From the NCBI GenBank assembly GCA_945787325.1, contig CALZHP010000003.1, positions 6,070 through 70,069 of the forward strand: a stretch of 64,000 bases of DNA, in the 5' to 3' direction. The DNA comes from an uncultured Desulfobulbaceae bacterium (lineage in GTDB: Bacteria > Desulfobacterota > Desulfobulbia > Desulfobulbales > BM004). Made by a program: the position numbers and the translations under genes. Each line of letters opens with the position of its first letter. The stretch's first letter is position 1. Shown piece after piece: positions 1 to 64,000 of this stretch. The notes beneath the pieces are model-generated. The model was not told the origin of the DNA. It saw only the letters and a list, made by a program, of their open reading frames with translations, and made no database searches.

Positions 1-527
1 TATCCATTTTCAGTTCCGTCGTTTATTATCGAAGCTGTAATCCCGCTCGTACTGGACTCTGCGTTAATCTTCTCTTTGATTCCTTCTAAAGAATCGTCGG
101 CATCAAGTGTGATTGTGGTCAGATTGTCCGAATCAAGATCGAGGGTAATGGTGCCGCCATGGAAGATATTGTCAGTTCTGCTGGAATATCCGCCTATGGC
201 AACATCTTTCTGTACTCGTGCCATGGTCATGGCCCTGATATCATAGACCCCGGCAGTAGCCGAACTGGAGGCAGTGGCACTGAAATAATCTTCCGAGCTG
301 AGAGAGGTTCGGTGCGGCTGCAGATCAGAGGCGGTGTCGAGACTTTTTATGCTGTCCAATACCGCATTCAGTTTGGTATTGAGTTCGGTATAGGCGCTGA
401 GACGGTTATTGAAATATACCTTGTCGGTTTCCAGTCGAACTATGGGCTGACGCTCAATCTCCATCAGTGATTGTATAAGCGCAGTTGTGTCTAAGCCTGT
501 AGCGAGGCCGCCGAAACTGATTGCCAT
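1..527 (-). CDS. fliD: Flagellar filament cap protein FliD, N-terminal part only (3' end runs off the window)
   Basis: Manual reverse translation from the ATG at 527-525 gives MAISFGGLATGLDTTALIQSLMEIERQPIVRLE..., a typical FliD N-terminus. A GGAGG-type SD (aggaggtaaaacaATG) precedes it. Position after fliC-flaG is canonical. Not in the ORF track because no stop codon lies inside the window. Confidence 0.8.
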   Translation of the reverse strand, partial: MAISFGGLATGLDTTALIQSLMEIERQPIVRLETDKVYFNNRLSAYTELNTKLNAVLDSIKSLDTASDLQPHRTSLSSEDYFSATASSSATAGVYDIRAMTMARVQKDVAIGGYSSRTDNIFHGGTITLDLDSDNLTTITLDADDSLEGIKEKINAESSTSGITASIINDGTENG

Positions 528-565
528 TGTTTTACCTCCTTTCTCTCGTATCGGATGCGTTTGGA

Positions 566-910
566 TCAGCTTTCGGTGTTAACGAAAAGGCCTCGCAGAT
601 CTTGGAGTTGCTTGCTGACTTCAAGCAGTTCTTCGGACGGGAATTGACGAATTACTTCACCGGAGTCTTTGCTGACAACCTGTATGATTAACTCATCAAC
701 GTCCTTGTTCATCTCGAAACGGACACTGTAGATTCCGTCTTCCGTTAAAGCCTTTATTTTGTTTAACACTTCTTCCGGTGCTACTTTTTTTACATCCTGG
801 CTTGTTTCTGTTGGGGAAAGTGAAGCCTTACGCTGTTTCTCGACTTTTTCGGAAGAAGAATCCTGGTTACTGAAATTTGCGCCGCTAAGCGCTGTTGATT
901 CAACTTTCAT
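566..910 (-). CDS. flaG: FlaG family flagellar protein
   Basis: C-terminal ...YSVRFEMNKDVDELIIQVVSKDSGEVIRQFPSEELLEVSKQL is FlaG-like and it sits between fliC and fliD. I prefer the start at the internal Met (MKVEST) at 910 because GGAGG lies 5 nt upstream. The track ORF extends to 931. Confidence 0.75.
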   Translation of the reverse strand: MKVESTALSGANFSNQDSSSEKVEKQRKASLSPTETSQDVKKVAPEEVLNKIKALTEDGIYSVRFEMNKDVDELIIQVVSKDSGEVIRQFPSEELLEVSKQLQDLRGLFVNTES

Positions 911-1017
911 TGTATCCTCCATGATAAGCATACTATCTTTAGCTGAACATTTATATTCAGCTTGGTAACGCTACCCTTTCGATTACCGGCATTCCTTTGC
1001 CGCAAGTTGCAAGGGTA

Positions 1018-1051
1018 CGGCAGGGAGACGGTGTTACACATCCCCCTGCCG
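1018..1051 (-). terminator. GC-rich hairpin downstream of fliC (CGGCAGGG ... CCCTGCCG), with no U-run
   Basis: An 8-bp perfect stem is read directly from the sequence about 40 nt after the fliC stop. There is no T/U tract, so at best it is a partial or stabilising terminator allowing readthrough into flaG-fliD. Confidence 0.3.
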
Positions 1052-1090
1052 GTTGAATTATTGGTTAATTATTACCTGTTAACGCCTGAT

Positions 1091-2587
1091 TTAGCTAAGC
1101 AGTGACAGGGCAAGCTGCGGAGTCTGATTTGCCTGGGCCAGAATGGCAACACCAGCTTGCTGCAGGATGTTGGCCTTGGTCATCTCAGCAGTTTCCTGAG
1201 CGATATCAGCATCCATAATCCTTGAACGAGCAGCAGACAGATTCTCCGATACGTTCTGCAGGTTAGAGATAGTTGATTCAAAACGGTTCTGGATCGCACC
1301 CAGTTTACCGCGGGTGGAGTTGATGGAACTAAGCGCTGCATCAACGATGGTGATAGCAGTATTTGCGCCAGCGGCTGAACTGATATCAATTTCGTCGAGG
1401 GTGTCCTGAGAAACGGTTACAGCTGTATCAGCAGCCGCAGTGAAGATAGATCCGTCTGCGGTAGCAACGCTTGAAGAAGCTGAAAAACTTTTATTTGAAT
1501 AGAGCTCTACCGTACCAGATGCAACAACACTGTCGGTGGTTGTTAATGCACCAATTGTTGTCGCGCCGGTTCCACTGGATCCAGTAACGTCAATAGTTGC
1601 TGTTGCAGCACCCAACCAGTCCTGGATCTGAATGTCTTTACCCTCGGCTTGAGTCAAGGTGACCGATAACGTATCGGTGGACAGAGTCGCGGTAACACCG
1701 GTCTGACCACTTGCGTCGTTAATCGCGTCAGAAAGGGCAGAGAGATTGGTGTCAACAAGACCGACCACGCTGATAGAGGACAGGGTACCACCGGTTCCCA
1801 AGCTGAAGGTGATATTGTCGGAGGCGCTTAAGTTATCCAGTGTAACAGATGTTGTTGCCGTTGCATTGACTCCGGTTGTAGAGGCTTGCGCATTAATAGC
1901 CGCAGCAACAGCTCCAGCAGTGTCACCAGCTGTAACAGTCACATCCGCAGCAGCTTCACCTGTAATTGTCAATGTCTGGGTGGCAATGGAGTTATTCCCG
2001 GCAGCCGTTGCTGCTGCAGCCGTTGTAGAACCAGTACCATCCTGTGCGGAGGTGTTTTCGCCGGTATGGGAATAACGTCCTAATGAGGTTGACTGCATAT
2101 TGTCAACGGTGACAGAGATAGTCTGGTTGGCTTCGGCGCCTACCTGGAAGGACTGCGCGGTAAATGTTCCATCGAGCAAATTCCGACCATTAAAGCTGGT
2201 AGTCGTGGCGATTCTCTGCAGCTCACTCTGCAGTTCGTTAACTTCGGCCTGCAAAGAAGAGCGGTCAGCTGCTGAGTTGGTGCTATTGGCAGACTGGATT
2301 CCCAGCTCACGGATACGTTGCAGAATGTTGGTGCTTTCGGATAGCGCGCCTTCAGCAGTCTGCGCAAGAGAGATACCATCGTTGGCATTACGGGCTGCCT
2401 GGTTAAGGCCGCGTATCTGGGATGTCATGCGGCTGGAAATAGCCAATCCTGCCGCATCGTCTTTGGCGCTGTTAATACGAAGGCCAGAAGACAGACGCTG
2501 CATTGCTTGATTGAGTGTGCTTTGTGATTTTGAAAGGTTGCGTTGTGCGTTAAGTGATCCGATATTACTATTGATTGTTAAAGCCAT
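1091..2587 (-). CDS. fliC: Flagellin
   Basis: N-terminus [51 protein letters not shown]... and C-terminus ...[25 protein letters not shown] are the conserved D0/D1 flagellin segments. The central region is Thr/Ser/Ala-rich and variable. Confidence 0.96.
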
Positions 2588-2594
2588 TATTTTT

Positions 2595-2628
2595 CCTCCG
2601 TGAAAAATATTTTCGGGCTTCCTTGCCC
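2595..2628 (-). promoter_or_regulatory. Candidate CsrA-binding elements in the fliC 5' leader (GGA in a hairpin loop plus GGA in the SD)
   Basis: The mRNA-sense leader reads ...taGGGCAAGGAAGCCCga...cacGGAGGaaaaataATG. A 4-bp stem (GGGC/GCCC, 2615-2628) presents AAGGAA in its loop, and a second GGA lies in the Shine-Dalgarno (2595-2599). Two further GGA motifs lie upstream (about 2688-2715). csrA and fliW are encoded immediately upstream. Confidence 0.4.
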
Positions 2629-2725
2629 TATTGTTAGAATAATACTTTTGGTGAAGCCTGGAGACAGTGTGTACTACTTATTTATGTCACCTCCTTTTCT
2701 ATGGATTTCTCCTGCTTCAAAAATC

Positions 2726-2753
2726 TTTTCGGCAATTTTAAAAAGAAGCTTTA
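2726..2753 (-). promoter_or_regulatory. Sigma-28 (FliA)-type promoter for fliC
   Basis: The minus-strand sequence reads TAAA-gcttctttttaaaatt-GCCGAAAA (consensus TAAA-N15/16-GCCGATAA), about 135 nt upstream of the fliC ATG. It has the same 16-nt spacing as the flgM and cheA sites. Confidence 0.6.
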
Positions 2754-2937
2754 GAAAAAAGTGCAGTATGTGAAAATTACCGAACTTTTAAATATTCCCA
2801 GCACTGTGTATTAATATTTGATAGGATAGCCAAAGCTATTGAGTAAAGAGGATCGGTCAATACGTATATATAAAAAAAGAATAAATTAAGGGAATATAGA
2901 TCGTGGGGTATATTTATTACGTTCAGAGAGTTCACTC

Positions 2938-2977
2938 AAAAAAAGGCCCTCTGTCTTGTTATTTTACAGAGGGCCTT
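2938..2977 (-). terminator. Rho-independent terminator after fliW
   Basis: The minus-strand RNA reads AAGGCCCUCUG-(13 nt loop)-CAGAGGGCCUU followed by UUUUUU. It is about 30 nt downstream of the fliW stop and insulates csrA-fliW from fliC. Confidence 0.8.
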
Positions 2978-3004
2978 ATGATGTTAAGCTGCTATAAATG
3001 GTTG

Positions 3005-3433
3005 TCAGGTTGGAAGAGGCTCTCTGGTTGAATAAGGCAGATTCTCAAGTATTACCTGTATTGCCTTGTTAGTCTCGGGAGAAAAGAGTATGGGGGCCTT
3101 CATATTGAGAGTTACCTGTTTCTCCGGAGAAACAGTTACTACTGAAAGAACGAAGCACAGACCGTCTTCCTTGATGCCCAGCTTTTGCCGATCTGTCTTT
3201 TCCGGTTTCACCATGAAATCCGGAAAGAAATTTGTTGGATCAGTTATAACGAAGGCAACTTCGGGATCTTCAACGCTCTGGATCCAGAATAGGGGTCCCT
3301 TCTTAACATTGGGCATTATTATAAAATTTCGAAGCGATTCGAACCCGAGAAGACCTTCCGGGAAGGAGACTGTATTGTCAGGATCATATTCCACTTCACC
3401 GAAACGGGTATTTATCTTTTTCATGGCAGGCAT
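3005..3433 (-). CDS. fliW: Flagellar assembly factor FliW (CsrA antagonist)
   Basis: ...INTRFGEVEYDPDNTVSFPEGLLGFESLRNFIIMP...PLFWIQSVEDPEVAFVITDP is the FliW signature region. Start chosen at MPAMKK (3433), which has a GGAG SD. The longer track ORF (to 3538) would overlap csrA. Confidence 0.85.
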   Translation of the reverse strand: MPAMKKINTRFGEVEYDPDNTVSFPEGLLGFESLRNFIIMPNVKKGPLFWIQSVEDPEVAFVITDPTNFFPDFMVKPEKTDRQKLGIKEDGLCFVLSVVTVSPEKQVTLNMKAPILFSPETNKAIQVILENLPYSTREPLPT

Positions 3434-3444
3434 TTTTACTCCAT

Positions 3445-3690
3445 TTATTTCTGGCTTGTATTTTTGCCGGAAATCATCTCGCTCACGACATCCAGGTCCG
3501 TAATGTTCCATTGACTGGCCTCTTTGTTTTCTTGACATATCCGGTCGTATATTTCCTGCCGGAAGATCTTTTTACCTTTTGGAGCCTCAATACCTATTCG
3601 AATGCTCCCACCTTTTACTTCAATAACTGTGATCTTAATGTCGTCACCTACAACGATTCCCTCGCCTGGCTTTCTGGTTAATACCAGCAT
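3445..3690 (-). CDS. csrA: Carbon storage regulator CsrA (long, FliW-interacting type)
   Basis: MLVLTRKPGEGIVVGDDIKITVIEVKGGSIRIGIEAPKGKKIFRQEIY is the near-invariant CsrA core. At 81 aa it has a C-terminal extension, as in flagellar CsrA proteins. Confidence 0.93.
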   Translation of the reverse strand: MLVLTRKPGEGIVVGDDIKITVIEVKGGSIRIGIEAPKGKKIFRQEIYDRICQENKEASQWNITDLDVVSEMISGKNTSQK

Positions 3691-3855
3691 GTCGCCCTCC
3701 CTGGCTTTCCCGTTTTATTTGGTAAAATTGATTCTTTATGAGAAATGCGGGCAATAATTCAGATAAAAAACTGATTGCAGATTATAATTTGCCCATACAA
3801 CTTACTTTCGCATAAAGAGTATTTGTACCGTTTTTTGGGATTAGGCGCGAGAAAT

Positions 3856-4815
3856 TTATCTCAAATAATTAAGAATCGATAGCCTTGAGACATTTGCTGT
3901 TACTTGCAGGGCTGCCTGAAAGGCGGTTTCCTGCTGTGTTATATTCGTGATTATTTCAATAGCGTCAACGTCTTCGTAGCGCGAGATGATCTGCTGCAGG
4001 TCGACCTGTGAGTTTTCCAGGCTCGCCATTGCACTTTCAATGTGCTGGGCTTTATTACCCATAATGCCTCGCATACGCCTACCCTGATCAGTTACACTTT
4101 CAATATCGTTCATCAAAGCTTCCACGCCTGACGGGTTATGGGCCCTCAGCTCCTCTTCTAATTTTGTAAGTGTAGCAAAAACATTCATTCCACCTGGGTC
4201 TACAGCTCCGTCATTATCAGCATCGCCAAGAAAAAGGGCATTCCCGGTAAGGCTGATTGTAACCGTTTCACCTGGGGATATTTCAAGAGTAGTAGAGTTG
4301 GCGTCACCATTGTACTGAACAGGCCAGGTAAGGCTGTCAGCAGGGTCATAAAGGGCAGGGTCATAAGCAGGATTAATCGTGAAAGGTTGTGTCGCTTCCT
4401 CGAATCCTGCAAAGATGTATTTCCCATTAACCTGGGTGTTGGCAGCTGCCAGGAGTTCGTTCTTTATTTCACTGATATTATCAGCAAGGCTTTCCATGTC
4501 AGAGTTGCTCATTACACCATTGATGGATTGAATAGCTATTTCTTTGCTTCGGACCAGCAGATTTTCAACCTGGTCAAGTTGGTTTTCAGTCTGGTTAAGA
4601 TTGTCCAGGCCAAAACCCATTATTTTAATGTAACGATCATTTGCCCTTATCTGCGCGCGCGCGTTAAGAACCGGCTTAATTGCAGTGGGTTCGTCCGAGG
4701 GTTTGTTCAGTTTTTTTCCTGACGCGGCAACAGTACGTAAATCCTGAAGTCGAGTGGTAATATCGTTAATATGAGACTGAAGTGTCCTGAAAGTTGTTCC
4801 CTGGGTGGCCTTCAT
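3856..4815 (-). CDS. flgL: Flagellar hook-filament junction protein FlgL (HAP3)
   Basis: It has flagellin-like N- and C-terminal heptads (…ITTRLQDLRTVAASGKKLNKPSDEP…; …AALQVTANVSRLSILNYLR). It sits directly after flgK. Confidence 0.85.
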   Translation of the reverse strand: MKATQGTTFRTLQSHINDITTRLQDLRTVAASGKKLNKPSDEPTAIKPVLNARAQIRANDRYIKIMGFGLDNLNQTENQLDQVENLLVRSKEIAIQSINGVMSNSDMESLADNISEIKNELLAAANTQVNGKYIFAGFEEATQPFTINPAYDPALYDPADSLTWPVQYNGDANSTTLEISPGETVTISLTGNALFLGDADNDGAVDPGGMNVFATLTKLEEELRAHNPSGVEALMNDIESVTDQGRRMRGIMGNKAQHIESAMASLENSQVDLQQIISRYEDVDAIEIITNITQQETAFQAALQVTANVSRLSILNYLR

Positions 4816-4818
4816 GAA

Positions 4819-6198
4819 TTACCTCTTTATAGTAAGGAGAGTGGCCATCATTTCATCAACTGTTGAGAGGACTTTTGCCGATGCTTCGAAACCACGTTGA
4901 AATTGAATAAGGTTGATCATTTCTTCTTCAAGGGAGACGCCGACCTTGCCATCGCGCAGGTTCTGAAGTTGTACCAGAGCGTCTTCAGATCCACCCAAGG
5001 AAAGCCGGTTTTGGCTGGATTCGATTCCGACTCTTGCGGTAATATCTCCGTAGAAACTGACAAAAGTATCGGTGCCATTAACGGTATTTGCAGTACTTAA
5101 ACCTGAAATTGCGATGGCGTTAGTATTATCACCTGGTGCAGAGCTTGTGCCGGCGGCGATGTGACTGCTGTTATTAACCATGACTGCAATGTTATCACTT
5201 GCATTAGTCTGTACCGCGAGCGTCGTGAAGAAATCACGCCCACCTATTCCATCCAACCCGACACCTGCCTGATGCTGGGTATTTATTTCATTGGTCAAGT
5301 TGTATGCAAGTTTGTCCAGATCGTCTTTTATAGAAGGGAGGAGGCTGTCTCGAACTGTGAGTAATCCCTTGAATTCGCCGCCAAGCATTCCCATTCCAAC
5401 GTCCAGAGTAGTATTGTCGTATTGAATTTGTAGTTGAACATTATTTCCGGATATAACTCCATTAATTGGTAATGCCTTGGCGCTTTCGACCAACGGCAGA
5501 CCGCTGGGGAGTTGTACTGAAACCATATGGTTGTTTTCTTCGTATGACTGTATGCCGAGGCTGTAGGACAATTCTTCAAGAAGAAGGTCCCGACGGTCAC
5601 GGAATGTGTTTGCCGGTTGGCCGGCCATTTCTATGGAACCGATTTGAACATTGAGCTCTGCTACTTCCTGAAGTTTTAGATTGATCTCATCAATTTTTGA
5701 GGAAATTGTAAAGTTAATATTCTGGCGAACATTTTCCAGTTCCTGCGACGTACTATGAAATTTGTTGGCGAGAATGTTCCCCCGCTGGACCACTACATCT
5801 CGCTCGATAGAGCCGCTTGGGTTGGCAGATAGCTCTTGCCATGCATCGAAAAAACGGTCTATTTCAGTTGAAAGATTTTCTTCGGAAATATTGAAAACCC
5901 TCTCAATTTCTGCGAGTGGAGAAGCCTGCGCGCTTTCTTCGCCAAAGCTTGCATTTTGTTCACGTAATTGGCGGGTAAGAAAAACATCATGCTCACGGGT
6001 AACAGTGCTTAATTTAACTCCCTGTCCAATAAAATATCCATTGAAATTAAGTGCCGGATAAGGTGTGAGCTCCGGCCTTTGACGGGAATATCCGGGAGTA
6101 TTGATATTGGCAATATTATTGCCGGTAATCTCAATTGATTTCTGATTGGTGAAGATACTGGTTTTTGCAGCATCCATTGCGGAAGTAAGTCCACTCAT
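4819..6198 (-). CDS. flgK: Flagellar hook-filament junction protein FlgK (HAP1)
   Basis: MSGLTSAMDAAKTSIFTNQKSIEITGNNIANINTPGYSRQ is the rod/hook family N-terminus. The C-terminus ...EEMINLIQFQRGFEASAKVLSTVDEMMATLLTI is also conserved. Confidence 0.9.
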   Translation of the reverse strand: MSGLTSAMDAAKTSIFTNQKSIEITGNNIANINTPGYSRQRPELTPYPALNFNGYFIGQGVKLSTVTREHDVFLTRQLREQNASFGEESAQASPLAEIERVFNISEENLSTEIDRFFDAWQELSANPSGSIERDVVVQRGNILANKFHSTSQELENVRQNINFTISSKIDEINLKLQEVAELNVQIGSIEMAGQPANTFRDRRDLLLEELSYSLGIQSYEENNHMVSVQLPSGLPLVESAKALPINGVISGNNVQLQIQYDNTTLDVGMGMLGGEFKGLLTVRDSLLPSIKDDLDKLAYNLTNEINTQHQAGVGLDGIGGRDFFTTLAVQTNASDNIAVMVNNSSHIAAGTSSAPGDNTNAIAISGLSTANTVNGTDTFVSFYGDITARVGIESSQNRLSLGGSEDALVQLQNLRDGKVGVSLEEEMINLIQFQRGFEASAKVLSTVDEMMATLLTIKR

Positions 6199-6201
6199 AA
6201 C

Positions 6202-6555
6202 CTATACCTTTCCAGAGAGAAGTCCACCACCGCTATTATTGTGGACTATATTGCCGTTAGGATTGTATGAGGCTGATGAAACTTGTTTACCGAAAAATTC
6301 CATAGACTCACGGATCCATTTCAGTGCAGACCAAAAAAGATAAGCGTTTCGCCTGTTTTCTGTTCTAATAATTTCGGCAAATTCCTGATCCGACTTGTTC
6401 AGGTCCGACAGAGAACTCATTACGTGAATCAGTTCTTGTTTTTCCTGTGATGCGGCGAGCATATCTTCGATAGCAAGGGCTTTAGCACACTCTCGCTCCT
6501 TCAGAATTACAGAGTGCAGTTTATTTAGCTGATCGCGAGGAGTCTGACCAATCAT
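6202..6555 (-). CDS. flgN: FlgN-like export chaperone for FlgK/FlgL
   Basis: A small helical protein in the conserved flgM-flgN-flgK slot. It is abutted tightly to both neighbours. The call rests mainly on position. Confidence 0.55.
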   Translation of the reverse strand: MIGQTPRDQLNKLHSVILKERECAKALAIEDMLAASQEKQELIHVMSSLSDLNKSDQEFAEIIRTENRRNAYLFWSALKWIRESMEFFGKQVSSASYNPNGNIVHNNSGGGLLSGKV

Positions 6556-6849
6556 TTATATTTTCTCCTCGATTAGGAATCTCAGGAGGCTGGCGGCGAC
6601 CTTTTGTAAATCTGGCTGGTAGGAACCTTCCGCGATCTGCTCTTTGAGCGCCTGAATTTTTTCAGTCCGCTCAGCGCCTGCTGCTGAATTAGCCTGTTTT
6701 GCATGGCTAACTTCCTGCAGGACAGAGGAAAAGGCTACTTTGTCTACCGATCCCGCTTTTCCTGTCCCTTTGGCCGACTGGGACTTATTTGATTTCTTGG
6801 CCTCGTTGACCGGCGCGAAACCTTTATTGCCGTTTATTTTAATTGACAT
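6556..6849 (-). CDS. flgM: Anti-sigma-28 factor FlgM
   Basis: C-terminal ...DKVAFSSVLQEV...RTEKIQALKEQIAEGSYQPDLQKVAASLL matches the FlgM sigma-28-binding region. Start preferred at MSIKINGNKG (6849); the track ORF extends to 6879. Confidence 0.75.
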   Translation of the reverse strand: MSIKINGNKGFAPVNEAKKSNKSQSAKGTGKAGSVDKVAFSSVLQEVSHAKQANSAAGAERTEKIQALKEQIAEGSYQPDLQKVAASLLRFLIEEKI

Positions 6850-6914
6850 AATCTTTACCTGAAAAATTGAAACACTCAATATTTCCCAAAATGGAAATCA
6901 CTTCCTTATTGATA

Positions 6915-6942
6915 TTATCGGTGCAGGTAATGGAGAACTTTA
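6915..6942 (-). promoter_or_regulatory. Sigma-28-type promoter for flgM-flgN-flgK-flgL(-csrA-fliW)
   Basis: The minus-strand sequence reads TAAA-gttctccattacctgc-ACCGATAA, with 16-nt spacing. It is flanked by the same ctttagaaaaaa context as the fliC promoter. Confidence 0.6.
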
Positions 6943-7100
6943 GAAAAAAACGTAATGGCAAAAACAGGGTTTATTATAAAGGATATTTATTGTTGCCAAT
7001 GTATTGAGATCAGATGAAAAACATGGGGGTGTATTCGTGATTTGCAAGTTGATCAGGAGGGTTACTTTTTTAGCAACCAAGAACATGATGAACAGATGAG

Positions 7101-7415
7101 TTATTCCTCTTCTGATTTTAACTGCCTAAACAGAGTCTCTGCGAGGCCAATACTTTGATGACGTGCCATTTGTTCCGCAACAGACTGGTCTCTTAATTCC
7201 TGGTAAATCTCTGCATCGGTTCCTTTTTCAATAAGCCCACCATCAGGTATGGTAGAACGCATTCCCTTGAACATTGTATTAAGTAGAATTGCCTCAAATT
7301 GTTGGCAGAGTTTTTTAAGGTGCTCAGGGTTTTTACTCCTGTTTGCTTGTTTATTATTTAAATCAGCTTGGGAGGCTTGGCTGAGGAGTAATTTGGGATC
7401 TATATATGTGTTCAT
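7101..7415 (-). CDS. flgJ: Rod-binding protein (FlgJ N-terminal domain only, no muramidase domain)
   Basis: ...LKKLCQQFEAILLNTMFKGMRSTIPDGGLIEKGTDAEIYQELRDQSVAEQMA... is the FlgJ rod-binding domain pattern. It is only 104 aa and follows flgI. Confidence 0.75.
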   Translation of the reverse strand: MNTYIDPKLLLSQASQADLNNKQANRSKNPEHLKKLCQQFEAILLNTMFKGMRSTIPDGGLIEKGTDAEIYQELRDQSVAEQMARHQSIGLAETLFRQLKSEEE

Positions 7416-7436
7416 GTAAATACCTGTGGGTTACTT

Positions 7437-8543
7437 TTATAGAACGACGAGATCGGCGTGCAAGCCACCGGCAGCCTTGATTGCCTGGAAAATGGCTATA
7501 AGGTCACGGGGAGTTGCTCCGATCGCATTCAATGCATTTGCTACATCGCCGATACTGACACCCATTTGCAGGACCACCAGGTTACCCTGATCCTCTATCG
7601 CAGTGATTTCTGTCTGCGGTACGACCACTGTTTCGCCTTCTCCAAGAGGATTGGGCTGTGAAACTTCAGCAGATTCACTGATGACCAGATTCAGGTTGCC
7701 GTGTGAAATAGCGACGGTTGCCAACCTGACATCATTACCCATAACAATGGTCCCTGTTTTTTCATTCACCACAATTTTTGCGGTGGTATCTGGTTTCACA
7801 GGCAAACCTTCCAGAGAAGCAATAAATCCAATGGTGTTGCCACGGTGTTCATCAGGTATTCTCACTTTAAAGCTGCCGCTGTCTGCGGCTTTGGCAATAT
7901 TGCTGGAATAAAAATTATTAATTACGCTTACAATCCTTGATACGGTAGTGAAATCTGCCCGGGCAAGACGATAAGATAGTTCCGAACCCGGATTCAGTTT
8001 GAAAGGAACTTCTCTTTCCACCAAGGCACCACCTGGAAGCCTCCCCACTGTTGGATGATTTTTCTGTACCGATGCAGCTTTGCCGCCGAAAGCCAGAGCC
8101 CCGACTGCTAGGGGGCCTTGTGCTACAGCGTATATGTGCCCATCAGGTCCTTTGAGGGGGGTCATAAGCAAGCTGCCACCCGCAAGACTTTTAGCGTCAC
8201 CTATTGATGAAACCAGCACATCAATGGTACTGCCAGCCTTTGCAAAGGGGGGCAGGTCGGCCGTGACAATAACAGCTGCTATATTATTTACTTTCACTTT
8301 GTCCTGATCAACAGTTATACCAAGCTTCTGCATCATGTTGACCAGTGACTGAATAGTAAATTCTGTGCTGGCACTGTCTCCACTTCCGTTTAAGCCAACA
8401 ACCAGACCGTAACCGACCAGCTGATTATTACGGACTCCTTCAATCTGAGCAATGTCCTTGATTCGTGCAGACATTGACGTGGCAGGAAGTACAAGTTGGA
8501 GCAGCAGCAGAATAAGTATTGGTTTTGAAAGTAGGTTGTGCAT
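7437..8543 (-). CDS. flgI: Flagellar P-ring protein FlgI
   Basis: Signal peptide MHNLLSKPILILLLLQLVLPATSMSA, then RIKDIAQIEGVRNNQLVGYGLVVGLNGSGD, the FlgI hallmark. Start set at 8543 (the track ORF extends into flgH). Confidence 0.93.
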   Translation of the reverse strand: MHNLLSKPILILLLLQLVLPATSMSARIKDIAQIEGVRNNQLVGYGLVVGLNGSGDSASTEFTIQSLVNMMQKLGITVDQDKVKVNNIAAVIVTADLPPFAKAGSTIDVLVSSIGDAKSLAGGSLLMTPLKGPDGHIYAVAQGPLAVGALAFGGKAASVQKNHPTVGRLPGGALVEREVPFKLNPGSELSYRLARADFTTVSRIVSVINNFYSSNIAKAADSGSFKVRIPDEHRGNTIGFIASLEGLPVKPDTTAKIVVNEKTGTIVMGNDVRLATVAISHGNLNLVISESAEVSQPNPLGEGETVVVPQTEITAIEDQGNLVVLQMGVSIGDVANALNAIGATPRDLIAIFQAIKAAGGLHADLVVL

Positions 8544-8556
8544 CCCTATATTCCTG

Positions 8557-9246
8557 TTAGAAAGGCCATACGTTGTCAAGCAATCGGACCAGCCAGCCGG
8601 GTTTCTGTTTATCACTAATTATCCCTTTACCGGTATATTCAATATCGGCATCGAGGATATGCTTTGAATCGACCAGATTCTGTGGAGAAATATCTTCCTG
8701 TCGCACAACCCCTGACAAGCGAATAATTTGGTTCTCGTTGTTAACGGCAACAGTTTTGCCACCGTTTATGCGGAGATTACCGTTAGGAAGTACTTCAACG
8801 ACTCGCGTAGTGAGAGTTGCGATCAAATCTTCTTTGCGTTTTGTTGTTCCAGTGCCCTCAAAGTCATTTTCATAACTGGCACTTACCAGACTTGTTGGAT
8901 CTATTGATTTATTGATCTTGGCGATATTGTCTTCAAGCCCGAACAGTTTACTAATACCTGCAGAAGCAGTACTGTTTCTACCAGTTGAAGTGCTTGCCTC
9001 CTTGCTGGCGCTAGCTTTTTCATATATTGCTACGGTCACGATATCACCGACGTTCCTGGCTTTATTGTCATAAAAAAGGCCCCCTCGGCGATCGGTCCAG
9101 AGAGAGCCGGCGGTTTCAGGCACAGCCGGAACAGCAACCGGTGGGGAAGAGGGGATGTGTACTTCCTCTACTTTAACGGTGCTTGTAGCACAGCCGGAAA
9201 GTAAAAATGCAACTGTTAGCAATAATGCGGTTGTTTTGTGCATCAA
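8557..9246 (-). CDS. flgH: Flagellar L-ring lipoprotein FlgH
   Basis: Lipobox LLSGC, then ...GSLWTD...LFYDNKARNVGDIVTVAI..E.ASASKEAST..., the FlgH pattern. Confidence 0.93.
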   Translation of the reverse strand: MMHKTTALLLTVAFLLSGCATSTVKVEEVHIPSSPPVAVPAVPETAGSLWTDRRGGLFYDNKARNVGDIVTVAIYEKASASKEASTSTGRNSTASAGISKLFGLEDNIAKINKSIDPTSLVSASYENDFEGTGTTKRKEDLIATLTTRVVEVLPNGNLRINGGKTVAVNNENQIIRLSGVVRQEDISPQNLVDSKHILDADIEYTGKGIISDKQKPGWLVRLLDNVWPF

Positions 9247-9247
9247 A

Positions 9248-9976
9248 TCAGATCTCCACTTTAACCAGACCGGGAGCCACCACTTTACATAGAATCTCTT
9301 TCTGGGAGTTGGTATTACGAACTTTTATCCAGGCACCTTTTTTACCGTTCCTGCGGGCAACACCCTTGGCTGTAACAGTAAGGGCGCCTTTACGAACAAC
9401 CATTGAAACAATATCACCGCGCTTGACCAGGGATGGGAACTCAACGGATGTACGATCTATCGGTTTGCCCAGTCTTAAGGAGCGCTTTACTTTTTTGCCG
9501 ATAAGTTCTTTGGGATCAAAGCTCGGGTTGCGCAAAGGGACTATATCCATTCGAACGAGATTGATATCACGCCTGTTAATTATTGATCCACGCTGCAGGT
9601 CTCCAGAAGCAACTGCAACCGGTGCAATTGCTTCCAACTTGGCGCGTACAGCTATATTTTTTTCAACCCTACCATCTACCCTGAAAATCAGAGTGAAGCG
9701 GTGGCTTTTCAGGATAGCCGGGTCCGATGGAATAACTTCGATGTCGAGTTTTCCCTTCGGCAGTGTGAAAGGTTTCGCGAGCTGGATATTCCTTAAACGT
9801 ATTTCTGCCTGTGGAAGAAAGCTTTTGTTTCTTTCGATATAATCAGATAGAACTCTATCTATGCTATTCTGGTCTATCGTTACTGAATTGTCCGTGCTGT
9901 TTACCGCTTTACCAAATGCGGTTGAATTGATACACAGAACCAGAAGCAGAGTGATAGACCATTTGTAGATTTTCAC
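9248..9976 (-). CDS. flgA: P-ring assembly chaperone FlgA
   Basis: It has a signal peptide and a C-terminal SAF-like segment ...VKRGDIVSMVVRKGALTVTAKGVARRNGKKGAWIKVRNTNSQKEILCKVVAPGLVKV. It sits in the flgA slot. Confidence 0.8.
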   Translation of the reverse strand: MKIYKWSITLLLVLCINSTAFGKAVNSTDNSVTIDQNSIDRVLSDYIERNKSFLPQAEIRLRNIQLAKPFTLPKGKLDIEVIPSDPAILKSHRFTLIFRVDGRVEKNIAVRAKLEAIAPVAVASGDLQRGSIINRRDINLVRMDIVPLRNPSFDPKELIGKKVKRSLRLGKPIDRTSVEFPSLVKRGDIVSMVVRKGALTVTAKGVARRNGKKGAWIKVRNTNSQKEILCKVVAPGLVKVEI

Positions 9977-9986
9977 GATTTATTCA

Positions 9987-10772
9987 CTACAATAAGTTGT
10001 TTGTCATCTGGACCATTTCATCAGCTGTCTTAATGGCCTTCGAGTTAATTTCATACGCACGCTGGCCGGCAATCATATTGACCATTTCTTCCATGATACT
10101 TACGTTTGAACCTTCCAGGAATCCCTGTGAGATCACTCCAAGGCCACTCTCGCCAGGAACACCTGTTACAGGTGCCCCTGAAGCCGGTGTTTCTGAGTAC
10201 AGGTTTCTGCCCATACTGAAAAGTCCGGCCGGGTTGCTGAAGTTAGCAAGTTCAATCGTGCCGACTTGTGTACTGGAGGTACTGCCATCTAGATGGACAC
10301 TTACAGTGCCGTCTTCACCGATTGAAATTTTTGTGGCGTTTTCCGGGATAATGATTTCGGGGGCAAGAGGGTAGCCGTCCGAGGTTACCACTCTGCCGGT
10401 TCCATCTTTTTTGAAAGCTCCTGATCGTGTGTAAGCTGATTCGCCATTGGGAAGCTGAACTTGGAAGAGACCTGGACCTTCAATGCCAAGGTCGAGTTCG
10501 TTACTTGTCTGCTGGAAATCGCCAACTGTAAAAACCTTCTGGACCGCAGCGGGCCTGGTACCAAGACCGACCTGGATTCCAGTAGGAGACTCTGTTTCAG
10601 AAGATGTTGGGCTGCCGGGGGCTTTAGTGCTCTGATAGAGCAACTCCTGAAAGTCTGCCCGGCTTTTTTTGAAACCTGCAGTATTGACATTTGCCAGGTT
10701 GTTGGCAATCACATCCATGTTAAGCTGTTGTGATTCCATTCCTGTTGCTGCTGTCCATAATGCTCTGATCAT
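9987..10772 (-). CDS. flgG: Distal rod protein FlgG
   Basis: [42 protein letters not shown]... and C-terminal ...[35 protein letters not shown]. Confidence 0.94.
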
Positions 10773-10824
10773 AATAATTCTCCTTTGTTATACTGCTGTC
10801 GCTGCGAAGTCCTCAGCTATTTAA

Positions 10825-11553
10825 TTATCCTAAGGACCCAAGTTCGTCGAGTTTGGACCCAATAGCTCCATAGGACTTTATTATTTTCTGGTATGATTCA
10901 AATGTGCGCAGGCTGTCCATCATCAAGGCCATTTCCTGCATCATATTTACGTTTGATGCTTCAAGATGTCCTTGTTGAACACGCGGTTGATCTACTTCCT
11001 GGTCATTTATGTCATCGGGTAAAGAAAACATCCCGTGTTCCTTTTTTTTCAGCAGAGATGTATCTTCAACAGTATATATAGCCAGCTGATCAACCTGACT
11101 GTCGCCGTCAAAGATCCTTCCCTCTTCGTCAACATCAACATCTGCGTTTGGAAGTGTGATGGGGCTGTTACCGGAATTCAAAACTGTCAGATCTGTTGTG
11201 GTTTTCAGGGTGCTGTCACCATCAAGTACGAAGTTCCCCGATCGCGTATAAAAGATATTGCCATCATCGTCCTGCACCTTGAAAAAACCCTCACCGTTGA
11301 TTGAAAAATCAAGATTTCTGCCAGTCGGCTGGCTTGCGCCCTGACTGAAGTCCACATAGTTATTGCGAGCGCGGGTGAAATTTATACCTTTTGCGCTAGT
11401 ATTTTGTTTAGCATCGTTAAGAACAGATTCAAAAATCAGACGTTCTTTTTTGAATCCGAAAGTAGTGGCGTTAGTCAGGTTATTAGTAATTATGTCCAGC
11501 GTTTTCATTTTTGCCAGATTGCCTGATAACGCGCTATACATTCCTGAACTCAT
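10825..11553 (-). CDS. flgF: Proximal rod protein FlgF
   Basis: It has rod-family termini (…ITNNLTNATTFGFKKERLIFES…; …LEASNVNMMQEMALMMDSLRTFESYQKIIKS). It is located upstream of flgG. Confidence 0.85.
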   Translation of the reverse strand: MSSGMYSALSGNLAKMKTLDIITNNLTNATTFGFKKERLIFESVLNDAKQNTSAKGINFTRARNNYVDFSQGASQPTGRNLDFSINGEGFFKVQDDDGNIFYTRSGNFVLDGDSTLKTTTDLTVLNSGNSPITLPNADVDVDEEGRIFDGDSQVDQLAIYTVEDTSLLKKKEHGMFSLPDDINDQEVDQPRVQQGHLEASNVNMMQEMALMMDSLRTFESYQKIIKSYGAIGSKLDELGSLG

Positions 11554-11589
11554 TTTTGCTCCCCTGTTATATTATCCCTATACAAATAC

Positions 11590-11616
11590 TTGTCGGTCTT
11601 TTGGTTAATAACTTTA
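11590..11616 (-). promoter_or_regulatory. Possible sigma-28-like promoter upstream of flgF
   Basis: The minus-strand sequence reads TAAA-gttattaaccaaaag-ACCGACAA (15-nt spacing). The -10 is weaker, and rod genes are not usually sigma-28 dependent, so this is tentative. Confidence 0.3.
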
Positions 11617-11622
11617 ACTGTT

Positions 11623-12021
11623 TTACATTGCTACGTTGCTGGCAACGTTTGACAAATTAATGAGTTGTCCAGCTTCTCTGGTAGAAATATTGAGAACCAT
11701 AGCGATTTCTTCGGTGTCCATCCCATGACTGATAAGTGATTTAATATGACGATATTTTGAAGGTATTTCACTGTTCCGGTTACTGCTCATGAGCTGTGTT
11801 TTAATCTCTGCTTCATCAAGTTGCGCATGGAAGCTGTTATCTTTTTCACAGGAATTGGATGTGTTAGTGTTCAGGCATTGCAGAGCCTTATCAAGCTCCA
11901 GAACAAGCTTGGCGATTACCCGTTGCTGCAGATTCAACCTGCGGCGTAAAAAGAGGTAGGTCATCAGTAGTAAACTGCAAAAGCTGACGGAAGTGATAAG
12001 TGTCATATTCAGAGGTGTCAT
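11623..12021 (-). CDS. Small membrane-anchored protein with C-terminal helix-turn-helix-like segment (DUF2802-like by recollection)
   Basis: One N-terminal TM helix (LITSVSFCSLLLMTYLFL). The C-terminal ...SLISHGMDTEEIAMVLNISTREAGQLINL resembles a sigma-70 region-4/LuxR-type HTH. It lies immediately downstream of fliA. Confidence 0.5.
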   Translation of the reverse strand: MTPLNMTLITSVSFCSLLLMTYLFLRRRLNLQQRVIAKLVLELDKALQCLNTNTSNSCEKDNSFHAQLDEAEIKTQLMSSNRNSEIPSKYRHIKSLISHGMDTEEIAMVLNISTREAGQLINLSNVASNVAM

Positions 12022-12075
12022 ATCTTATGTACCTGTATGTTTTAACTTCCTGCCTGTTTGTATATGGATGAATTT

Positions 12076-12837
12076 TTAGTAAGATTCATTTCTATTTTTT
12101 AAAGCCTTTTTTATTTTCACTTTGAGCTTCATGAGTGCTTGGCTGTGAAGCTGTGAGACACGCCCTTCAGACACTTCCAGTATCCCAGCTATCTCTTTCT
12201 GATTGAGCTCTTCGTAGTAGTATAATGAAATGACCAACCGTTCTTTTTCGGAAAGTTTTCTGAGATGAGCGGCAATATCCTTAGTCAGTTCTTTTGATTC
12301 AATCCTTTCTGTAGGGGCTTTACCGTTTTCGTCCATCAGACTTTCCAAGAAATCACGGCCGTTTCTTGACCTATCGAGTGTTTCATGCAGGCTGACACAT
12401 CCCAGGTGACAGACTTGTCCCATCAACTTATGATAGTCTTCGAGATTCATATCCATAGCAGCAGCCATTTCTTCCTCCTCTGGAGAACGCCCCAGGGTTT
12501 TTTCCAGCCAGTCCATTGTTTTTGTCAGCCTGGAATGTTTTTCCCTTAAAGACCTTGAGAACCAGTCCATTTTTCGTACTTCATCAAAAATTGCTCCTCG
12601 TATACGATGCTCTGCAAAGGTTTTGAAAAGTATACCCTTGGATTCATCAAAACGGCTTGCAGCATCCAGCAATCCCATCATGGCAGCGCTTGCCATGTCG
12701 TCTCGTGTAAGAAAAGAAGGAACTTGAGGAACCATCCTTTCAACAATGCACTCAATCATCGGCATGTGACTCTTTATGAGAGCGTTTCTGTCATCTTCCT
12801 GATTTGTGTAGGGATTGTATTGTCTGTTCATCTTCAA
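12076..12837 (-). CDS. fliA: Flagellar sigma factor sigma-28 (FliA/SigD)
   Basis: It has sigma-70 family regions 2-4 (…DDMASAAMMGLLDAASRFDESKGILFKTFAEHRIRGAIFDEVRK…; …LNQKEIAGILEVSEGRVSQLHSQALMKLK). It follows flhG with a 4-bp overlap. Confidence 0.9.
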   Translation of the reverse strand: MKMNRQYNPYTNQEDDRNALIKSHMPMIECIVERMVPQVPSFLTRDDMASAAMMGLLDAASRFDESKGILFKTFAEHRIRGAIFDEVRKMDWFSRSLREKHSRLTKTMDWLEKTLGRSPEEEEMAAAMDMNLEDYHKLMGQVCHLGCVSLHETLDRSRNGRDFLESLMDENGKAPTERIESKELTKDIAAHLRKLSEKERLVISLYYYEELNQKEIAGILEVSEGRVSQLHSQALMKLKVKIKKALKNRNESY

Positions 12838-13757
12838 GTCTCACTGCCAAATGTTAGAAGGCTCTTCCAGAAAAACTGGACAGTTCCTTTTGGCATTTTC
12901 TCACGTTTTTCAGATGTAATACTTCCTGCCAGTGATTCGAAAGCTGCACTTGCTTTGGTTGCCGGGTAAAGATCAACCATGGCTTTCTGCTGTCTGATAG
13001 ATTCATGCATACGACGGTCAAAAGGAATGCCCCCTAGAAAGTCAATGGATATGTCCAGGTAGTGATCGGAAACCATTGTAAGTTTTCTAAAAACATTGAG
13101 GGCTTCATCCTCATCTTTTACCGAATTGACTATGAGGCAGAATTTCTTTTCATGATATTGCGTGGATAACAGTTTCATCAGGGCATAAGCGTCGGTAATT
13201 GCTGTCGGTTCAGGGGAAGTGACTACCAAAATGTCCTGGGCGGCTGTGTTGAAAAAAGTAACGTTTTCCGAGATACCAGCTTCGGTATCAATCAGAACGA
13301 CGTCGAAATAATCATGAAGTGTGTCAAGTTCTTCCATCAGCCGAATTTTATGGTCGGATTCAAGACGCGTAAATTTCTGAACACCCGAACCTGCAGGCAA
13401 TATTTTTATGCCATAGGGGCCTTCGACGATAATTGAGTTAAGGTCCTGTTCGCCGTTAAAGAAATGATTTAGGTTGTATTTAGGAGTTAGCCCGAAAACG
13501 ACATCAATATTGGCAAGTCCGAGATCGGCATCAATTATCAGGATTTTTTTGCCGGTTTTTGCAAGAGATATTGCTACATTTGCTACAACAGCTGTTTTGC
13601 CGACTCCTCCCTTGCCACTGGTGACTGAAAGAACCCACGAAGCCTTACCATTATCACCCGTCATTAATGCTGGAGACGTTTTTTGTCCGTTTAATGTCCG
13701 AAGAGTTTCAGCCTGATCAACAGGTTCTGCTGCAATATTAGCCATTTTGTTACCCAT
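12834..13757 (-). CDS. flhG: MinD/ParA-type ATPase FlhG (FleN/YlxH), flagellar number regulator
   Basis: It has the N-terminal FlhF-activating motif DQAETLR and the deviant Walker A SGKGGVGKT. It also has a C-terminal amphipathic tail, ...VQFFWKSLLTF. Confidence 0.88.
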   Translation of the reverse strand: MGNKMANIAAEPVDQAETLRTLNGQKTSPALMTGDNGKASWVLSVTSGKGGVGKTAVVANVAISLAKTGKKILIIDADLGLANIDVVFGLTPKYNLNHFFNGEQDLNSIIVEGPYGIKILPAGSGVQKFTRLESDHKIRLMEELDTLHDYFDVVLIDTEAGISENVTFFNTAAQDILVVTSPEPTAITDAYALMKLLSTQYHEKKFCLIVNSVKDEDEALNVFRKLTMVSDHYLDISIDFLGGIPFDRRMHESIRQQKAMVDLYPATKASAAFESLAGSITSEKREKMPKGTVQFFWKSLLTFGSET

Positions 13758-15036
13758 GTCGTTTACCCATGATGAGATCTGATATTTTCTTCGGGTTTGC
13801 CAGCATCAAATCTTCAGGAACTTTCTGGCCGTTAGTTAAATATGATATTGGATATTCATTATTGTTGTTGACACTGAGCAGATTGCCCAGTGTTGCACAT
13901 TCATCAATTTTACTGAAAACAATATTGTGAACAGGAAGTATACTGAAGCGATTAACGGAGTTTTCAAGGTTGTCTTCGCTATTGGTCGCAGATAAAACGA
14001 GATGATTTTCTATACCGAATTCCGGGCGAAGAAATGATGACAGCTCCTTTATGCTCATTTCATCCCTTGGGCTGCGCCCGGCAGTATCAATAAGGATAAG
14101 TTTTTTGTCATCGTGCTTGTTAAGCACATTTTCCATCTGGTCCGGTGAAATTACTACCTCTACCGGAAGGTTCATTATTTCCCCGTAAACTTTGAGCTGC
14201 TCTACGGCGGCTATCCTGTAAGTGTCTATAGTGACTAAAGCCACATTTTTATCAAAGTGTTTGAGGTAGCTTGCAGCAAGTTTTGCAACTGTTGTTGTTT
14301 TTCCTACACCTGTAGGTCCTATGAGTGCCAGACGTTTTGATTCTTTGCTGCTGACCTTTATAGGTCCACTTACCTTGAATTGACGTGAAATTTCATTATT
14401 GAAAAATGTTTTTAGAGTCTTTTTATCAGCAACTTGCTGGATGGATAGTTTTTTTGCAGCCGATCGCATCAGGTTCTCAGCAGCTCTCCCTCTGATGCCA
14501 TATGCAGCAAGTTCATCAAAACCCGATGCAAGCCAGTTACTATCAGTGATGTTGCTGGACTGTACATCTTTGTAAGAAGTGAAATCATCTACAATTTTTA
14601 TATCAGGTTTTTGGTGACTCGATATCTCTTCCATTGCATTATTGAAAAGGCCCTTGAGCTCCTTAATTTCATCTTGAAATTTGTCAAAATCAAGGGTTTC
14701 AACGCTCTGCCTGAGTTCTTTTACCTCTTCTTCGAGGGGGTCGATAACTTTGCGGTTTCGCCAGAGTTGTTCATAAGTGAGATTATCATCTATAGTCCTG
14801 ATATTTTCAGAATCTGAATGAATAGAAGTACTTTCTTGCGGAACGCGAGGGGCAGAACCTTTGTCAACATCGTTATCTATGGCAGCCGTTACTTCGACGA
14901 CCTGCTTGCTAAGTAAACCCTTACCTCTTTTGCGTACAGTTCTTGTCGATAGTATCAGAGCGTCTGGCCCGAGGGTCTCTTTCACTTTGCGAAGAGTGGA
15001 TTTTATGTCTTCAGATTCAAAAACTTTAACTTGCAT
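13750..15036 (-). CDS. flhF: SRP-type GTPase FlhF
   Basis: G1 GPTGVGKTTT, DTAGR, and an NG-domain layout, located between flhA and flhG. Confidence 0.88.
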   Translation of the reverse strand: MQVKVFESEDIKSTLRKVKETLGPDALILSTRTVRKRGKGLLSKQVVEVTAAIDNDVDKGSAPRVPQESTSIHSDSENIRTIDDNLTYEQLWRNRKVIDPLEEEVKELRQSVETLDFDKFQDEIKELKGLFNNAMEEISSHQKPDIKIVDDFTSYKDVQSSNITDSNWLASGFDELAAYGIRGRAAENLMRSAAKKLSIQQVADKKTLKTFFNNEISRQFKVSGPIKVSSKESKRLALIGPTGVGKTTTVAKLAASYLKHFDKNVALVTIDTYRIAAVEQLKVYGEIMNLPVEVVISPDQMENVLNKHDDKKLILIDTAGRSPRDEMSIKELSSFLRPEFGIENHLVLSATNSEDNLENSVNRFSILPVHNIVFSKIDECATLGNLLSVNNNNEYPISYLTNGQKVPEDLMLANPKKISDLIMGKRHG

Positions 15037-17107
15037 GGAGTTTCACCGTTCCTAATGATCTGACTTTAAGGTGTGGAGCGATCTCATTATGAGAAATAAC
15101 TGACAAGTTAGGGAGGTAACGTTCGGTCAATCTTTTGACATGAGGTCGGATAGTTGGCGTGCAAAGTAGAACCGGCTGCATTGAACCATCAAAGTTGTTC
15201 ATGCTTTGAGATAGGCCGTCGAGAATAGACTGGGCTTTCTGAGGGTCTATGGCTAAATAACTGCCTTGTCCCTTGTTTTGAACAGCCTGTTGAATGGTCT
15301 CCTCCACTTCTCTGTCAAATGTAAGCAGTGGTAGTATGTTGTCGCCCTGAGTGTATTTTGAGCTTATCTGCCGGGACATAGCGTGCCTGACGTGCTCGGT
15401 AAGTACATCAACTTCCTGAGTTGAAGGTGCCAGATCAGCCAGGGTTTCTAGAATCGACCTGAGATCCCTAATAGATACATCTTCTCTTAATAAGTTTTGT
15501 AGTACCTGCATAACTGTTCCAAGGCTTAAAAGGTTTGGCACCAGCTCTTCTACTAGCTTCGGATACGTCTTTGCAAGGTTATCTAGCAAGTTCTGTGCCT
15601 CTTGCCTTCCAAGTAGTTCATGAGCATGTTGATTTATTATCTCGCTGATATGAGTGGCCATTACTGTCGTACAATCAACAACTGTATAACCCGCTATCTG
15701 GGCGCGTTCTTTCTTGTCTTCATTGATCCAGATGGCGGGAAGACCAAAGGCTGGTTCTACTGTTTCGACTCCTTTGAGATTTTCAGTTGCAGTGCCGGGG
15801 TTCATTGCAAGGAAGTGGCCGGGAAGCATTTCTCCGTCAGCTAAAGGAACACCTTTCAGTGAAATACGGTATCCGTTAGGTTTGAGCTCAAGATTATCTT
15901 TTATATGTATTGGAGGGACTATAAACCCGCTGTTCATTGCAAACTGTTTTCGTATGGATCGGATCCGATTCAATAGCTCGCCGTTCTGAGCTGCGTCAAC
16001 AAATGGAACCAGGCCGTATCCTACTTCAAGCTCAAGCAGGTCGATGGCAAGATCCTGGTTGAAATCTTCTTCAGCAGGTGGCAACATTGGTTGTTCCTCT
16101 GATAATGTTTCTTCTTCAGTATTTTTTTTGCGGTCCAGATGATAAGCAAGATAAGCTGTCATCCCAGAAAGAAGGAGAAATGGGATAAATGGCAGGCCAG
16201 GTATAAGAGCGAAAATGAGAAGAACAGTAGAAACAACCCATATTGCCTGCGGGTGAAGTGAGAATTGAGTTTTAAGCTCGGAGGCAAAGTCTGAAGTACC
16301 CGCAGTTCTTGTAACCAGAAGGCCTGCAGTTGTTGAAATGATGAGAGCAGGTATCTGCCCCACGAGACCGTCACCAACAGTTAGAATTGTATAATTGGCT
16401 GCTGCTTCTCTCACCGGCATCCCTTTTTGCAACACACCAATTACAAATCCGGCACCAATATTTATAAAGGTAATAATAATACCGGCAATGGCATCTCCTT
16501 TTACAAACTTGCTGGCACCGTCCATGGCGCCGTGAAATCCGGCTTCATCGGATATCTCTTTGCGCCGCATGCGAGCTTCATCATCATCAATGAGTCCGGC
16601 ATTCAAATCTGCGTCGATAGCCATCTGTTTTCCGGGCATGGCGTCGAGGGTAAATCGTGCTGCAACTTCGGCTATTCTTCCTGCGCCTTTTGTGATAACT
16701 AGAAAATTTATAACGACGAGAATTATAAAAACTACAAGACCGACGACATAGTTGCCCCCCACTACAAACTGTCCGAAAGACTGAATAACAGTACCTGCGG
16801 CACTGGGTCCTTCATCACCACGGAGCAGAATGAGCCTGGTGGAAGCTACATTCAGTGATAATCTGAAAAGAGTTGTTGCAAGAAGAACTGACGGAAATAT
16901 AGCAAAGTCTAGAGCGCGAACGGTGTATAGACTTATGATAAGAATTAATAGTGCAATAGTGATATTGAGTGAAAGAAAAACGTCCAGGACTAGTGGAGGT
17001 AAAGGTATTATCATCACCATGAGAATGGTGACAAGCCCCAGTGCAACAAGGATGTCGCTTCTGATTATATTTTCAGACCATTTTTTCTGAGCAAGAGCCT
17101 GTATCAT
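15026..17107 (-). CDS. flhA: Flagellar export gate protein FlhA
   Basis: At 693 aa, it has an N-terminal polytopic domain with ...FPSVLLATTLFRLSLNVASTRLIL... and the FHIPEP region. Confidence 0.96.
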   Translation of the reverse strand: MIQALAQKKWSENIIRSDILVALGLVTILMVMIIPLPPLVLDVFLSLNITIALLILIISLYTVRALDFAIFPSVLLATTLFRLSLNVASTRLILLRGDEGPSAAGTVIQSFGQFVVGGNYVVGLVVFIILVVINFLVITKGAGRIAEVAARFTLDAMPGKQMAIDADLNAGLIDDDEARMRRKEISDEAGFHGAMDGASKFVKGDAIAGIIITFINIGAGFVIGVLQKGMPVREAAANYTILTVGDGLVGQIPALIISTTAGLLVTRTAGTSDFASELKTQFSLHPQAIWVVSTVLLIFALIPGLPFIPFLLLSGMTAYLAYHLDRKKNTEEETLSEEQPMLPPAEEDFNQDLAIDLLELEVGYGLVPFVDAAQNGELLNRIRSIRKQFAMNSGFIVPPIHIKDNLELKPNGYRISLKGVPLADGEMLPGHFLAMNPGTATENLKGVETVEPAFGLPAIWINEDKKERAQIAGYTVVDCTTVMATHISEIINQHAHELLGRQEAQNLLDNLAKTYPKLVEELVPNLLSLGTVMQVLQNLLREDVSIRDLRSILETLADLAPSTQEVDVLTEHVRHAMSRQISSKYTQGDNILPLLTFDREVEETIQQAVQNKGQGSYLAIDPQKAQSILDGLSQSMNNFDGSMQPVLLCTPTIRPHVKRLTERYLPNLSVISHNEIAPHLKVRSLGTVKLHAS

Positions 17108-17110
17108 TAA

Positions 17111-18169
17111 CTAGTTCCCTTTTAAAGTGTATACATAGGCCAGAATCTCTGCTACAGCTTTAAACATCTCTTCAGGAATACTGGACCCTATTTCCACTTT
17201 ATGCAACGCCCGTGCCACAGGAACGTTTTCAATAATGGGAACACCATTTTCTCTTGCAATCTCTCGGATTTTCATAGCGAGATGATCTGCACCTTTTGCC
17301 ACAACCTGTGGAGCTTCCATTTCTCCTCGTCTGTAAGCAAGCGCCACTGATATGTGTGTCGGGTTTGTTATTATCACATCGGCCTTGGGAACCTCGGCCA
17401 TCATTCGTTTTCTGGCGATCTGGAACTGTATTGATCGGATGCGTGATTTTACATGCGGATCACCCTCTGCTTCTTTGAATTCTTCTTTTGTTTCCTGCTT
17501 TGTCATCATCATCTGCTGTTCCATACTCCACCGAACAAACATGTAGTCGAGCACAGCCAGAAAAATAAGAATACCACAGCATTTCAGCAGTATAAGTGCA
17601 GCCACCTTTCCTACAAAAAGGAGTGTCTGATTCACATCCATGTCTACCAGAATGAGGGCCCCATCAAATTTATCAATAACAGTACTGTAAGCTACAGCGC
17701 CCACCAGCAGTACTTTAGCAAGTGATTTTATTACCTCGACCAGTGATTTTTTAGAGAAGAACTTCTTGGCCCCTTTTATAGGATCCAGTTTAGCAATGTC
17801 AGGAATCAACGGTTTGGTGGTAAAAAGCCAGCCGATCTGCAGAAAACTTGAGAAAAAGCTGATGACCAGCACAAGCAATAGTAATGGACCTATCAAGAAC
17901 GCCAATTTCTGGAGAATGAAGCCGGTAAGGTCTACTATAGCATCGGGAGAAACCGTAAACTCTCCTGCTTTATTCCATAATCCTGAAGTGAGAGATGAAA
18001 GTTGGTTCCAGAAACGCGGCGCATAAAAAAACCAGAACAGAAGGGTGGTAGATAATAATACCGCAGTGTGGACTTCTTTGCTTTGCGCGACCTGCCCTTT
18101 CTCACGAAAATCGGCACGTCGCTTGGCAGTCGCTTTTTCTGTACGTTCTTGTTGAGAAGTCTCTGGCAT
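17111..18169 (-). CDS. flhB: Flagellar export switch protein FlhB
   Basis: N-terminal ...QERTEKATAKRRADFREKGQVAQSKE and the autocleavage motif NPTH (ITNPTHISVALAY). Confidence 0.95.
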   Translation of the reverse strand: MPETSQQERTEKATAKRRADFREKGQVAQSKEVHTAVLLSTTLLFWFFYAPRFWNQLSSLTSGLWNKAGEFTVSPDAIVDLTGFILQKLAFLIGPLLLLVLVISFFSSFLQIGWLFTTKPLIPDIAKLDPIKGAKKFFSKKSLVEVIKSLAKVLLVGAVAYSTVIDKFDGALILVDMDVNQTLLFVGKVAALILLKCCGILIFLAVLDYMFVRWSMEQQMMMTKQETKEEFKEAEGDPHVKSRIRSIQFQIARKRMMAEVPKADVIITNPTHISVALAYRRGEMEAPQVVAKGADHLAMKIREIARENGVPIIENVPVARALHKVEIGSSIPEEMFKAVAEILAYVYTLKGN

Positions 18170-18177
18170 TTATTATC

Positions 18178-18954
18178 TCAAAGCATCTGGAATATGTTAA
18201 GGAATCGGTCACCCAGGGCGTCAAATTCCCGACTTAAAAGAACTGCAACGATATTTAGTGTCAAACCAATGACAAAAAACGACAGCCCTATATTCAGAGG
18301 AAATGAAAGCAGAAAAACGTTTAATTGTGGAAATACCCGTGCGAGTATCCCGAGAACGAGTCCCGAAAGGAGCAGGACTGCTAAAATCGGTGCACTGAAT
18401 TTTATACCCAGAACAAACATGCCGCTTGCCAGTTTCATAAGAAACGGAACGGCCCCACCTGAAAAGTCGAGCGCCCCAGGTACTATCAATTGATACGATT
18501 CAACTATGGCGCGAAGAAAAATATGATGGACATCGAGTGCAAGAAAAATGAGTATTGCAAAAACATTCTGGAACTGAGAAATCTGAGAGATCTGATGGTT
18601 TGTTTGCGGGTCAAAAACATTCGCCGCAGCAAAACCCATCTGATAGCCGATAACTGTCCCACCATATTCAATGGCTGTGAAAATAAGTCGTGCAGTCAGA
18701 CCTATCATGAAACCCAGAAGTGCCTCATTGGTTATAATGAATGCGAGGTTGAGCAGAGTCAGATTCCGAGTGGGAATATAAGGTTCGAGCACGGGAAAAA
18801 GCAGGAGTGCGAGGCCAATTGAAAGTCCAACACGAATCTTTGCCGGAACTTGAATACTACTGAAAACTGGAATACTTCCGAAAAGAGCTGCAACCCTGGC
18901 AGCACAAATCAGAAATATCTGGATTTTTTCTATAGAAATGAAGGGGATTTCCAA
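18178..18954 (-). CDS. fliR: Flagellar export apparatus protein FliR
   Basis: A 258-aa polytopic membrane protein in the fliPQR-flhB order. Confidence 0.9.
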   Translation of the reverse strand: MEIPFISIEKIQIFLICAARVAALFGSIPVFSSIQVPAKIRVGLSIGLALLLFPVLEPYIPTRNLTLLNLAFIITNEALLGFMIGLTARLIFTAIEYGGTVIGYQMGFAAANVFDPQTNHQISQISQFQNVFAILIFLALDVHHIFLRAIVESYQLIVPGALDFSGGAVPFLMKLASGMFVLGIKFSAPILAVLLLSGLVLGILARVFPQLNVFLLSFPLNIGLSFFVIGLTLNIVAVLLSREFDALGDRFLNIFQML

Positions 18955-19045
18955 AGTAACCCTCAGTATTTCTCGGAATTATTATATTTAGTAGTCCGGT
19001 TGTCTTTGATTGAAATTATGAAGGAACTGGTTGCCAGTTTTATTC

Positions 19046-19312
19046 TTATTGGATGGTAGCGATACTATCGAATATGCCGTTTGTAAAAATAATTAGGGTA
19101 TTCATAATCCAGGGTGCAAAGAAGAGCAGGGCAACAAGAACTGCTACTATTTTTGGTACAAATGTCATAGTCTGTTCATTAATCTGGGTCGCGGCCTGAA
19201 ATATGCTGACAATAAGACCCACAATCATACCCGAAAGAAGCATTGGGGCAGCCACCATGAGAACGGTCTGAACCGCTTTGCGTCCTATCTCGATTACTAA
19301 TTCAGGAGTCAT
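19046..19312 (-). CDS. fliQ: Flagellar export apparatus protein FliQ
   Basis: MTPELVIEIGRKAVQTVLMVAAPMLL... is the typical FliQ start. The start is set at 19312; the longer track ORF overlaps fliP. Confidence 0.9.
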   Translation of the reverse strand: MTPELVIEIGRKAVQTVLMVAAPMLLSGMIVGLIVSIFQAATQINEQTMTFVPKIVAVLVALLFFAPWIMNTLIIFTNGIFDSIATIQ

Positions 19313-19322
19313 TGATTTTCCC

Positions 19323-20063
19323 CTAGAAGAAACTCTGAACAATCGACCCTACAACGAGGCTCCATCCATCCACGAGGACAAAAAGAAGCAACTTAAAGGG
19401 CAATGAAATAATGGGTGGCGGCAACATCATCATACCCATGGCTAGCAGAACTGAAGCGACAACCATATCTATAATGAGAAATGGGACATAAACCATAAAT
19501 CCCATTTGAAAGGCCCGTTTTAATTCGGAAAGCATGAACGCCGGAATCAGAGCTGTTGTCGGGACATCATCAGGATTATCCGGCGAAATGTTACCGGAGA
19601 TGTCCATCAGCAGTCCCAGGTCTTTCTCGTTGGTTTGATTGAACATGAAATTACGCATCGGCTGAACAGCAAGCTGCAGAGCCTGGTTCTGATCAATCTG
19701 CTCATTGAAGTAAGGCTGTAATGCGGTTGTATTTATTTCATTGAAAACTGGTGACATAATGAAAAATGTCAGGAAAAGAGCCAACCCAATGATAACCTGG
19801 TTGGGAGGCATCTGCTGGGTTCCCATGGATTGACGCACAAATGATAAAACGATGACTGTCCGGGTGAAAGCTGTCGTCATCAGAAGGATTGCCGGAGCCA
19901 GAGACAAAACTGTAAACAGGAACAATACCTGAAGCGCGGTGGAAACCTGTTGTGGTGATGTTGACTCATTAACACCTAATGTAATGGTTGGTATACCTTG
20001 GGCCCATGCAGACTGGGAAAAGAACAAAAGAATAATGCTGCCGAATATGACGTAACGTCTCAT
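19323..20063 (-). CDS. fliP: Flagellar export apparatus protein FliP
   Basis: ...LAPAILLMTTAFTRTVIVLSFVRQSMGTQQMPPNQVIIGLALFLTFFIM... is the conserved FliP core. Confidence 0.95.
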   Translation of the reverse strand: MRRYVIFGSIILLFFSQSAWAQGIPTITLGVNESTSPQQVSTALQVLFLFTVLSLAPAILLMTTAFTRTVIVLSFVRQSMGTQQMPPNQVIIGLALFLTFFIMSPVFNEINTTALQPYFNEQIDQNQALQLAVQPMRNFMFNQTNEKDLGLLMDISGNISPDNPDDVPTTALIPAFMLSELKRAFQMGFMVYVPFLIIDMVVASVLLAMGMMMLPPPIISLPFKLLLFVLVDGWSLVVGSIVQSFF

Positions 20064-20440
20064 TTTTTTTCCTCAATGTTAGACTGCAAAGTCTCTTCAA
20101 AGGAAGGGCAGTTGTAATCTTCAATGGGTGATATCAATTCAATGCTGTTAACACCCAAGCCTAGCAGCAGTTCCTTTCCTCTGATCTCAATAAGGCATAA
20201 TGATTTCTTGGGCATAAGGTGCTTCATTTCAACAATTTTTATGATGCCGCTTTTGGGGGTTGGCATGAAGCTGAAACCTTTGCGACTTAAAGCATAGAGC
20301 AAAAGAACAATTCCTAAAACGAGCCCCAACCCCCCCACAAGTTTGAGAGTGGCCGGTAGAAGCCCGTCTGATAATCCATCAGCTGCATAAAGCTGAGTAG
20401 GAATTAGCAGAAATGAAAGTAGGTAGATTAATCGAATCAT
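20060..20440 (-). CDS. fliO: FliO/FliZ family protein
   Basis: A single-TM small protein between fliN and fliP. It overlaps fliP by 4 bp. Confidence 0.7.
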   Translation of the reverse strand: MIRLIYLLSFLLIPTQLYAADGLSDGLLPATLKLVGGLGLVLGIVLLLYALSRKGFSFMPTPKSGIIKIVEMKHLMPKKSLCLIEIRGKELLLGLGVNSIELISPIEDYNCPSFEETLQSNIEEKK

Positions 20441-20489
20441 TGTACTATTTATTTGTTATGAAATTATTCATTGCAGAACAGATCACAGA

Positions 20490-20870
20490 TCAACCCAGTT
20501 TTTCTATTCTTTCAGCCTGGCTGACAACCTCGGTCAGTCTGAGACCGAACTTTTCGTTCACAATTACTGCTTCGCCGCGTGCAATAAGCCGTGAGTTGAC
20601 GTAAAGGTCTAGTGGTTCATCGGCAAGTTTATCCAGCTCGATCACATATCCTTCTCTCATTTGCAGCAGCTCTTTTATCAGCAGGCTGGAGCGGCCGACC
20701 TCAACTGATATCTGCAGAGGGATATCAAAGAGGAACTTGAGGTCTTTATCGCCGTTTTCCGATGCCTGCATTGTTTCCGGTGCTGTCTCCTGCGGAGTTT
20801 CCGGCATGGTTTCCGGCTGGTCAGTTGGTAAGGTTTCTTCAGCAGTAGTTTGGTTTTCAGTTGCTTCCAT
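20490..20870 (-). CDS. fliN: C-ring protein FliN
   Basis: The C-terminal SpoA domain reads ...LLFDIPLQISVEVGRSSLLIKELLQMREGYVIELDKLADEPLDLYVNSRLIARGEAVIVNEKFGLRLTEV. The N-terminus is acidic and PET-repeat rich. There is no CheC domain, so this is FliN rather than FliY. Confidence 0.9.
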   Translation of the reverse strand: MEATENQTTAEETLPTDQPETMPETPQETAPETMQASENGDKDLKFLFDIPLQISVEVGRSSLLIKELLQMREGYVIELDKLADEPLDLYVNSRLIARGEAVIVNEKFGLRLTEVVSQAERIEKLG

Positions 20871-21855
20871 TGGTATCCTCCTGTGAGAATCTACACGTTA
20901 CGCGCACAGCTTTCTTGCCGTTATGAACACCGGCATGGGCAAAATATTTAGGCTTTTGGCCAACAAGTATGCGCAATGGAGTGTTAGGGTCATAGTTAAG
21001 ATCGATGATGTCTCCTTCCTGTAAATCAAGAATATCTTTAATGTTCAGTGTTATTTCTCCGGATTGGGCGGTAATTTCTGTTCTCATGTCCTGCAGCCCG
21101 TCGGCAATTGTATTTGACCAGGATGTGCCTTGATCCTGTATATCGGTTACACCTTCTTTAAGCTTTTCCCTCAAGGGTTCCATCGAAGAGTATGAAATTA
21201 CAAAGGTGAGCAGACCCGAAAGATTATCAATTGAGACTGTGAATTTTGCTACCAGTACTTCCGTGTCGGGTGCAGCTATATTTACCATCCTCGGATCAAT
21301 TTCTAGTGTAGCTAAGGATGTGAAAAGTTCCTGGATAGGCTTAAAGGACTTTTGAAGATTTTCACAGGAAGTGCTTAAAACACCCTTGATGACGTTGACT
21401 TCAATTGTTGTCATCGGGCGAGTTACAGGTGAAGTCGATATTTCAGTAGATCCTCCAAGCATAACCTCAACGAGAGAATACGAGAGTGCAGGGTCGAGAA
21501 TAAGAAGTCCAGCACCTTTGAGAGGATCCATTCTCACTACACCTATCAATCCATGATCGTCAAGTTGCATGAGGAATGGATCTATTTCTGCAGACTCCAC
21601 GATAGTTTTTTTAACAGAGACAGACCTTTGTAACCTGTTGGTAAGAGATATTCCCAGATTTTTTGCAAAAGAATCCAGGACAACATCAAAATCGTTGTGC
21701 TGCCAACGACCGGCTCCGCGGGAGCGGGCCAGATCCAGTCGGGTTACATTTTTATCGGTTGTCGATGCAGTTTGATCAACTTCCGTTTTTATGTCGCCTT
21801 CACGCAGAGCAGAAAGCAGTTCTGATATTTCATCTTTGGAAAGAATTCGCTCCAC
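20857..21855 (-). CDS. fliM: C-ring protein FliM
   Basis: It has an N-terminal CheY-P binding peptide, ILSKDEISELLSAL, and a central FliM domain. Its C-terminus is SpoA-like. Confidence 0.92.
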   Translation of the reverse strand: MERILSKDEISELLSALREGDIKTEVDQTASTTDKNVTRLDLARSRGAGRWQHNDFDVVLDSFAKNLGISLTNRLQRSVSVKKTIVESAEIDPFLMQLDDHGLIGVVRMDPLKGAGLLILDPALSYSLVEVMLGGSTEISTSPVTRPMTTIEVNVIKGVLSTSCENLQKSFKPIQELFTSLATLEIDPRMVNIAAPDTEVLVAKFTVSIDNLSGLLTFVISYSSMEPLREKLKEGVTDIQDQGTSWSNTIADGLQDMRTEITAQSGEITLNIKDILDLQEGDIIDLNYDPNTPLRILVGQKPKYFAHAGVHNGKKAVRVTCRFSQEDTNGSN

Positions 21856-21868
21856 AGGTTATTCCCCC

Positions 21869-22405
21869 TTACTGGATGACGAAGTTTGTAAAGTAAATAT
21901 GTTTCAGCGTCCCTTTATGGAGCAGGCTGTTGATTTTTCCAGCTAACTCTGCACGTAGCTGCATTTTCCCCTGCAGGTCTCGTAATTCATCAAATGTCTT
22001 GTTGCTAATCAGGAGTAGAGTTGCGTCCCGTATTTGAGGCATTCGGGCCTCCACCTCTTCCTGTGATTCTTCAGAATTAACTTCAAGGGTGATTGCCGCT
22101 TTAAGGAAACGGGGGTCACCGCTGGTGAGGATATTCACAATGAAATTGTCGATTTTGACCATTGGGCCAATTTCAGAGTCAGAAACAATTTCAATATCTT
22201 CTTCCTGCTTTTTGGAAGTTTTTTCTTTTTCCTCATTTTGGTCATCAGCGGATATTGTAGCAATGGCCGACTTTGTTCCCATAATGTAGGCTCCGGCACC
22301 TATTCCTGCTATCAATAAAAGCGCGACAACTGCTCCGATTATAATTTTCAGTTTGTTGCTTTTGGGGGGGCTTTCCTGTTGTTCTTCCTGTTTCTTTTCA
22401 GCCAT
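21869..22405 (-). CDS. fliL: Flagellar basal-body-associated protein FliL
   Basis: A single N-terminal TM helix and the C-terminal ...FLKAAITLEV...RDATLLLISNKTFDELRDLQGKMQLRAEL... Confidence 0.85.
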   Translation of the reverse strand: MAEKKQEEQQESPPKSNKLKIIIGAVVALLLIAGIGAGAYIMGTKSAIATISADDQNEEKEKTSKKQEEDIEIVSDSEIGPMVKIDNFIVNILTSGDPRFLKAAITLEVNSEESQEEVEARMPQIRDATLLLISNKTFDELRDLQGKMQLRAELAGKINSLLHKGTLKHIYFTNFVIQ

Positions 22406-22423
22406 TATTCTCTCCGTTTCTAC

Positions 22424-23182
22424 TTAAAAAGGAAGTTGATCACGTGCATCGATGAGATATGGAAGCTCCTCAGAGTATCCTCCGATGCTTTCAAGTATAA
22501 AATCTACTCTTCTGTTTAATGCCCTGTTAACTTGTGAATCGTTAGGAGCGACAGGACGTTGAGAGCCAAACGCAGTGGCGGACATTCGATCTACTGGATA
22601 AAGTTTTTCATGCGCAAAGAATTTTAGAACAGAAATTGACCGCATCATCGATAAATCCCAGTTACTTGTGTCCTTCTTTGTGAAAGGTGTTGAGTCGCTA
22701 TGTCCGGCAATCCTGAGTTGCAGGGGTAGCGGCCGTATCAGATCGGCCACTCTTTTCAATACATCGTGTGCTTCAGGTTTAACCTCATATTCACCGGGGC
22801 CAAACAGGATGGAATTGTTTACACGCAGCACAACGGCACCACGATCTTTAACAAGAGTAATGTCTTCATCAATTCGCAAGCGATTGAATTTCGTCATGAT
22901 GCGGTTGTAGACTCTCTGGAGCAGGTCATCTTCTACTGGTGGTATTTCTATGACAGCAGGAGGAGCAATTCTTCGCTGTTCAATGGCCCCTATTACTCCG
23001 AAAGCGTTTTTCAGGGAAACTATTGCCTGATTAAATTTAAGTTGGTCAAGGCTGGCCATGGAGAGGAGCAATACAAAAAAGGTCAGAAGGAGCGTTACGA
23101 GGTCACTGTATGTGACCATCCACTGAGGTGCGCCCGCCGGTTGTTTTTTCTGTTTTTTTTTGGAGCCTTTATTAGATGCCAT
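22424..23182 (-). CDS. motB: Stator protein MotB
   Basis: The TM helix carries the conserved Asp (WMVTYSDLVTLLLTFF). The C-terminal OmpA-like domain reads ...GHSDSTPF...NRRVDF. Confidence 0.88.
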   Translation of the reverse strand: MASNKGSKKKQKKQPAGAPQWMVTYSDLVTLLLTFFVLLLSMASLDQLKFNQAIVSLKNAFGVIGAIEQRRIAPPAVIEIPPVEDDLLQRVYNRIMTKFNRLRIDEDITLVKDRGAVVLRVNNSILFGPGEYEVKPEAHDVLKRVADLIRPLPLQLRIAGHSDSTPFTKKDTSNWDLSMMRSISVLKFFAHEKLYPVDRMSATAFGSQRPVAPNDSQVNRALNRRVDFILESIGGYSEELPYLIDARDQLPF

Positions 23183-23199
23183 ATTCAGAACTTTTGAAT

Positions 23200-23964
23200 C
23201 TAGTTAAAATTGCTTTCACGTAATTTCGGGGCGAGAAACGCGTGTAATTTCTGTTCCATTATACGCGGGTTCTCCCCAGCTAGTATGGATTCCATTCCCT
23301 CTGCGATAAGATTTTTTCTTAACACTTCAGTCTGGGAGCGGTGTTTCAGTTTGCCTGCTATCGGTAAGCAGACAACGTTGGCTATAACTGCACCGTAAAA
23401 CGTTGTCAGCAGCGCTATGGCCATAGCAGGGCCAATGGTAGATGGGTCCGACATTGTCTGCAGCATCTGTACGAGTCCGATCAACGTTCCGATCATGCCG
23501 AGCGCTGGAGCAAATGTTCCCATGGTGGTGAATATTTCAGCCCCTTTATCATGCCTTTCCTGGATGTATTCTATTTCTCTGAACAACATATCTTTAAGTG
23601 ACTCAGGTTCCTGGCCGTCTACAGCCATCTGCAGTCCTTTCTGAAAAAAACTGTCTTCAACTTCATTCATCATTGATTGAAGAGAAAGGATACCTTCCTT
23701 TCTGGCTTTGCTAGAAAATTTGATGAGCTGCTCAATTACTTCATTATGGGTAGTCTCTTTGTGATGAAAAGCTTTCTTTAGGATAGCAAAAGCTCCAAAA
23801 ATATCTTTGAATGGATAATTAACCAGGACAACGCCGGTAGTACCACCAAAGACAATGAGCAGGGAAGGGACGTTGACAAACAGCATGATTGAGCCGCCTG
23901 ACAACATGGCGGAAATCATAAGAGCAAATGCTGCAACAATTCCTAGAACCGTAGAAAGATCCAC
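23200..23964 (-). CDS. motA: Stator protein MotA
   Basis: Four-TM MotA/TolQ/ExbB layout, with ...TFAPALGMIGTLIGLVQML... and ...ALLTTFYGAVIAN... Confidence 0.9.
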   Translation of the reverse strand: MDLSTVLGIVAAFALMISAMLSGGSIMLFVNVPSLLIVFGGTTGVVLVNYPFKDIFGAFAILKKAFHHKETTHNEVIEQLIKFSSKARKEGILSLQSMMNEVEDSFFQKGLQMAVDGQEPESLKDMLFREIEYIQERHDKGAEIFTTMGTFAPALGMIGTLIGLVQMLQTMSDPSTIGPAMAIALLTTFYGAVIANVVCLPIAGKLKHRSQTEVLRKNLIAEGMESILAGENPRIMEQKLHAFLAPKLRESNFN

Positions 23965-24034
23965 GATACCATCTCTCCGTTATTATTTTTCTTATGCATA
24001 GAGCAGTTGAATTTTCTTAACGTAACTTTGTTTA

Positions 24035-24049
24035 GCAATTTAAATGCCA
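24035..24049 (-). promoter_or_regulatory. Sigma-54 (-24/-12) promoter for the motA...fliA operon
   Basis: The minus-strand sequence reads TGGCAT-TTAAA-TTGCT, an exact GG-N10-GC geometry against the consensus TGGCAC-N5-TTGCW. It is about 70 nt upstream of the motA ATG. Confidence 0.6.
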
Positions 24050-24161
24050 TAAAAGCCAAGATAGCCAATGTGTCTCGTAACATATTGTTATAAAAAGATT
24101 AAAGTGAAAACCTTTAGGGGAATTCTAATTCTGTGTGACGGGAATTCGTCATGCGGAAATG

Positions 24162-24192
24162 AAAAAGCGACCGGTCCTGGTGGACCAGCCGC
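24162..24192 (-). terminator. Rho-independent terminator after flgE
   Basis: The minus-strand RNA reads GCGGCUGGUCC-ACCA-GGACCGGUCGC (11 bp including two G-U pairs) followed by UUUUUC. It is about 27 nt after the flgE stop. Confidence 0.7.
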
Positions 24193-24218
24193 TTTAATGC
24201 CATTATTTTGACTGATTA

Positions 24219-25490
24219 TTACCGTTTCAGATTAATGAGTTCGCTCATCATTTCATCTGTAGTAGTAATAATTTTTGAGTTTGCCTGAAAACCACGCTGG
24301 ATGGTAATCATTTCAACAAACTCCTGGGCCAGGTCCACATTGGACTGTTCCAGTGAATTTGTAAATATCTTACCAACACCAGAGCCAACAGTACCAATAA
24401 TAGGAGTTCCTGATTCACTGGTTTCATTGTATAGATTGTTCCCCTGCTTTGATAAGCCGTTAGTATTGGTAAAAGCAGATAAAGCAATCTGGGAAAGTTT
24501 CAGGGGCTCTCCGTTTGAATAGGTTCCTACAATATTACCATTGCTGTCGATATCTATTTTTAATAGAGAACCAGCAGCATACCCATCCTGGTTTTGAGAG
24601 TTAACAACTGAATCACTGGCATACTGGGTTGTTTGCATATCGAATGATATCTGCTGTGCCGGATCAGAGTTGTTTGCCCATGTGAGCAGCCCTGCACCAG
24701 TTGTTAATGTGACTGGAGCAGTCAAAGCACCATCAACACCAAATGTAATGTTTCCAGTTCCTATCTGGGTGAGAGTACCTGGTACACCACCAATTTCTGA
24801 TCCATCAACAGTTGTGGTCACTTGCCATTCCAGTGGATTTGTTGCCGGATCGAGTTTCGTAAAATAGTTTGTTATCAGGTGAGTCTCTCCTAGAGAATCA
24901 AAGACCTGAATGGAGGCGGCGTAATTTGAGGTGTTGGCTGGATCCAAAATATCAAATGCACCGAGGTATGGAGCGTTGCCATTTAGGTTGGTGGATAGGG
25001 TAACGTTTGCTGTTGAATTCGCAGGTGTATAACTTAAAGGGTCAACCACGATATCATTTATGTCACCAACTGTATTTCCATTTACGTCAAGAGGATATCC
25101 CTGAACCTTGTATCCTTCGGCATTAACCAGTGTGCCTATAGAGTCAAAACGGAAAGCACCGGCCCTGGTATAACTGATAGCCTGACTAAAAGGATCACGG
25201 ACCATAAAAAAGCCGTCACCCTCAATGGCGAGGTCTGTATTAGATTCGGTGCTGACAAATGTACCCTGGCTGAAGATGTTGTCGATAATTGAGAGCCCGA
25301 CTCCCCTGCCCACCTGTGAGTTACCACCAGAGCCTGAGACTGTGCTTGAGAGCAGGTCGGAAAAGATAGTTCGGCTTGTTTTAAAACCGATAGTGTTGGT
25401 GTTGGCTATATTATTACCAATAACACTCATGGCATCGCCGTTGGTAGATAGACCACTGATGCCACTGTACAATGAACTTTGTACACTCAT
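24219..25490 (-). CDS. flgE: Flagellar hook protein FlgE
   Basis: MSVQSSLYSGISGLSTNGDAMSVIGNNIANTNTIGFKTSR... and C-terminal ...LEQSNVDLAQEFVEMITIQRGFQANSKIITTTDEMMSELINLKR. Confidence 0.93.
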   Translation of the reverse strand: MSVQSSLYSGISGLSTNGDAMSVIGNNIANTNTIGFKTSRTIFSDLLSSTVSGSGGNSQVGRGVGLSIIDNIFSQGTFVSTESNTDLAIEGDGFFMVRDPFSQAISYTRAGAFRFDSIGTLVNAEGYKVQGYPLDVNGNTVGDINDIVVDPLSYTPANSTANVTLSTNLNGNAPYLGAFDILDPANTSNYAASIQVFDSLGETHLITNYFTKLDPATNPLEWQVTTTVDGSEIGGVPGTLTQIGTGNITFGVDGALTAPVTLTTGAGLLTWANNSDPAQQISFDMQTTQYASDSVVNSQNQDGYAAGSLLKIDIDSNGNIVGTYSNGEPLKLSQIALSAFTNTNGLSKQGNNLYNETSESGTPIIGTVGSGVGKIFTNSLEQSNVDLAQEFVEMITIQRGFQANSKIITTTDEMMSELINLKR

Positions 25491-25566
25491 TATAATTCTC
25501 CTTGTGTGAGGCTGCTTCTGTCGGTCAGCAGCCCACGAACCTCCTTTACAAGGACCGGTTCGTATA

Positions 25567-25953
25567 TTATGCGATTATCGCACTGTCAATGTTTGTAAAA
25601 ACATTTCCCTGAAGACTGTTTTTATCAACTACCGTAACGACTGTATTGTTTTTTACGCTGACTACCAGAGCCGTATCATTTAATAATACAAGTGATTCTC
25701 TGGAGCCCTTTGCATTGACAAGGTTTACGGCATTTGAAAGTCTGTCCATTTCTTCATTGTTGAAATTAATCCCTCTGCTTTGCATACGTTCAGAAGCGTG
25801 ACGGGAGAATTTCAGCTTTTCTGTTTTGAGTTGATCATCCAACACCTTATCAAAGGATATGGACGAAGTTTTACCCTGCTTGACCGGCTTCCCGGATGGG
25901 GTTGTTCCTGCAGGCATTATTGGTTGAGGCATAATCACCAGCTTATCACTCAT
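25567..25953 (-). CDS. Small flagellar operon protein (the family found between flgD and flgE in Bacillus/spirochete-type operons; TIGR02530-like by recollection)
   Basis: ...KFSRHASERMQSRGINFNNEEMDRLSNAVNLVNAKGSRESLVLL... plus the flgD-X-flgE position. It overlaps flgD by 8 bp. Confidence 0.6.
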   Translation of the reverse strand: MSDKLVIMPQPIMPAGTTPSGKPVKQGKTSSISFDKVLDDQLKTEKLKFSRHASERMQSRGINFNNEEMDRLSNAVNLVNAKGSRESLVLLNDTALVVSVKNNTVVTVVDKNSLQGNVFTNIDSAIIA

Positions 25954-26620
25954 TGTCCTGGCTCCTTACACTCAAAATGTCTGACATTTGGAAAACACCA
26001 GCATCCGTAATAAGCTTGTTTTCCGCGCCATTCAGGTCTACCCCGGTAACGATTCCTTTAATGAGCGCTGTACCTGCAAAAACATCATCGTTGCTTCTCT
26101 GAGCGCTTACAATCATTGTGTATTCGCCAGGAGGAATGATGTTGCCGGCCTCGTCGGTCCCATCCCAGGAAAAAAAGTGGTCTCCTGCTTCAGTCTCTGT
26201 GGCAGGCAGAGTGGCAAGCGTTCGACCCAATTGATCTTGGATAATAAGATTAACGGAGTTTGCAGGTCTGTCGAGCCGGTAACCCAGTTCGACGCCATTT
26301 TCTCCAAGAAGGAAACTATTACTCGTGGAGACAACTTCTCTGTCAATAAGCGATAGAGCTGAAAAACGCTCCATGCCGCCATTTTCAGCAACCATTTTTT
26401 CGAGGTTATCATTTACAGCAAAGAGCTGTTCCAGTGAACTGAACTGGGAAAGTTGAGCTGTAAATTCCGTGGGATCAGCAGGATTAAGCGGATCCTGGTG
26501 CTGTAGCTGGGCAACCAGAAGCTTCAGGAAATCATCTTTCCCCATGACACCGCTTGCTCCTGCGGTAGAAGAGGCAATAGTTGTACCAGCTGTTGTCGTC
26601 ACATCAGATATGGACGTCAT
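25946..26620 (-). CDS. flgD: Hook assembly/capping protein FlgD
   Basis: ...GKDDFLKLLVAQLQHQDPLNPADPTEFTAQLSQFSSLEQL... is the FlgD N-domain. The C-terminus is FlgD Ig-like/Tudor-like. Confidence 0.88.
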   Translation of the reverse strand: MTSISDVTTTAGTTIASSTAGASGVMGKDDFLKLLVAQLQHQDPLNPADPTEFTAQLSQFSSLEQLFAVNDNLEKMVAENGGMERFSALSLIDREVVSTSNSFLLGENGVELGYRLDRPANSVNLIIQDQLGRTLATLPATETEAGDHFFSWDGTDEAGNIIPPGEYTMIVSAQRSNDDVFAGTALIKGIVTGVDLNGAENKLITDAGVFQMSDILSVRSQDNE

Positions 26621-26656
26621 TGAAGGCTCACCTCCTTATGTTGAAGTTTATCATGT

Positions 26657-28144
26657 TCATATTCTTAGACTAAGTCCTTCTGATTCCCGCTGCACTAATA
26701 CGGGGCTATCTTCCGGCGCCGTATCTGCTCGCCAGTTTCTCGAATGCTGATTGTCATGTCCGGTAAAGGGGAATGATTCCCTGTCCTGAAATAGTGCCCT
26801 GCCGCCATCCCGATCGCTGCTAACGCTCACTTGAATGTCGTCCAGTTTTAGGCCCTGTTGTTCAAGACTTTCCCTTAATCTGTGGATATGACGTTCGAGA
26901 ATATCCTGAGCCTGGTGGTTTTGCGCTTGCAAATGCGCGGTTACATGTTCTTTGATTATTACCAGGTCCACCTTAAGATGTCCGAGTTCCTCGGGCTGCA
27001 TCCTGATAGTAATACTGCTAGACTCATTTCTAGGTGACACATGTAATTGTTCGACAACCTGTCTGACAACCTGACTTTCGGCAACTATGTTACCGGAAGG
27101 AAGTTTGGCAAAAGTTTCATACTTGTCACTGGTAAGGGCTTGCGCAGTATTTTGGAATTGTCCCAAAGTCGTCCCGAATCCTTCTCCAACAGTCTTCATT
27201 GCATCAGCTGGAGATGGAGTGTCAGATGATTTACCGGAAAAGATATTTTGTCTGGTGTTCTCACCAAACAGAAAATCTGTCTTTTCCTGGTTCGCATCGT
27301 TTGTGGGCTGGATTGATTGACTCTGGACTGAGGTTGAACCTGTCAAGTCGTTTTCCCTCACTTGAACACCCTCTGCAAGAGATGATTTAATACGGCTAAC
27401 CTTTTCCAAAAGTCCGTGAAAACGTGGGTCCATTGTTTCACTGACACTTTTTAAAGTGTCGGTATTTTGTTGGACAGCTAGGAGATCTTGACTTTGCATT
27501 TTTTCAACTAGACGCGGGTCAAGAATCTCTAGCGTTGCTTTCACTTTTTCAATGTTGTTTCCGCTGACAAGTTCCATAAGGTCAGCGACTGTTTTCGGTA
27601 CAGGTTTTCTTACGACTTGAGAGGAAGGAATTTCTCCTTCGGATATACTATCTCTCGGTATGGTAATACTAACACTGTCATCTTCATTAGCGGCTTGCAG
27701 AACTTTTGAAAGATCTGCTGAACCTGTCGATTCAGAACTGAAACCGGAAGTTTGCGGCCATAGTTGTTTAAGGCCAGATTGTTCCGGCTGGTTATTGGCC
27801 GTTAGCATTTCACCTTCAGATCCGTTAAACAGGTTTGTTTTGGCCTGTGTTTCGGGAAAAAGAAAAATGTTATCGGCTGATTGAGTTAGTGCGATCTCTG
27901 CGGATATTTCGAACTGTTCCGCAGTTTGATCGGGGTTGATTCCCTCGGGGGTCTCGAAAATAGCTGCTGCCATCAGCCATCCTGCCTCCGTTACGGATTC
28001 CTGGACTATAGAGCCAGGCCCCGTCATTTCCTTCGCCAGTAGAGAGTCCATAAGACCAGGACTTGCCCCATCCGGCGGTTTGTTTTGTCCGGAAACCGCT
28101 GGGGCTCCGAACAGGTTGATCGGCAGTGTCTGCATCATAGGCAC
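26657..28144 (-). CDS. fliK: Hook-length control protein FliK
   Basis: The long N-terminal region is low-complexity. The C-terminal Flg_hook-type domain reads ...ITIRMQPEELGHLKVDLVIIKEHVTAHLQAQNHQAQDILERHIHRLRESLEQQGLKLDDIQV. Confidence 0.75.
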   Translation of the reverse strand: MPMMQTLPINLFGAPAVSGQNKPPDGASPGLMDSLLAKEMTGPGSIVQESVTEAGWLMAAAIFETPEGINPDQTAEQFEISAEIALTQSADNIFLFPETQAKTNLFNGSEGEMLTANNQPEQSGLKQLWPQTSGFSSESTGSADLSKVLQAANEDDSVSITIPRDSISEGEIPSSQVVRKPVPKTVADLMELVSGNNIEKVKATLEILDPRLVEKMQSQDLLAVQQNTDTLKSVSETMDPRFHGLLEKVSRIKSSLAEGVQVRENDLTGSTSVQSQSIQPTNDANQEKTDFLFGENTRQNIFSGKSSDTPSPADAMKTVGEGFGTTLGQFQNTAQALTSDKYETFAKLPSGNIVAESQVVRQVVEQLHVSPRNESSSITIRMQPEELGHLKVDLVIIKEHVTAHLQAQNHQAQDILERHIHRLRESLEQQGLKLDDIQVSVSSDRDGGRALFQDRESFPFTGHDNQHSRNWRADTAPEDSPVLVQRESEGLSLRI

Positions 28145-28265
28145 TTTCCTCTCAGTTTATGGTTGATAATCTGCCAGCCTCACAACAGTGAGGCTGACTC
28201 CATGGTATTATGTGTTTTGCAAAGTAATATTTTGAAATAATACGGTTTGCTACATGCATAGGAAA

Positions 28266-28772
28266 TTATTTTGGTTTCAAAGTCGAAAAGGCCACGCTTA
28301 GATGTGCTGCTTTCTCTTTATCCATATTGTTCAGTATCTTGGCAGCAGATTTTTTTTTCATTCCAGAAAGTATTCCTGTTACAAGGTTATCTTCAAGATC
28401 CGAGAGTATTGTAGCGGCTTTGACCGAGTCCATTTTCTCGTACATCTTGCTGAGATCTCTCACTCTTTGTTCTTCTTCTGTATCTTTTTGCGACAGAAGA
28501 TTTTTCACTTCTACCCTCAGTGCTTTAAGCTCGTTTAACTTATTATCGACTTCATCCTGCAAACTCTTTAGCTCCAACTCCCTTTGATCAAGAAGTATAT
28601 TGCGTTCTTCGAGTTTGGCCTGTTGTTCTTTGAGAGAAACAATGATGCGCCTCTCTTCTACTGAGCCGATGTGACCATCTTTCTTAACAGTTTCACTGTT
28701 TGCCAAATGAGAGTGAAAAAATATTGCTAAAAGAAAGAACATAATTGGGATGGCAGTCTGTTTGATTTTCAT
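28266..28772 (-). CDS. Flagellar operon protein with MgtE-intracellular-N-like domain (B. subtilis YlxF position)
   Basis: It has a signal/TM helix, a coiled coil, and then ...MDSVKAATILSDLEDNLVTGILSGMKKKSAAKILNNMDKEKAAHL. It lies between fliJ and fliK, as ylxF does. Confidence 0.6.
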   Translation of the reverse strand: MKIKQTAIPIMFFLLAIFFHSHLANSETVKKDGHIGSVEERRIIVSLKEQQAKLEERNILLDQRELELKSLQDEVDNKLNELKALRVEVKNLLSQKDTEEEQRVRDLSKMYEKMDSVKAATILSDLEDNLVTGILSGMKKKSAAKILNNMDKEKAAHLSVAFSTLKPK

Positions 28773-28774
28773 AG

Positions 28775-29206
28775 TTACCTCTTGTGAATCCGGAGAGCGA
28801 CTTCATCTGTTGCAATGGTTTCTTTTTTACGGTATTGCTGTTCCTGGTCAGTGATATGCTTTTCTTTAAGTGTATCAAGAACTTTTTTGTCTTTGCTTGC
28901 TTCGTATAGAGTTTGACGCCGTTTCTCAATCTCTTGACGTGTTTTTTCAAGTTCTTCTTTCAATAGAGAAATGTGGTCAGATTTGTGAGAAAGCCGGTTT
29001 TCATAAATAGAAAGCTCATGGGGAGTGATGCCTATTTTCTGTCTTTCTTCCAAGTCATCATAAAGTTGATCGAGTTCGCTGAGTTCAGAATTAATTGCGA
29101 ATAGGATTTCTTTTTCTAAGCTGATAACTGTAGAAAGCTCCTGATGAGCTATATTTTTCAAGAGTTTTCGATAATCGAGAACAGATTGCAGCTTAAAAGG
29201 CTTCAT
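28775..29206 (-). CDS. fliJ: Flagellar export chaperone/stalk protein FliJ
   Basis: A 143-aa coiled-coil protein starting MKPFKLQSVLDYR, directly after fliI. Confidence 0.75.
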   Translation of the reverse strand: MKPFKLQSVLDYRKLLKNIAHQELSTVISLEKEILFAINSELSELDQLYDDLEERQKIGITPHELSIYENRLSHKSDHISLLKEELEKTRQEIEKRRQTLYEASKDKKVLDTLKEKHITDQEQQYRKKETIATDEVALRIHKR

Positions 29207-29255
29207 ACTTTTCTCTTTTGTTTTCTGTTGACCTGTACATTCATTGTCTTAGGGC

Positions 29256-30587
29256 TTATGTATCCCGTGATGATTTTCTGCGGTCGAGTAGTAGTTTATC
29301 CATGGCAGACATTGTTGTAGCAAGGTCTGCTTCTTCATCCATCTCCTGTCGCAGGAAACTGTTTACGGCATCTATTCGCGTAAGAGCGTAATCTATTTTT
29401 GGGTTACTGCCGGCAGAATAGGCACCAATATTGACAAGGTCTTCAGCCTCACGGTAAGTGGCAATTACCTCTCTGAGCTGACCGCTTATTTTATTATGTT
29501 CAGGTGACACGATATCGCGCATGACCCTGCTTGTTGAATTGAGGATGTCAATTGACGGGTAATGGTTTTTGGCAGCCAGGTCTCTGGAAAGAGCGATATG
29601 GCCATCTAGAATTGATCGTACGGCATCAGCAATTGGCTCGTTCATATCATCACCTTCTACCAGGACAGTATAGAGGCCAGTAATACTTCCGGCACCCTTA
29701 AAACTGCCAGCACGCTCGAGGAGTTTTGGCAGAGCTGCAAATACGGATGGCGTGTAGCCTTTTGTTGTTGGAGGCTCCCCGATTGCAAGACCGACTTCAC
29801 GCATGGCCATGGCAAAACGGGTGATGGAATCCATCATGAACAGGACTTCTTTGCCCTGTGAGCAGAAATATTCTGCGATGGTTGTTGCTACAAAAGCACC
29901 ACGCATTCGCAACAGGGGAGAGCGGTCTGAAGATGCAACCAGAACAACAGAGCGCTCCAAGCCCTCAGGTCCTAGATCTCTTTCGATAAACTCTCTTACC
30001 TCTCGGCCACGCTCACCAATCAGAGCTATGACATTTACATCAGCCCGAGTATGTTTCGCCATCATTCCAAGCAAAACACTTTTACCAACACCTGAGCCTG
30101 CCATGATTCCCATTCGTTGTCCGGAACCACTGGTAAGCAGTCCATTGATTGCCCGGACTCCGAGATCAAGGGGAGTACTAATTTTTTTCCGTTGCATGGG
30201 ACCAGGAGGAAGAGCATAGATAGGCATTTCTTTTTCCGGCAATATTGCGGGGCCGTCATCAATAGGATTTTCCATCGCATCAATGACTCTTCCTAACAGA
30301 TTATCCCCGACTCCGACAGTAGCACTGCTTTGGCATACTTTTATCAGGCTGCCCGGCCCAAGGCCGCGTAGTTCTCCAAGGGGCATTAACAAAGCGCGGT
30401 TTTCCCGAAAACCAACAACTTCAGCATGTACAACAGAACTGCCGTCAAGTGGGGTCAGTTCGCAAAGTGTACCGACAGATGCCTCAGGACAGTAACCTTC
30501 CACAACAAGGCCAACAATTTTGGTAACTTTACCGCGGACTCGGATCGTATTAAGACCCTTGATGGATTCAGCTAGCTGCTCCATCAT
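29256..30587 (-). CDS. fliI: Flagellum-specific ATPase FliI
   Basis: Walker A GSGVGKS, Walker B ...VLFMMDSITR, and an F1-beta-like layout. Confidence 0.96.
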   Translation of the reverse strand: MMEQLAESIKGLNTIRVRGKVTKIVGLVVEGYCPEASVGTLCELTPLDGSSVVHAEVVGFRENRALLMPLGELRGLGPGSLIKVCQSSATVGVGDNLLGRVIDAMENPIDDGPAILPEKEMPIYALPPGPMQRKKISTPLDLGVRAINGLLTSGSGQRMGIMAGSGVGKSVLLGMMAKHTRADVNVIALIGERGREVREFIERDLGPEGLERSVVLVASSDRSPLLRMRGAFVATTIAEYFCSQGKEVLFMMDSITRFAMAMREVGLAIGEPPTTKGYTPSVFAALPKLLERAGSFKGAGSITGLYTVLVEGDDMNEPIADAVRSILDGHIALSRDLAAKNHYPSIDILNSTSRVMRDIVSPEHNKISGQLREVIATYREAEDLVNIGAYSAGSNPKIDYALTRIDAVNSFLRQEMDEEADLATTMSAMDKLLLDRRKSSRDT

Positions 30588-31273
30588 TCATTTTCCATGG
30601 ATTTCTGCAGATGGTTGTATAACTTTTCCAGCTGAGACTCAATTGTGGCATCTACCTGGCCAAGAGAAGATTCTACCAGGCAGCCACCTTTTGCAACGCT
30701 GGGGTCTGGTTCAACAGTTATATTTTTCAAACCACTGATACTTGTCAAAAACAGGGGTTTCTTATCATTGACTGTTGCGAGATCATCAGGGTTAATCTTG
30801 ATGTGATACTCGTCGGTTTTAATTGCCGCCCGTAAGGCCTTGCTCAGAGTTTCAAGAATGATGTCATCATCCAAGGATGTTTCCTTATGGATAATCTGAC
30901 GGCTGATTGCCATAACAAGGCGCAACATGTCCTGGCTGCTGTTATTGATAATTGATTCACGCAATCCGCTAACTTCACTCAAAAGGTCTGCTAAAGCGTT
31001 GCTTGTGTCCCCAAATCGTGCTTCAGCCTCTTTGATGCCTGCCTGCTTTCCCTGTTCGAAGGCTTGTTTTTTTAAATCTTCCAGCGCCATTGTTGTAGTG
31101 CCCCCGACAGATGTTTCTGAATCGCTTGTATTTGGCGAAAACTCACCTGAAGAGGAGTTGTTGGAAGAATGGAATACTTTTTCAGCAAGTGTGTTTGGAC
31201 CGTTGAAGACGTTGGAAAGTAACCTCAGCGGTTTAAAGTCATTATTTCCTTTATAAACCTTAGACCAAGACAT
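30584..31273 (-). CDS. fliH: Flagellar export protein FliH
   Basis: The FliH/YscL-type C-terminal region reads ...LRLVMAISRQIIHKE...IKINPDDLATV...GGCLVESSLGQVDATIESQLEKL. Start taken at MSWSKV (31273); it overlaps fliI by 4 bp. Confidence 0.8.
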   Translation of the reverse strand: MSWSKVYKGNNDFKPLRLLSNVFNGPNTLAEKVFHSSNNSSSGEFSPNTSDSETSVGGTTTMALEDLKKQAFEQGKQAGIKEAEARFGDTSNALADLLSEVSGLRESIINNSSQDMLRLVMAISRQIIHKETSLDDDIILETLSKALRAAIKTDEYHIKINPDDLATVNDKKPLFLTSISGLKNITVEPDPSVAKGGCLVESSLGQVDATIESQLEKLYNHLQKSMENE

Positions 31274-32267
31274 CGCGTCCTCCTCTTCCTGGCAGGACAA
31301 GTGTCCCTTCATCTTCAAGTCTTAAGGCTATTTTTACAATCTCCTGCTGCACCGCTTCAACTTCTGAAAGACGGGTTGGCCCCATAACATCCAGGTCTTC
31401 CTGGATCATGTCTGCGGCACGTTGCGAGATATTGTTGAATATCTTGGTTTTTAATTCATCCGAGGCAGTTTTTAGTGCCAATGTTAAGGAATCGGTGTTG
31501 ACTTCTTTTAGAATCGTCTGCATCGAGGAGTTATCTACAGTAGTCAGATCCTCGAAGGTAAACATTTTCTTTCTAATTGCTTCTGCCATTTCCTGATCTG
31601 TTTCTTCCATCCTAATAAGGATGTTACGGTCAACGCCCTTATCCATGCGGCTCAGTATTTCAACAACTTTATCTATACCACCAACCTTCTGCTGTTCCTT
31701 ATTTACTACAACACCAATTTCACGCTGTAGAGCATCCTCGATCTGGTTGATGACTTCGGGTGATACTTTGTCGATCTTTGCAATCCTGTACATTACGTCG
31801 GCTTTCAGTTCCTCCGGAAGATGAGAAAGAATTCGGCCGGTATGTTCTGATTTTTGGGTAGAAAGAATAAGTGCTAATGTTTGTGGATGTTCGCTCTCGA
31901 GTAGGCTTGCAACCATCCTCGGCTGCATCATGGATATTGTTTCCAGAGAGCTTGATTCTGTACCGGAAATGACCTGGTCCATGAGCGCCTCAACTCGTTG
32001 TCGGTCCCCAGAAGCCGCAAGAGCTTTTCTAACAAATTCAGTGCCTTTCACAAATATTCCGTTGGAATCCTGCAGGTTTTTTGTGAAGGATGATAAGGCC
32101 TCATTTGCTACGTCAGCAGGAATATGGTCAATGGCCATCATGTTCCTGCTGATCATACGGACTTCACTGTCTGAAAGTTCCTCAAACACCTTTGCGGAGG
32201 CTTCTTCACCAAGACAAAGTAAGAATACAGCAGCTTTTTCCGGACCTGAGAGCTTAGAAAATTGCAT
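31260..32267 (-). CDS. fliG: Rotor/switch protein FliG
   Basis: ...LSGPEKAAVFLLCLGEEASAKVFEEL... and the C-terminal torque helix region ...ISQRAADMIQEDLDVMGPTRLSEVEAVQQEIV. Confidence 0.94.
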   Translation of the reverse strand: MQFSKLSGPEKAAVFLLCLGEEASAKVFEELSDSEVRMISRNMMAIDHIPADVANEALSSFTKNLQDSNGIFVKGTEFVRKALAASGDRQRVEALMDQVISGTESSSLETISMMQPRMVASLLESEHPQTLALILSTQKSEHTGRILSHLPEELKADVMYRIAKIDKVSPEVINQIEDALQREIGVVVNKEQQKVGGIDKVVEILSRMDKGVDRNILIRMEETDQEMAEAIRKKMFTFEDLTTVDNSSMQTILKEVNTDSLTLALKTASDELKTKIFNNISQRAADMIQEDLDVMGPTRLSEVEAVQQEIVKIALRLEDEGTLVLPGRGGRDVLV

Positions 32268-32281
32268 AGTTGCTGAATCCT

Positions 32282-33841
32282 TTATTCGTTATTGAGCCAG
32301 GATTTAATAACCTGAGTCGGAGGGGTTTCCGACCTGAGAATCTGGTCCCTGAGTAATAGAGTAGGATCTTTTGGCGCCAAGAGCTGCTCACTGGCATGAA
32401 GCTCGGCTTCAAGCTCTTGAACGGTTTGATATCCACTGCCGGTTGATCCGCCCTGCATGCTCCTGATTATGGGTTTTACCATCAGAATGTAGAGTAGGAT
32501 TCCAGCCAGTCCTAGAAGACCATATTTAATAAATGGCATGTATTCATAAATCTTATCTGATGGTGTTGGTTCGCTTATCGCCTGATCGAAAAATGAGTTT
32601 TCAAAAGGCATAGATACAACGGAGATCTGGTCACCCCGACTCATGTCAAGACCCAGTGCACTTGTGATCATGTCTTGAATTGCCTGGATTTCCTTTTTAT
32701 CTCGTGGAACGTGTGTAGGTTCTTTTCCTTCTGCACCAGGGACTACATTGTCAGCAATAAGGACTGCTACGGAAAGACTTTTCACTGTTCCGACAGGCGC
32801 TATTACCCTGTTGACAATTTTGCTGATTTCATAGTTTATCGTTTCGGAAGATCTGCTTGAAGTAGTGCCACCGGTTGATTGTGCGACATTATTTCCATTT
32901 AGGTTGGACTGTACACCAGGAATTCCACCACCACCGAAGCCTCCATCATCAGATTTTTCCTCAGTAACCTGTTCGCTTCGGGGAACGGAACCGTTTGGAT
33001 CAAACCGCTCTTCAGTCTTTTCTACTTGTGAAAAGTCAATCTGTGCGGTTACCTGTGCGAGTGAATTGCTGGCACCCAATGCTCTGTCGAGGAGGGACTG
33101 GGCCCTTTTTTCAAGCCGCTGTTCAATTGTCTGTTGGTAGTCCAGCATGCCTGCTGTCATTTGGCCGCTGGAATTATCACCAACTGCTTTTGAAAGCACT
33201 CTGCCGTTTGAGTCAACAATTGCGATATTCTCGACCTCCAGACCTTCAATGCTGCCAGCCACGAGATGGATAATACCCTGAATCTGGTTCTCTCTTAAGT
33301 TGCGGCCTGCCGCCAATTTTACAATAATGGATGCTGTAGCTTCTTTCTGTTGTTCTCTGAAGAGTCTTTTCTCAGGAATGGCCAATAGCACCCTGGCACC
33401 TTCGACAGGAGAAAGGGAAACTATTGTCCTGGATAATTCCCCCTGCAATGCTCTCTGATAATTGACTTTTTGCGCAAAATCAGTCATGCCAAAATTTTGT
33501 TTGTCAAAAATCTCAAAACCAACTGAGCCCCCCCGCGGCATTCCGGCCCCGGCAAGTTCAAGCCTCGTTTCATATACTTTATCTGCCGGAATCTGAATCG
33601 CTTTACCCCCGTCTTTGAGCTGATAAGGAATTTTTCGGTCTTTAAGCCAGGTCATTACCGACGAGGCATCTGTTTCCGAAAGATTTGCAAAAAGGAGCCT
33701 GTAATCAGCTACACGGGCCTGCATAATCATGATGACAAATATTGATAATGATAACAGTGTAACAACAATCAAGCTGATTTTACGGGATAAAGGCAAGCTG
33801 TTAACTGTATTTAGTAGTGAGTTGCCAGTTGCTTCAGCCAT
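32282..33841 (-). CDS. fliF: MS-ring protein FliF
   Basis: At 519 aa, it has an N-terminal TM helix and ...LFANLSETDASSVMTWLKDRKIPYQL... It also has the RBM domains and a C-terminal TM helix. Confidence 0.94.
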   Translation of the reverse strand: MAEATGNSLLNTVNSLPLSRKISLIVVTLLSLSIFVIMIMQARVADYRLLFANLSETDASSVMTWLKDRKIPYQLKDGGKAIQIPADKVYETRLELAGAGMPRGGSVGFEIFDKQNFGMTDFAQKVNYQRALQGELSRTIVSLSPVEGARVLLAIPEKRLFREQQKEATASIIVKLAAGRNLRENQIQGIIHLVAGSIEGLEVENIAIVDSNGRVLSKAVGDNSSGQMTAGMLDYQQTIEQRLEKRAQSLLDRALGASNSLAQVTAQIDFSQVEKTEERFDPNGSVPRSEQVTEEKSDDGGFGGGGIPGVQSNLNGNNVAQSTGGTTSSRSSETINYEISKIVNRVIAPVGTVKSLSVAVLIADNVVPGAEGKEPTHVPRDKKEIQAIQDMITSALGLDMSRGDQISVVSMPFENSFFDQAISEPTPSDKIYEYMPFIKYGLLGLAGILLYILMVKPIIRSMQGGSTGSGYQTVQELEAELHASEQLLAPKDPTLLLRDQILRSETPPTQVIKSWLNNE

Positions 33842-33918
33842 TGAAGAAAAACCTCCGGATTAGAGTGTATTAAGTTGTGTGACTAGTTTATGAAATCGTG
33901 TAAACGTCATAGTCCCGG

Positions 33919-34212
33919 TTACACACTCATTCTCATTATTTCTTTGTAAGCATCCACAATTTTATTACGCATCTGCACAAGTAGGCGCATGGAGATATCC
34001 GCTTTTTCCATAGCAATCATCACTTCATGAAGATTTTTTGATTCGCCTGTATTGAGCTTTTGGGCCGCATTGTCTGCTTTAACCTGCATTTTGTTTGTTT
34101 CATCGATAACGTTTTTCAGCGTCTCGGTAAAACCTTCCGCGGTCTTTTCTGTTTTACCGGCTTGTTGTCCGGCCATGGATTGCAGATGGTTAACAAGTGT
34201 AATATCTTTCAT
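33919..34212 (-). CDS. fliE: Hook-basal body complex protein FliE
   Basis: ...LHEVMIAMEKADISMRLLVQMRNKIVDAYKEIMRM is the FliE C-terminus. Confidence 0.85.
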   Translation of the reverse strand: MKDITLVNHLQSMAGQQAGKTEKTAEGFTETLKNVIDETNKMQVKADNAAQKLNTGESKNLHEVMIAMEKADISMRLLVQMRNKIVDAYKEIMRMSV

Positions 34213-34219
34213 GATTCAC

Positions 34220-34654
34220 CTACCTCCCTATTTCCAAGGCTTTTAGGGCCATTCTTTTGGCAGATTTAATAGTAGTTACATTAGCCTCATAAGCTCTTGT
34301 GGCAGCCATCAGGTCCGCCATTTCCTCCAGGAGATTGATGTTTGGCAGAGCAACATACCCTTTCTCATCAGCATCAGGGTGAGAAGGATCGTATATTGTC
34401 TTGGGTGGTGAATTGCTGGTAATGATTCTGGAAACTTCCACACCTTTTGCTGCACCTTTCATGCTTTGGTTCAGGTGTTTTTCAAAAGGCGGGTTATCAA
34501 CCGGCTTAAACACAACAGATTTTTTTCTGTAAGGTCCGCCATTAGGTGTACGGGTTGTTTCAATATTTGCCAGGTTAGAACTTATTGTGTTCAGCCTTAT
34601 CTGCTGGGCTTTTAGAGCTGATGAGCTTATTTTCAGTGTCTGGAAAATATCCAT
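34220..34654 (-). CDS. flgC: Proximal rod protein FlgC
   Basis: MDIFQTLKISSSALKAQQIRLNTISSNLANIETTRTPNGGPYRKK... and ...VALPNINLLEEMADLMAATRAYEANV. Confidence 0.93.
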   Translation of the reverse strand: MDIFQTLKISSSALKAQQIRLNTISSNLANIETTRTPNGGPYRKKSVVFKPVDNPPFEKHLNQSMKGAAKGVEVSRIITSNSPPKTIYDPSHPDADEKGYVALPNINLLEEMADLMAATRAYEANVTTIKSAKRMALKALEIGR

Positions 34655-34688
34655 AATTTACCTCCGATAAAATTTCTTAAGCATGCTC

Positions 34689-35105
34689 TTAGCGCCCATC
34701 CTGGGCAACATATTTCAAGAGTCCCAGTTTTTTTTTGAGCATCTGGGTTGTTGCTTCATAAAGTAATTGGTTTTCAGCAAGGGCAACCATTTCCTGGTCA
34801 ACACTCACTCCATTTCGATCACCAATACCGGTCTTGTCTGGAGTTCGTATTATTGTTCCCTGCACAGACTCTACCCCTCCACCTCCAATGTTAATGTGGG
34901 CAGGGTGTGTGGTTGTTGGTTTATTTTCTTTATTATTGACTGCACGTTGGAGTTTCTGCTCAAACTCCAGACGGGCAGGTGCATATCCGGGAGTGTCGGC
35001 GTTGGCAATGTTTGATGCAATAGTCTGCTGGTTCTGGAGTCTGAGGTCCAACACCTTCTGCAGCAGAGTCAGGGAGTTATCAAATAGATTGGCTTTTGGC
35101 ATCAT
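34689..35105 (-). CDS. flgB: Proximal rod protein FlgB
   Basis: ...LDLRLQNQQTIASNIANADTPGYAPARLEFE... and ...DQEMVALAENQLLYEATTQMLKKKL. Confidence 0.9.
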   Translation of the reverse strand: MMPKANLFDNSLTLLQKVLDLRLQNQQTIASNIANADTPGYAPARLEFEQKLQRAVNNKENKPTTTHPAHINIGGGGVESVQGTIIRTPDKTGIGDRNGVSVDQEMVALAENQLLYEATTQMLKKKLGLLKYVAQDGR

Positions 35106-35143
35106 CAGTACCTTTACATATTATATTCATTTACCCTGTTAAG

Positions 35144-37582
35144 TTATGGTACTTTCAGGGCAAGGGTTTCGACGGCCATTTTTTGCCAGAGAGTACTCTT
35201 AGCTTCATCGACAAGGCGTTGTAAAAGTTTAAGACCATCGTTGGATCTGTCAGTTGCAAAATAAATCTGAGCGTTTCGAAAAGTTGCCTGGTCAGAATAG
35301 TCATCCATCTTTTCGAGATGTTCGTAAAGTTTCTGCGCTTTTTTATTGTCTCCTTTACGGAAAAGTGCCTCCGCAAGCAGCATAATGTGTTCAGGTTTTG
35401 CTTCATCGAAACTGTTGCCGACAACTTTACTGAGATGTCTTTCTACTTCATCATACCTGGCAAGATCCCAGAATATTTGGCCGGCTATGAGATCAAGTTC
35501 GGTACTTTCAGGTCTGTCCTTCGAACTGAGAATTTTTGCAGCTTCTTCGAGTTGGCCTGTTTCTATTTTTCCTTTTATAGACAGCGAGAAGAGATCTATA
35601 CTGCTTGGGCCTTCTGGAAATTTGTTGAAATATAGTTCAGTATATTCTTCTACCAGTCTGTGATCACCCTTGGCATAAAGAGCCTCTACTAAAGGTAAAT
35701 ATATTTTTTCTTCATCAGAATTATCTTTGCTTACATCGAGCAGGTAAAGATATACTCTTGCGGCCCGGTTCCATAACCAGAGCCCTGCAAAGGCAAGTCC
35801 AAGGTCTGTGAGAAAGTTGCCGTTTATCCTGCCGCTAAGAAGCAGGTTTCTATTCTGTTCAGCAAGCACCAAGGCATTTATATAATCATTGTTGTCTGTT
35901 AATTTTTTTATGGCAACGGGCAGAATTTCTACTTGCAGTGCCTCTGCTTGGCTATGGAGTGTGCCGTTACTGTAGTCACGCAAGAAATTGTTTAATAGTT
36001 CAACACTTTTGACTTTCTCACCCTGGAGGTGAAGTGCAATTACCTGTTTAAGGGCACCTTCTTCGCGAAGTTCCCTGGAGGGTGCATAGGAAGCTATTTT
36101 CGCATAGTCAATAATGAGTTCAGGAGCATCTTCTCCCAGGAGGATGGCCAGATCACTTAATTTCATTCTGGCGCGATAAGATGCATCTGATTTTGGGAAA
36201 TCAGATATAATATTTTTAAATATATCTATAGCTTGATCTTTTTGCCCCACCTTCAGCCAGTTTACAGCTGCAGCATAAGTTGCAAGGCCTTTTTCGTGCT
36301 GTTTAGAAGCCTGTTTTGCAATTTTTTTATAACGTGTATACGCTTCACCGTACTCTCCCTGCCGGTGGAATAATTCGGCAAGATTGGCAAATGAATATGG
36401 GTGATATTTTAGAACGGTAGAACTTTCGCTTATCTCTTTATAAATTGCCGTAGCATCGTCGAATCTTCCGATGGCAAAACAGGTATCAGCTTGACGCATT
36501 TGTTTTAATATACCGGCCATACCACCGCCGGTGTAAGAATTGCGTGATAATATCTGCTGGGCCTTTTCATACTGGCTGTTTGTCAAAGCTATTTCAGCTT
36601 CTAGAATGTCATAATATGGTGAAAGAGGATCGTTGGTTGTGCTGTCTTGTTTAATCGACAGACGGTATTGAGCGCCATATGAATCACCCGAAGATGCCAG
36701 CGCAATTGATGTAAGATACGTGGCACATCTTCTCACATCCAATACAGGATTGGTCAAGAACAATTCTGTAAATAAAGAAAGCGCTTCACTTAACTCTCCT
36801 TTTCGTATAAGTACTTCTCCGTAGGTAAGCTGAAGATATACTTTTTCAGTGGCAACAGATGAATATTCGACAGCTTTTTGCAGCGTTGAACTGATATTGT
36901 CCCAATTTGTATTATTGGAATATTGACCGACAGATGAAAGGTCATTTTCACCCCAATTTTCAATAATTGTGGCATTGATATCATCCTTTACACTGGGTTT
37001 GAAAAGGGCAATAACAGGAAAAGGTGGAAGTGTATGCTTAAGTGAAACAGGTATGGTAACTGGAGTTTCGTACTTTTCTATAAAAGCTATCCAATTTCCT
37101 GTGTATTCAGAAGTTACAGCTCGCTGAAGAATTGGGGTTCCGGGAATTTTGGAAATACTCCGGGGAAGGTTGTTAGTAATGGCAGGACGCATTTTAGACG
37201 TTTTTTTGTCCCAAAGTATATCCAGAACAAGTTGATCTTCTGATTCATTTAAGGAACTTTCGACCTGCAGCGGTGGTCTGTGAAAGAAAAATGATAGTAC
37301 TGTTTCAGAATCCTTTTCACTCCATTCAGTTTTTATTATAGTACTATCCGATGAAAGGCCCTTAAAAGCATTATCAACAGAACTCATGTGTATAAACAGG
37401 TCTATACGTTGGCCCGATGTTTTTATCTGGTACTTTGGAAGGCCGCTAAACTGAAGAGTTATGCGTGAAGTTTCCTGCCCTTCCTTTTTTTTCACATGCG
37501 TTAACTTGGTTTTTTCCGCAGCAAAGGTGCCCGTTGCGAAAAAAAACGTTATGATAAGAAGACAGAATATTTTTCGAGTCAT
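35144..37582 (-). CDS. Secreted AMIN-like beta-domain plus long TPR-repeat protein, first gene of the flgB operon
   Basis: Signal peptide MTRKIFCLLIITFFFATGTFA|AE. The N-terminal region ...ETSRITLQFSGLPKYQIKTSGQRIDLFIHMSSV... resembles an AMIN domain. After that, about 550 aa carry repeated A/Y/L-patterned TPR-like helices (…GEYGEAYTRYKKIAKQ…, …GDNKKAQKLYEHL…). It is 38 bp from flgB on the same strand. The track ORF extends to 37636. Confidence 0.8.
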   Translation of the reverse strand: MTRKIFCLLIITFFFATGTFAAEKTKLTHVKKKEGQETSRITLQFSGLPKYQIKTSGQRIDLFIHMSSVDNAFKGLSSDSTIIKTEWSEKDSETVLSFFFHRPPLQVESSLNESEDQLVLDILWDKKTSKMRPAITNNLPRSISKIPGTPILQRAVTSEYTGNWIAFIEKYETPVTIPVSLKHTLPPFPVIALFKPSVKDDINATIIENWGENDLSSVGQYSNNTNWDNISSTLQKAVEYSSVATEKVYLQLTYGEVLIRKGELSEALSLFTELFLTNPVLDVRRCATYLTSIALASSGDSYGAQYRLSIKQDSTTNDPLSPYYDILEAEIALTNSQYEKAQQILSRNSYTGGGMAGILKQMRQADTCFAIGRFDDATAIYKEISESSTVLKYHPYSFANLAELFHRQGEYGEAYTRYKKIAKQASKQHEKGLATYAAAVNWLKVGQKDQAIDIFKNIISDFPKSDASYRARMKLSDLAILLGEDAPELIIDYAKIASYAPSRELREEGALKQVIALHLQGEKVKSVELLNNFLRDYSNGTLHSQAEALQVEILPVAIKKLTDNNDYINALVLAEQNRNLLLSGRINGNFLTDLGLAFAGLWLWNRAARVYLYLLDVSKDNSDEEKIYLPLVEALYAKGDHRLVEEYTELYFNKFPEGPSSIDLFSLSIKGKIETGQLEEAAKILSSKDRPESTELDLIAGQIFWDLARYDEVERHLSKVVGNSFDEAKPEHIMLLAEALFRKGDNKKAQKLYEHLEKMDDYSDQATFRNAQIYFATDRSNDGLKLLQRLVDEAKSTLWQKMAVETLALKVP

Positions 37583-38084
37583 AGAATTTCCCTTCAAAAA
37601 TTTGTTTCGACTGGAAAACAGCAAAATGTGTTCCATTCTGACCTGCTATTTTCTTTATTCTAATGATTACAGATATATAGGTTTTTTGCAGATTGAATCT
37701 GTGTATGGATTTGCTCGTTAGGTTATTAAAGGAGCTATGAAGGGTCATTTTTTTGACAATTAATTCGATGAACTTGAAACATTCACTTGGGCCAGGGAAA
37801 AGAGACAGAACGAGATTCCAGAAATACACAAAGCAGATTAATGAGTTGATTACTTCTCAATGGTCATATTTTATAAATGTTACTTTAATAATATCGGGGA
37901 GATATGTTCACGAATGTCGACTGAGTGATTGTTGCCTTGATGTCATAAATACGAAGCCGAAACTATTAATGTAATGTAATGAAATGAACTTAATGAAGAT
38001 GTTACTCATTAACGGCATAAAAATTGTATAAGTGCTCTTGTGGTGTAACAATTAGAATGTATAGTGTTGAGTGGATTTTTTCTG

Positions 38085-38112
38085 TAAAGATCAGTATTCC
38101 TTTGGCCGATAT
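38085..38112 (+). promoter_or_regulatory. Sigma-28-type promoter for the che operon
   Basis: TAAA-gatcagtattcctttg-GCCGATAT with 16-nt spacing, 38 nt upstream of the cheA ATG (SD GAGG). Confidence 0.6.
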
Positions 38113-38150
38113 ATAAAAATGATTCTGGAACAAAATCCATCGAGGTAGAT

Positions 38151-40721
38151 ATGAGCAAAGATATTTCTTCAGAAGACATTGAAATAATTCAAGACTTTAT
38201 CCAAGAAAGTCATGACATGCTTGATCAATTGGAACCAACGATTATTGAACTTGGTGAGAGTTGTCAAAGTGTGAACTGCTGGGAAATCCTTAAGTGTGAA
38301 AGTGATGACTGCCACCGACAAGGAAAAGAAATAGATATTCCCTGCTGGCTGCACACCGGTTATGTGGGAAACGGTCTTGGTATATGTACCCACGGCAGTT
38401 CTGAGGCCGAATGTCTGTCTTGCCAGGTCTTTGTAATGACAAACGGAGATACTGAAACAATGAACGCCATATTCCGTTTGTTTCATTCAATGAAAGGGAG
38501 TGCCGGGTTCCTTGAGTTCGACAATATTTCTCGCAGCGCGCATGCGGCTGAAAACCTGCTGGATTTGATCCGTTCCGGCAACATTCAAATGGTGCCAGAA
38601 CATGTTGATCTTCTCTGCAAAGCATGTGACTTTGCCAATGAAGCTCTCGACTACGTAGAGGAACATTTTAACGACGAAGGTATGGCTGAAAAAGCAGAAG
38701 AAATTACTTCCCTTCTTAGAGATGCTATTGAAGATGCTCAAAACAGGGCAAAATTTATTCAGGAAGATACTGTTCAACAAGGCAAGAAAAACGATACCCA
38801 TAGCTCTGATGAAAAAGCATCTGCTTCTGAAGAGTCTGAGCCAGATCAGCAGGATCTGATTGGTCCGGAAATGATAGAGACATTCGTGCTTGATGCTGAA
38901 GATTTACTCAGAAGGGTAGAGCTGAATCTTTTAAAATTAATTGAACAGCCGAGCGATGAGATCATTTTAGCAGATCTTTTCAGAGAGATGCACACTTTTA
39001 AAGGGAATTGCGGATTCCTAAACCTTGGAGACTTTGAGAGATTAAGCCACAAGGTAGAAAGTGTACTTGGGGAATATAAGGAAGGAGATGTCCTAACAGA
39101 TAGTGATTCCACTCAACTTCTCATCAATATTGTAGATACAATGCAATCTGGTGTTGCCGATTTTTCTTCTGATGGCGATGGTACAATAGATCAGTTGGAA
39201 ATGCATCTCAAGTCGTTGGACGACCTTCTTCAAAAAATAAGCAATGCCCCCCCTCCAATACCAGATGATGCACCACGCCTGGGTGAATTGCTCGTAGAAA
39301 AAGGAATTATTAATTTTGAAGATATCGAAGAGGCACTGGAAGAACAGCAGAAACCTCTTGGAGATATCTTGATTGATATGGGGAAGGTTACTCCCGAGCT
39401 GATAACAACTACTCTAAAAGAACAACATAAAATTATTTCGCAGGATGCAGATAAAAAAGGGAAACCGAAGCCAAGATCTTTACCTGTAAAACGCCAAGAC
39501 ATAAGAGTTGATCTTGAAAAGCTCGACAACCTAATAAATCTTATCGGCGAGATGGTTATCGCCGAAAACATGTTAGTTCACAACCCCGATCTGGAAGGAA
39601 TGGAGTTGGAGAACTTCAATAAGGCCGCCCAACAGATGGGTAAGCTTGTCCGTGAGCTGCAGGAGATGGCCATGATAATCAGGATGATTCCTGTGTCGGG
39701 TCTATTCAGGCGAATGATTCGTCTGGTTCACGATCTGTCTACAAAGTCTGGGAAAAAGGTAGATCTGCAGCTTGCAGGTGAAGAAACAGAGATAGATAAA
39801 ACTGTCATAGAAACAATCACGGATCCCCTTGTCCATTTGTTGCGTAATTCTTTGGACCACGGTCTAGAACCTCCGGAAGAAAGAAACAAGGCGGGAAAAC
39901 CTGAAATAGGTGTACTTATCTTGTCGGCAAGACATGAAGAAGGCGAGGTCTGGATTACCCTGGAAGATGACGGCAGGGGACTTAACCGTGAAAAGATTAT
40001 CGCAAAAGCAATAAAGAACGGATTATTAGAAGAAGAATCTCCAGATTTGAGCGACAAGGAGGTTTATAATCTTATTTTTCAGCCGGGATTTTCAACTGCT
40101 GAAGTGATAACAAATGTATCTGGCCGTGGTGTGGGGATGGATGTTGTAAAGCAGAATCTTAACAAAATAAGAGGTAAGGTTGAGGTTCAGAGTAAACCCG
40201 GACGCGGCACTAAAATAACCCTTCGTATTCCCCTTACCCTGGCTATTATCGACGGAATGCTCGTTCGCGTAGGGTTATCTAAGTGTATTCTTCCCATCCT
40301 GAATATCCGGGAGGCTTTTTGTCCAAAAAGCAGTTCGATAACAATTACCCCAGATGGTGAAGAGATTGTTCGTGTCCGGGAAAACTTTTTTCCTGTCATA
40401 AGACTTCATGAAATTCTAGGTAAAGAACCGGACTGTATGGAGCTTGAGAAAGGAATTCTGATTGTTCTTGAGTATCAGGACAATAGCGCCTGCCTGTTCG
40501 TGGATGAAATAATGGGGCAGCAGCAGACGGTTATTAAGGGGTTGTCAGATTATATTGGCAGCATTCCAGTTATTTCAGGTTGTACTATCCTCGGCAACGG
40601 GCAAGTCTGTCTCATTCTTGACACTGGTAACCTGGTTGAACTGAAAGAAGGAAGTGAGCATGCCGCTGCACTGCAGGAACTGGCCCAACAACAAAGTGCG
40701 GCCGAACAGGCTGCTAATTAA
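38151..40721 (+). CDS. cheA: Chemotaxis histidine kinase CheA, non-canonical: Hpt(with Cys-rich insert)-Hpt-MshEN-like-P3-P4-P5
   Basis: It carries two Hpt phospho-His boxes, FRLFHSMKGSAGF (H112) and FREMHTFKGNCGF (H281). The dimerisation segment is DIRVDLEKLDNLINLIGEMVI. The HATPase region has the N box HLLRNSLDHG, G1 DDGRG and G2 GRGVGMD. The C-terminus is CheW-like. Confidence 0.93.
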   Translation: MSKDISSEDIEIIQDFIQESHDMLDQLEPTIIELGESCQSVNCWEILKCESDDCHRQGKEIDIPCWLHTGYVGNGLGICTHGSSEAECLSCQVFVMTNGDTETMNAIFRLFHSMKGSAGFLEFDNISRSAHAAENLLDLIRSGNIQMVPEHVDLLCKACDFANEALDYVEEHFNDEGMAEKAEEITSLLRDAIEDAQNRAKFIQEDTVQQGKKNDTHSSDEKASASEESEPDQQDLIGPEMIETFVLDAEDLLRRVELNLLKLIEQPSDEIILADLFREMHTFKGNCGFLNLGDFERLSHKVESVLGEYKEGDVLTDSDSTQLLINIVDTMQSGVADFSSDGDGTIDQLEMHLKSLDDLLQKISNAPPPIPDDAPRLGELLVEKGIINFEDIEEALEEQQKPLGDILIDMGKVTPELITTTLKEQHKIISQDADKKGKPKPRSLPVKRQDIRVDLEKLDNLINLIGEMVIAENMLVHNPDLEGMELENFNKAAQQMGKLVRELQEMAMIIRMIPVSGLFRRMIRLVHDLSTKSGKKVDLQLAGEETEIDKTVIETITDPLVHLLRNSLDHGLEPPEERNKAGKPEIGVLILSARHEEGEVWITLEDDGRGLNREKIIAKAIKNGLLEEESPDLSDKEVYNLIFQPGFSTAEVITNVSGRGVGMDVVKQNLNKIRGKVEVQSKPGRGTKITLRIPLTLAIIDGMLVRVGLSKCILPILNIREAFCPKSSSITITPDGEEIVRVRENFFPVIRLHEILGKEPDCMELEKGILIVLEYQDNSACLFVDEIMGQQQTVIKGLSDYIGSIPVISGCTILGNGQVCLILDTGNLVELKEGSEHAAALQELAQQQSAAEQAAN

Positions 40722-40915
40722 CGGGAAATGACCAATTAGAAATCAATTGAAGCAGGCTTAAGTCAATCAGTTTGGGGAAGTACTTAATTTAAAATCAATG
40801 GAATAACTGATAGACAGCTGTAGCCGAGAATTCAGGGGGGGAGGACCCCCAAATGCATTATTGTGGTCGTTCAGAAAAACTGCAATAAATGCGTAAAATT
40901 CAAGGGAGGATTTCG

Positions 40916-41710
40916 ATGAGTAAAAGAGTTATGAAATTGTTTTTTGTTACTATGAGTTTGGTCCTGTTTTTTTCCTATTCCGCAAATGCTGCAGAGGTCC
41001 TGTTGTGGGGGTCAACTACCTGTCAGAAGCGTTTTCTGGAGCCTGGCAAGGAAGCGCTCAATAATGCTACAGGAGTTAACATCAAGGTTTTTGGGGTTGG
41101 TACAGGTAAGGGAATGCTTGCCCTTTTTGAAGGAAAGACCAATGTGGCAATTTCTTCGAATACCTTGGATGAGAGTGTTAAATCCGCCCAGAAGGTTCGA
41201 AAAAAAACAGGCAAGGAGCCTGTGGAAGTGCCAGAAGGACTTCAGTATCATGAGATAACCAAAGACGTCATTGTCCCTATAGTACACAAAGAAAACACTG
41301 TCAATAAACTGAGCTGGGAACAGCTGGCAGATCTGAACACCGGTAAAATCACCAACTGGAAAGATGTCGGTGGCCCAGATATGTCTGTTCAGGTTGTAAC
41401 AAGCCATGCCGGCAGTTCAACAAAAGCAGTATTCCGGAAGATGGTCATGAAGAAGGCAGAGTATGATGCCGGTGCAATCGAGGTAAAAAGCACCAGGTTG
41501 GAGATAAACAAAGTATCCAAAAATAAAGGTGGTGTAGGTGCTGTCAGTAGCGGTTTTCATACGCTGAATCCCGGCAAAACAAAAGTAGTTGAAACAAACA
41601 CGATTCAGAGACCTCTCGGTCTTGTAACAATTGGTGATCCGGCTCCTGATGTACAGAAAATAATTGATTTTTTTCGTTCAGCAGAAGGCAAGAAACATAT
41701 ACTAGATTAA
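40916..41710 (+). CDS. Periplasmic substrate-binding protein, PstS/PBP-like-2 family
   Basis: Signal peptide ...LVLFFSYSANA|AE, then ...LLWGSTTCQKRFLEPGKEAL...IKVFGVGTGKGMLALFEGKTNVAISSNTL..., the pattern of phosphate-type type-2 binding proteins. There is a strong SD (GGGAGGA) before the ATG at 40916. Confidence 0.8.
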   Translation: MSKRVMKLFFVTMSLVLFFSYSANAAEVLLWGSTTCQKRFLEPGKEALNNATGVNIKVFGVGTGKGMLALFEGKTNVAISSNTLDESVKSAQKVRKKTGKEPVEVPEGLQYHEITKDVIVPIVHKENTVNKLSWEQLADLNTGKITNWKDVGGPDMSVQVVTSHAGSSTKAVFRKMVMKKAEYDAGAIEVKSTRLEINKVSKNKGGVGAVSSGFHTLNPGKTKVVETNTIQRPLGLVTIGDPAPDVQKIIDFFRSAEGKKHILD

Positions 41711-41769
41711 GGCCGAAATTGCGGAAAATGTAGTAATCTTTAGTGTTTTTGATAGTTACAATTATGATA

Positions 41770-41813
41770 GTTGATGCCTGCTTCGATACGATCCGTTTGA
41801 AGCAGGCATCAAC
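41770..41813 (+). other. Perfect 15-bp inverted repeat (stem-loop) between the binding-protein gene and mcp
   Basis: GTTGATGCCTGCTTC-(14 nt)-GAAGCAGGCATCAAC. No T-run follows, so this may be an attenuator, an mRNA stability element or a protein-binding palindrome. Confidence 0.5.
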
Positions 41814-41911
41814 AAGCGATTCAAAATATATCGAACGAGTGTGGCAGTTTACTCAGAAAGTCATCGGCAAAAAAACTTGGGATAGTTGGAAAACCTGATA
41901 GCGAGGAAGGC

Positions 41912-44356
41912 ATGAAGAATAGTTGGAAGCTAAACATTCAGGAGAAATTGATCGGTGGTTTCGGCATTGTTGCGTTTGTATGCGCTACTGTGGGCTATGT
42001 CGGGTGGTATGGGGCTTCTAAATTAGAAGAAAATATCGTTGTAACCGGTGAAGTCAGTGTACCTTCTTTGCAGGCAGTAATGAACCTTAAAGAAGCGCAG
42101 CTTTCTATTAAGGCATCTGGGCGAACTCTTCTTAACCCATCTCTTTCAGTTGAAAATAAGGCTAAAGAATACGCGGATATTGATGCCGCTTTCTCAAGGG
42201 CAAACAGCGCGCTTGAAATGTACGAAGCCCTTGACATCGATGGTAGTGAGAAAGCTTTGTGGCAAAATTTTCTGGCCAGCTGGAGTGAATGGAAAATGAG
42301 TATTGAAAATTTTATTACTCTCAGCAAGAAGAATGATGCATTAAATATCCACAACCCCCAAAAACTGATCAGCGATATAGAGAGAAATTTTGGTGAATAC
42401 AGAACCTGGGCCGCTGAAAGTGTAAAAGCTGTCCTCGAAAACAGTGAATTCTCAGGTAACCTGGACCCGGATAAATCACCCTTCGGGATATGGTTGTCAT
42501 CACTACAGGTCGATAACCAGGTTGTTCAGGAAGCTGTCATCAAACTAAAAAATCAGTTGATCAGTGTATATTCTTCGGTTGGTTCAATTGCAGATTTTTT
42601 ATCAATTGAAGAATATGAACTGGCCAAGGAAGTATATGTTTCAGAGGTGCTGCCAAGTATAGAAAGTATTCAGATCTATGTAGATAACCTCATGGCACCT
42701 ATTGAAGAATCCCTGGATCTATATGAGGAGATGGCTGTTTATGAGCGTGAAACCTTCTCAATATCACTGGCAAAAACAGAAAAACTCTTGAATCAGGTTG
42801 TGATGAAGACCAACGCAAAAGTCGCGGAAGATGTGAATGAAGGCCGTGCATTTGCTGGTAATATTACAATGGCTCAAATTGTTGTGGCAATGCTTGGTGC
42901 AATAGCAGCTTTTGTGTTTGGTTTTTTTCTTGCCCGCCATATAATTATTCCCATTAAAAAGGCTATTGGTGTTATAAGCAAGCTTTCACAGGGTAATACA
43001 GATGTGACTATGCCGGTTGGCAAATTTTTTAATTGTTCTGAAGAGAAAAAATGCGGTCATGAGGATTGTCCAAGTTATGGCAAAGTTGACCCCTGCTGGG
43101 TAACAAGTGGTTCTTTTGCGGCAATAAAACATTGTCCTCGAGCGAAAAGCGGTGAAGATTGCCGCTCATGTAATTTGTATGGCAAGCGCACTGAACTTGA
43201 AGAGCTGGGTTCAATTATCATGGCATTATCAAATATTATAAAAGAACGGGAAAATCTGGCGCTTGCAATTGCCGAGGGTGATCTGAATAAAGAAGTGGAA
43301 GTTGCATCTGACAATGATACACTCGGCAAAGCTCTCAAATTGATGCAGGATAGTCTCAGCGATATTATCGGCAAGGTCCAAATGGCGGGAGAGCAAATAG
43401 CTAACGGTTCTACTCAGATTTCCGGTTCCAGCCAGTCTCTTTCTGAAGGAGCGACCAAGTCTGCTGCGTCGCTTGAAGAGATGACCACGTCCATGTCGCA
43501 AATGGGCACGCAAACCAAGCGAACCGCCAAGCACGCAATTGAGGCTAATGATCTTTCCGAACAATCCAAAAATGCTGCCGAGGATGGTAATCAGCGAATG
43601 GCCGACATGGTTGAAGCCATGAAACAGATAAGTGCATCCAGCCAGAGTATCTCAAAGATAATAAAAGTGATTGATGAGATCGCTTTTCAGACAAATCTAC
43701 TTGCTTTGAACGCGGCTGTGGAAGCTGCGCGAGCAGGGCGGCATGGCAAAGGTTTTGCAGTAGTGGCTGAAGAGGTAAGGAACCTTGCTGCGCGAAGTGC
43801 CAAAGCTGCGCGGGAAACAGCTGACTTAATAGAGGGGTCAGTAAAAAGAACTGATAATGGTGCTGAAATAGCAGGTAAAACTGAGGATGCCCTGTTGGAT
43901 ATAGTGGGCAAAACCTCAAAGGTGTCTGACATTGTTGCAGAAATAGCGTCATTGTCTAACCAGCAGGCCCAGGGGATAGATCAGGTAAATTTGGGTTTGG
44001 AGCAGGTGGATAAAGTTACCCATGAAAATACAACCACTGCTGAAGAAGGAGCAGCCGCCGCTGAAGAGTTGTCCTCCCAGGCAAATCACCTGTATAATAT
44101 GTTACGGCATTTCAAACTTAAGGAAAATTATCGGAATAAAATCAGGACTGAACAGCCACAGCAATTAGAACCTTTAGAGGAGGTTCGGAATAATGACCAT
44201 AATGAACAGCCGCAGCTGATTGAACCTGTAAAGAAGGCGGTTGAAACATGGGGTGTGAATAGCGAGGAACCTGAAGAAAGTAATGAGTTTAAAGATGAAC
44301 CCCGTTTTCAGGATGATTTTATAGCGTTGGATGATAACGAATTTGGTAAGTACTAA
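41912..44356 (+). CDS. Methyl-accepting chemotaxis protein with a Cys-rich module inserted in its HAMP domain
   Basis: It has TM1, a periplasmic region of about 290 aa, and TM2 ([24 protein letters not shown]). The split HAMP is followed by a signalling domain, ...[44 protein letters not shown]... The C-terminus is a long acidic tail. Confidence 0.93.
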
Positions 44357-44485
44357 TTATATAGCGGAAGTGAACAACATAATTTAATAATAATGCTACA
44401 TAAGTCAAAGGATCGTAAACCATGAATATAAAGTGATTGTAGACTTAATATTCGATTATGCAGGACATGTTTGAGAGGAGTAAAT

Positions 44486-45010
44486 ATGGTGCAATATACC
44501 AGGGACGAAATGTTGGATGATGATTTTTACGGTGAAGATGAAGATACCCAGAAGGGAAAATTTTTAACATTTCACATGGCGAATGAGGATTATGGAATAG
44601 AGATCAAACATGTTACTGAAATAATTGGAATTCAAAATGTTACGGAAGTGCCGGATATGCCGGACTATGTCCGTGGTGTTATCAATCTGCGCGGCAAAGT
44701 AATACCCATAATGGATGTGCGTACCAGGTTCAAACTTCCCCCCCGGGAATACGACGAGCGCACCTGCATCATTGTTGTCAACATTGATGATAAGTCAGTG
44801 GGACTTGTAGTAGACAAGGTGAATGAGGTCGCGGATATTCCCGATGACCAGATAGAACCGCCTCCCAGGACAAAAAGAGAGGGAGGAGGGTATATCCAGG
44901 GTATGGGTAAGATTGACGAGGAAGTCAAGATACTGCTGGACGTCACTAAGCTACTTTATGAGGATGAACTTGAAGAGCTTGATGCCGTGTCCCAGAATTC
45001 CTCTGAGTAG
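44486..45010 (+). CDS. cheW: Coupling protein CheW
   Basis: ...FLTFHMANEDYGIEIKHVTEIIGIQNVTEVPDMPDYVRGVINLRGKVIPIMDVR... Start at MVQYT, with SD GAGGAG. Confidence 0.9.
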   Translation: MVQYTRDEMLDDDFYGEDEDTQKGKFLTFHMANEDYGIEIKHVTEIIGIQNVTEVPDMPDYVRGVINLRGKVIPIMDVRTRFKLPPREYDERTCIIVVNIDDKSVGLVVDKVNEVADIPDDQIEPPPRTKREGGGYIQGMGKIDEEVKILLDVTKLLYEDELEELDAVSQNSSE

Positions 45011-45149
45011 TAAAAGCAGTAATATATGTTCGTAAAATTGATTATGACAACTTTATAGGTTTGTCATTTATTTCAACTCATATCAATGTTAGAATGTCAC
45101 TATTATTCACAAAGATTGCGGACACTTGTTGTCTGAAAAGCTGAACGGT

Positions 45150-45992
45150 ATGAATGGATATCTGCTTAGCATTTCAGACGAAGAATTCCAATTAATGCGC
45201 TCTTTGATCTATGAGCGTTTCGGTATCAATCTCACCGAACAAAAACGTTCGCTGTTGATCGGGCGTCTCCAGAAGATAATCAAAACATCTGGATTTCATT
45301 CTTTTCAACAGTATTACGAACACATAATTAATTCCCAGAACGAACAGGCCCTCAGTAATCTGATTGACCGTGTTTCAACCAATCATACTTATTTCTACAG
45401 AGAGAAAGACCATTTTGATTACTTTCTTCAAACCGCATTGCCTAATGTCGTATCAAGACTAGAAGCAAAAGGTTCCCGAGAATTGCGAGTGTGGTGCGCC
45501 GGATGCTCGTCAGGTGAAGAACCTTATATGATTCTCATGCTGATGCAGAAATACTTTGGTATGGATTATTTGAAATGGGATGCAGGAGTTTTAGCCACTG
45601 ATATCTCTTTGAGAGCACTGAATACTGCTAAGGCAGGGATTTATAATCAGGAAAAAATCGATATGATTCCTGAGGAGCTCGTAAGTAAACATTTTTATAA
45701 GAGTGGCAAAAGTGAGTGGGTCGTAAAAGATTCATTAAAGAAAGAGGCTACCTTCCGCCGATTTAATTTAATGAATAGTCATTTTCCTTTTAAGAAGCCA
45801 TTTCAAATAATTTTCTGCAGGAATGTGATGATTTATTTTGATCAGCCGACCCGGGACAATCTTGTGAAAAAATTTTATCAATTCACGGATCCGGGTGGAT
45901 ATTTTTTTATCGGCCACTCAGAATCTCTAGGCCGTAGCCATGATCACTACCAATATGTAAAACCGGCCGTTTATCAGAAGAGGTATAAGTAG
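45150..45992 (+). CDS. cheR: Chemoreceptor methyltransferase CheR
   Basis: ...FQLMRSLIYERFGINL... and the SAM-binding VWCAGCSSGEEPY ...IFCRNVMIYFD. The start is uncertain (ATG at 45150 or TTG at 45126). Confidence 0.9.
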   Translation: MNGYLLSISDEEFQLMRSLIYERFGINLTEQKRSLLIGRLQKIIKTSGFHSFQQYYEHIINSQNEQALSNLIDRVSTNHTYFYREKDHFDYFLQTALPNVVSRLEAKGSRELRVWCAGCSSGEEPYMILMLMQKYFGMDYLKWDAGVLATDISLRALNTAKAGIYNQEKIDMIPEELVSKHFYKSGKSEWVVKDSLKKEATFRRFNLMNSHFPFKKPFQIIFCRNVMIYFDQPTRDNLVKKFYQFTDPGGYFFIGHSESLGRSHDHYQYVKPAVYQKRYK

Positions 45993-47054
45993 ATGCTTAA
46001 AAAAATACGTGTTCTTGTTGTTGATGATTCTTTGCTTGTCAGGCAAGTACTTACCAAGGGACTTTCCGCTGATCCAGCTATAGAAGTTGTTGGAGCTGCT
46101 GAAGATCCATATGTTGCCAGGGATAAGATTGTGGAGCTGAAGCCCGATGTCCTGACCCTGGATGTGGAGATGCCCCGCATGAACGGTGTTGATTTCCTTC
46201 GCCGACTAATGGCCCAGCGGCCCATGCCGGTTGTTATGGTAAGTTCTCTTACACAGAAAGGACAAAAAGTTACACTTGATGCTCTGGAGGCGGGTGCAGT
46301 GGATTTCGTTTCCAAACCATCTGTATCCGGTATCAGTGGACTAAGTGGGATGCTGACAGAGTTGCGGGTTAAGGTAAAAACAGCAGTTACGGCAAATCTT
46401 CTTCAGCTCAAAGAGAAAAAAGAACGGGCTCCTCAAGAATCGGTTTCTAAGGACAATGTTAGAGCACTTGCAGAGCTGGCTGGAAAAGTAGTTGCGATAG
46501 GAGCATCGACCGGTGGAACTGAAGCTTTAAATACAATTTTATCGCAGTTTCCGGCAACTATGCCGGGTGTTGTTGTTGTTCAGCATATGCCACCAGGATT
46601 CACCAAGATGTTTGCAGAAAACTTGAATAATGCCTGTGCTATGAAAGTGAAGGAAGCGGAAACAGGTGACAGAATAATGTCTGGACGTATCCTCGTTGCA
46701 CCGGGAGGTGTGCAGACTAAGGTAGTAGAAAAAGGGGGTGTCCTGCAGGTCTCTTGCGGTTCTTCGGAAAAGGTAAGCGGTCATTGCCCTTCTGTAGATG
46801 TAATGATGCAATCAGTAGCAGAAAGCGTTGGGGCAGATGCTGTTGGAGTCATGCTGACTGGAATGGGTAATGATGGTACCAAAGGAATGCTTGCCATGAA
46901 AAATGCCGGAGCTAAAAATATGGCTCAGGATGAAGCATCTTCAGTTGTTTTCGGTATGCCTAAACAGGCTTATGAGGCTGGAGGTGCAAAAGCACTTGTC
47001 CCCCTTAATAGGATATCGGCTAAAATTATCAGTTTTCTCCTGGAGAAACGTTAG
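45993..47054 (+). CDS. cheB: Chemoreceptor methylesterase/response regulator CheB
   Basis: REC domain (VLVVDDS..., DVLTLDVEMPRMNG) plus an esterase domain (IGASTGG..., ...HMPPGFT..., ...GMGNDG). Confidence 0.94.
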   Translation: MLKKIRVLVVDDSLLVRQVLTKGLSADPAIEVVGAAEDPYVARDKIVELKPDVLTLDVEMPRMNGVDFLRRLMAQRPMPVVMVSSLTQKGQKVTLDALEAGAVDFVSKPSVSGISGLSGMLTELRVKVKTAVTANLLQLKEKKERAPQESVSKDNVRALAELAGKVVAIGASTGGTEALNTILSQFPATMPGVVVVQHMPPGFTKMFAENLNNACAMKVKEAETGDRIMSGRILVAPGGVQTKVVEKGGVLQVSCGSSEKVSGHCPSVDVMMQSVAESVGADAVGVMLTGMGNDGTKGMLAMKNAGAKNMAQDEASSVVFGMPKQAYEAGGAKALVPLNRISAKIISFLLEKR

Positions 47055-47539
47055 TGAGCGGAACCTTTCTAGGAATCGGCGATTATGCCGTCTCAAATGA
47101 GGCAGACTCCGTGTTGAAAACGTACCTTGGTTCTTGTGTTGCGGTTATCCTGCTTGATCCTATAACACGAACCGTTGGTATGGTGCACATAGCTCTGCCG
47201 GATTCAAGTCTAGATCCATCTAAGAAGGAATTATTACCTGGGTATTTTGCAGACTCAGGTATTGCTGTTCTTTTCAACAAGATGAAAGAGTACGGCTTCA
47301 GTGAAAAAAGCCATAAACTTATTGTAAAACTGGTGGGAGGGGCATCGGTAATGTCTCAATGTGATGTTTTTAACATTGGATTAAGAAATGTTGAGGCTGC
47401 AAAAAGTATACTGAAATCCATGGGTTTACATATATCATCAGAAGATGTTGGAGAGAAATACAGCAGATCTGTTGCCATTGAGGTGGATACAGGAAAGGTA
47501 ACTGTAAGCAGCCCAGGTCGCGGCCAGTGGGATATATGA
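47054..47539 (+). CDS. cheD: Chemoreceptor glutamine deamidase CheD
   Basis: ...LKTYLGSCVAVILLDP...GMVHIALP... with catalytic Cys/His contexts. It overlaps the cheB stop. Confidence 0.88.
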   Translation: MSGTFLGIGDYAVSNEADSVLKTYLGSCVAVILLDPITRTVGMVHIALPDSSLDPSKKELLPGYFADSGIAVLFNKMKEYGFSEKSHKLIVKLVGGASVMSQCDVFNIGLRNVEAAKSILKSMGLHISSEDVGEKYSRSVAIEVDTGKVTVSSPGRGQWDI

Positions 47540-47549
47540 GGTAGAAAGT

Positions 47550-48416
47550 ATGAACAAGAAACTTGTTAATAAAGAAATCATGATTGCTATCAAAAGCGCA
47601 CCGCTTCTTTCTCCAAGCGTTTATGATATTATAAGAAAAATAGCAGAACCTGACCACAGCCTGGCTGATGTGGTCAAGATTGTGAAGCATGATTCCGCAC
47701 TTACAGCAAGATTATTGAGGGTAGTTAACTCAGCGGCTTTTGCGACGTTAGATCCGGTTAATTCTGTTGACCGGGCTATATCATTACTTGGAGAACGTAT
47801 GGTTGTCGGTTTGGCTATATCAGAAAGTACAGGTAATTTATTCCATAAACCTCTAGAGGGCTACGATGGCAAAAAAGGTGACCTTTGGAGTCATGATCTT
47901 ATTGTTGCTTATGCAACAAGAAAAATAGCGGGACTAGCTAAGATTAATATCGATCCCGAACTGGCATTTACCGGTGGGTTATTACATGATATCGGCAAGG
48001 CGATTATTTCCGATTTTCTAAAAGGAACTGCGGAGGAGTTACTGCAGAGTATTGATAAAGGTCATGTCGATGATTATGCCTCGGCCGAAAAAAATTTCCT
48101 GGGAGTCAACCACCAGGCGGTGGGTTACGAACTTGCCATGAACTGGAATTTACCTGAATCAATCCAACAGATGATCCTCCATCACCACAGCCCTGCCGAA
48201 TCGGATGATGAGTTCAAACCTTATGTTTATGCAGTTCATTTAGGAGATATTATATCAATGATGTCCGGATTTGGTACCGGCACAGATATTATGCAATATA
48301 ACCTGGACCAGGGATATGAAGAGTATTTTAATCTTAAATTTGAATCGATAGCATCTGTAATGCTGGAAATTAAGGATAAATGTAAAAGAGTAATTGGGGT
48401 GGAGGACTGCATGTAG
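47550..48416 (+). CDS. HDOD domain protein
   Basis: ...ADVVKIVKHDSALTARLLRVVNSAAF... and ...GGLLHDIGKAIIS... are HDOD hallmarks. Confidence 0.8.
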   Translation: MNKKLVNKEIMIAIKSAPLLSPSVYDIIRKIAEPDHSLADVVKIVKHDSALTARLLRVVNSAAFATLDPVNSVDRAISLLGERMVVGLAISESTGNLFHKPLEGYDGKKGDLWSHDLIVAYATRKIAGLAKINIDPELAFTGGLLHDIGKAIISDFLKGTAEELLQSIDKGHVDDYASAEKNFLGVNHQAVGYELAMNWNLPESIQQMILHHHSPAESDDEFKPYVYAVHLGDIISMMSGFGTGTDIMQYNLDQGYEEYFNLKFESIASVMLEIKDKCKRVIGVEDCM

Positions 48417-48496
48417 ATCCATTTAACGTTCTTAATATGATCGGTATCTGCATTTATTTAGCTGTAATTATACGTCAACCATAGGCGGAGGTAAGC

Positions 48497-48868
48497 ATGG
48501 GTAAGAAGGTATTAATTGTTGATGATTCAAGCACTATGCGTAAGATCGTAACCAGGTGCCTGAGACAGGCGGGTCTGGAGTTCGAAGAGGTACTGGAAGC
48601 AGGAGACGGCCAGGAAGCCCTCCAGGTTCTTCAGGGTGCAAAAGTGGATCTTATTTTAAGCGACATAAATATGCCCAATATGGATGGTTTGGCATTCCTC
48701 AAGGAAAAAGCAGGTAATGATGCAATCAAAGACATTCCTGTGGTTATGATATCAACTGAAAGTGGGGACGATATTGTAACTGAAGCCAAAAAATTGGGTG
48801 CTGCAGGCAGTATAAAGAAACCATTTACGCCAGATCAGGTCAACGAGACAATAATGCCGTTAATATAG
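48497..48868 (+). CDS. cheY: Response regulator CheY
   Basis: KVLIVDDSSTMRKI..., DLILSDINMPNMDG, ...VVMISTE..., ...IKKPF. All canonical receiver residues are present. Confidence 0.93.
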   Translation: MGKKVLIVDDSSTMRKIVTRCLRQAGLEFEEVLEAGDGQEALQVLQGAKVDLILSDINMPNMDGLAFLKEKAGNDAIKDIPVVMISTESGDDIVTEAKKLGAAGSIKKPFTPDQVNETIMPLI

Positions 48869-48887
48869 ACTTGATAAGGTAGTATAC

Positions 48888-49346
48888 ATGGTTGAACCAC
48901 AAGAGTTGATTAGCTTCACCCAAGAAATATTCTCTACGATGATCATGATGGATGTAAGGCCGGGTGAACCTATTACAGGAAAATATGAGTTTTTTCAATC
49001 TTCCATTACCGGTATGGTTGGTCTGGCAGGGAAATATAAAGGAATGATCGCTATTCATGTTCCCGACAATGTAGCAAAAACGATAACAGGAAACTTTCTT
49101 GGCTGTGGTGTTGAAGAGATTAATGAAGATGTCCATGATGCAATTGGAGAGCTAGCGAATATGTTAGGAGGTAGCATAAAAGCCTGCTTAGCTGAATCCA
49201 GTAAAGATATCGAGCTTTCATTGCCTACTACTGTTTTAGGGATGCAATATTCCCTGCAGAGTCAGGATGATGTTAAGGTTATGACAATTCCTTTCAGCGT
49301 TGAAGGTGGTGAGTTTCTGGTTGAAATACAGTTGCAAGAAAAATAA
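48888..49346 (+). CDS. cheX: CheX-type CheY-P phosphatase (CheC/CheX/FliY family)
   Basis: A single active-site motif, D-x3-E-x2-N (DAIGELANMLGG), followed by a Pro about 22 residues later. CheX-like size (152 aa). Confidence 0.8.
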   Translation: MVEPQELISFTQEIFSTMIMMDVRPGEPITGKYEFFQSSITGMVGLAGKYKGMIAIHVPDNVAKTITGNFLGCGVEEINEDVHDAIGELANMLGGSIKACLAESSKDIELSLPTTVLGMQYSLQSQDDVKVMTIPFSVEGGEFLVEIQLQEK

Positions 49347-49446
49347 TTACTGATTGATATGATGTTTAATAATGTCAAATATACAAATCGAGTTCAATAA
49401 CTTTATAAGTAGCGACATTATAATCATGGCTTCATAATAGGAGACA

Positions 49447-50586
49447 ATGAAAGCAAGGGAGACAATTGATAACACACTGGATGCGGCGAAATTGCATCTA
49501 CAGAAAGAAGTTGGTGATCTTCTTGGACACAAAGTCAGTCTATCAGATCCCAGGGGCCGCTTCATTTCCAAGGTGAACTTTTTTTCAAGATTCGAAAGTA
49601 AAAACGTTCTTGTCAAATTTGAGGTAAGTGGTGAACTGGAAGGGATTATATATCTTAATTTTTCTATGAAAGATGCTATTACACTTGGCGGTACGCTCAT
49701 AATGCTTCCCGATGCTGAACTGGAGGCACACATCTCTAAAGGTGAATTTGGTGAGGATGAAGCAGATGCATTTGGTGAAATAACAAATATCATTTGCGGT
49801 CTCTACACGAAAAGTTTTACTGAGCAATTTCCCCAAAAAATCCATTTTAAAAAAACGGACCTTGTAGTTTTCCAACCATCTGAAATAGATATTGATTCTC
49901 CCGACCCTATTCCGGACGTAGGTTACTATTTGGTATCTTTTCCAATGGTTCTCGGGGAAAAACAACTTGGTGAATTTGATACCCTATTTCCTGCAGAATT
50001 GTTCGGAATGGAGTTTGTTGAAGAACAAGGCGTCGCAGAGAAAGTTCAGGGTGAAGAGGGTGAAAAGCAGGCGGAACCAGCGGCTTCAGATGATGGGATA
50101 ACAGAGTCCCCGCCGACTGATGTTGGAGCATCAGAAACTGAACTGGGGGCTCCTGCAGCCCAGGAAGATGCAGCAGTGACTCCTGCTCAAGACGTAAGCG
50201 CTTCTGCTGCAATAAATCAGGAAAGCACCCGAGTGATCATACTTGCAGATGAAGTCCAGGACGCTCAACCCTTTATGAGTACACTTCAGGAATGCGGGTT
50301 CGAGCCGAATATTATGAATTTTAATGATAATATAAAGGATGTTGTCGCCCAGGGAGTACGCGGAATTTTTATTATCTTGAACGAAGTGAACGAGCAGGGT
50401 ATGGCGGCTCTAATAAAAATAAGCTCAGCCTGTAGTGGTGGTTATCCACTTGTAATAGCAGGGCCGGAATGGACGCGAAAAACTGTTATGCAGGCTGTTA
50501 AATATGGTGCCTGTGACATAGTTATGACCCCGGCGTCACCTGATGAAATAAAAGGAAAAATTTGCCAGCACTTCGGAAGCGTCTAA
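49447..50586 (+). CDS. CheC-like domain - acidic linker - degenerate receiver (pseudo-REC) fusion protein
   Basis: A D-x3-E-x2-N motif is present (DAFGEITNIICG, codons 107-114). A Glu/Ala/Pro-rich linker of about 70 aa follows. The C-terminal 120 aa have a REC fold pattern (VIILADE..., GIFIILNEVN, PLVIAGP, DIVMTP), but Asn, Ala/Gly and Thr replace the phospho-Asp, Thr/Ser and Lys. Confidence 0.65.
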   Translation: MKARETIDNTLDAAKLHLQKEVGDLLGHKVSLSDPRGRFISKVNFFSRFESKNVLVKFEVSGELEGIIYLNFSMKDAITLGGTLIMLPDAELEAHISKGEFGEDEADAFGEITNIICGLYTKSFTEQFPQKIHFKKTDLVVFQPSEIDIDSPDPIPDVGYYLVSFPMVLGEKQLGEFDTLFPAELFGMEFVEEQGVAEKVQGEEGEKQAEPAASDDGITESPPTDVGASETELGAPAAQEDAAVTPAQDVSASAAINQESTRVIILADEVQDAQPFMSTLQECGFEPNIMNFNDNIKDVVAQGVRGIFIILNEVNEQGMAALIKISSACSGGYPLVIAGPEWTRKTVMQAVKYGACDIVMTPASPDEIKGKICQHFGSV

Positions 50587-50612
50587 CCAGAATATTTTAT
50601 GAGAAATATTAT

Positions 50613-52088
50613 TTACGAGTCCGGAATTATATTTTTCTTTTTAATTTTTTCCAGAAGAGTAGTCCTTTTCAGATTCAGTAATTTTGCAGCTTCCTTTTTA
50701 TTGCCTTTCGAAACCTCCAGTGCCTGAAGGATCAGCTTCCTTTCATAATTATCAACCAGGGTGTTGAAGTCTATTCCATTTTCATCCAGTTCTAATTCCT
50801 GATCATGCTGAATTTCAGATGATACAGGATCAGGTTCGGTAGTGATGTTATCAATATGTGCCGTGTATTTAGGAGGCAGGTCAGTCAGTGCGACTTTTTT
50901 CCCACCGTGCAGGATAGACATATGTTGTACCAGGTTTTCAAGTTCCCGCACATTGCCTCGCCAAGGATACTCCTGCATTTGTTCGATGGTTTCAGACTCA
51001 AATCCCTGTAAGGGCTTTTTTTTGTTGCGGTTAAAAATCTGTACGAACTTGTTAATCAGAATCGGAATATCAGGTTTACGTTCACGGAGAGGAGGGATGT
51101 TAATAGGAACGACACTCAGACGGTAGAATAAATCTTCTCGAAAATTTCCTGAAGCGACCTTATCCTCAAGGTCACAGTGAGTGGCGGCGATTATTCGAAC
51201 ATTGGCCGGAATGGGTTTAAGTCCTCCCACCGGTTCAAATTCCTTTTCCTGGAGCACTCTCAGCAGTTTGGCCTGCAGGGAAGGTTTCATATCACCAATT
51301 TCATCAAGAAAAAGTGTTCCCCCGTCAGCATACTGTATACGACCCATTTTTGACTTAGTTGCTCCTGTGAAAGCGCCTTTGACATACCCAAAAAGTTCAC
51401 TTTCAAGAAGCTCGTCAGGAATTGCCGTACAGTTAACAGGCACGAGGTTTTTTCCTTTCCGAGGGCTGTGGGCATGAATTGCCTGTGCTACCAGTTCTTT
51501 TCCAGTCCCGCTTTCGCCATGTATGAGGACTGTACTGATGTCATCATCTGCAACTTTACTAATGAGGTAGAATAGATTCTGCATTACAGAGGAGTCACCG
51601 ATAATTCCATGGAATCCCTCCGACTTTCTGCTCTTAACACTCGCCTTCTTCTCTTGAGACATGCTGGCCGAATAGTTTAGCCCACGGCTGACAGCAATGA
51701 CTGCTTCACCATAGTCATACGGAGAATTAATATAGAAAAACGTGCCGAGACGCAGCACCTCGGTGATTATCTCCCTGTTTCCGGAAGGTATAGCGGCAAT
51801 TGTAATAATTTCAGGGTTTGATGCATGTGTTTCTTTTAATAGAGCTATCCCTTCTCTTTTAGGAAGGAAAAGGTCTGTTAGAAGAAGAGAGATGTTCCCA
51901 TCGTTTAACAACTCCTGAGCATCTTCCGTTGACCCGGCTTCAAGTACTACGCATCCAATTTCTTTGCGCAGCATGACGGCAAGGCTTTCCCTTGCTTTAG
52001 TGTCTGGATCTACAAGAAGAATAGTGCAGTAGGCTTGATTGTTATTCTGATCTTTATTTTCAGTATTTTTTCTCATTGAAGGTGTCAT
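50613..52088 (-). CDS. Sigma-54-dependent response regulator (NtrC/FlrC/FleR-type enhancer-binding protein)
   Basis: REC (ILLVDPD..., LLLTDLFLP), AAA+ (GESGTGKE, GAFTGA, ...RVIAAT...) and a C-terminal Fis-type HTH (...GNKKEAAKLLNLKRTTLLEKIKK). No adjacent histidine kinase. Confidence 0.92.
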   Translation of the reverse strand: MTPSMRKNTENKDQNNNQAYCTILLVDPDTKARESLAVMLRKEIGCVVLEAGSTEDAQELLNDGNISLLLTDLFLPKREGIALLKETHASNPEIITIAAIPSGNREIITEVLRLGTFFYINSPYDYGEAVIAVSRGLNYSASMSQEKKASVKSRKSEGFHGIIGDSSVMQNLFYLISKVADDDISTVLIHGESGTGKELVAQAIHAHSPRKGKNLVPVNCTAIPDELLESELFGYVKGAFTGATKSKMGRIQYADGGTLFLDEIGDMKPSLQAKLLRVLQEKEFEPVGGLKPIPANVRIIAATHCDLEDKVASGNFREDLFYRLSVVPINIPPLRERKPDIPILINKFVQIFNRNKKKPLQGFESETIEQMQEYPWRGNVRELENLVQHMSILHGGKKVALTDLPPKYTAHIDNITTEPDPVSSEIQHDQELELDENGIDFNTLVDNYERKLILQALEVSKGNKKEAAKLLNLKRTTLLEKIKKKNIIPDS

Positions 52089-52264
52089 TTGTTGGAAATG
52101 CTATGGAGTGATGTATAACATGTTGAATATATGATTGATTCATGAAATCAATTTAATGTTATGAGGCGTCAAAAATTTGACTTTAAAGGAAGTTCGTAGA
52201 TTTTGCAATTTAATAATACAGCGAATCATAAAAAAAATAATTTGAGTTTATTTCACTGATATTC

Positions 52265-52293
52265 TTGACATCAAAATTCCTGTCCTTTACATT
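52265..52293 (+). promoter_or_regulatory. Sigma-70-like promoter for the mla operon
   Basis: TTGACA-N17-TACATT, about 70 nt upstream of the mlaE ATG. Confidence 0.45.
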
Positions 52294-52365
52294 CAACCGA
52301 TCTCATTTTAATATCTTGCCAGCATTTATTGGAACACAACTACACATATTCTGACAATTGATCTG

Positions 52366-53157
52366 ATGATCGCTCAACGCATAGAAAAGATAGGAAGTTA
52401 TACGCTCTACTATCTGCATGATATTGGAAGAATGGGGCTGTTTCTGTTTTATGCTCTTTTGGGAACATTTAAACGTCCATTCAGATTTGCAGCGTTGGTA
52501 AAGGAAATCCGCCTGATAGGTGCCAATTCGTTCGCTGTAATTTTTTTCACGGCGGCATTTACCGGGATGGTTTTGGGACTGCAAGGTTATTATACCCTTC
52601 GCCAGTTCGGTTCTGAAGGTTTATTGGGTTCCGCGGTTGCATTGAGCCTGATCCGGGAACTTGGGCCGGTTCTTACCGCTCTGATGGTCACTGGAAGGGC
52701 GGGCTCAGCGATGTGTGCTGAAATAGGCATAATGAGGATTTCAGAGCAGATTGATGCATTGGACTGTATGGCAATTGATCCATTTCGTTTTTTAATTACC
52801 CCTAAACTCTGGGCCACAATCATTTCAGTTCCTTTACTTACTCTCATCTTCAATGTTGTTGGTATTTATGGTGGCTATGTCGCCGGCGTATATATTCTCG
52901 GAGTTAACCCTGGCGCTTATTTTACGGGCATGGAACATAGTGTGATAAATAAGGATATAAATCTAGGAATTATTAAATCTTTCGCATTTGCGCTGATTAT
53001 TATTTGGGTTTGTGCGGGACGTGGTTATTTTGTACAGGAGATAAAAGGGGCAGGTTTTGGGGCCGAGAGTGTGAGCCGGGTGACGACCCAGGCTGTTGTC
53101 ATCTCTTCTATTTCTATATTGATCTGTGATTATTTAATAACGGCTGTGCTGCTATGA
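52366..53157 (+). CDS. mlaE: Mla-type ABC transporter permease MlaE
   Basis: ...FGSEGLLGSAVALSLIRELGPVLTALMVTGRAGSAMCAEIGIMRISEQIDALDCMAIDP... is the MlaE/Ttg2B signature. Confidence 0.88.
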   Translation: MIAQRIEKIGSYTLYYLHDIGRMGLFLFYALLGTFKRPFRFAALVKEIRLIGANSFAVIFFTAAFTGMVLGLQGYYTLRQFGSEGLLGSAVALSLIRELGPVLTALMVTGRAGSAMCAEIGIMRISEQIDALDCMAIDPFRFLITPKLWATIISVPLLTLIFNVVGIYGGYVAGVYILGVNPGAYFTGMEHSVINKDINLGIIKSFAFALIIIWVCAGRGYFVQEIKGAGFGAESVSRVTTQAVVISSISILICDYLITAVLL

Positions 53158-53945
53158 GTACTTCAACTATAAAATTTATAGATGTTTATAAAACATTTGC
53201 CAGGAACTCATCAAATCCCCAGACCGTTTTAGATGGGGTAAACTTTGAACTGAAGCCTGGAAAAACAACTGTTATTGCCGGTGGAAGTGGGCAGGGAAAA
53301 AGTGTAAGTTTGAAACTCATACTTGGTCTGATGAAACCTGATTCAGGTCAAATTCTGGTTGACGGTAAAGATGTAGCCCAAATGGGAAAAAAAGATTTAA
53401 AAGAAGTACGTATGAATTTTGGAGTTCTCTTTCAGGGGTCCGCACTATTTGACTCGCTGACTGTTTATGAGAATGTCGCATTGCCACTTCAGGAAAGAAC
53501 TAAAGCAAGCAGTGATGAAATCAGGGAACGTGTAACCAAAAGCCTGGCACAGTTTGATCTGGCAGGACATGAAGATAAGTATCCTGCTCAACTGAGCGGT
53601 GGTATGAAAAAACGAGTGGGGCTCGCGAGAGCATTACAATTGCAACCGAAATTTATGCTGTTTGATGAGCCGACTACGGGACTTGATCCTGCAAAATCAC
53701 TTGAAATTTATCGGTTGTTTTATAAGACGCAGCAGGAATTCGGTTACACTTCTATAATTGTTAGCCATGATATTCCCAAGATTTTTAATCTTGCCGATCA
53801 GGTTATTGTCCTGCACCAGGGGAAGATGAGTGTTTTTGACAGTCCTGAAGAAATTCAATGGTCAGAAGATCCAAATATAAAATCGTTTGTTGAAATGACT
53901 ATGGGACACGTTTATCAAAGCCATGAGATGGAACGAATACAATGA
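53154..53945 (+). CDS. mlaF: Mla-type ABC transporter ATPase MlaF
   Basis: Walker A GGSGQGKS, the signature LSGGMKKR, and Walker B MLFDEPT. Confidence 0.9.
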   Translation: MSTSTIKFIDVYKTFARNSSNPQTVLDGVNFELKPGKTTVIAGGSGQGKSVSLKLILGLMKPDSGQILVDGKDVAQMGKKDLKEVRMNFGVLFQGSALFDSLTVYENVALPLQERTKASSDEIRERVTKSLAQFDLAGHEDKYPAQLSGGMKKRVGLARALQLQPKFMLFDEPTTGLDPAKSLEIYRLFYKTQQEFGYTSIIVSHDIPKIFNLADQVIVLHQGKMSVFDSPEEIQWSEDPNIKSFVEMTMGHVYQSHEMERIQ

Positions 53946-54406
53946 AAAAAGTTACTGTTGATTACGTTGTGGGCTTGTTCATGATTCTGGGGTTTCTCGC
54001 CTTTGTCTATTTATCGTTGCAACTGGGAGAGTTTTCCATTTTTTCAATGGAAAAAAATTACTCTGTCTCGGCGCAATTTGATAATGTTTCAGGACTTAAG
54101 GAGGGAGCGGCTGTTGAAATTGCCGGTGTAAGTGTTGGCCGGGTGTCTAAGATAATACTTGGTGAAGATGATCTGGCAGAAGTTACTCTATTGATCAACA
54201 AGGATGTCAAAATAACCATGGATGCTATAGCTTCCATCAGAACTCAAGGTATAATTGGAGATAAATTCATCAGGGTTTTTCAGGGTGGTGATTCAGAGAT
54301 GCTAAAGCATGATGATGTGATCTGGGAAACTGAATCAGCTGTTGATCTTGAAAAATTGATAAGTCAGTATATTTTCGGAAGCGCCCAGGAAAAAAGTGAT
54401 GAATAA
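53942..54406 (+). CDS. mlaD: MCE-domain protein MlaD
   Basis: An N-terminal TM helix plus ...FDNVSGLKEGAAVEIAGVSVGRVSKI.... Confidence 0.85.
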   Translation: MKKVTVDYVVGLFMILGFLAFVYLSLQLGEFSIFSMEKNYSVSAQFDNVSGLKEGAAVEIAGVSVGRVSKIILGEDDLAEVTLLINKDVKITMDAIASIRTQGIIGDKFIRVFQGGDSEMLKHDDVIWETESAVDLEKLISQYIFGSAQEKSDE

Positions 54407-54484
54407 ATATGTACTTTCCTCCTTAATATTATTCGGTTTATCTTTCTGAAATTGAGTGGTGTTAATAATAAAGACAAATAGTAC

Positions 54485-54512
54485 TTGAAAATCCAACAAA
54501 ACACCCTAGAAT
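54485..54512 (+). promoter_or_regulatory. Possible internal sigma-70-like promoter before mlaA
   Basis: TTGAAA-N16-TAGAAT in the 177-bp gap between mlaD and mlaA. Confidence 0.4.
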
Positions 54513-54583
54513 AAATATCCTTTCATTTAATATTTGCACTTTCTTCTAAAGTTCTTCATGGGGCGTCCGATAAATATATTGTT

Positions 54584-55771
54584 ATGAATATATATAAATT
54601 GCCCAGGAAAAATACATCATTTTGGTTGTTTACAATAATTATAGGATTATTGCTATATTGTCCGAATTCCTTTGCCACAGAAGCAATATCTGGTGGGCCT
54701 GAAAACCTTGAGGATATGGAGTGGTTGTCCAGTGAAGAGAGCTCCGGTGGCGTTGAGAATTGGACTGCTAAGGATGATACTGTATTGACAGCAGACCCAT
54801 TGGAGCCTGTCAATCGCCTGTTCTTTCACTTCAATGATAAACTATACTACTGGGTACTTAAACCAGTCGCCACTGTTTACTCCAAGGTGATTCCCAAAGA
54901 CGTGAGGGGTAGTATTCGAAATTGCTTTGATAATCTGCTAACCCCCGTTCGTGTTGTAAATAATTTATTGCAAGGAAAGGTGAAAGGTACTGGTGTTGAG
55001 CTATCACGGTTTGTTATTAATTCAACATTGGGAATATATGGATTTGGCGACCCGGCAGTAGAATTTGGCCTTGAACCTCAGAGTGAGGATTTCGGACAAA
55101 CATTAGGTACTTATGGGATCGGGCGAGGTGTTTACATTCACTGGCCTGTACTTGGACCATCAAATATTCGTGATACTATAGGTTTGGTTGCTGATTCTTT
55201 TCTGGACCCACTTGCATATATTGTTTCCAGTGAGACTTTTGCAACTGCTGCAGTATATGGTGGTAAAAAAGTAAACGAAATTTCTTTACAGCTGGGAGAC
55301 TACGAACTTTTTAAAGAGACTTCCCTTGATCCTTATACCGCGGTACGTGATGCTTATCAGCAGTACAGAGAAGGACAGATTAAAGATTTATCAAGTAAAG
55401 AGAAGGACAATTCCAAACATGCTAGAGCTGCAGTAAAAATGGGCCTTGTAGCAGGAAATTATATGTTAAATGGCGGGAGGTCTGGATTTCCACAATATCA
55501 TGAAGATGATTCGATAGTAGGTGAAAGTGCGGTCGATGAAAGTACATATTTTATTCAAGTAGGTACTTTTTCTGACCCAGACCAAGTTGATAAAGTGATA
55601 GATGAATTAAGCTCGATTAAAATTAATCCGGTTGTTAAAGTATATGAAAGAGAAGATTATTCGATCTTTGGTGTGCAGGTTGCAGCCGGTACTAATTTTT
55701 ATATGGCAAAAAAACAGGAAATACAGTTGGCGGCGGCTGGTTACAATGGTGCTTTTGTCGTCACCAGGTAA
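54584..55771 (+). CDS. mlaA: MlaA/VacJ family lipoprotein fused to a C-terminal SPOR domain
   Basis: The VacJ core reads ...DPLEPVNRLFFHFNDKLYYWVLKPVATVYSKVIP...VRNCFDNLLTPVRVVNNLLQGK... The C-terminal ...YFIQVGTFSDPDQVDKVIDELSS...IFGVQVAAGTNFYMAKKQEIQLAAAGYNGAFVV is SPOR-like. Confidence 0.8.
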   Translation: MNIYKLPRKNTSFWLFTIIIGLLLYCPNSFATEAISGGPENLEDMEWLSSEESSGGVENWTAKDDTVLTADPLEPVNRLFFHFNDKLYYWVLKPVATVYSKVIPKDVRGSIRNCFDNLLTPVRVVNNLLQGKVKGTGVELSRFVINSTLGIYGFGDPAVEFGLEPQSEDFGQTLGTYGIGRGVYIHWPVLGPSNIRDTIGLVADSFLDPLAYIVSSETFATAAVYGGKKVNEISLQLGDYELFKETSLDPYTAVRDAYQQYREGQIKDLSSKEKDNSKHARAAVKMGLVAGNYMLNGGRSGFPQYHEDDSIVGESAVDESTYFIQVGTFSDPDQVDKVIDELSSIKINPVVKVYEREDYSIFGVQVAAGTNFYMAKKQEIQLAAAGYNGAFVVTR

Positions 55772-55804
55772 CTATTCTTAAGTTCAATACGGACAGGTTA
55801 TTTA

Positions 55805-56431
55805 ATGAAACACTTATTTTTTGCCAGAAGAATAACAACATTCTTTGTAATTATCTCTGCCTTGTTTGGGTTTTGCAGTGTGAGTGCATCATCTGATACG
55901 CCTTTGGATCAGATGAAAACATCTGTTGAAAAACTGCTTGAAATACTCAGCGATGATCAGCTGAAGACTCCTGAAATGCAGAGTGAGAGGAAAAAACGTG
56001 TTGTGAGTGTTGTAGATGGAATTTTTGACTTTCATGGCATGGCTCGAAGCTCTCTTGCAAAAGAATGGCAGAAAATCTCAGCTGAGGACCAGAAAGAATT
56101 TGTTGATTTGTTTTCAAAGCTGATTAAACAGAGATATATTGGTAAAATAGATGCTTACGACGGACAAAAAGTTGTATTTGGCAAAGAGATTATTCGCGGT
56201 GAACGTGCCCTTATCTATAGTACTTTGCAGGATAATTCAAGCAGCTACTCCATGGTATATTTTCTAAAAAAGAATCAAGATAAGTGGCTTATTATTAATA
56301 TGAAAATTGAAAATGTGAGTCTTGTAGCAAACTACAGAAGTGATTTTTCCAGCATAATCAGAAAGGATAAATATGCAGGGCTAGTTAAAATGCTTAAAGA
56401 TAAAGTAAGTGGGTTCAAGGAATCCTGGTAA
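55805..56431 (+). CDS. mlaC: Periplasmic lipid-binding protein MlaC (Ttg2D family)
   Basis: A signal peptide, then ...FDFHGMARSSLAKEWQKISAEDQKEFVDLFSKLIKQRYIGKIDAYDGQKV... Confidence 0.8.
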   Translation: MKHLFFARRITTFFVIISALFGFCSVSASSDTPLDQMKTSVEKLLEILSDDQLKTPEMQSERKKRVVSVVDGIFDFHGMARSSLAKEWQKISAEDQKEFVDLFSKLIKQRYIGKIDAYDGQKVVFGKEIIRGERALIYSTLQDNSSSYSMVYFLKKNQDKWLIINMKIENVSLVANYRSDFSSIIRKDKYAGLVKMLKDKVSGFKESW

Positions 56432-56434
56432 ATC

Positions 56435-56905
56435 ATGATATCCGATAAATCATCAATATGTTCTTCCTTATCCGAGGAAATCGGTTCAGTATTCAGTTTT
56501 TTAACAAATGAAGAGGTAGAGGATCTTTGCTGTTACCTCGAAATGAAAGAATGCTCCGCAGACCAAGTTTTGTTGAAACAGGGAGAAGCTGGTGAATATC
56601 TGGGCTTCCTTTTAAGTGGAAGGCTGGCAGTAAAAAAAGAAACAGGATTTCCAGGTAAGTACGTAATTCTTGCCATTCTAGAAGCCGGTACAATGGTTGG
56701 AGAAATTGCTGCAGTATTGAAATGGGCCCGTTCAGCAACTGTTGTAGCCCTTGAGGATTGCAAGTTATTAACCATGTCTGTTGAGAACATGGCACGGGTA
56801 AGCGAAGAAAAGCCAGCCCTTGCAATTAAACTGTATAAAAGAATTATTTATATAATCAGCCTTAGGCTGCGTAAATCCGGAGAAAGATTATCCCATTTGT
56901 TGTAA
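56435..56905 (+). CDS. Stand-alone cyclic-nucleotide-binding domain protein
   Basis: ...FLTNEEVEDL...LLKQGEAGEYLGFLLSGRLAV... and the phosphate-binding cassette GEIAAVLKWARSATVVA. Confidence 0.8.
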   Translation: MISDKSSICSSLSEEIGSVFSFLTNEEVEDLCCYLEMKECSADQVLLKQGEAGEYLGFLLSGRLAVKKETGFPGKYVILAILEAGTMVGEIAAVLKWARSATVVALEDCKLLTMSVENMARVSEEKPALAIKLYKRIIYIISLRLRKSGERLSHLL

Positions 56906-56958
56906 TTAGTAATTTAATTATCTGAATAGTCTCAGTTAATATATTTTTATTACGATAT

Positions 56959-56997
56959 GCCCCGTTTCCTTATGATCAGGAACGGGGCATTGTTTTT
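56959..56997 (+). terminator. Rho-independent terminator ending the mla cluster
   Basis: GCCCCGTTTCC-(9 nt)-GGAACGGGGC followed by ATTGTTTTT. Confidence 0.75.
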
Positions 56998-57189
56998 CAG
57001 ACATTGGTAGATCAAATATTCATAATTTCATGTATCCAACTGTTTCGTATAGAAAAAATAATATTATTAAATATAAAAGCTGATGAATTTATTCAATGTC
57101 AAAGTGTTAATCATACCCGGTAAGTTTAAATGTGTTGATAAAAGGCTGATTTTAGGTGATAGAGTTAATGGCTCTGTAAGTAAAATGAC

Positions 57190-57219
57190 TTGACAAGATT
57201 GGATGATTTTTCTTATAGT
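57190..57219 (+). promoter_or_regulatory. Sigma-70-like promoter for rpmF-plsX-fab operon
   Basis: TTGACA-N18-TATAGT, about 100 nt upstream of rpmF. Confidence 0.45.
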
Positions 57220-57322
57220 CAACGGCTATTTAAAAAATATTTTATTTAATGTTCACTACTGAAAAAGTATGCTTTCAGTAGAATAAAAAATCAACAATTA
57301 TAAGTTGTTAATGGAGGATATA

Positions 57323-57511
57323 ATGGCATTACCAAAAAGGCGTCACTCTCATGCGCGAACAAGAAAAAGGCGCTCTCATGACGCGCTCACCCCATCTTCG
57401 ATTGCTACATGCTCAAATTGCGGTGAACCTAAACTTCCGCACCGACTTTGCGGAGGATGTGGAACTTACAAGGGTAGGACAGTTATCAAACTGGACGATG
57501 AATTGAGCTAG
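57323..57511 (+). CDS. rpmF: 50S ribosomal protein L32
   Basis: MALPKRRHSHARTRKRRSHDAL... with a CxxC...CxxC zinc ribbon. SD GGAGGA. Confidence 0.94.
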   Translation: MALPKRRHSHARTRKRRSHDALTPSSIATCSNCGEPKLPHRLCGGCGTYKGRTVIKLDDELS

Positions 57512-57514
57512 GGG

Positions 57515-58573
57515 GTGACGGTGCATATTGCCCTGGATGTTATGGGCGGTGATCGAGGCCCCTTGGAGCTGGTAGCTGGGGCAGTGCAAGCCGTGCGCGA
57601 TTTCAGCCTGGAAGTAACACTTCTGGGAGATGAGGGTCAGATTAAGCAGGCTCTCAAACATCATTCAATTTCAGATTCCAGACTTCATACAGTCCACACC
57701 TCTCAGACTATTTCCATGATAGAACCCCCTTTTGAGGCGGTTCGTAAGAAGAGGGACGCTTCTGTTGTAGTGGCGTTTGAATTACTCAAGAAGGGTGAAG
57801 TGGACGCTGTTGTCAGCGCCGGAAATTCAGGTGCGACAATGGCTGCTGCAATAAGGAAGCTAGGCCGATTGAAACAGATTTCACGGCCTGGAATTGCGAG
57901 TATTTTCCCAACCCAGAAAAATCCCCTGGTGATGATGGATGTGGGTGCAAATGTTGATTGCCGTCCACAGCATCTGTTCCAGTTTGGGGTTATGGCGTCA
58001 GCGTTTTCAACAGTTTTATTAGGTATTGATAAACCGAGAATAGGGTTGTTGAGTATAGGAGAGGAAGGGGGGAAGGGAAACCTGTTAGTTAAGAATTCCC
58101 ATGAACTTTTTCAGAAAAGCTCACTTAATTTTATTGGCAATGTTGAAGGCAGGGATACTTTCCTGGGTGATGTTGACGTCATAGTTTGTGATGGGTTTGT
58201 CGGCAATGTGTGCTTGAAGGTAAGCGAAGGGCTTGCTGAAACAGTTCTTGCTATGCTTGGCGAAGAAATATCAAAAAGTTTTTCTGCAAAGATGGGATAC
58301 CTGCTGGCAAAACAGGCGTTTGCCAACTTTAAAAAACGTGTGGACTATGCCGAATATGGAGGAGCACCTCTCCTGGGTTTGAATGGTACCGGTATAGTTT
58401 GCCATGGTCGTTCCAATGCAAAGGCTATAAAAAATGCCATCAAGGTTGCAATTGAAATGGTTCGAAATAAAGTAAATGATCATATCATAGAATTATTGCC
58501 CGAAGACAACTTCACAGATGTTAATGGGCACCAGCAAGAGGAAGATGCTGAACTTCCGGTTGAAGGCTCATGA
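57515..58573 (+). CDS. plsX: Phosphate acyltransferase PlsX
   Basis: ...IALDVMGGDRGP...VDAVVSAGNSGATMAAA... GTG start. Confidence 0.93.
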   Translation: MTVHIALDVMGGDRGPLELVAGAVQAVRDFSLEVTLLGDEGQIKQALKHHSISDSRLHTVHTSQTISMIEPPFEAVRKKRDASVVVAFELLKKGEVDAVVSAGNSGATMAAAIRKLGRLKQISRPGIASIFPTQKNPLVMMDVGANVDCRPQHLFQFGVMASAFSTVLLGIDKPRIGLLSIGEEGGKGNLLVKNSHELFQKSSLNFIGNVEGRDTFLGDVDVIVCDGFVGNVCLKVSEGLAETVLAMLGEEISKSFSAKMGYLLAKQAFANFKKRVDYAEYGGAPLLGLNGTGIVCHGRSNAKAIKNAIKVAIEMVRNKVNDHIIELLPEDNFTDVNGHQQEEDAELPVEGS

Positions 58574-59568
58574 ACAGGGCGGTAATCATTGGCACAGGTT
58601 CCTGTTTACCCGAGCGGGTTTTGACGAATGCTGATCTTGAGCAGATAGTCGATACTTCGGATGAATGGATTACCACCCGAACAGGCATCAGTACCAGGCG
58701 CATAGCTGAGAGAGATGAGAGAACCTCCGCCCTGGCTACTAAAGCAGCACGCGAAGCACTAAGCATGGCTAATGTTTCTCCGAAGGAGTTGGACCTGATC
58801 TTTCTTGGTACAATTACCTCCGATATGGCAATGCCTTCCTGTGCCTGTCTTGTCCAGAAAGAACTCGGGGCGGTGAATGCTGCAGCCATGGATCTAAACG
58901 CTGCATGTTCTGGGTTTGTCTATGGTCTTGATATTGCTGAGAAGTATATTAAGAGCGACCCTTCGATGAAAATTCTTGTGATTGGCGCTGAAACCCTTTC
59001 AACGAGGACAAACTGGAAAGATCGTAATACATGTGTTTTGTTTGGAGATGGGGCTGGCGCGAGTGTTCTAACAGGTAGTAATAACGGAAGTGGTATTCTT
59101 TCCAGCAGGTTATATTCTGACGGCAGTCTTTGGCAGTTGCTCAGCATGGAAAGTGCACCACGACAGGTTTGCCCGGTACTTAACGACAATCCTGCTGATG
59201 CTGACAAGCAACATGACGGTTCATATATTAAGATGGTGGGTAAAGATGTTTTCAGGTATGCCGTGCGCTCGATGGAGCAAGCAGTTTTAAGCCAGCTCGA
59301 AAAAGAAGGTGTTTCCATCAATGATGTTAACCTGATGATACCTCATCAGGCAAATATACGTATTTTGCGGAGTTTGGTGGAAAAGCTCAACATTCCAATT
59401 GAAAAAGTATTCATTACTGTATCTAAATATGGTAATACATCTGCGGCGAGTATTCCGATTTGTATAGATGAAGCAAACCGATCCGGGAGACTTACTGAAG
59501 GAGATTTAGTCTTATTGTGTGTGTTCGGAGGTGGATTTACCTGGGGTGTAACTCTCATCAGATGGTAA
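58570..59568 (+). CDS. fabH: 3-oxoacyl-ACP synthase III FabH
   Basis: ...IGTGSCLPERVLTNADLEQIVDTSDEWITTRTGI..., active-site Cys context LNAACSGF, and ...HQANIRIL..., ...GNTSAASIP. Confidence 0.93.
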   Translation: MNRAVIIGTGSCLPERVLTNADLEQIVDTSDEWITTRTGISTRRIAERDERTSALATKAAREALSMANVSPKELDLIFLGTITSDMAMPSCACLVQKELGAVNAAAMDLNAACSGFVYGLDIAEKYIKSDPSMKILVIGAETLSTRTNWKDRNTCVLFGDGAGASVLTGSNNGSGILSSRLYSDGSLWQLLSMESAPRQVCPVLNDNPADADKQHDGSYIKMVGKDVFRYAVRSMEQAVLSQLEKEGVSINDVNLMIPHQANIRILRSLVEKLNIPIEKVFITVSKYGNTSAASIPICIDEANRSGRLTEGDLVLLCVFGGGFTWGVTLIRW

Positions 59569-59659
59569 CCATTTAATTCACGAATCTTTAATATTGACTT
59601 TAATATACTGTAAACGTTAAAAAAATGTAAACTGATGGCTAAAAGCCAGAGGAGAGACA

Positions 59660-60808
59660 GTGGATTATTTTTTAACCGAAGAACAACAGATGATTGTTGA
59701 GGTCGCCCAGCAGATTACCGATGAAAAAATTATTCCTCAGCGGGCAGAACTTGACGAAAAAGAAGAATTTGCTACAGAAATTCTGAAAGATATTGCCAAG
59801 GCGGATCTGTTCGGGCTCTATATCCCTGAAGAATATGGTGGGTATGGAGGTGGCTGCTTTGAGGTAGTACTGGCCCTGGAACAATTTGGACGGGGATGCG
59901 TTGCTGTAGCGACTAGTTTTGCCGCCAGTGCGCTCGGTGCGTATCCAATTCTGTTGTCCGGAAGTAAAGAAATGAAACAGAAGTATCTGCCTGATGTCGC
60001 CAGTGGTAGCATGAAGGCGGCTTTTGCCCTCACTGAGGCGAATGCTGGGAGTGATGCATCGGGAATCCAGACCACAGCGGTGCTTGATGGTGATGAGTGG
60101 GTCCTGAACGGTACTAAGCAATGGATTACCAATGCTGGGGAAGCACAGATTTATTCAATTGTTGCTATTACAGATAAAAGCAAGGGAGCACGTGGTGCTT
60201 CCATGTTTGTAGTCGAAGATACAGATCCGGGATTTTCTTACGGACCCAAAGAGAAAAAAATGGGTATCAGGGCGTCTGCTACCCGGGAATTGATATTCAA
60301 GGACTGTCGTATCCCAAAGGATCGTCTAATCGGCCGCCAGGGTATGGGTTTCATTACGGTCATGAAAACTTTGGATCTGTCTCGACCCGGTATAGCAATA
60401 TTAGGTGTTGGTCTTGGCCAGGCAGCCTTGGATGAATCCGTTACATATGCAAAGCAAAGGGTTCAGTTCGGCAAGCCGATCATTTCATTCCAGGCCATTC
60501 AACATATGCTTGCCGATATGGCAATTCAGGTTGAAGCTTCCCGGGCACTTGTATACGCAGCCGCTAAGCATATTGCAGCTCACCAGAAAGATATGTCAAA
60601 AGCTTCTTCCATGTGTAAAGTGTTTGCCACCGACATGGCAATGAAAGTTACTACAGATGCCGTACAGGTCCTTGCAGGGTATGGCTACATGCGCGAGTAC
60701 CCGGTAGAAAAAATGATGCGTGACGCAAAAATCCTGCAGATCTATGAAGGTACAAACCAGATCCAGCGGAATGTAGTTGGCCAGGAACTGAACAAAGAAT
60801 ACACCTAG
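59660..60808 (+). CDS. Acyl-CoA dehydrogenase (short-chain/butyryl-CoA dehydrogenase-like)
   Basis: ...FALTEANAGSDASGIQTTA...GTKQWITNAG... and the catalytic-base context ...AKILQIYEGTNQIQRNVV. GTG start. Confidence 0.9.
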   Translation: MDYFLTEEQQMIVEVAQQITDEKIIPQRAELDEKEEFATEILKDIAKADLFGLYIPEEYGGYGGGCFEVVLALEQFGRGCVAVATSFAASALGAYPILLSGSKEMKQKYLPDVASGSMKAAFALTEANAGSDASGIQTTAVLDGDEWVLNGTKQWITNAGEAQIYSIVAITDKSKGARGASMFVVEDTDPGFSYGPKEKKMGIRASATRELIFKDCRIPKDRLIGRQGMGFITVMKTLDLSRPGIAILGVGLGQAALDESVTYAKQRVQFGKPIISFQAIQHMLADMAIQVEASRALVYAAAKHIAAHQKDMSKASSMCKVFATDMAMKVTTDAVQVLAGYGYMREYPVEKMMRDAKILQIYEGTNQIQRNVVGQELNKEYT

Positions 60809-60822
60809 GAAGTCTAACTGTT

Positions 60823-61602
60823 ATGAATATTATTGTATGTGTAAAACAAGTTCCTGATGCAAAGGATGTTCGGTTGGACCCTAAGACCAATACCCTCTCC
60901 AGAGAAGGCGTGGAGAGCATAATGAATCCTTATGACCGCCATGCTCTGGAAGCAGCAGTTCAGCTTAAGGAAAACTATGGAGGCACTGTGACAGTTGTCA
61001 GTATGGGGCCGCCTCAAGCGGAAGAAGTCTTACGGGAAGCAGTTTCATGTGGTGCCGATGAGGCCGTGCTTGTTTCAGACCGGGCCTTTGCCGGAGCCGA
61101 CACCTGGGCAACTACCTACACCTTAATGAAGGCAATCAAAAAAATAGGTACTTTCGACCTCATTATATGCGGGAAACAGGCCATCGATGGTGACACAGCT
61201 CAGGTAGGCCCTGGCCTTGCACATAGACTTAATATCCCATTTGTGACCTGTATCAGAAATATAACCAATTGTGAGGATTCCCTTCTGAAGGCTGAACGCC
61301 TCATGGATGACGGTTATGATGTGCTTGAGATTCAACTTCCTGCTCTTCTTACCGTAGTTAAAGATATAAATGAGCCTCGTGTCCCTTCGTTGAAGGGCAA
61401 GATGAAAGCGAAGAAGATATCAATTACCTCTATGTCTGCTGAAGACATTGGCGCTAATCCTGAGCAAATAGGCTTGAACGGGTCAACAACACAGGTAGTT
61501 CGAGTCTTTTCTCCGGAACCCAGAGGCGAAAAAACGATGCTCACCGGTTCTGTCGCAGAACAGGTTGAACAGTTAATCGAAAAACTGGAAGCCATTCAAT
61601 AA
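60823..61602 (+). CDS. etfB: Electron transfer flavoprotein beta subunit EtfB
   Basis: MNIIVCVKQVPD...NPYDRHALEAAVQLKE... Confidence 0.9.
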   Translation: MNIIVCVKQVPDAKDVRLDPKTNTLSREGVESIMNPYDRHALEAAVQLKENYGGTVTVVSMGPPQAEEVLREAVSCGADEAVLVSDRAFAGADTWATTYTLMKAIKKIGTFDLIICGKQAIDGDTAQVGPGLAHRLNIPFVTCIRNITNCEDSLLKAERLMDDGYDVLEIQLPALLTVVKDINEPRVPSLKGKMKAKKISITSMSAEDIGANPEQIGLNGSTTQVVRVFSPEPRGEKTMLTGSVAEQVEQLIEKLEAIQ

Positions 61603-61608
61603 AAAGCT

Positions 61609-62802
61609 ATGTTGCAGATTAATATTGATGCCTGTATAGGTTGCGGTTTATGTGAGGAAGAGTGCACTTACGAGGCGATTTCGGTTGTCGATGGAATTGC
61701 TGAGGTTAATGATAAGTGCACCCTCTGCGGATCTTGTGTCGATGTTTGCGAAGTTGAAGCACTTCACATAGAGCGTGAAGAAAAGCAAGTCCAATCTGAT
61801 TTTGGCGATTGGTCTGGTGTCTGTGTTTTCGCTGAACACAGAAATGGCAGGATTGCGCCGGTGACTTTTGAACTCCTTGGCATTGGGCGTCAACTTGCAG
61901 ATGATTTGGAAGTCAAACTATCCGCAGTCCTCTTGGGCTCAGACCTGTCTGACAAAGCTTCAAAATTGATAGCCTTTGGCGCCGATACCGTCTACCAGGT
62001 TGATGATACTGCTCTTGAAGATTTTACAGATGATGCATATGGCAATGTTTTCGAAGACATTGTTCGTGAGCACAAGCCCGAGATTGTCCTTGCCGGGGCA
62101 ACAGCTATCGGACGTTCATTTATCCCCCAGGTGGCCACAGCCTTGGAAACAGGGCTTACTGCCGACTGCACGGAACTCGCAATCCGTAAGGAAGACCGAA
62201 CGCTTCTGCAAACCAGACCCGCGTTTGGTGGCAATGTAATGGCAACTATTGAGTGCCCATACAGCAGGCCCCAGATGGCCACTGTAAGACCTATGGTCAT
62301 GAAAAGCCTTCCTGAAGATCAGGGTAGAAAGGGTGAGATCATTTCGTATACACCGAAACCGGAAAGGCTGCAGTCCAGAGTTAAGGTCTTGAACAGTGTG
62401 AAAGAGGACAGGGACCAGATAAATATAACTGAAGCAGAAATAATAGTTTCAGGTGGCAGAGGTCTTGATGATGAGAAAGGATTTGCGCTCATAAGAGAAC
62501 TTGCAGATGCGCTTGGAGGTGCGGTCGGTGCCTCAAGGGCTGCTGTAGATTCAGAATGGATTCCTTATCCGCACCAGGTTGGTCAAACTGGTAAAACAGT
62601 GTGCCCTAAACTGTATATTGCTTGTGGTATTTCCGGTGCAATTCAGCATATAGTTGGAATGCAATCTTCTGACATGATTGTAGCAATTAATAAAGATCCT
62701 GATGCACCAATATTTGATGTGGCCACTTGTGGTATTGTTGGAGACTTGTTTGAAGTGGTCCCAATGCTTACCGAAAAGATCAAGGAGAGGAAAACATCAT
62801 GA
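61609..62802 (+). CDS. etfA: Electron transfer flavoprotein alpha subunit EtfA with N-terminal 2x[4Fe-4S] ferredoxin domain
   Basis: Two CxxCxxCxxxC motifs (CIGCGLCEEEC, CTLCGSCVDVC), then the EtfA core with ...IVSGGRGL... and ...YIACGISGAIQHIVGM.... Confidence 0.9.
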   Translation: MLQINIDACIGCGLCEEECTYEAISVVDGIAEVNDKCTLCGSCVDVCEVEALHIEREEKQVQSDFGDWSGVCVFAEHRNGRIAPVTFELLGIGRQLADDLEVKLSAVLLGSDLSDKASKLIAFGADTVYQVDDTALEDFTDDAYGNVFEDIVREHKPEIVLAGATAIGRSFIPQVATALETGLTADCTELAIRKEDRTLLQTRPAFGGNVMATIECPYSRPQMATVRPMVMKSLPEDQGRKGEIISYTPKPERLQSRVKVLNSVKEDRDQINITEAEIIVSGGRGLDDEKGFALIRELADALGGAVGASRAAVDSEWIPYPHQVGQTGKTVCPKLYIACGISGAIQHIVGMQSSDMIVAINKDPDAPIFDVATCGIVGDLFEVVPMLTEKIKERKTS

Positions 62803-63545
62803 GTCTGGCTGGGAAAATCGCTATGATAACCGGCGGCAGCCGTGGGATTGGCCAGGCTGTCTGCTTGCGTTTGGCAGAAATGGGTGCGGAAGTAGTAGTC
62901 AATTATGTGAGTCGACCTGATGCTGCTGAAGAAACATTATCAGCAATTAAAGGCAATGGTGGTATCGCGCACCTGGCTAAATTCAACGTTGCAGATGCCG
63001 AAGAGGTCCAAGAGGTTTTTAAAAAAATAACCGCGGATCATGGTACTGTCGACATCCTGGTAAATAATGCCGGAATTACAAAAGACGGCCTGCTGGCAAC
63101 AATGAAAGAGGAAGCCTGGGACGATGTTCTTGATATAAATCTTAAGGGTGCTTTTAACTGTACCAAGGCTGCTTGTCGGGCTATGATGAAAAAGAGGTGG
63201 GGCCGGATTATTAATATATCATCGGTCGTCGGCGCTTCCGGAAATGCTGGGCAGGCGAATTATGCTGCAGCAAAAGCCGGTTTGATAGGATTTACGAAAT
63301 CTGCCGCCAGAGAGCTGGCTTCACGCGGAATTACCGTAAACAGTGTTGCTCCGGGGTATATTGATACGGATATGACCAGCGATCTTTCTGAAGCAGTTAA
63401 AGAAAAGATTTTGAGTGAAATTCCATTGGGTGTACTTGGCGAAGGCAAGGATATTGCCGGAGCCGTTGCATTTCTTTCTTCGGAAGACGGGAGATATGTG
63501 ACCGGTCAAGTCATACATGTCAATGGTGGAATGTACATGATTTAA
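62799..63545 (+). CDS. fabG: 3-oxoacyl-ACP reductase FabG
   Basis: TGGSRGIG..., NNAGIT..., and YAAAKAG (the YxxxK catalytic motif). It overlaps the etfA stop by 4 bp (ATGA). Confidence 0.93.
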   Translation: MSLAGKIAMITGGSRGIGQAVCLRLAEMGAEVVVNYVSRPDAAEETLSAIKGNGGIAHLAKFNVADAEEVQEVFKKITADHGTVDILVNNAGITKDGLLATMKEEAWDDVLDINLKGAFNCTKAACRAMMKKRWGRIINISSVVGASGNAGQANYAAAKAGLIGFTKSAARELASRGITVNSVAPGYIDTDMTSDLSEAVKEKILSEIPLGVLGEGKDIAGAVAFLSSEDGRYVTGQVIHVNGGMYMI

Positions 63546-63635
63546 TATATACCATTAGAGATGAATGTTTTTTGCAAATGGTTTGCTGAAACATTTACGA
63601 GAAACCTAAGCACTATGTAATTAAGGAGAAGAAAC

Positions 63636-63863
63636 ATGTCGGCAGAAGAAAAAGTTATCGGTATTATTGTAGAGCAATTAAGCGTAGAAAAAGACAAAGT
63701 TGTGCCAAGCGCTTCCTTTGTTGATGATTTAGGAGCAGATTCACTTGATCTCGTAGAGTTGATCATGGCTATGGAAGAAGCTTTTGACATTGAGATACCA
63801 GATGAGGTCGCTGAGAAAATTACTACCGTTAAAGACGCTATTGATCACGTCCAGGCAGCCTGA
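63636..63863 (+). CDS. acpP: Acyl carrier protein
   Basis: ...[30 protein letters not shown]... with the phosphopantetheine Ser in DSLD. Confidence 0.96.
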
Positions 63864-63986
63864 TATTTAAGATAAAAGAAGACGTTTTGCATGAATCGTC
63901 AGTTTTTTTATGGTTGTTCAATTTCTGTAATAACCACTCTCTGCAATGAATGGATATGTGTGTAAATGATTTCATGGGAGAACAGG

Positions 63987-63999
63987 CATGAATAGAAGA
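63987..63999 (+). CDS. fabF: Probable start of 3-oxoacyl-ACP synthase II (FabF), only the first 4 codons are in the window
   Basis: ATG AAT AGA AGA (MNRR), preceded by GGGAGA. FabF typically starts M-x-R-R-V-V-V-T-G and follows acpP. This call rests on position only. Confidence 0.4.
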
Positions 64000-64000
64000 G

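Follow-up and report, generated by a model that had tools for sequence, protein, structure and literature searches.

Acyl-CoA dehydrogenase and bifurcating-type Etf genes embedded in the fatty-acid synthesis operon of Desulfobulbales and related Desulfobacterota: a candidate enoyl-thioester reductase

The window, by which we mean the whole 64-kb stretch of DNA analysed here, ends in a cluster for type II fatty-acid synthesis (FAS II) with the gene order rpmF-plsX-fabH-[ACAD-etfB-etfA]-fabG-acpP-(fabF start), every feature lying on the forward (+) strand. Upstream of it, Pfam scans of nearly all open reading frames of at least 150 aa returned flagellar, chemotaxis, Mla and regulator genes only. 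A candidate operon promoter precedes rpmF at 57190..57219 (TTGACA-18-TATAGT); this is the top sigma-70-like match of the region, although it is an 11/12 consensus match only and the region holds just as many such sites as shuffling predicts. The first gene, rpmF (ribosomal protein L32; 57305..57511; TIGR01031, 84 bits), probably has its true start at the ATG at 57323 (MALPKRR...). It is followed by plsX (phosphate acyltransferase; 57515..58573; TIGR00182, 358 bits against a cutoff of 243), whose stop overlaps by 4 nt the start of fabH (KAS III; 58570..59568; NF006829, 424 bits, cutoff 249). After an AT-rich spacer of 91 nt (59569..59659) containing the ribosome-binding site AGAGGAGAG, a GTG codon with this good site ahead of it opens the gene for a Bcd-like acyl-CoA dehydrogenase family flavoprotein (ACAD; 59660..60808), which has the full set of three ACAD Pfam domains. 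Then come etfB, encoding a small Etf subunit of bifurcating type (60823..61602), and etfA, encoding the large subunit (61609..62802), in which an N-terminal ferredoxin-like (Fd) domain precedes the ETF (PF01012) and ETF_alpha (PF00766, FAD-binding domain II) domains. The cluster continues with fabG (3-oxoacyl-ACP reductase; 62799..63545; TIGR01830, 341 bits, cutoff 298) and acpP (acyl carrier protein; 63636..63863), and leaves the window within the first codons of fabF (MNRR..., 13 nt only, 63988..64000), the gene that follows acpP in relatives.

The preliminary description of this DNA had placed the ACAD-etfB-etfA triad between fabH and fabG, a position that the open reading frames and family calls bear out. 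It had also drawn attention to an ATGA at 62799..62802 that is at once the stop of etfA and the start of fabG, and this overlap can be read directly in the sequence. Terminator-like sites were found neither at the gene junctions of the window nor in the fabH-ACAD spacer, which shares no motif with the corresponding spacers of relatives. Given the overlap, the short spacers and this lack of terminator-like sites, co-transcription and translational coupling with the FAS II genes, as first suggested, are very probable, and the triad lies within the FAS II operon.

The preliminary description had proposed conservation of the insertion in relatives as a check, and gene order proved identical in 84/84 related loci (82 from a genome scan and two further loci), which belong to Desulfobulbales (cable bacteria among them), Thermodesulfobacteriaceae and Dissulfuribacterales. 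The genome scan covered Desulfobulbus, Desulfocapsa, Desulfopila, Desulforhopalus, Desulfogranum, Ca. Electrothrix, Ca. Electronema and Desulfurivibrio, and the loci of Thermodesulfobacteriaceae and Dissulfuribacterales match the Desulfobulbales order. The complete fabH-ACAD-etfB-etfA-fabG core is present in 67 of the 82 genome-scan loci with zero violations of order; contig ends truncate most of the remaining 15, which also include two frameshifted assemblies and one locus (L076) that lacks fabH from the cluster but keeps the triad-fabG-acpP unit. The etfA/fabG overlap recurs in 48/72 loci (median -4 nt), the spacers of the triad mostly hold a ribosome-binding site alone, and that between fabH and the ACAD gene has a median of 26.5 nt, many species having 11-20 nt with nothing else in it. 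The embedding is thus conserved across three classes of Desulfobacterota, and the arrangement is far beyond chance and no local oddity. Compared with the window, the ACAD has a median identity of 80%, FabG 66%, PlsX 63% and FabH 60%; among six cluster enzymes the ACAD ranks first in conservation in 64/64 loci and is on a par with AcpP, though these ranks slightly favour it because the loci were chosen by ACAD similarity. The further its neighbours have diverged, the further the ACAD tends to have diverged too (Spearman rho 0.36-0.54), a pattern in keeping with vertical co-inheritance and a housekeeping role.

The canonical form of this cluster is plsX-fabH-fabD-fabG-acpP-fabF, and the preliminary description, having seen no fabD and no fabI, fabK, fabL or fabV, proposed that the triad takes the place of fabD. 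The absence of fabD from the window is confirmed, and that of FabI/FabK-like genes holds for the window only: tblastn of the 64 kb with E. coli FabD, FabI, FabZ and FabA, S. pneumoniae FabK and a Desulfobulbaceae FabD found none of them, the sole exception being the expected weak SDR match of FabI to FabG. However, fabD lies between fabH and fabG in 0/82 loci, and relatives keep it intact at another conserved position, ileS-lspA-fabD, so that the triad is no functional substitute for it and the 'fabD slot' framing is misleading. In Desulfovibrio vulgaris the cluster has the order rpmF-plsX-fabH-fabG-acpP-fabF, likewise without fabD; judged by this, the triad would have been inserted between fabH and fabG instead of replacing fabD.

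What the triad might contribute to such an operon is suggested by its Etf subunits, both of which find their best solved match in the caffeyl-CoA reductase CarCDE of Acetobacterium woodii (6FAH). Searched against the PDB, EtfB has CarD as its closest solved relative (1.2e-81) and matches CarD, LctB and the EtfB of T. maritima, C. difficile and A. fermentans at 1e-64 to 1e-81, where canonical ETF beta scores 1e-24 to 1e-28. Similarly, EtfA matches CarE at 1.7e-125, in an alignment that begins at residue 6 and includes the Fd domain, and the EtfA of T. maritima, A. fermentans and C. difficile at 1e-88 to 1e-94, against merely 1e-45 to 1e-52 for human and Paracoccus ETF. An EtfB segment, GKQAIDGDTAQVGPGL, is nearly invariant across 79 loci and aligns with CarD and LctB; the DGDTAQVGP segment is found in 79/79. 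By these sequence characters EtfB is of the bifurcating type, which binds a second FAD, rather than the canonical AMP-binding type, and the Etf is classed with the reductive, bifurcating group 2 rather than with respiratory Etfs. The best solved homologues are biochemically proven bifurcating complexes, all working reductively; anaerobes employ such three-subunit flavoproteins to reduce enoyl-CoA and to generate reduced ferredoxin at the same time.

This classification bears on the alternative that the triad is a catabolic beta-oxidation ACAD with its ETF, located in the fab cluster incidentally and taking no part in lipid synthesis. Catabolism is the classical setting of ACAD/ETF pairs, and the source annotations name the protein 'butyryl-CoA dehydrogenase', but besides the group 2 rather than respiratory Etf, there is no ETF:quinone oxidoreductase or other beta-oxidation gene near the triad, three classes share its gene order and its stop/start link to fabG, and the ACAD equals AcpP in conservation. 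Many of the hosts are not known to oxidise fatty acids; Desulfobulbus-type organisms and cable bacteria are not known to oxidise butyrate or long-chain fatty acids, and a universally kept catabolic Bcd would therefore not be expected. We consider incidental catabolic genes highly improbable.

The preliminary description had offered a flavin-based enoyl reductase for lipid synthesis as one possibility, and with an Etf of the bifurcating type this becomes the most parsimonious reading, contradicted by nothing that we found. Our essential contention, to which we give an even balance of probability, is that the triad is a Bcd/EtfAB-type, NADH-dependent and probably ferredoxin-reducing enoyl-thioester reductase dedicated to FAS II. 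In the mechanism we propose, NADH would reduce the bifurcating FAD on EtfB, from which one electron would pass through the FAD of EtfA to that of the ACAD; after two rounds the ACAD flavin would reduce trans-2-enoyl-ACP (or enoyl-CoA) to the saturated acyl thioester. The second, low-potential electron would leave through two [4Fe-4S] clusters fused to EtfA and reach ferredoxin. By analogy with Bcd-EtfAB and CarCDE the net reaction would be 2 NADH + enoyl-thioester + 2 Fd(ox) -> 2 NAD+ + acyl-thioester + 2 Fd(red).

The proposed exit to ferredoxin is the N-terminal domain of EtfA, about 61609-61790, which has two CxxCxxCxxxC motifs (2x[4Fe-4S]) as in CarE. Its eight cysteines are present in 72/74 EtfA of relatives; the domain is missing from two Dissulfuribacterales-type loci (L082, L085) and also from L074, and since some members do without it, it is not essential to function. 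These losses would also suit a FAS II enoyl reductase that does not bifurcate, in which electrons of NADH pass via Etf to the ACAD, the Fe-S domain is an internal relay or regulatory element, and ferredoxin is not reduced. The acryloyl-CoA reductase of Clostridium propionicum, likewise an NADH-reductive ACAD with EtfAB, is reported to be such a non-bifurcating enzyme, and its AcrABC models are the top NCBIfam match for all three subunits, although all score well below cutoff (equivalogs NF042972, NF042971 and NF042970 at 416 vs 640, 244 vs 475 and 373 vs 600 bits). AcrABC differs from the triad in genomic context, and AcrA has no Fd domain, its match being best over EtfA residues 193-393. Loss of the Fd domain is no argument against bifurcation because classical Bcd-EtfAB bifurcates without one, and the sequence features of the bifurcating type are all present and invariant. 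Moreover, CarCDE, in which the same ferredoxin-like domain is fused to the EtfA subunit, bifurcates (PMC5861303). A non-bifurcating reductase is accordingly improbable, and by analogy the triad itself would bifurcate to ferredoxin.

The likeness to CarCDE is less close for the dehydrogenase, as the ACAD is closer to C. difficile Bcd (5OL2_C; 3.6e-117 over the full length, residues 7-377 to 6-376), its closest solved relative, than to CarC (4.8e-91). Nor are there caffeate-activation genes near the triad, whose context is anabolic where that of CarCDE is respiratory. The ACAD is a typical Bcd-like protein with clade-specific substitutions and no extra domain, and the three proteins of the triad match ACAD, ETF and Fer4 families only (NCBIfam and Pfam). 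Glu363 (MCAD Glu376, in YEGT) is invariant together with Tyr362 and Gly364 in 81/81 clade members. Small residues (Ala/Gly and Ala) at the positions of MCAD Gln95/Glu99 would allow a deep acyl pocket, but they are not diagnostic because C. difficile Bcd has small ones too. We propose that the ACAD is the enoyl-thioester reductase subunit, although its sequence does not prove a preference for ACP over CoA.

Three-subunit make-up, the conserved catalytic Glu and Etf matches of 1e-64 to 1e-94 all ally the triad with Bcd/EtfAB (C. difficile 5OL2, Acidaminococcus fermentans 4KPU/4L1F, Megasphaera elsdenii 1BUC), a system of butyrate fermenters that lacks the extra 2x[4Fe-4S] domain, whereas the triad belongs to sulfur-cycling Desulfobacterota and its proposed substrate is enoyl-ACP of all chain lengths. 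This kinship, the standard acyl-CoA appearance of the ACAD, the absence of any feature that demonstrates ACP use, and the location of the ACAD gene directly 3' of fabH, whose product is the sole FAS II enzyme to take acyl-CoA, could all point to an enoyl-CoA reductase. Such an enzyme would supply butyryl-CoA or longer primers to FabH, or serve CoA-dependent elongation by a reverse beta-oxidation-like route into PlsX/PlsY or FAS II. The gene context of Bcd/EtfAB is, however, crotonase, 3-hydroxybutyryl-CoA dehydrogenase and thiolase, while that of the triad is rpmF-plsX-fabH...fabG-acpP-fabF; across loci its neighbours are plsX, fabH, fabG, acpP and fabF. A thiolase, 3-hydroxyacyl-CoA dehydrogenase or crotonase accompanies it in 0/84 loci, and thiolase, Hbd and Crt genes, whose products form crotonyl-CoA in butyrate or glutamate fermentation, were found within +/-10 kb of the triad at none of them. 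Translational coupling is with fabG and not with fabH, L076 keeps its triad without fabH, and an accessory role in priming would leave unexplained the stronger conservation of the ACAD compared with FabH, FabG and PlsX. Primer supply for FabH, which the preliminary description had also raised, gained no specific support, and we regard a CoA-level role as unlikely.

A substrate tethered to ACP would not be foreign to the ACAD fold. The acyl-ACP dehydrogenase MbtN and the prolyl-ACP/PCP dehydrogenases AnaB (4IRN) and PigA/RedW (6AF6) act on phosphopantetheine-tethered substrates, from which it follows that ACADs can use ACP thioesters, although these enzymes, in contrast to the role proposed for the triad, are oxidative, belong to secondary metabolism and are not partners in Etf bifurcation. 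The ACAD is only distantly related to 4IRN/6AF6-type enzymes, at 1e-44 to 1e-52, and to the MbtN model at 69 bits (cutoff 700). With acyl-ACP rather than acyl-CoA as its substrate, the triad would catalyse the same reaction as the SDR-type FabI, FabL and FabV and the FMN TIM-barrel FabK, trans-2-enoyl-ACP to acyl-ACP with NADH, and the operon would encode KAS III, enoyl-ACP reductase (ENR), KR, ACP and KAS II. Its content would then parallel that of Firmicutes operons in which fabK lies between fabH/acpP and fabD/fabG; in streptococcal and clostridial clusters fabK adjoins fabH, fabG and acpP, a position like that of the triad. There is no kinship of sequence or fold, however, since known ENRs have either an SDR Rossmann fold with a Tyr-Lys pair or an FMN NMO fold, and the triad, as a three-subunit, three-FAD complex with Fe-S clusters, has neither. 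As an ENR it would therefore be a new class by fold; were a canonical ENR present in these genomes, it need not be one.

An oxidative role on acyl-ACP has a precedent in the FabX of Helicobacter pylori, a flavin and [4Fe-4S] acyl-ACP dehydrogenase-isomerase that works within FAS II in a host without FabA (PMC8626469). With a canonical ENR elsewhere in the genome, the triad could act comparably in the anaerobic formation of unsaturated fatty acids. Its ACAD would oxidise a medium-chain acyl-ACP to trans-2-enoyl-ACP and convert the latter to the cis-3 isomer, while the electrons passed to Etf for reverse bifurcation, with reduced ferredoxin, to NADH. Operon embedding and conservation suit any FAS-linked role equally, and the conserved Glu of ACADs abstracts the alpha-proton; some ACADs have intrinsic 2,3-enoyl isomerase activity, and Desulfobulbaceae are rich in monounsaturated fatty acids. 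Yet the scheme demands a costly reverse bifurcation although its trans-2 substrate is already a FAS intermediate, no isomerase-specific features were identified in the triad, and its nearest characterised homologues are all reductive. The triad is also kept in Thermodesulfobacteriaceae, whose lipids are mainly saturated or branched. FabX itself is a single FMN-dependent dehydrogenase/isomerase of the FabK/NMO family without homology to ACAD or Etf, and we think a similar role for the triad quite unlikely.

We return, then, to a reductive role in lipid synthesis. No description of a fab-embedded ACAD-etfB-etfA arrangement was found in full-text literature searches and in selected reviews and papers, and a 2022 review of ENR classes (PMC9260719) mentions no ACAD or Etf type. 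We tentatively suggest, as a possibility that is still doubtful, that the triad represents an unrecognised class of ACAD-fold, Etf-dependent enoyl-ACP reductase, which in Desulfobulbia (cable bacteria included), Thermodesulfobacteria and Dissulfuribacteria stands in for FabI/K/L/V and makes use of flavin-based electron bifurcation. The triad may thus be an undescribed energy-recovering enzyme at the last step of each cycle of lipid elongation; if so, each such cycle would also yield reduced ferredoxin, and electron bifurcation would for the first time be known as an integral part of a core anabolic pathway.

The fatty-acid synthesis genes of the window form an unbroken run on the + strand, from the rpmF gene at 57.3 kb to the window end, and three further genes lie between fabH and fabG. 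The order is rpmF (encoding L32; 57305-57511), plsX (57515-58573), fabH (58570-59568), a gene for a 382-aa protein of the acyl-CoA-dehydrogenase family (ACAD; 59660-60808), etfB (60823-61602), etfA (397 aa; 61609-62802), fabG (62799-63545), acpP (63636-63863) and the first four codons of fabF (63988-64000), which runs off the window end; the products of rpmF, plsX, fabH, fabG and acpP all score above the curated NCBIfam cutoffs. The genes are closely packed: plsX and fabH overlap by 4 nt, gaps of 14 nt and 6 nt separate the ACAD gene from etfB and etfB from etfA, and the etfA stop and fabG start share the ATGA at 62799-62802. The spacer between fabH and the ACAD gene is 91 nt long with a good ribosome-binding site, and no terminator-like element was seen in it. 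Gene content and order agree with the preliminary description in every checkable detail, from the ORFs to the ATGA, and its statement that fabD, FabI and FabK are lacking holds for the whole 64-kb window, in which no homologue of these, or of FabZ or FabA, was found.

The remaining genes of the window are flagellar, chemotaxis, sigma-54 regulator and mla genes. A large flagellar regulon lies on the - strand (1-37636) and the che cluster, mla and fab genes the + strand (38151-64000), the two blocks diverging at approximately 37.6-38.1 kb, with a GC skew of about zero in the former and of +0.10 to +0.19 in the latter. The MlaA lipoprotein (54584-55771) carries a C-terminal SPOR (peptidoglycan-binding) domain; the MlaA proteins predicted at related loci are smaller, with 260-277 aa. 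Between a cNMP-binding gene and rpmF is an AT-rich, non-coding gap of 399 bp (56906-57304), a position at which 64 related loci encode YceD/DUF177, and no remnant of that gene is detectable in the gap; the best sigma-70-like match of the region lies within it, at 57190-57219. A short hairpin followed by a T-run (gacgttttgcatgaatcgtc agttttttt) occurs right behind acpP, ahead of fabF (63864-63987), and the 3' side of acpP is the usual site of a partial termination that raises acpP transcript levels.

By its components, the triad of ACAD, etfB and etfA is a complex of the Bcd/EtfAB/CarCDE type recruited into FAS II. The closest match of the ACAD, from end to end, is the butyryl-CoA dehydrogenase (Bcd) of the C. 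difficile Bcd-EtfAB complex (5OL2_C, E 3.6e-117), with somewhat weaker alignments to the Bcd of A. fermentans and M. elsdenii and to CarC, from the caffeyl-CoA reductase CarCDE of Acetobacterium woodii; the catalytic glutamate is kept (Glu363 within YEGT, equivalent to MCAD Glu376). EtfB and EtfA are most similar to A. woodii CarD (1.2e-81) and CarE (1.7e-125) respectively, followed by other structurally characterised bifurcating Etfs (LctBC and those of T. maritima, A. fermentans and C. difficile), whereas canonical respiratory ETFs are 30 to 70 orders of magnitude worse. EtfA also has an N-terminal, eight-cysteine ferredoxin-like domain, as does CarE, where, according to PMC5861303, it houses two [4Fe-4S] clusters and is presumed to act as the adaptor for the low-potential acceptor. 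The top NCBIfam models for all three subunits belong to the C. propionicum acryloyl-CoA reductase, with scores far under the cutoff. Given the matches to Bcd, CarD and CarE and these low model scores, sequence comparison places the triad in the same complex type as Bcd/EtfAB, with the addition of a CarE-like ferredoxin extension on EtfA, and makes it an orthologue of no named system. The clade departs invariantly from C. difficile Bcd in 39 places, and at two pocket positions of MCAD the ACAD has Ala/Gly for Gln95 and Ala for Glu99, which fits a deep pocket; these are not diagnostic of substrate and so we have not used them as evidence.

Exact-sequence look-up of the window ACAD and EtfB gave no match in the collection searched, and the nearest ACAD homologue is 93% identical; homologues at 83-93% identity number in the hundreds and come from Desulfobulbaceae and Desulfobulbales MAGs. 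Among 50%-identity representatives the best full-length match is 52% identical, the fab-linked clade being lumped there with other Bcd-like proteins. Scanning one genome per species yielded 80 loci and exact look-up two more, 82 in all; the scan loci derive from Desulfobulbus, Desulfocapsa, Desulfopila, Desulforhopalus, Desulfogranum marinum DSM 2058, Ca. Electrothrix, Ca. Electronema, Desulfurivibrio and a few more distant MAGs. A second search, using the most divergent member as query, reached a sister subclade labelled Dissulfuribacterales, Thermodesulfobacteria or Thermodesulfobacteriaceae. Whether relatives retain the insertion, a point raised in the preliminary description, can now be answered: the order rpmF-plsX-fabH-ACAD-etfB-etfA-fabG-acpP is without violation in 82/82 loci, and two loci of the sister subclade are arranged identically, down to the downstream fabF-rpiB-glyA synteny. 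The five-gene core is complete in 67 of the 82, while most of the remaining 15 are truncated at contig ends; among the 15 are two frameshifted assemblies and one locus (L076) without fabH.

The junctions are conserved as well as the order. That between etfA and fabG has a median of -4 nt and overlaps in 48 of 72 loci, which, with the short spacers, supports the earlier proposal that the triad is coupled to fabG; that between fabH and the ACAD gene has a median of 26.5 nt, contracting in many species to 11-20 nt that hold a ribosome-binding site alone. These latter spacers are mostly of this kind and share no conserved regulatory motif across loci. Median identity to the window is 80% for ACAD, 71% for EtfB, 66% for FabG, 63% for both PlsX and EtfA and 60% for FabH, and ACAD ranks first among these six enzymes in 64/64 loci, albeit loci that were picked by ACAD similarity; it is on a par with AcpP (79%). 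Catalytic and cofactor motifs are conserved, the bifurcating-type EtfB segment GKQAIDGDTAQVGPGL being found in 79/79 loci and a double Cys motif in 72 of 74 EtfA proteins. Where ACAD is more divergent, its neighbours tend to be so too (rho 0.36-0.54). The triad is therefore a real, strongly conserved and non-random feature, and the conservation of order, coupling, identity and motifs across loci identifies it, in at least three Desulfobacterota classes, as an ancient, vertically inherited component of the FAS II operon under strong constraint. An unrelated catabolic ACAD/ETF system is very unlikely, because the Etf type disagrees, beta-oxidation neighbours are absent and the coupling is conserved. 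Recent horizontal acquisition was considered and rejected: three classes share the arrangement, composition is not deviant and divergence tracks that of the neighbours.

Some loci depart from this pattern in detail. EtfA of the Dissulfuribacterales type (341-349 aa; L082 11909-12958, L085 11954-12979) is without the N-terminal ferredoxin domain, as apparently is that of L074 (366 aa), and the operon position is unchanged in all three. In five loci of the Desulfurivibrionaceae type (L049, L050, L055, L056 and L062) a GC-rich hairpin with a T-run, which may be an attenuator or internal terminator, separates fabH from the ACAD gene; it occurs neither in the window nor in most other lineages. In L076 (8950-10001; MAG UBA8130) the ACAD gene directly follows plsX and the downstream SDR has a FabG identity of only 40%, although this sequence contains 12 N and may be an assembly artefact. 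A contig labelled 'Promethearchaeota archaeon' (L059) bears a bacterial ACAD-etfBA-fabG-acpP cluster with 81% ACAD identity and is almost certainly a binning contaminant.

The preliminary description placed the triad in a 'fabD slot', and this framing is wrong in substance. Two Desulfobulbaceae loci encode a genuine FabD in an ileS-lspA-fabD-mlaA run some 3 kb upstream of rpmF; the protein has a GHSLGEYSA active-site motif and is 33% identical to E. coli FabD. Homologues of it at 67-99% identity are common among Desulfobulbaceae and Desulfocapsaceae, and one lies in the complete Desulfocapsa sulfexigens DSM 10523 genome (ileS-lspA-fabD-bioBAFGCD). None of the loci examined has fabD between fabH and fabG and, since relatives keep it at another place, its loss or replacement by the triad can be dismissed. 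The ileS-lspA-fabD unit is itself conserved in relatives (L083 9501-16585; L074 3834-5282). In D. sulfexigens, bioB-bioA-bioF-bioG-bioC-bioD directly follow fabD, and this biotin route itself depends on FAS II enzymes, enoyl-ACP reductase (ENR) among them. The order in Desulfovibrio vulgaris (DVU1209-DVU1204) we take to be rpmF-plsX-fabH-fabG-acpP-fabF, with no fabD; in that case, what is specific to the present lineages is that the triad was inserted between fabH and fabG. PMC10102598 names DVU1205 as the essential ACP of D. vulgaris and treats DVU2064 as its essential FAS enoyl reductase.

Enoyl reduction, which every cycle of fatty-acid elongation requires, is the step otherwise missing from the operon. 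Bcd/EtfAB and CarCDE perform this chemistry on CoA thioesters, given in PMC5861303 and PMC5691135 as 2 NADH + enoyl-CoA + 2 Fd(ox) -> 2 NAD+ + acyl-CoA + 2 Fd(red), and on these grounds the best available explanation, at about even odds in our estimation, is that the triad performs enoyl reduction for FAS II in these lineages; it would then run in the reductive direction in vivo, with no other ENR beside it. The FAD on EtfB would take electrons from NADH; the high-potential electron would pass through the EtfA FAD and the ACAD FAD to the enoyl thioester, and the low-potential electron through the [4Fe-4S] clusters fused to EtfA to ferredoxin. A sub-variant, in which the triad is an ENR without bifurcation, we consider improbable. 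Use of ACP thioesters is plausible, because ACAD-fold enzymes that accept carrier-protein thioesters exist and appear among the matches (PDB 4IRN and 6AF6; the NCBIfam model MbtN). A reductase acting at the CoA level, to feed primers (as to FabH in the preliminary description) or a parallel elongation route, is unlikely: its companion enzymes are missing, the extreme conservation would be left unexplained and, in L076, the triad stays with fabG-acpP though fabH is missing. Nor do we favour a FabX-like acyl-ACP dehydrogenase/isomerase for unsaturated fatty acids, a rather unlikely role that would be energetically awkward and a poor fit with retention of the triad in Thermodesulfobacteriaceae.

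To our knowledge, every ENR class described so far (FabI, FabK, FabL, FabV and minor SDR variants) consists of single-subunit enzymes that use NAD(P)H. The reaction that they catalyse pulls bacterial fatty-acid synthesis forward and is a validated antibiotic target; with NADH it is very exergonic (roughly 300 mV), and this energy is normally lost. Our literature search, which combined ENR or fab with Etf, ACAD or bifurcation and covered Desulfobulbus, Desulfotalea, cable bacteria and Desulfo* names, returned no description of an ACAD/Etf unit in a fab operon. On targeted reading, a 2022 review that surveys the diversity of ENRs names no ACAD or Etf type (PMC9260719), a historical review of flavin-based electron bifurcation (FBEB) mentions no tie to fatty-acid synthesis and a paper on bETF gene neighbourhoods describes no such unit; the relevant terms are absent from a cable-bacteria supplement.

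A Bcd/EtfAB-type complex in the FAS II operon would let energy-limited anaerobes, here sulfate reducers, sulfur disproportionators and cable bacteria, regain part of that energy as reduced ferredoxin, which could be spent on CO2 fixation, pyruvate synthesis or Rnf-type ion pumping. If the triad does act as enoyl reductase, it would define a new class of ENR and be the first bifurcating step of any core anabolic pathway, extending FBEB beyond catabolism to core biosynthesis. The accounting of NADH and ferredoxin, and the way lipid hydrogen isotopes are read, would change for a large clade of environmental importance, and there would be a reason for the universal presence of 'butyryl-CoA dehydrogenase/Etf' genes in organisms that neither ferment to butyrate nor oxidise it.
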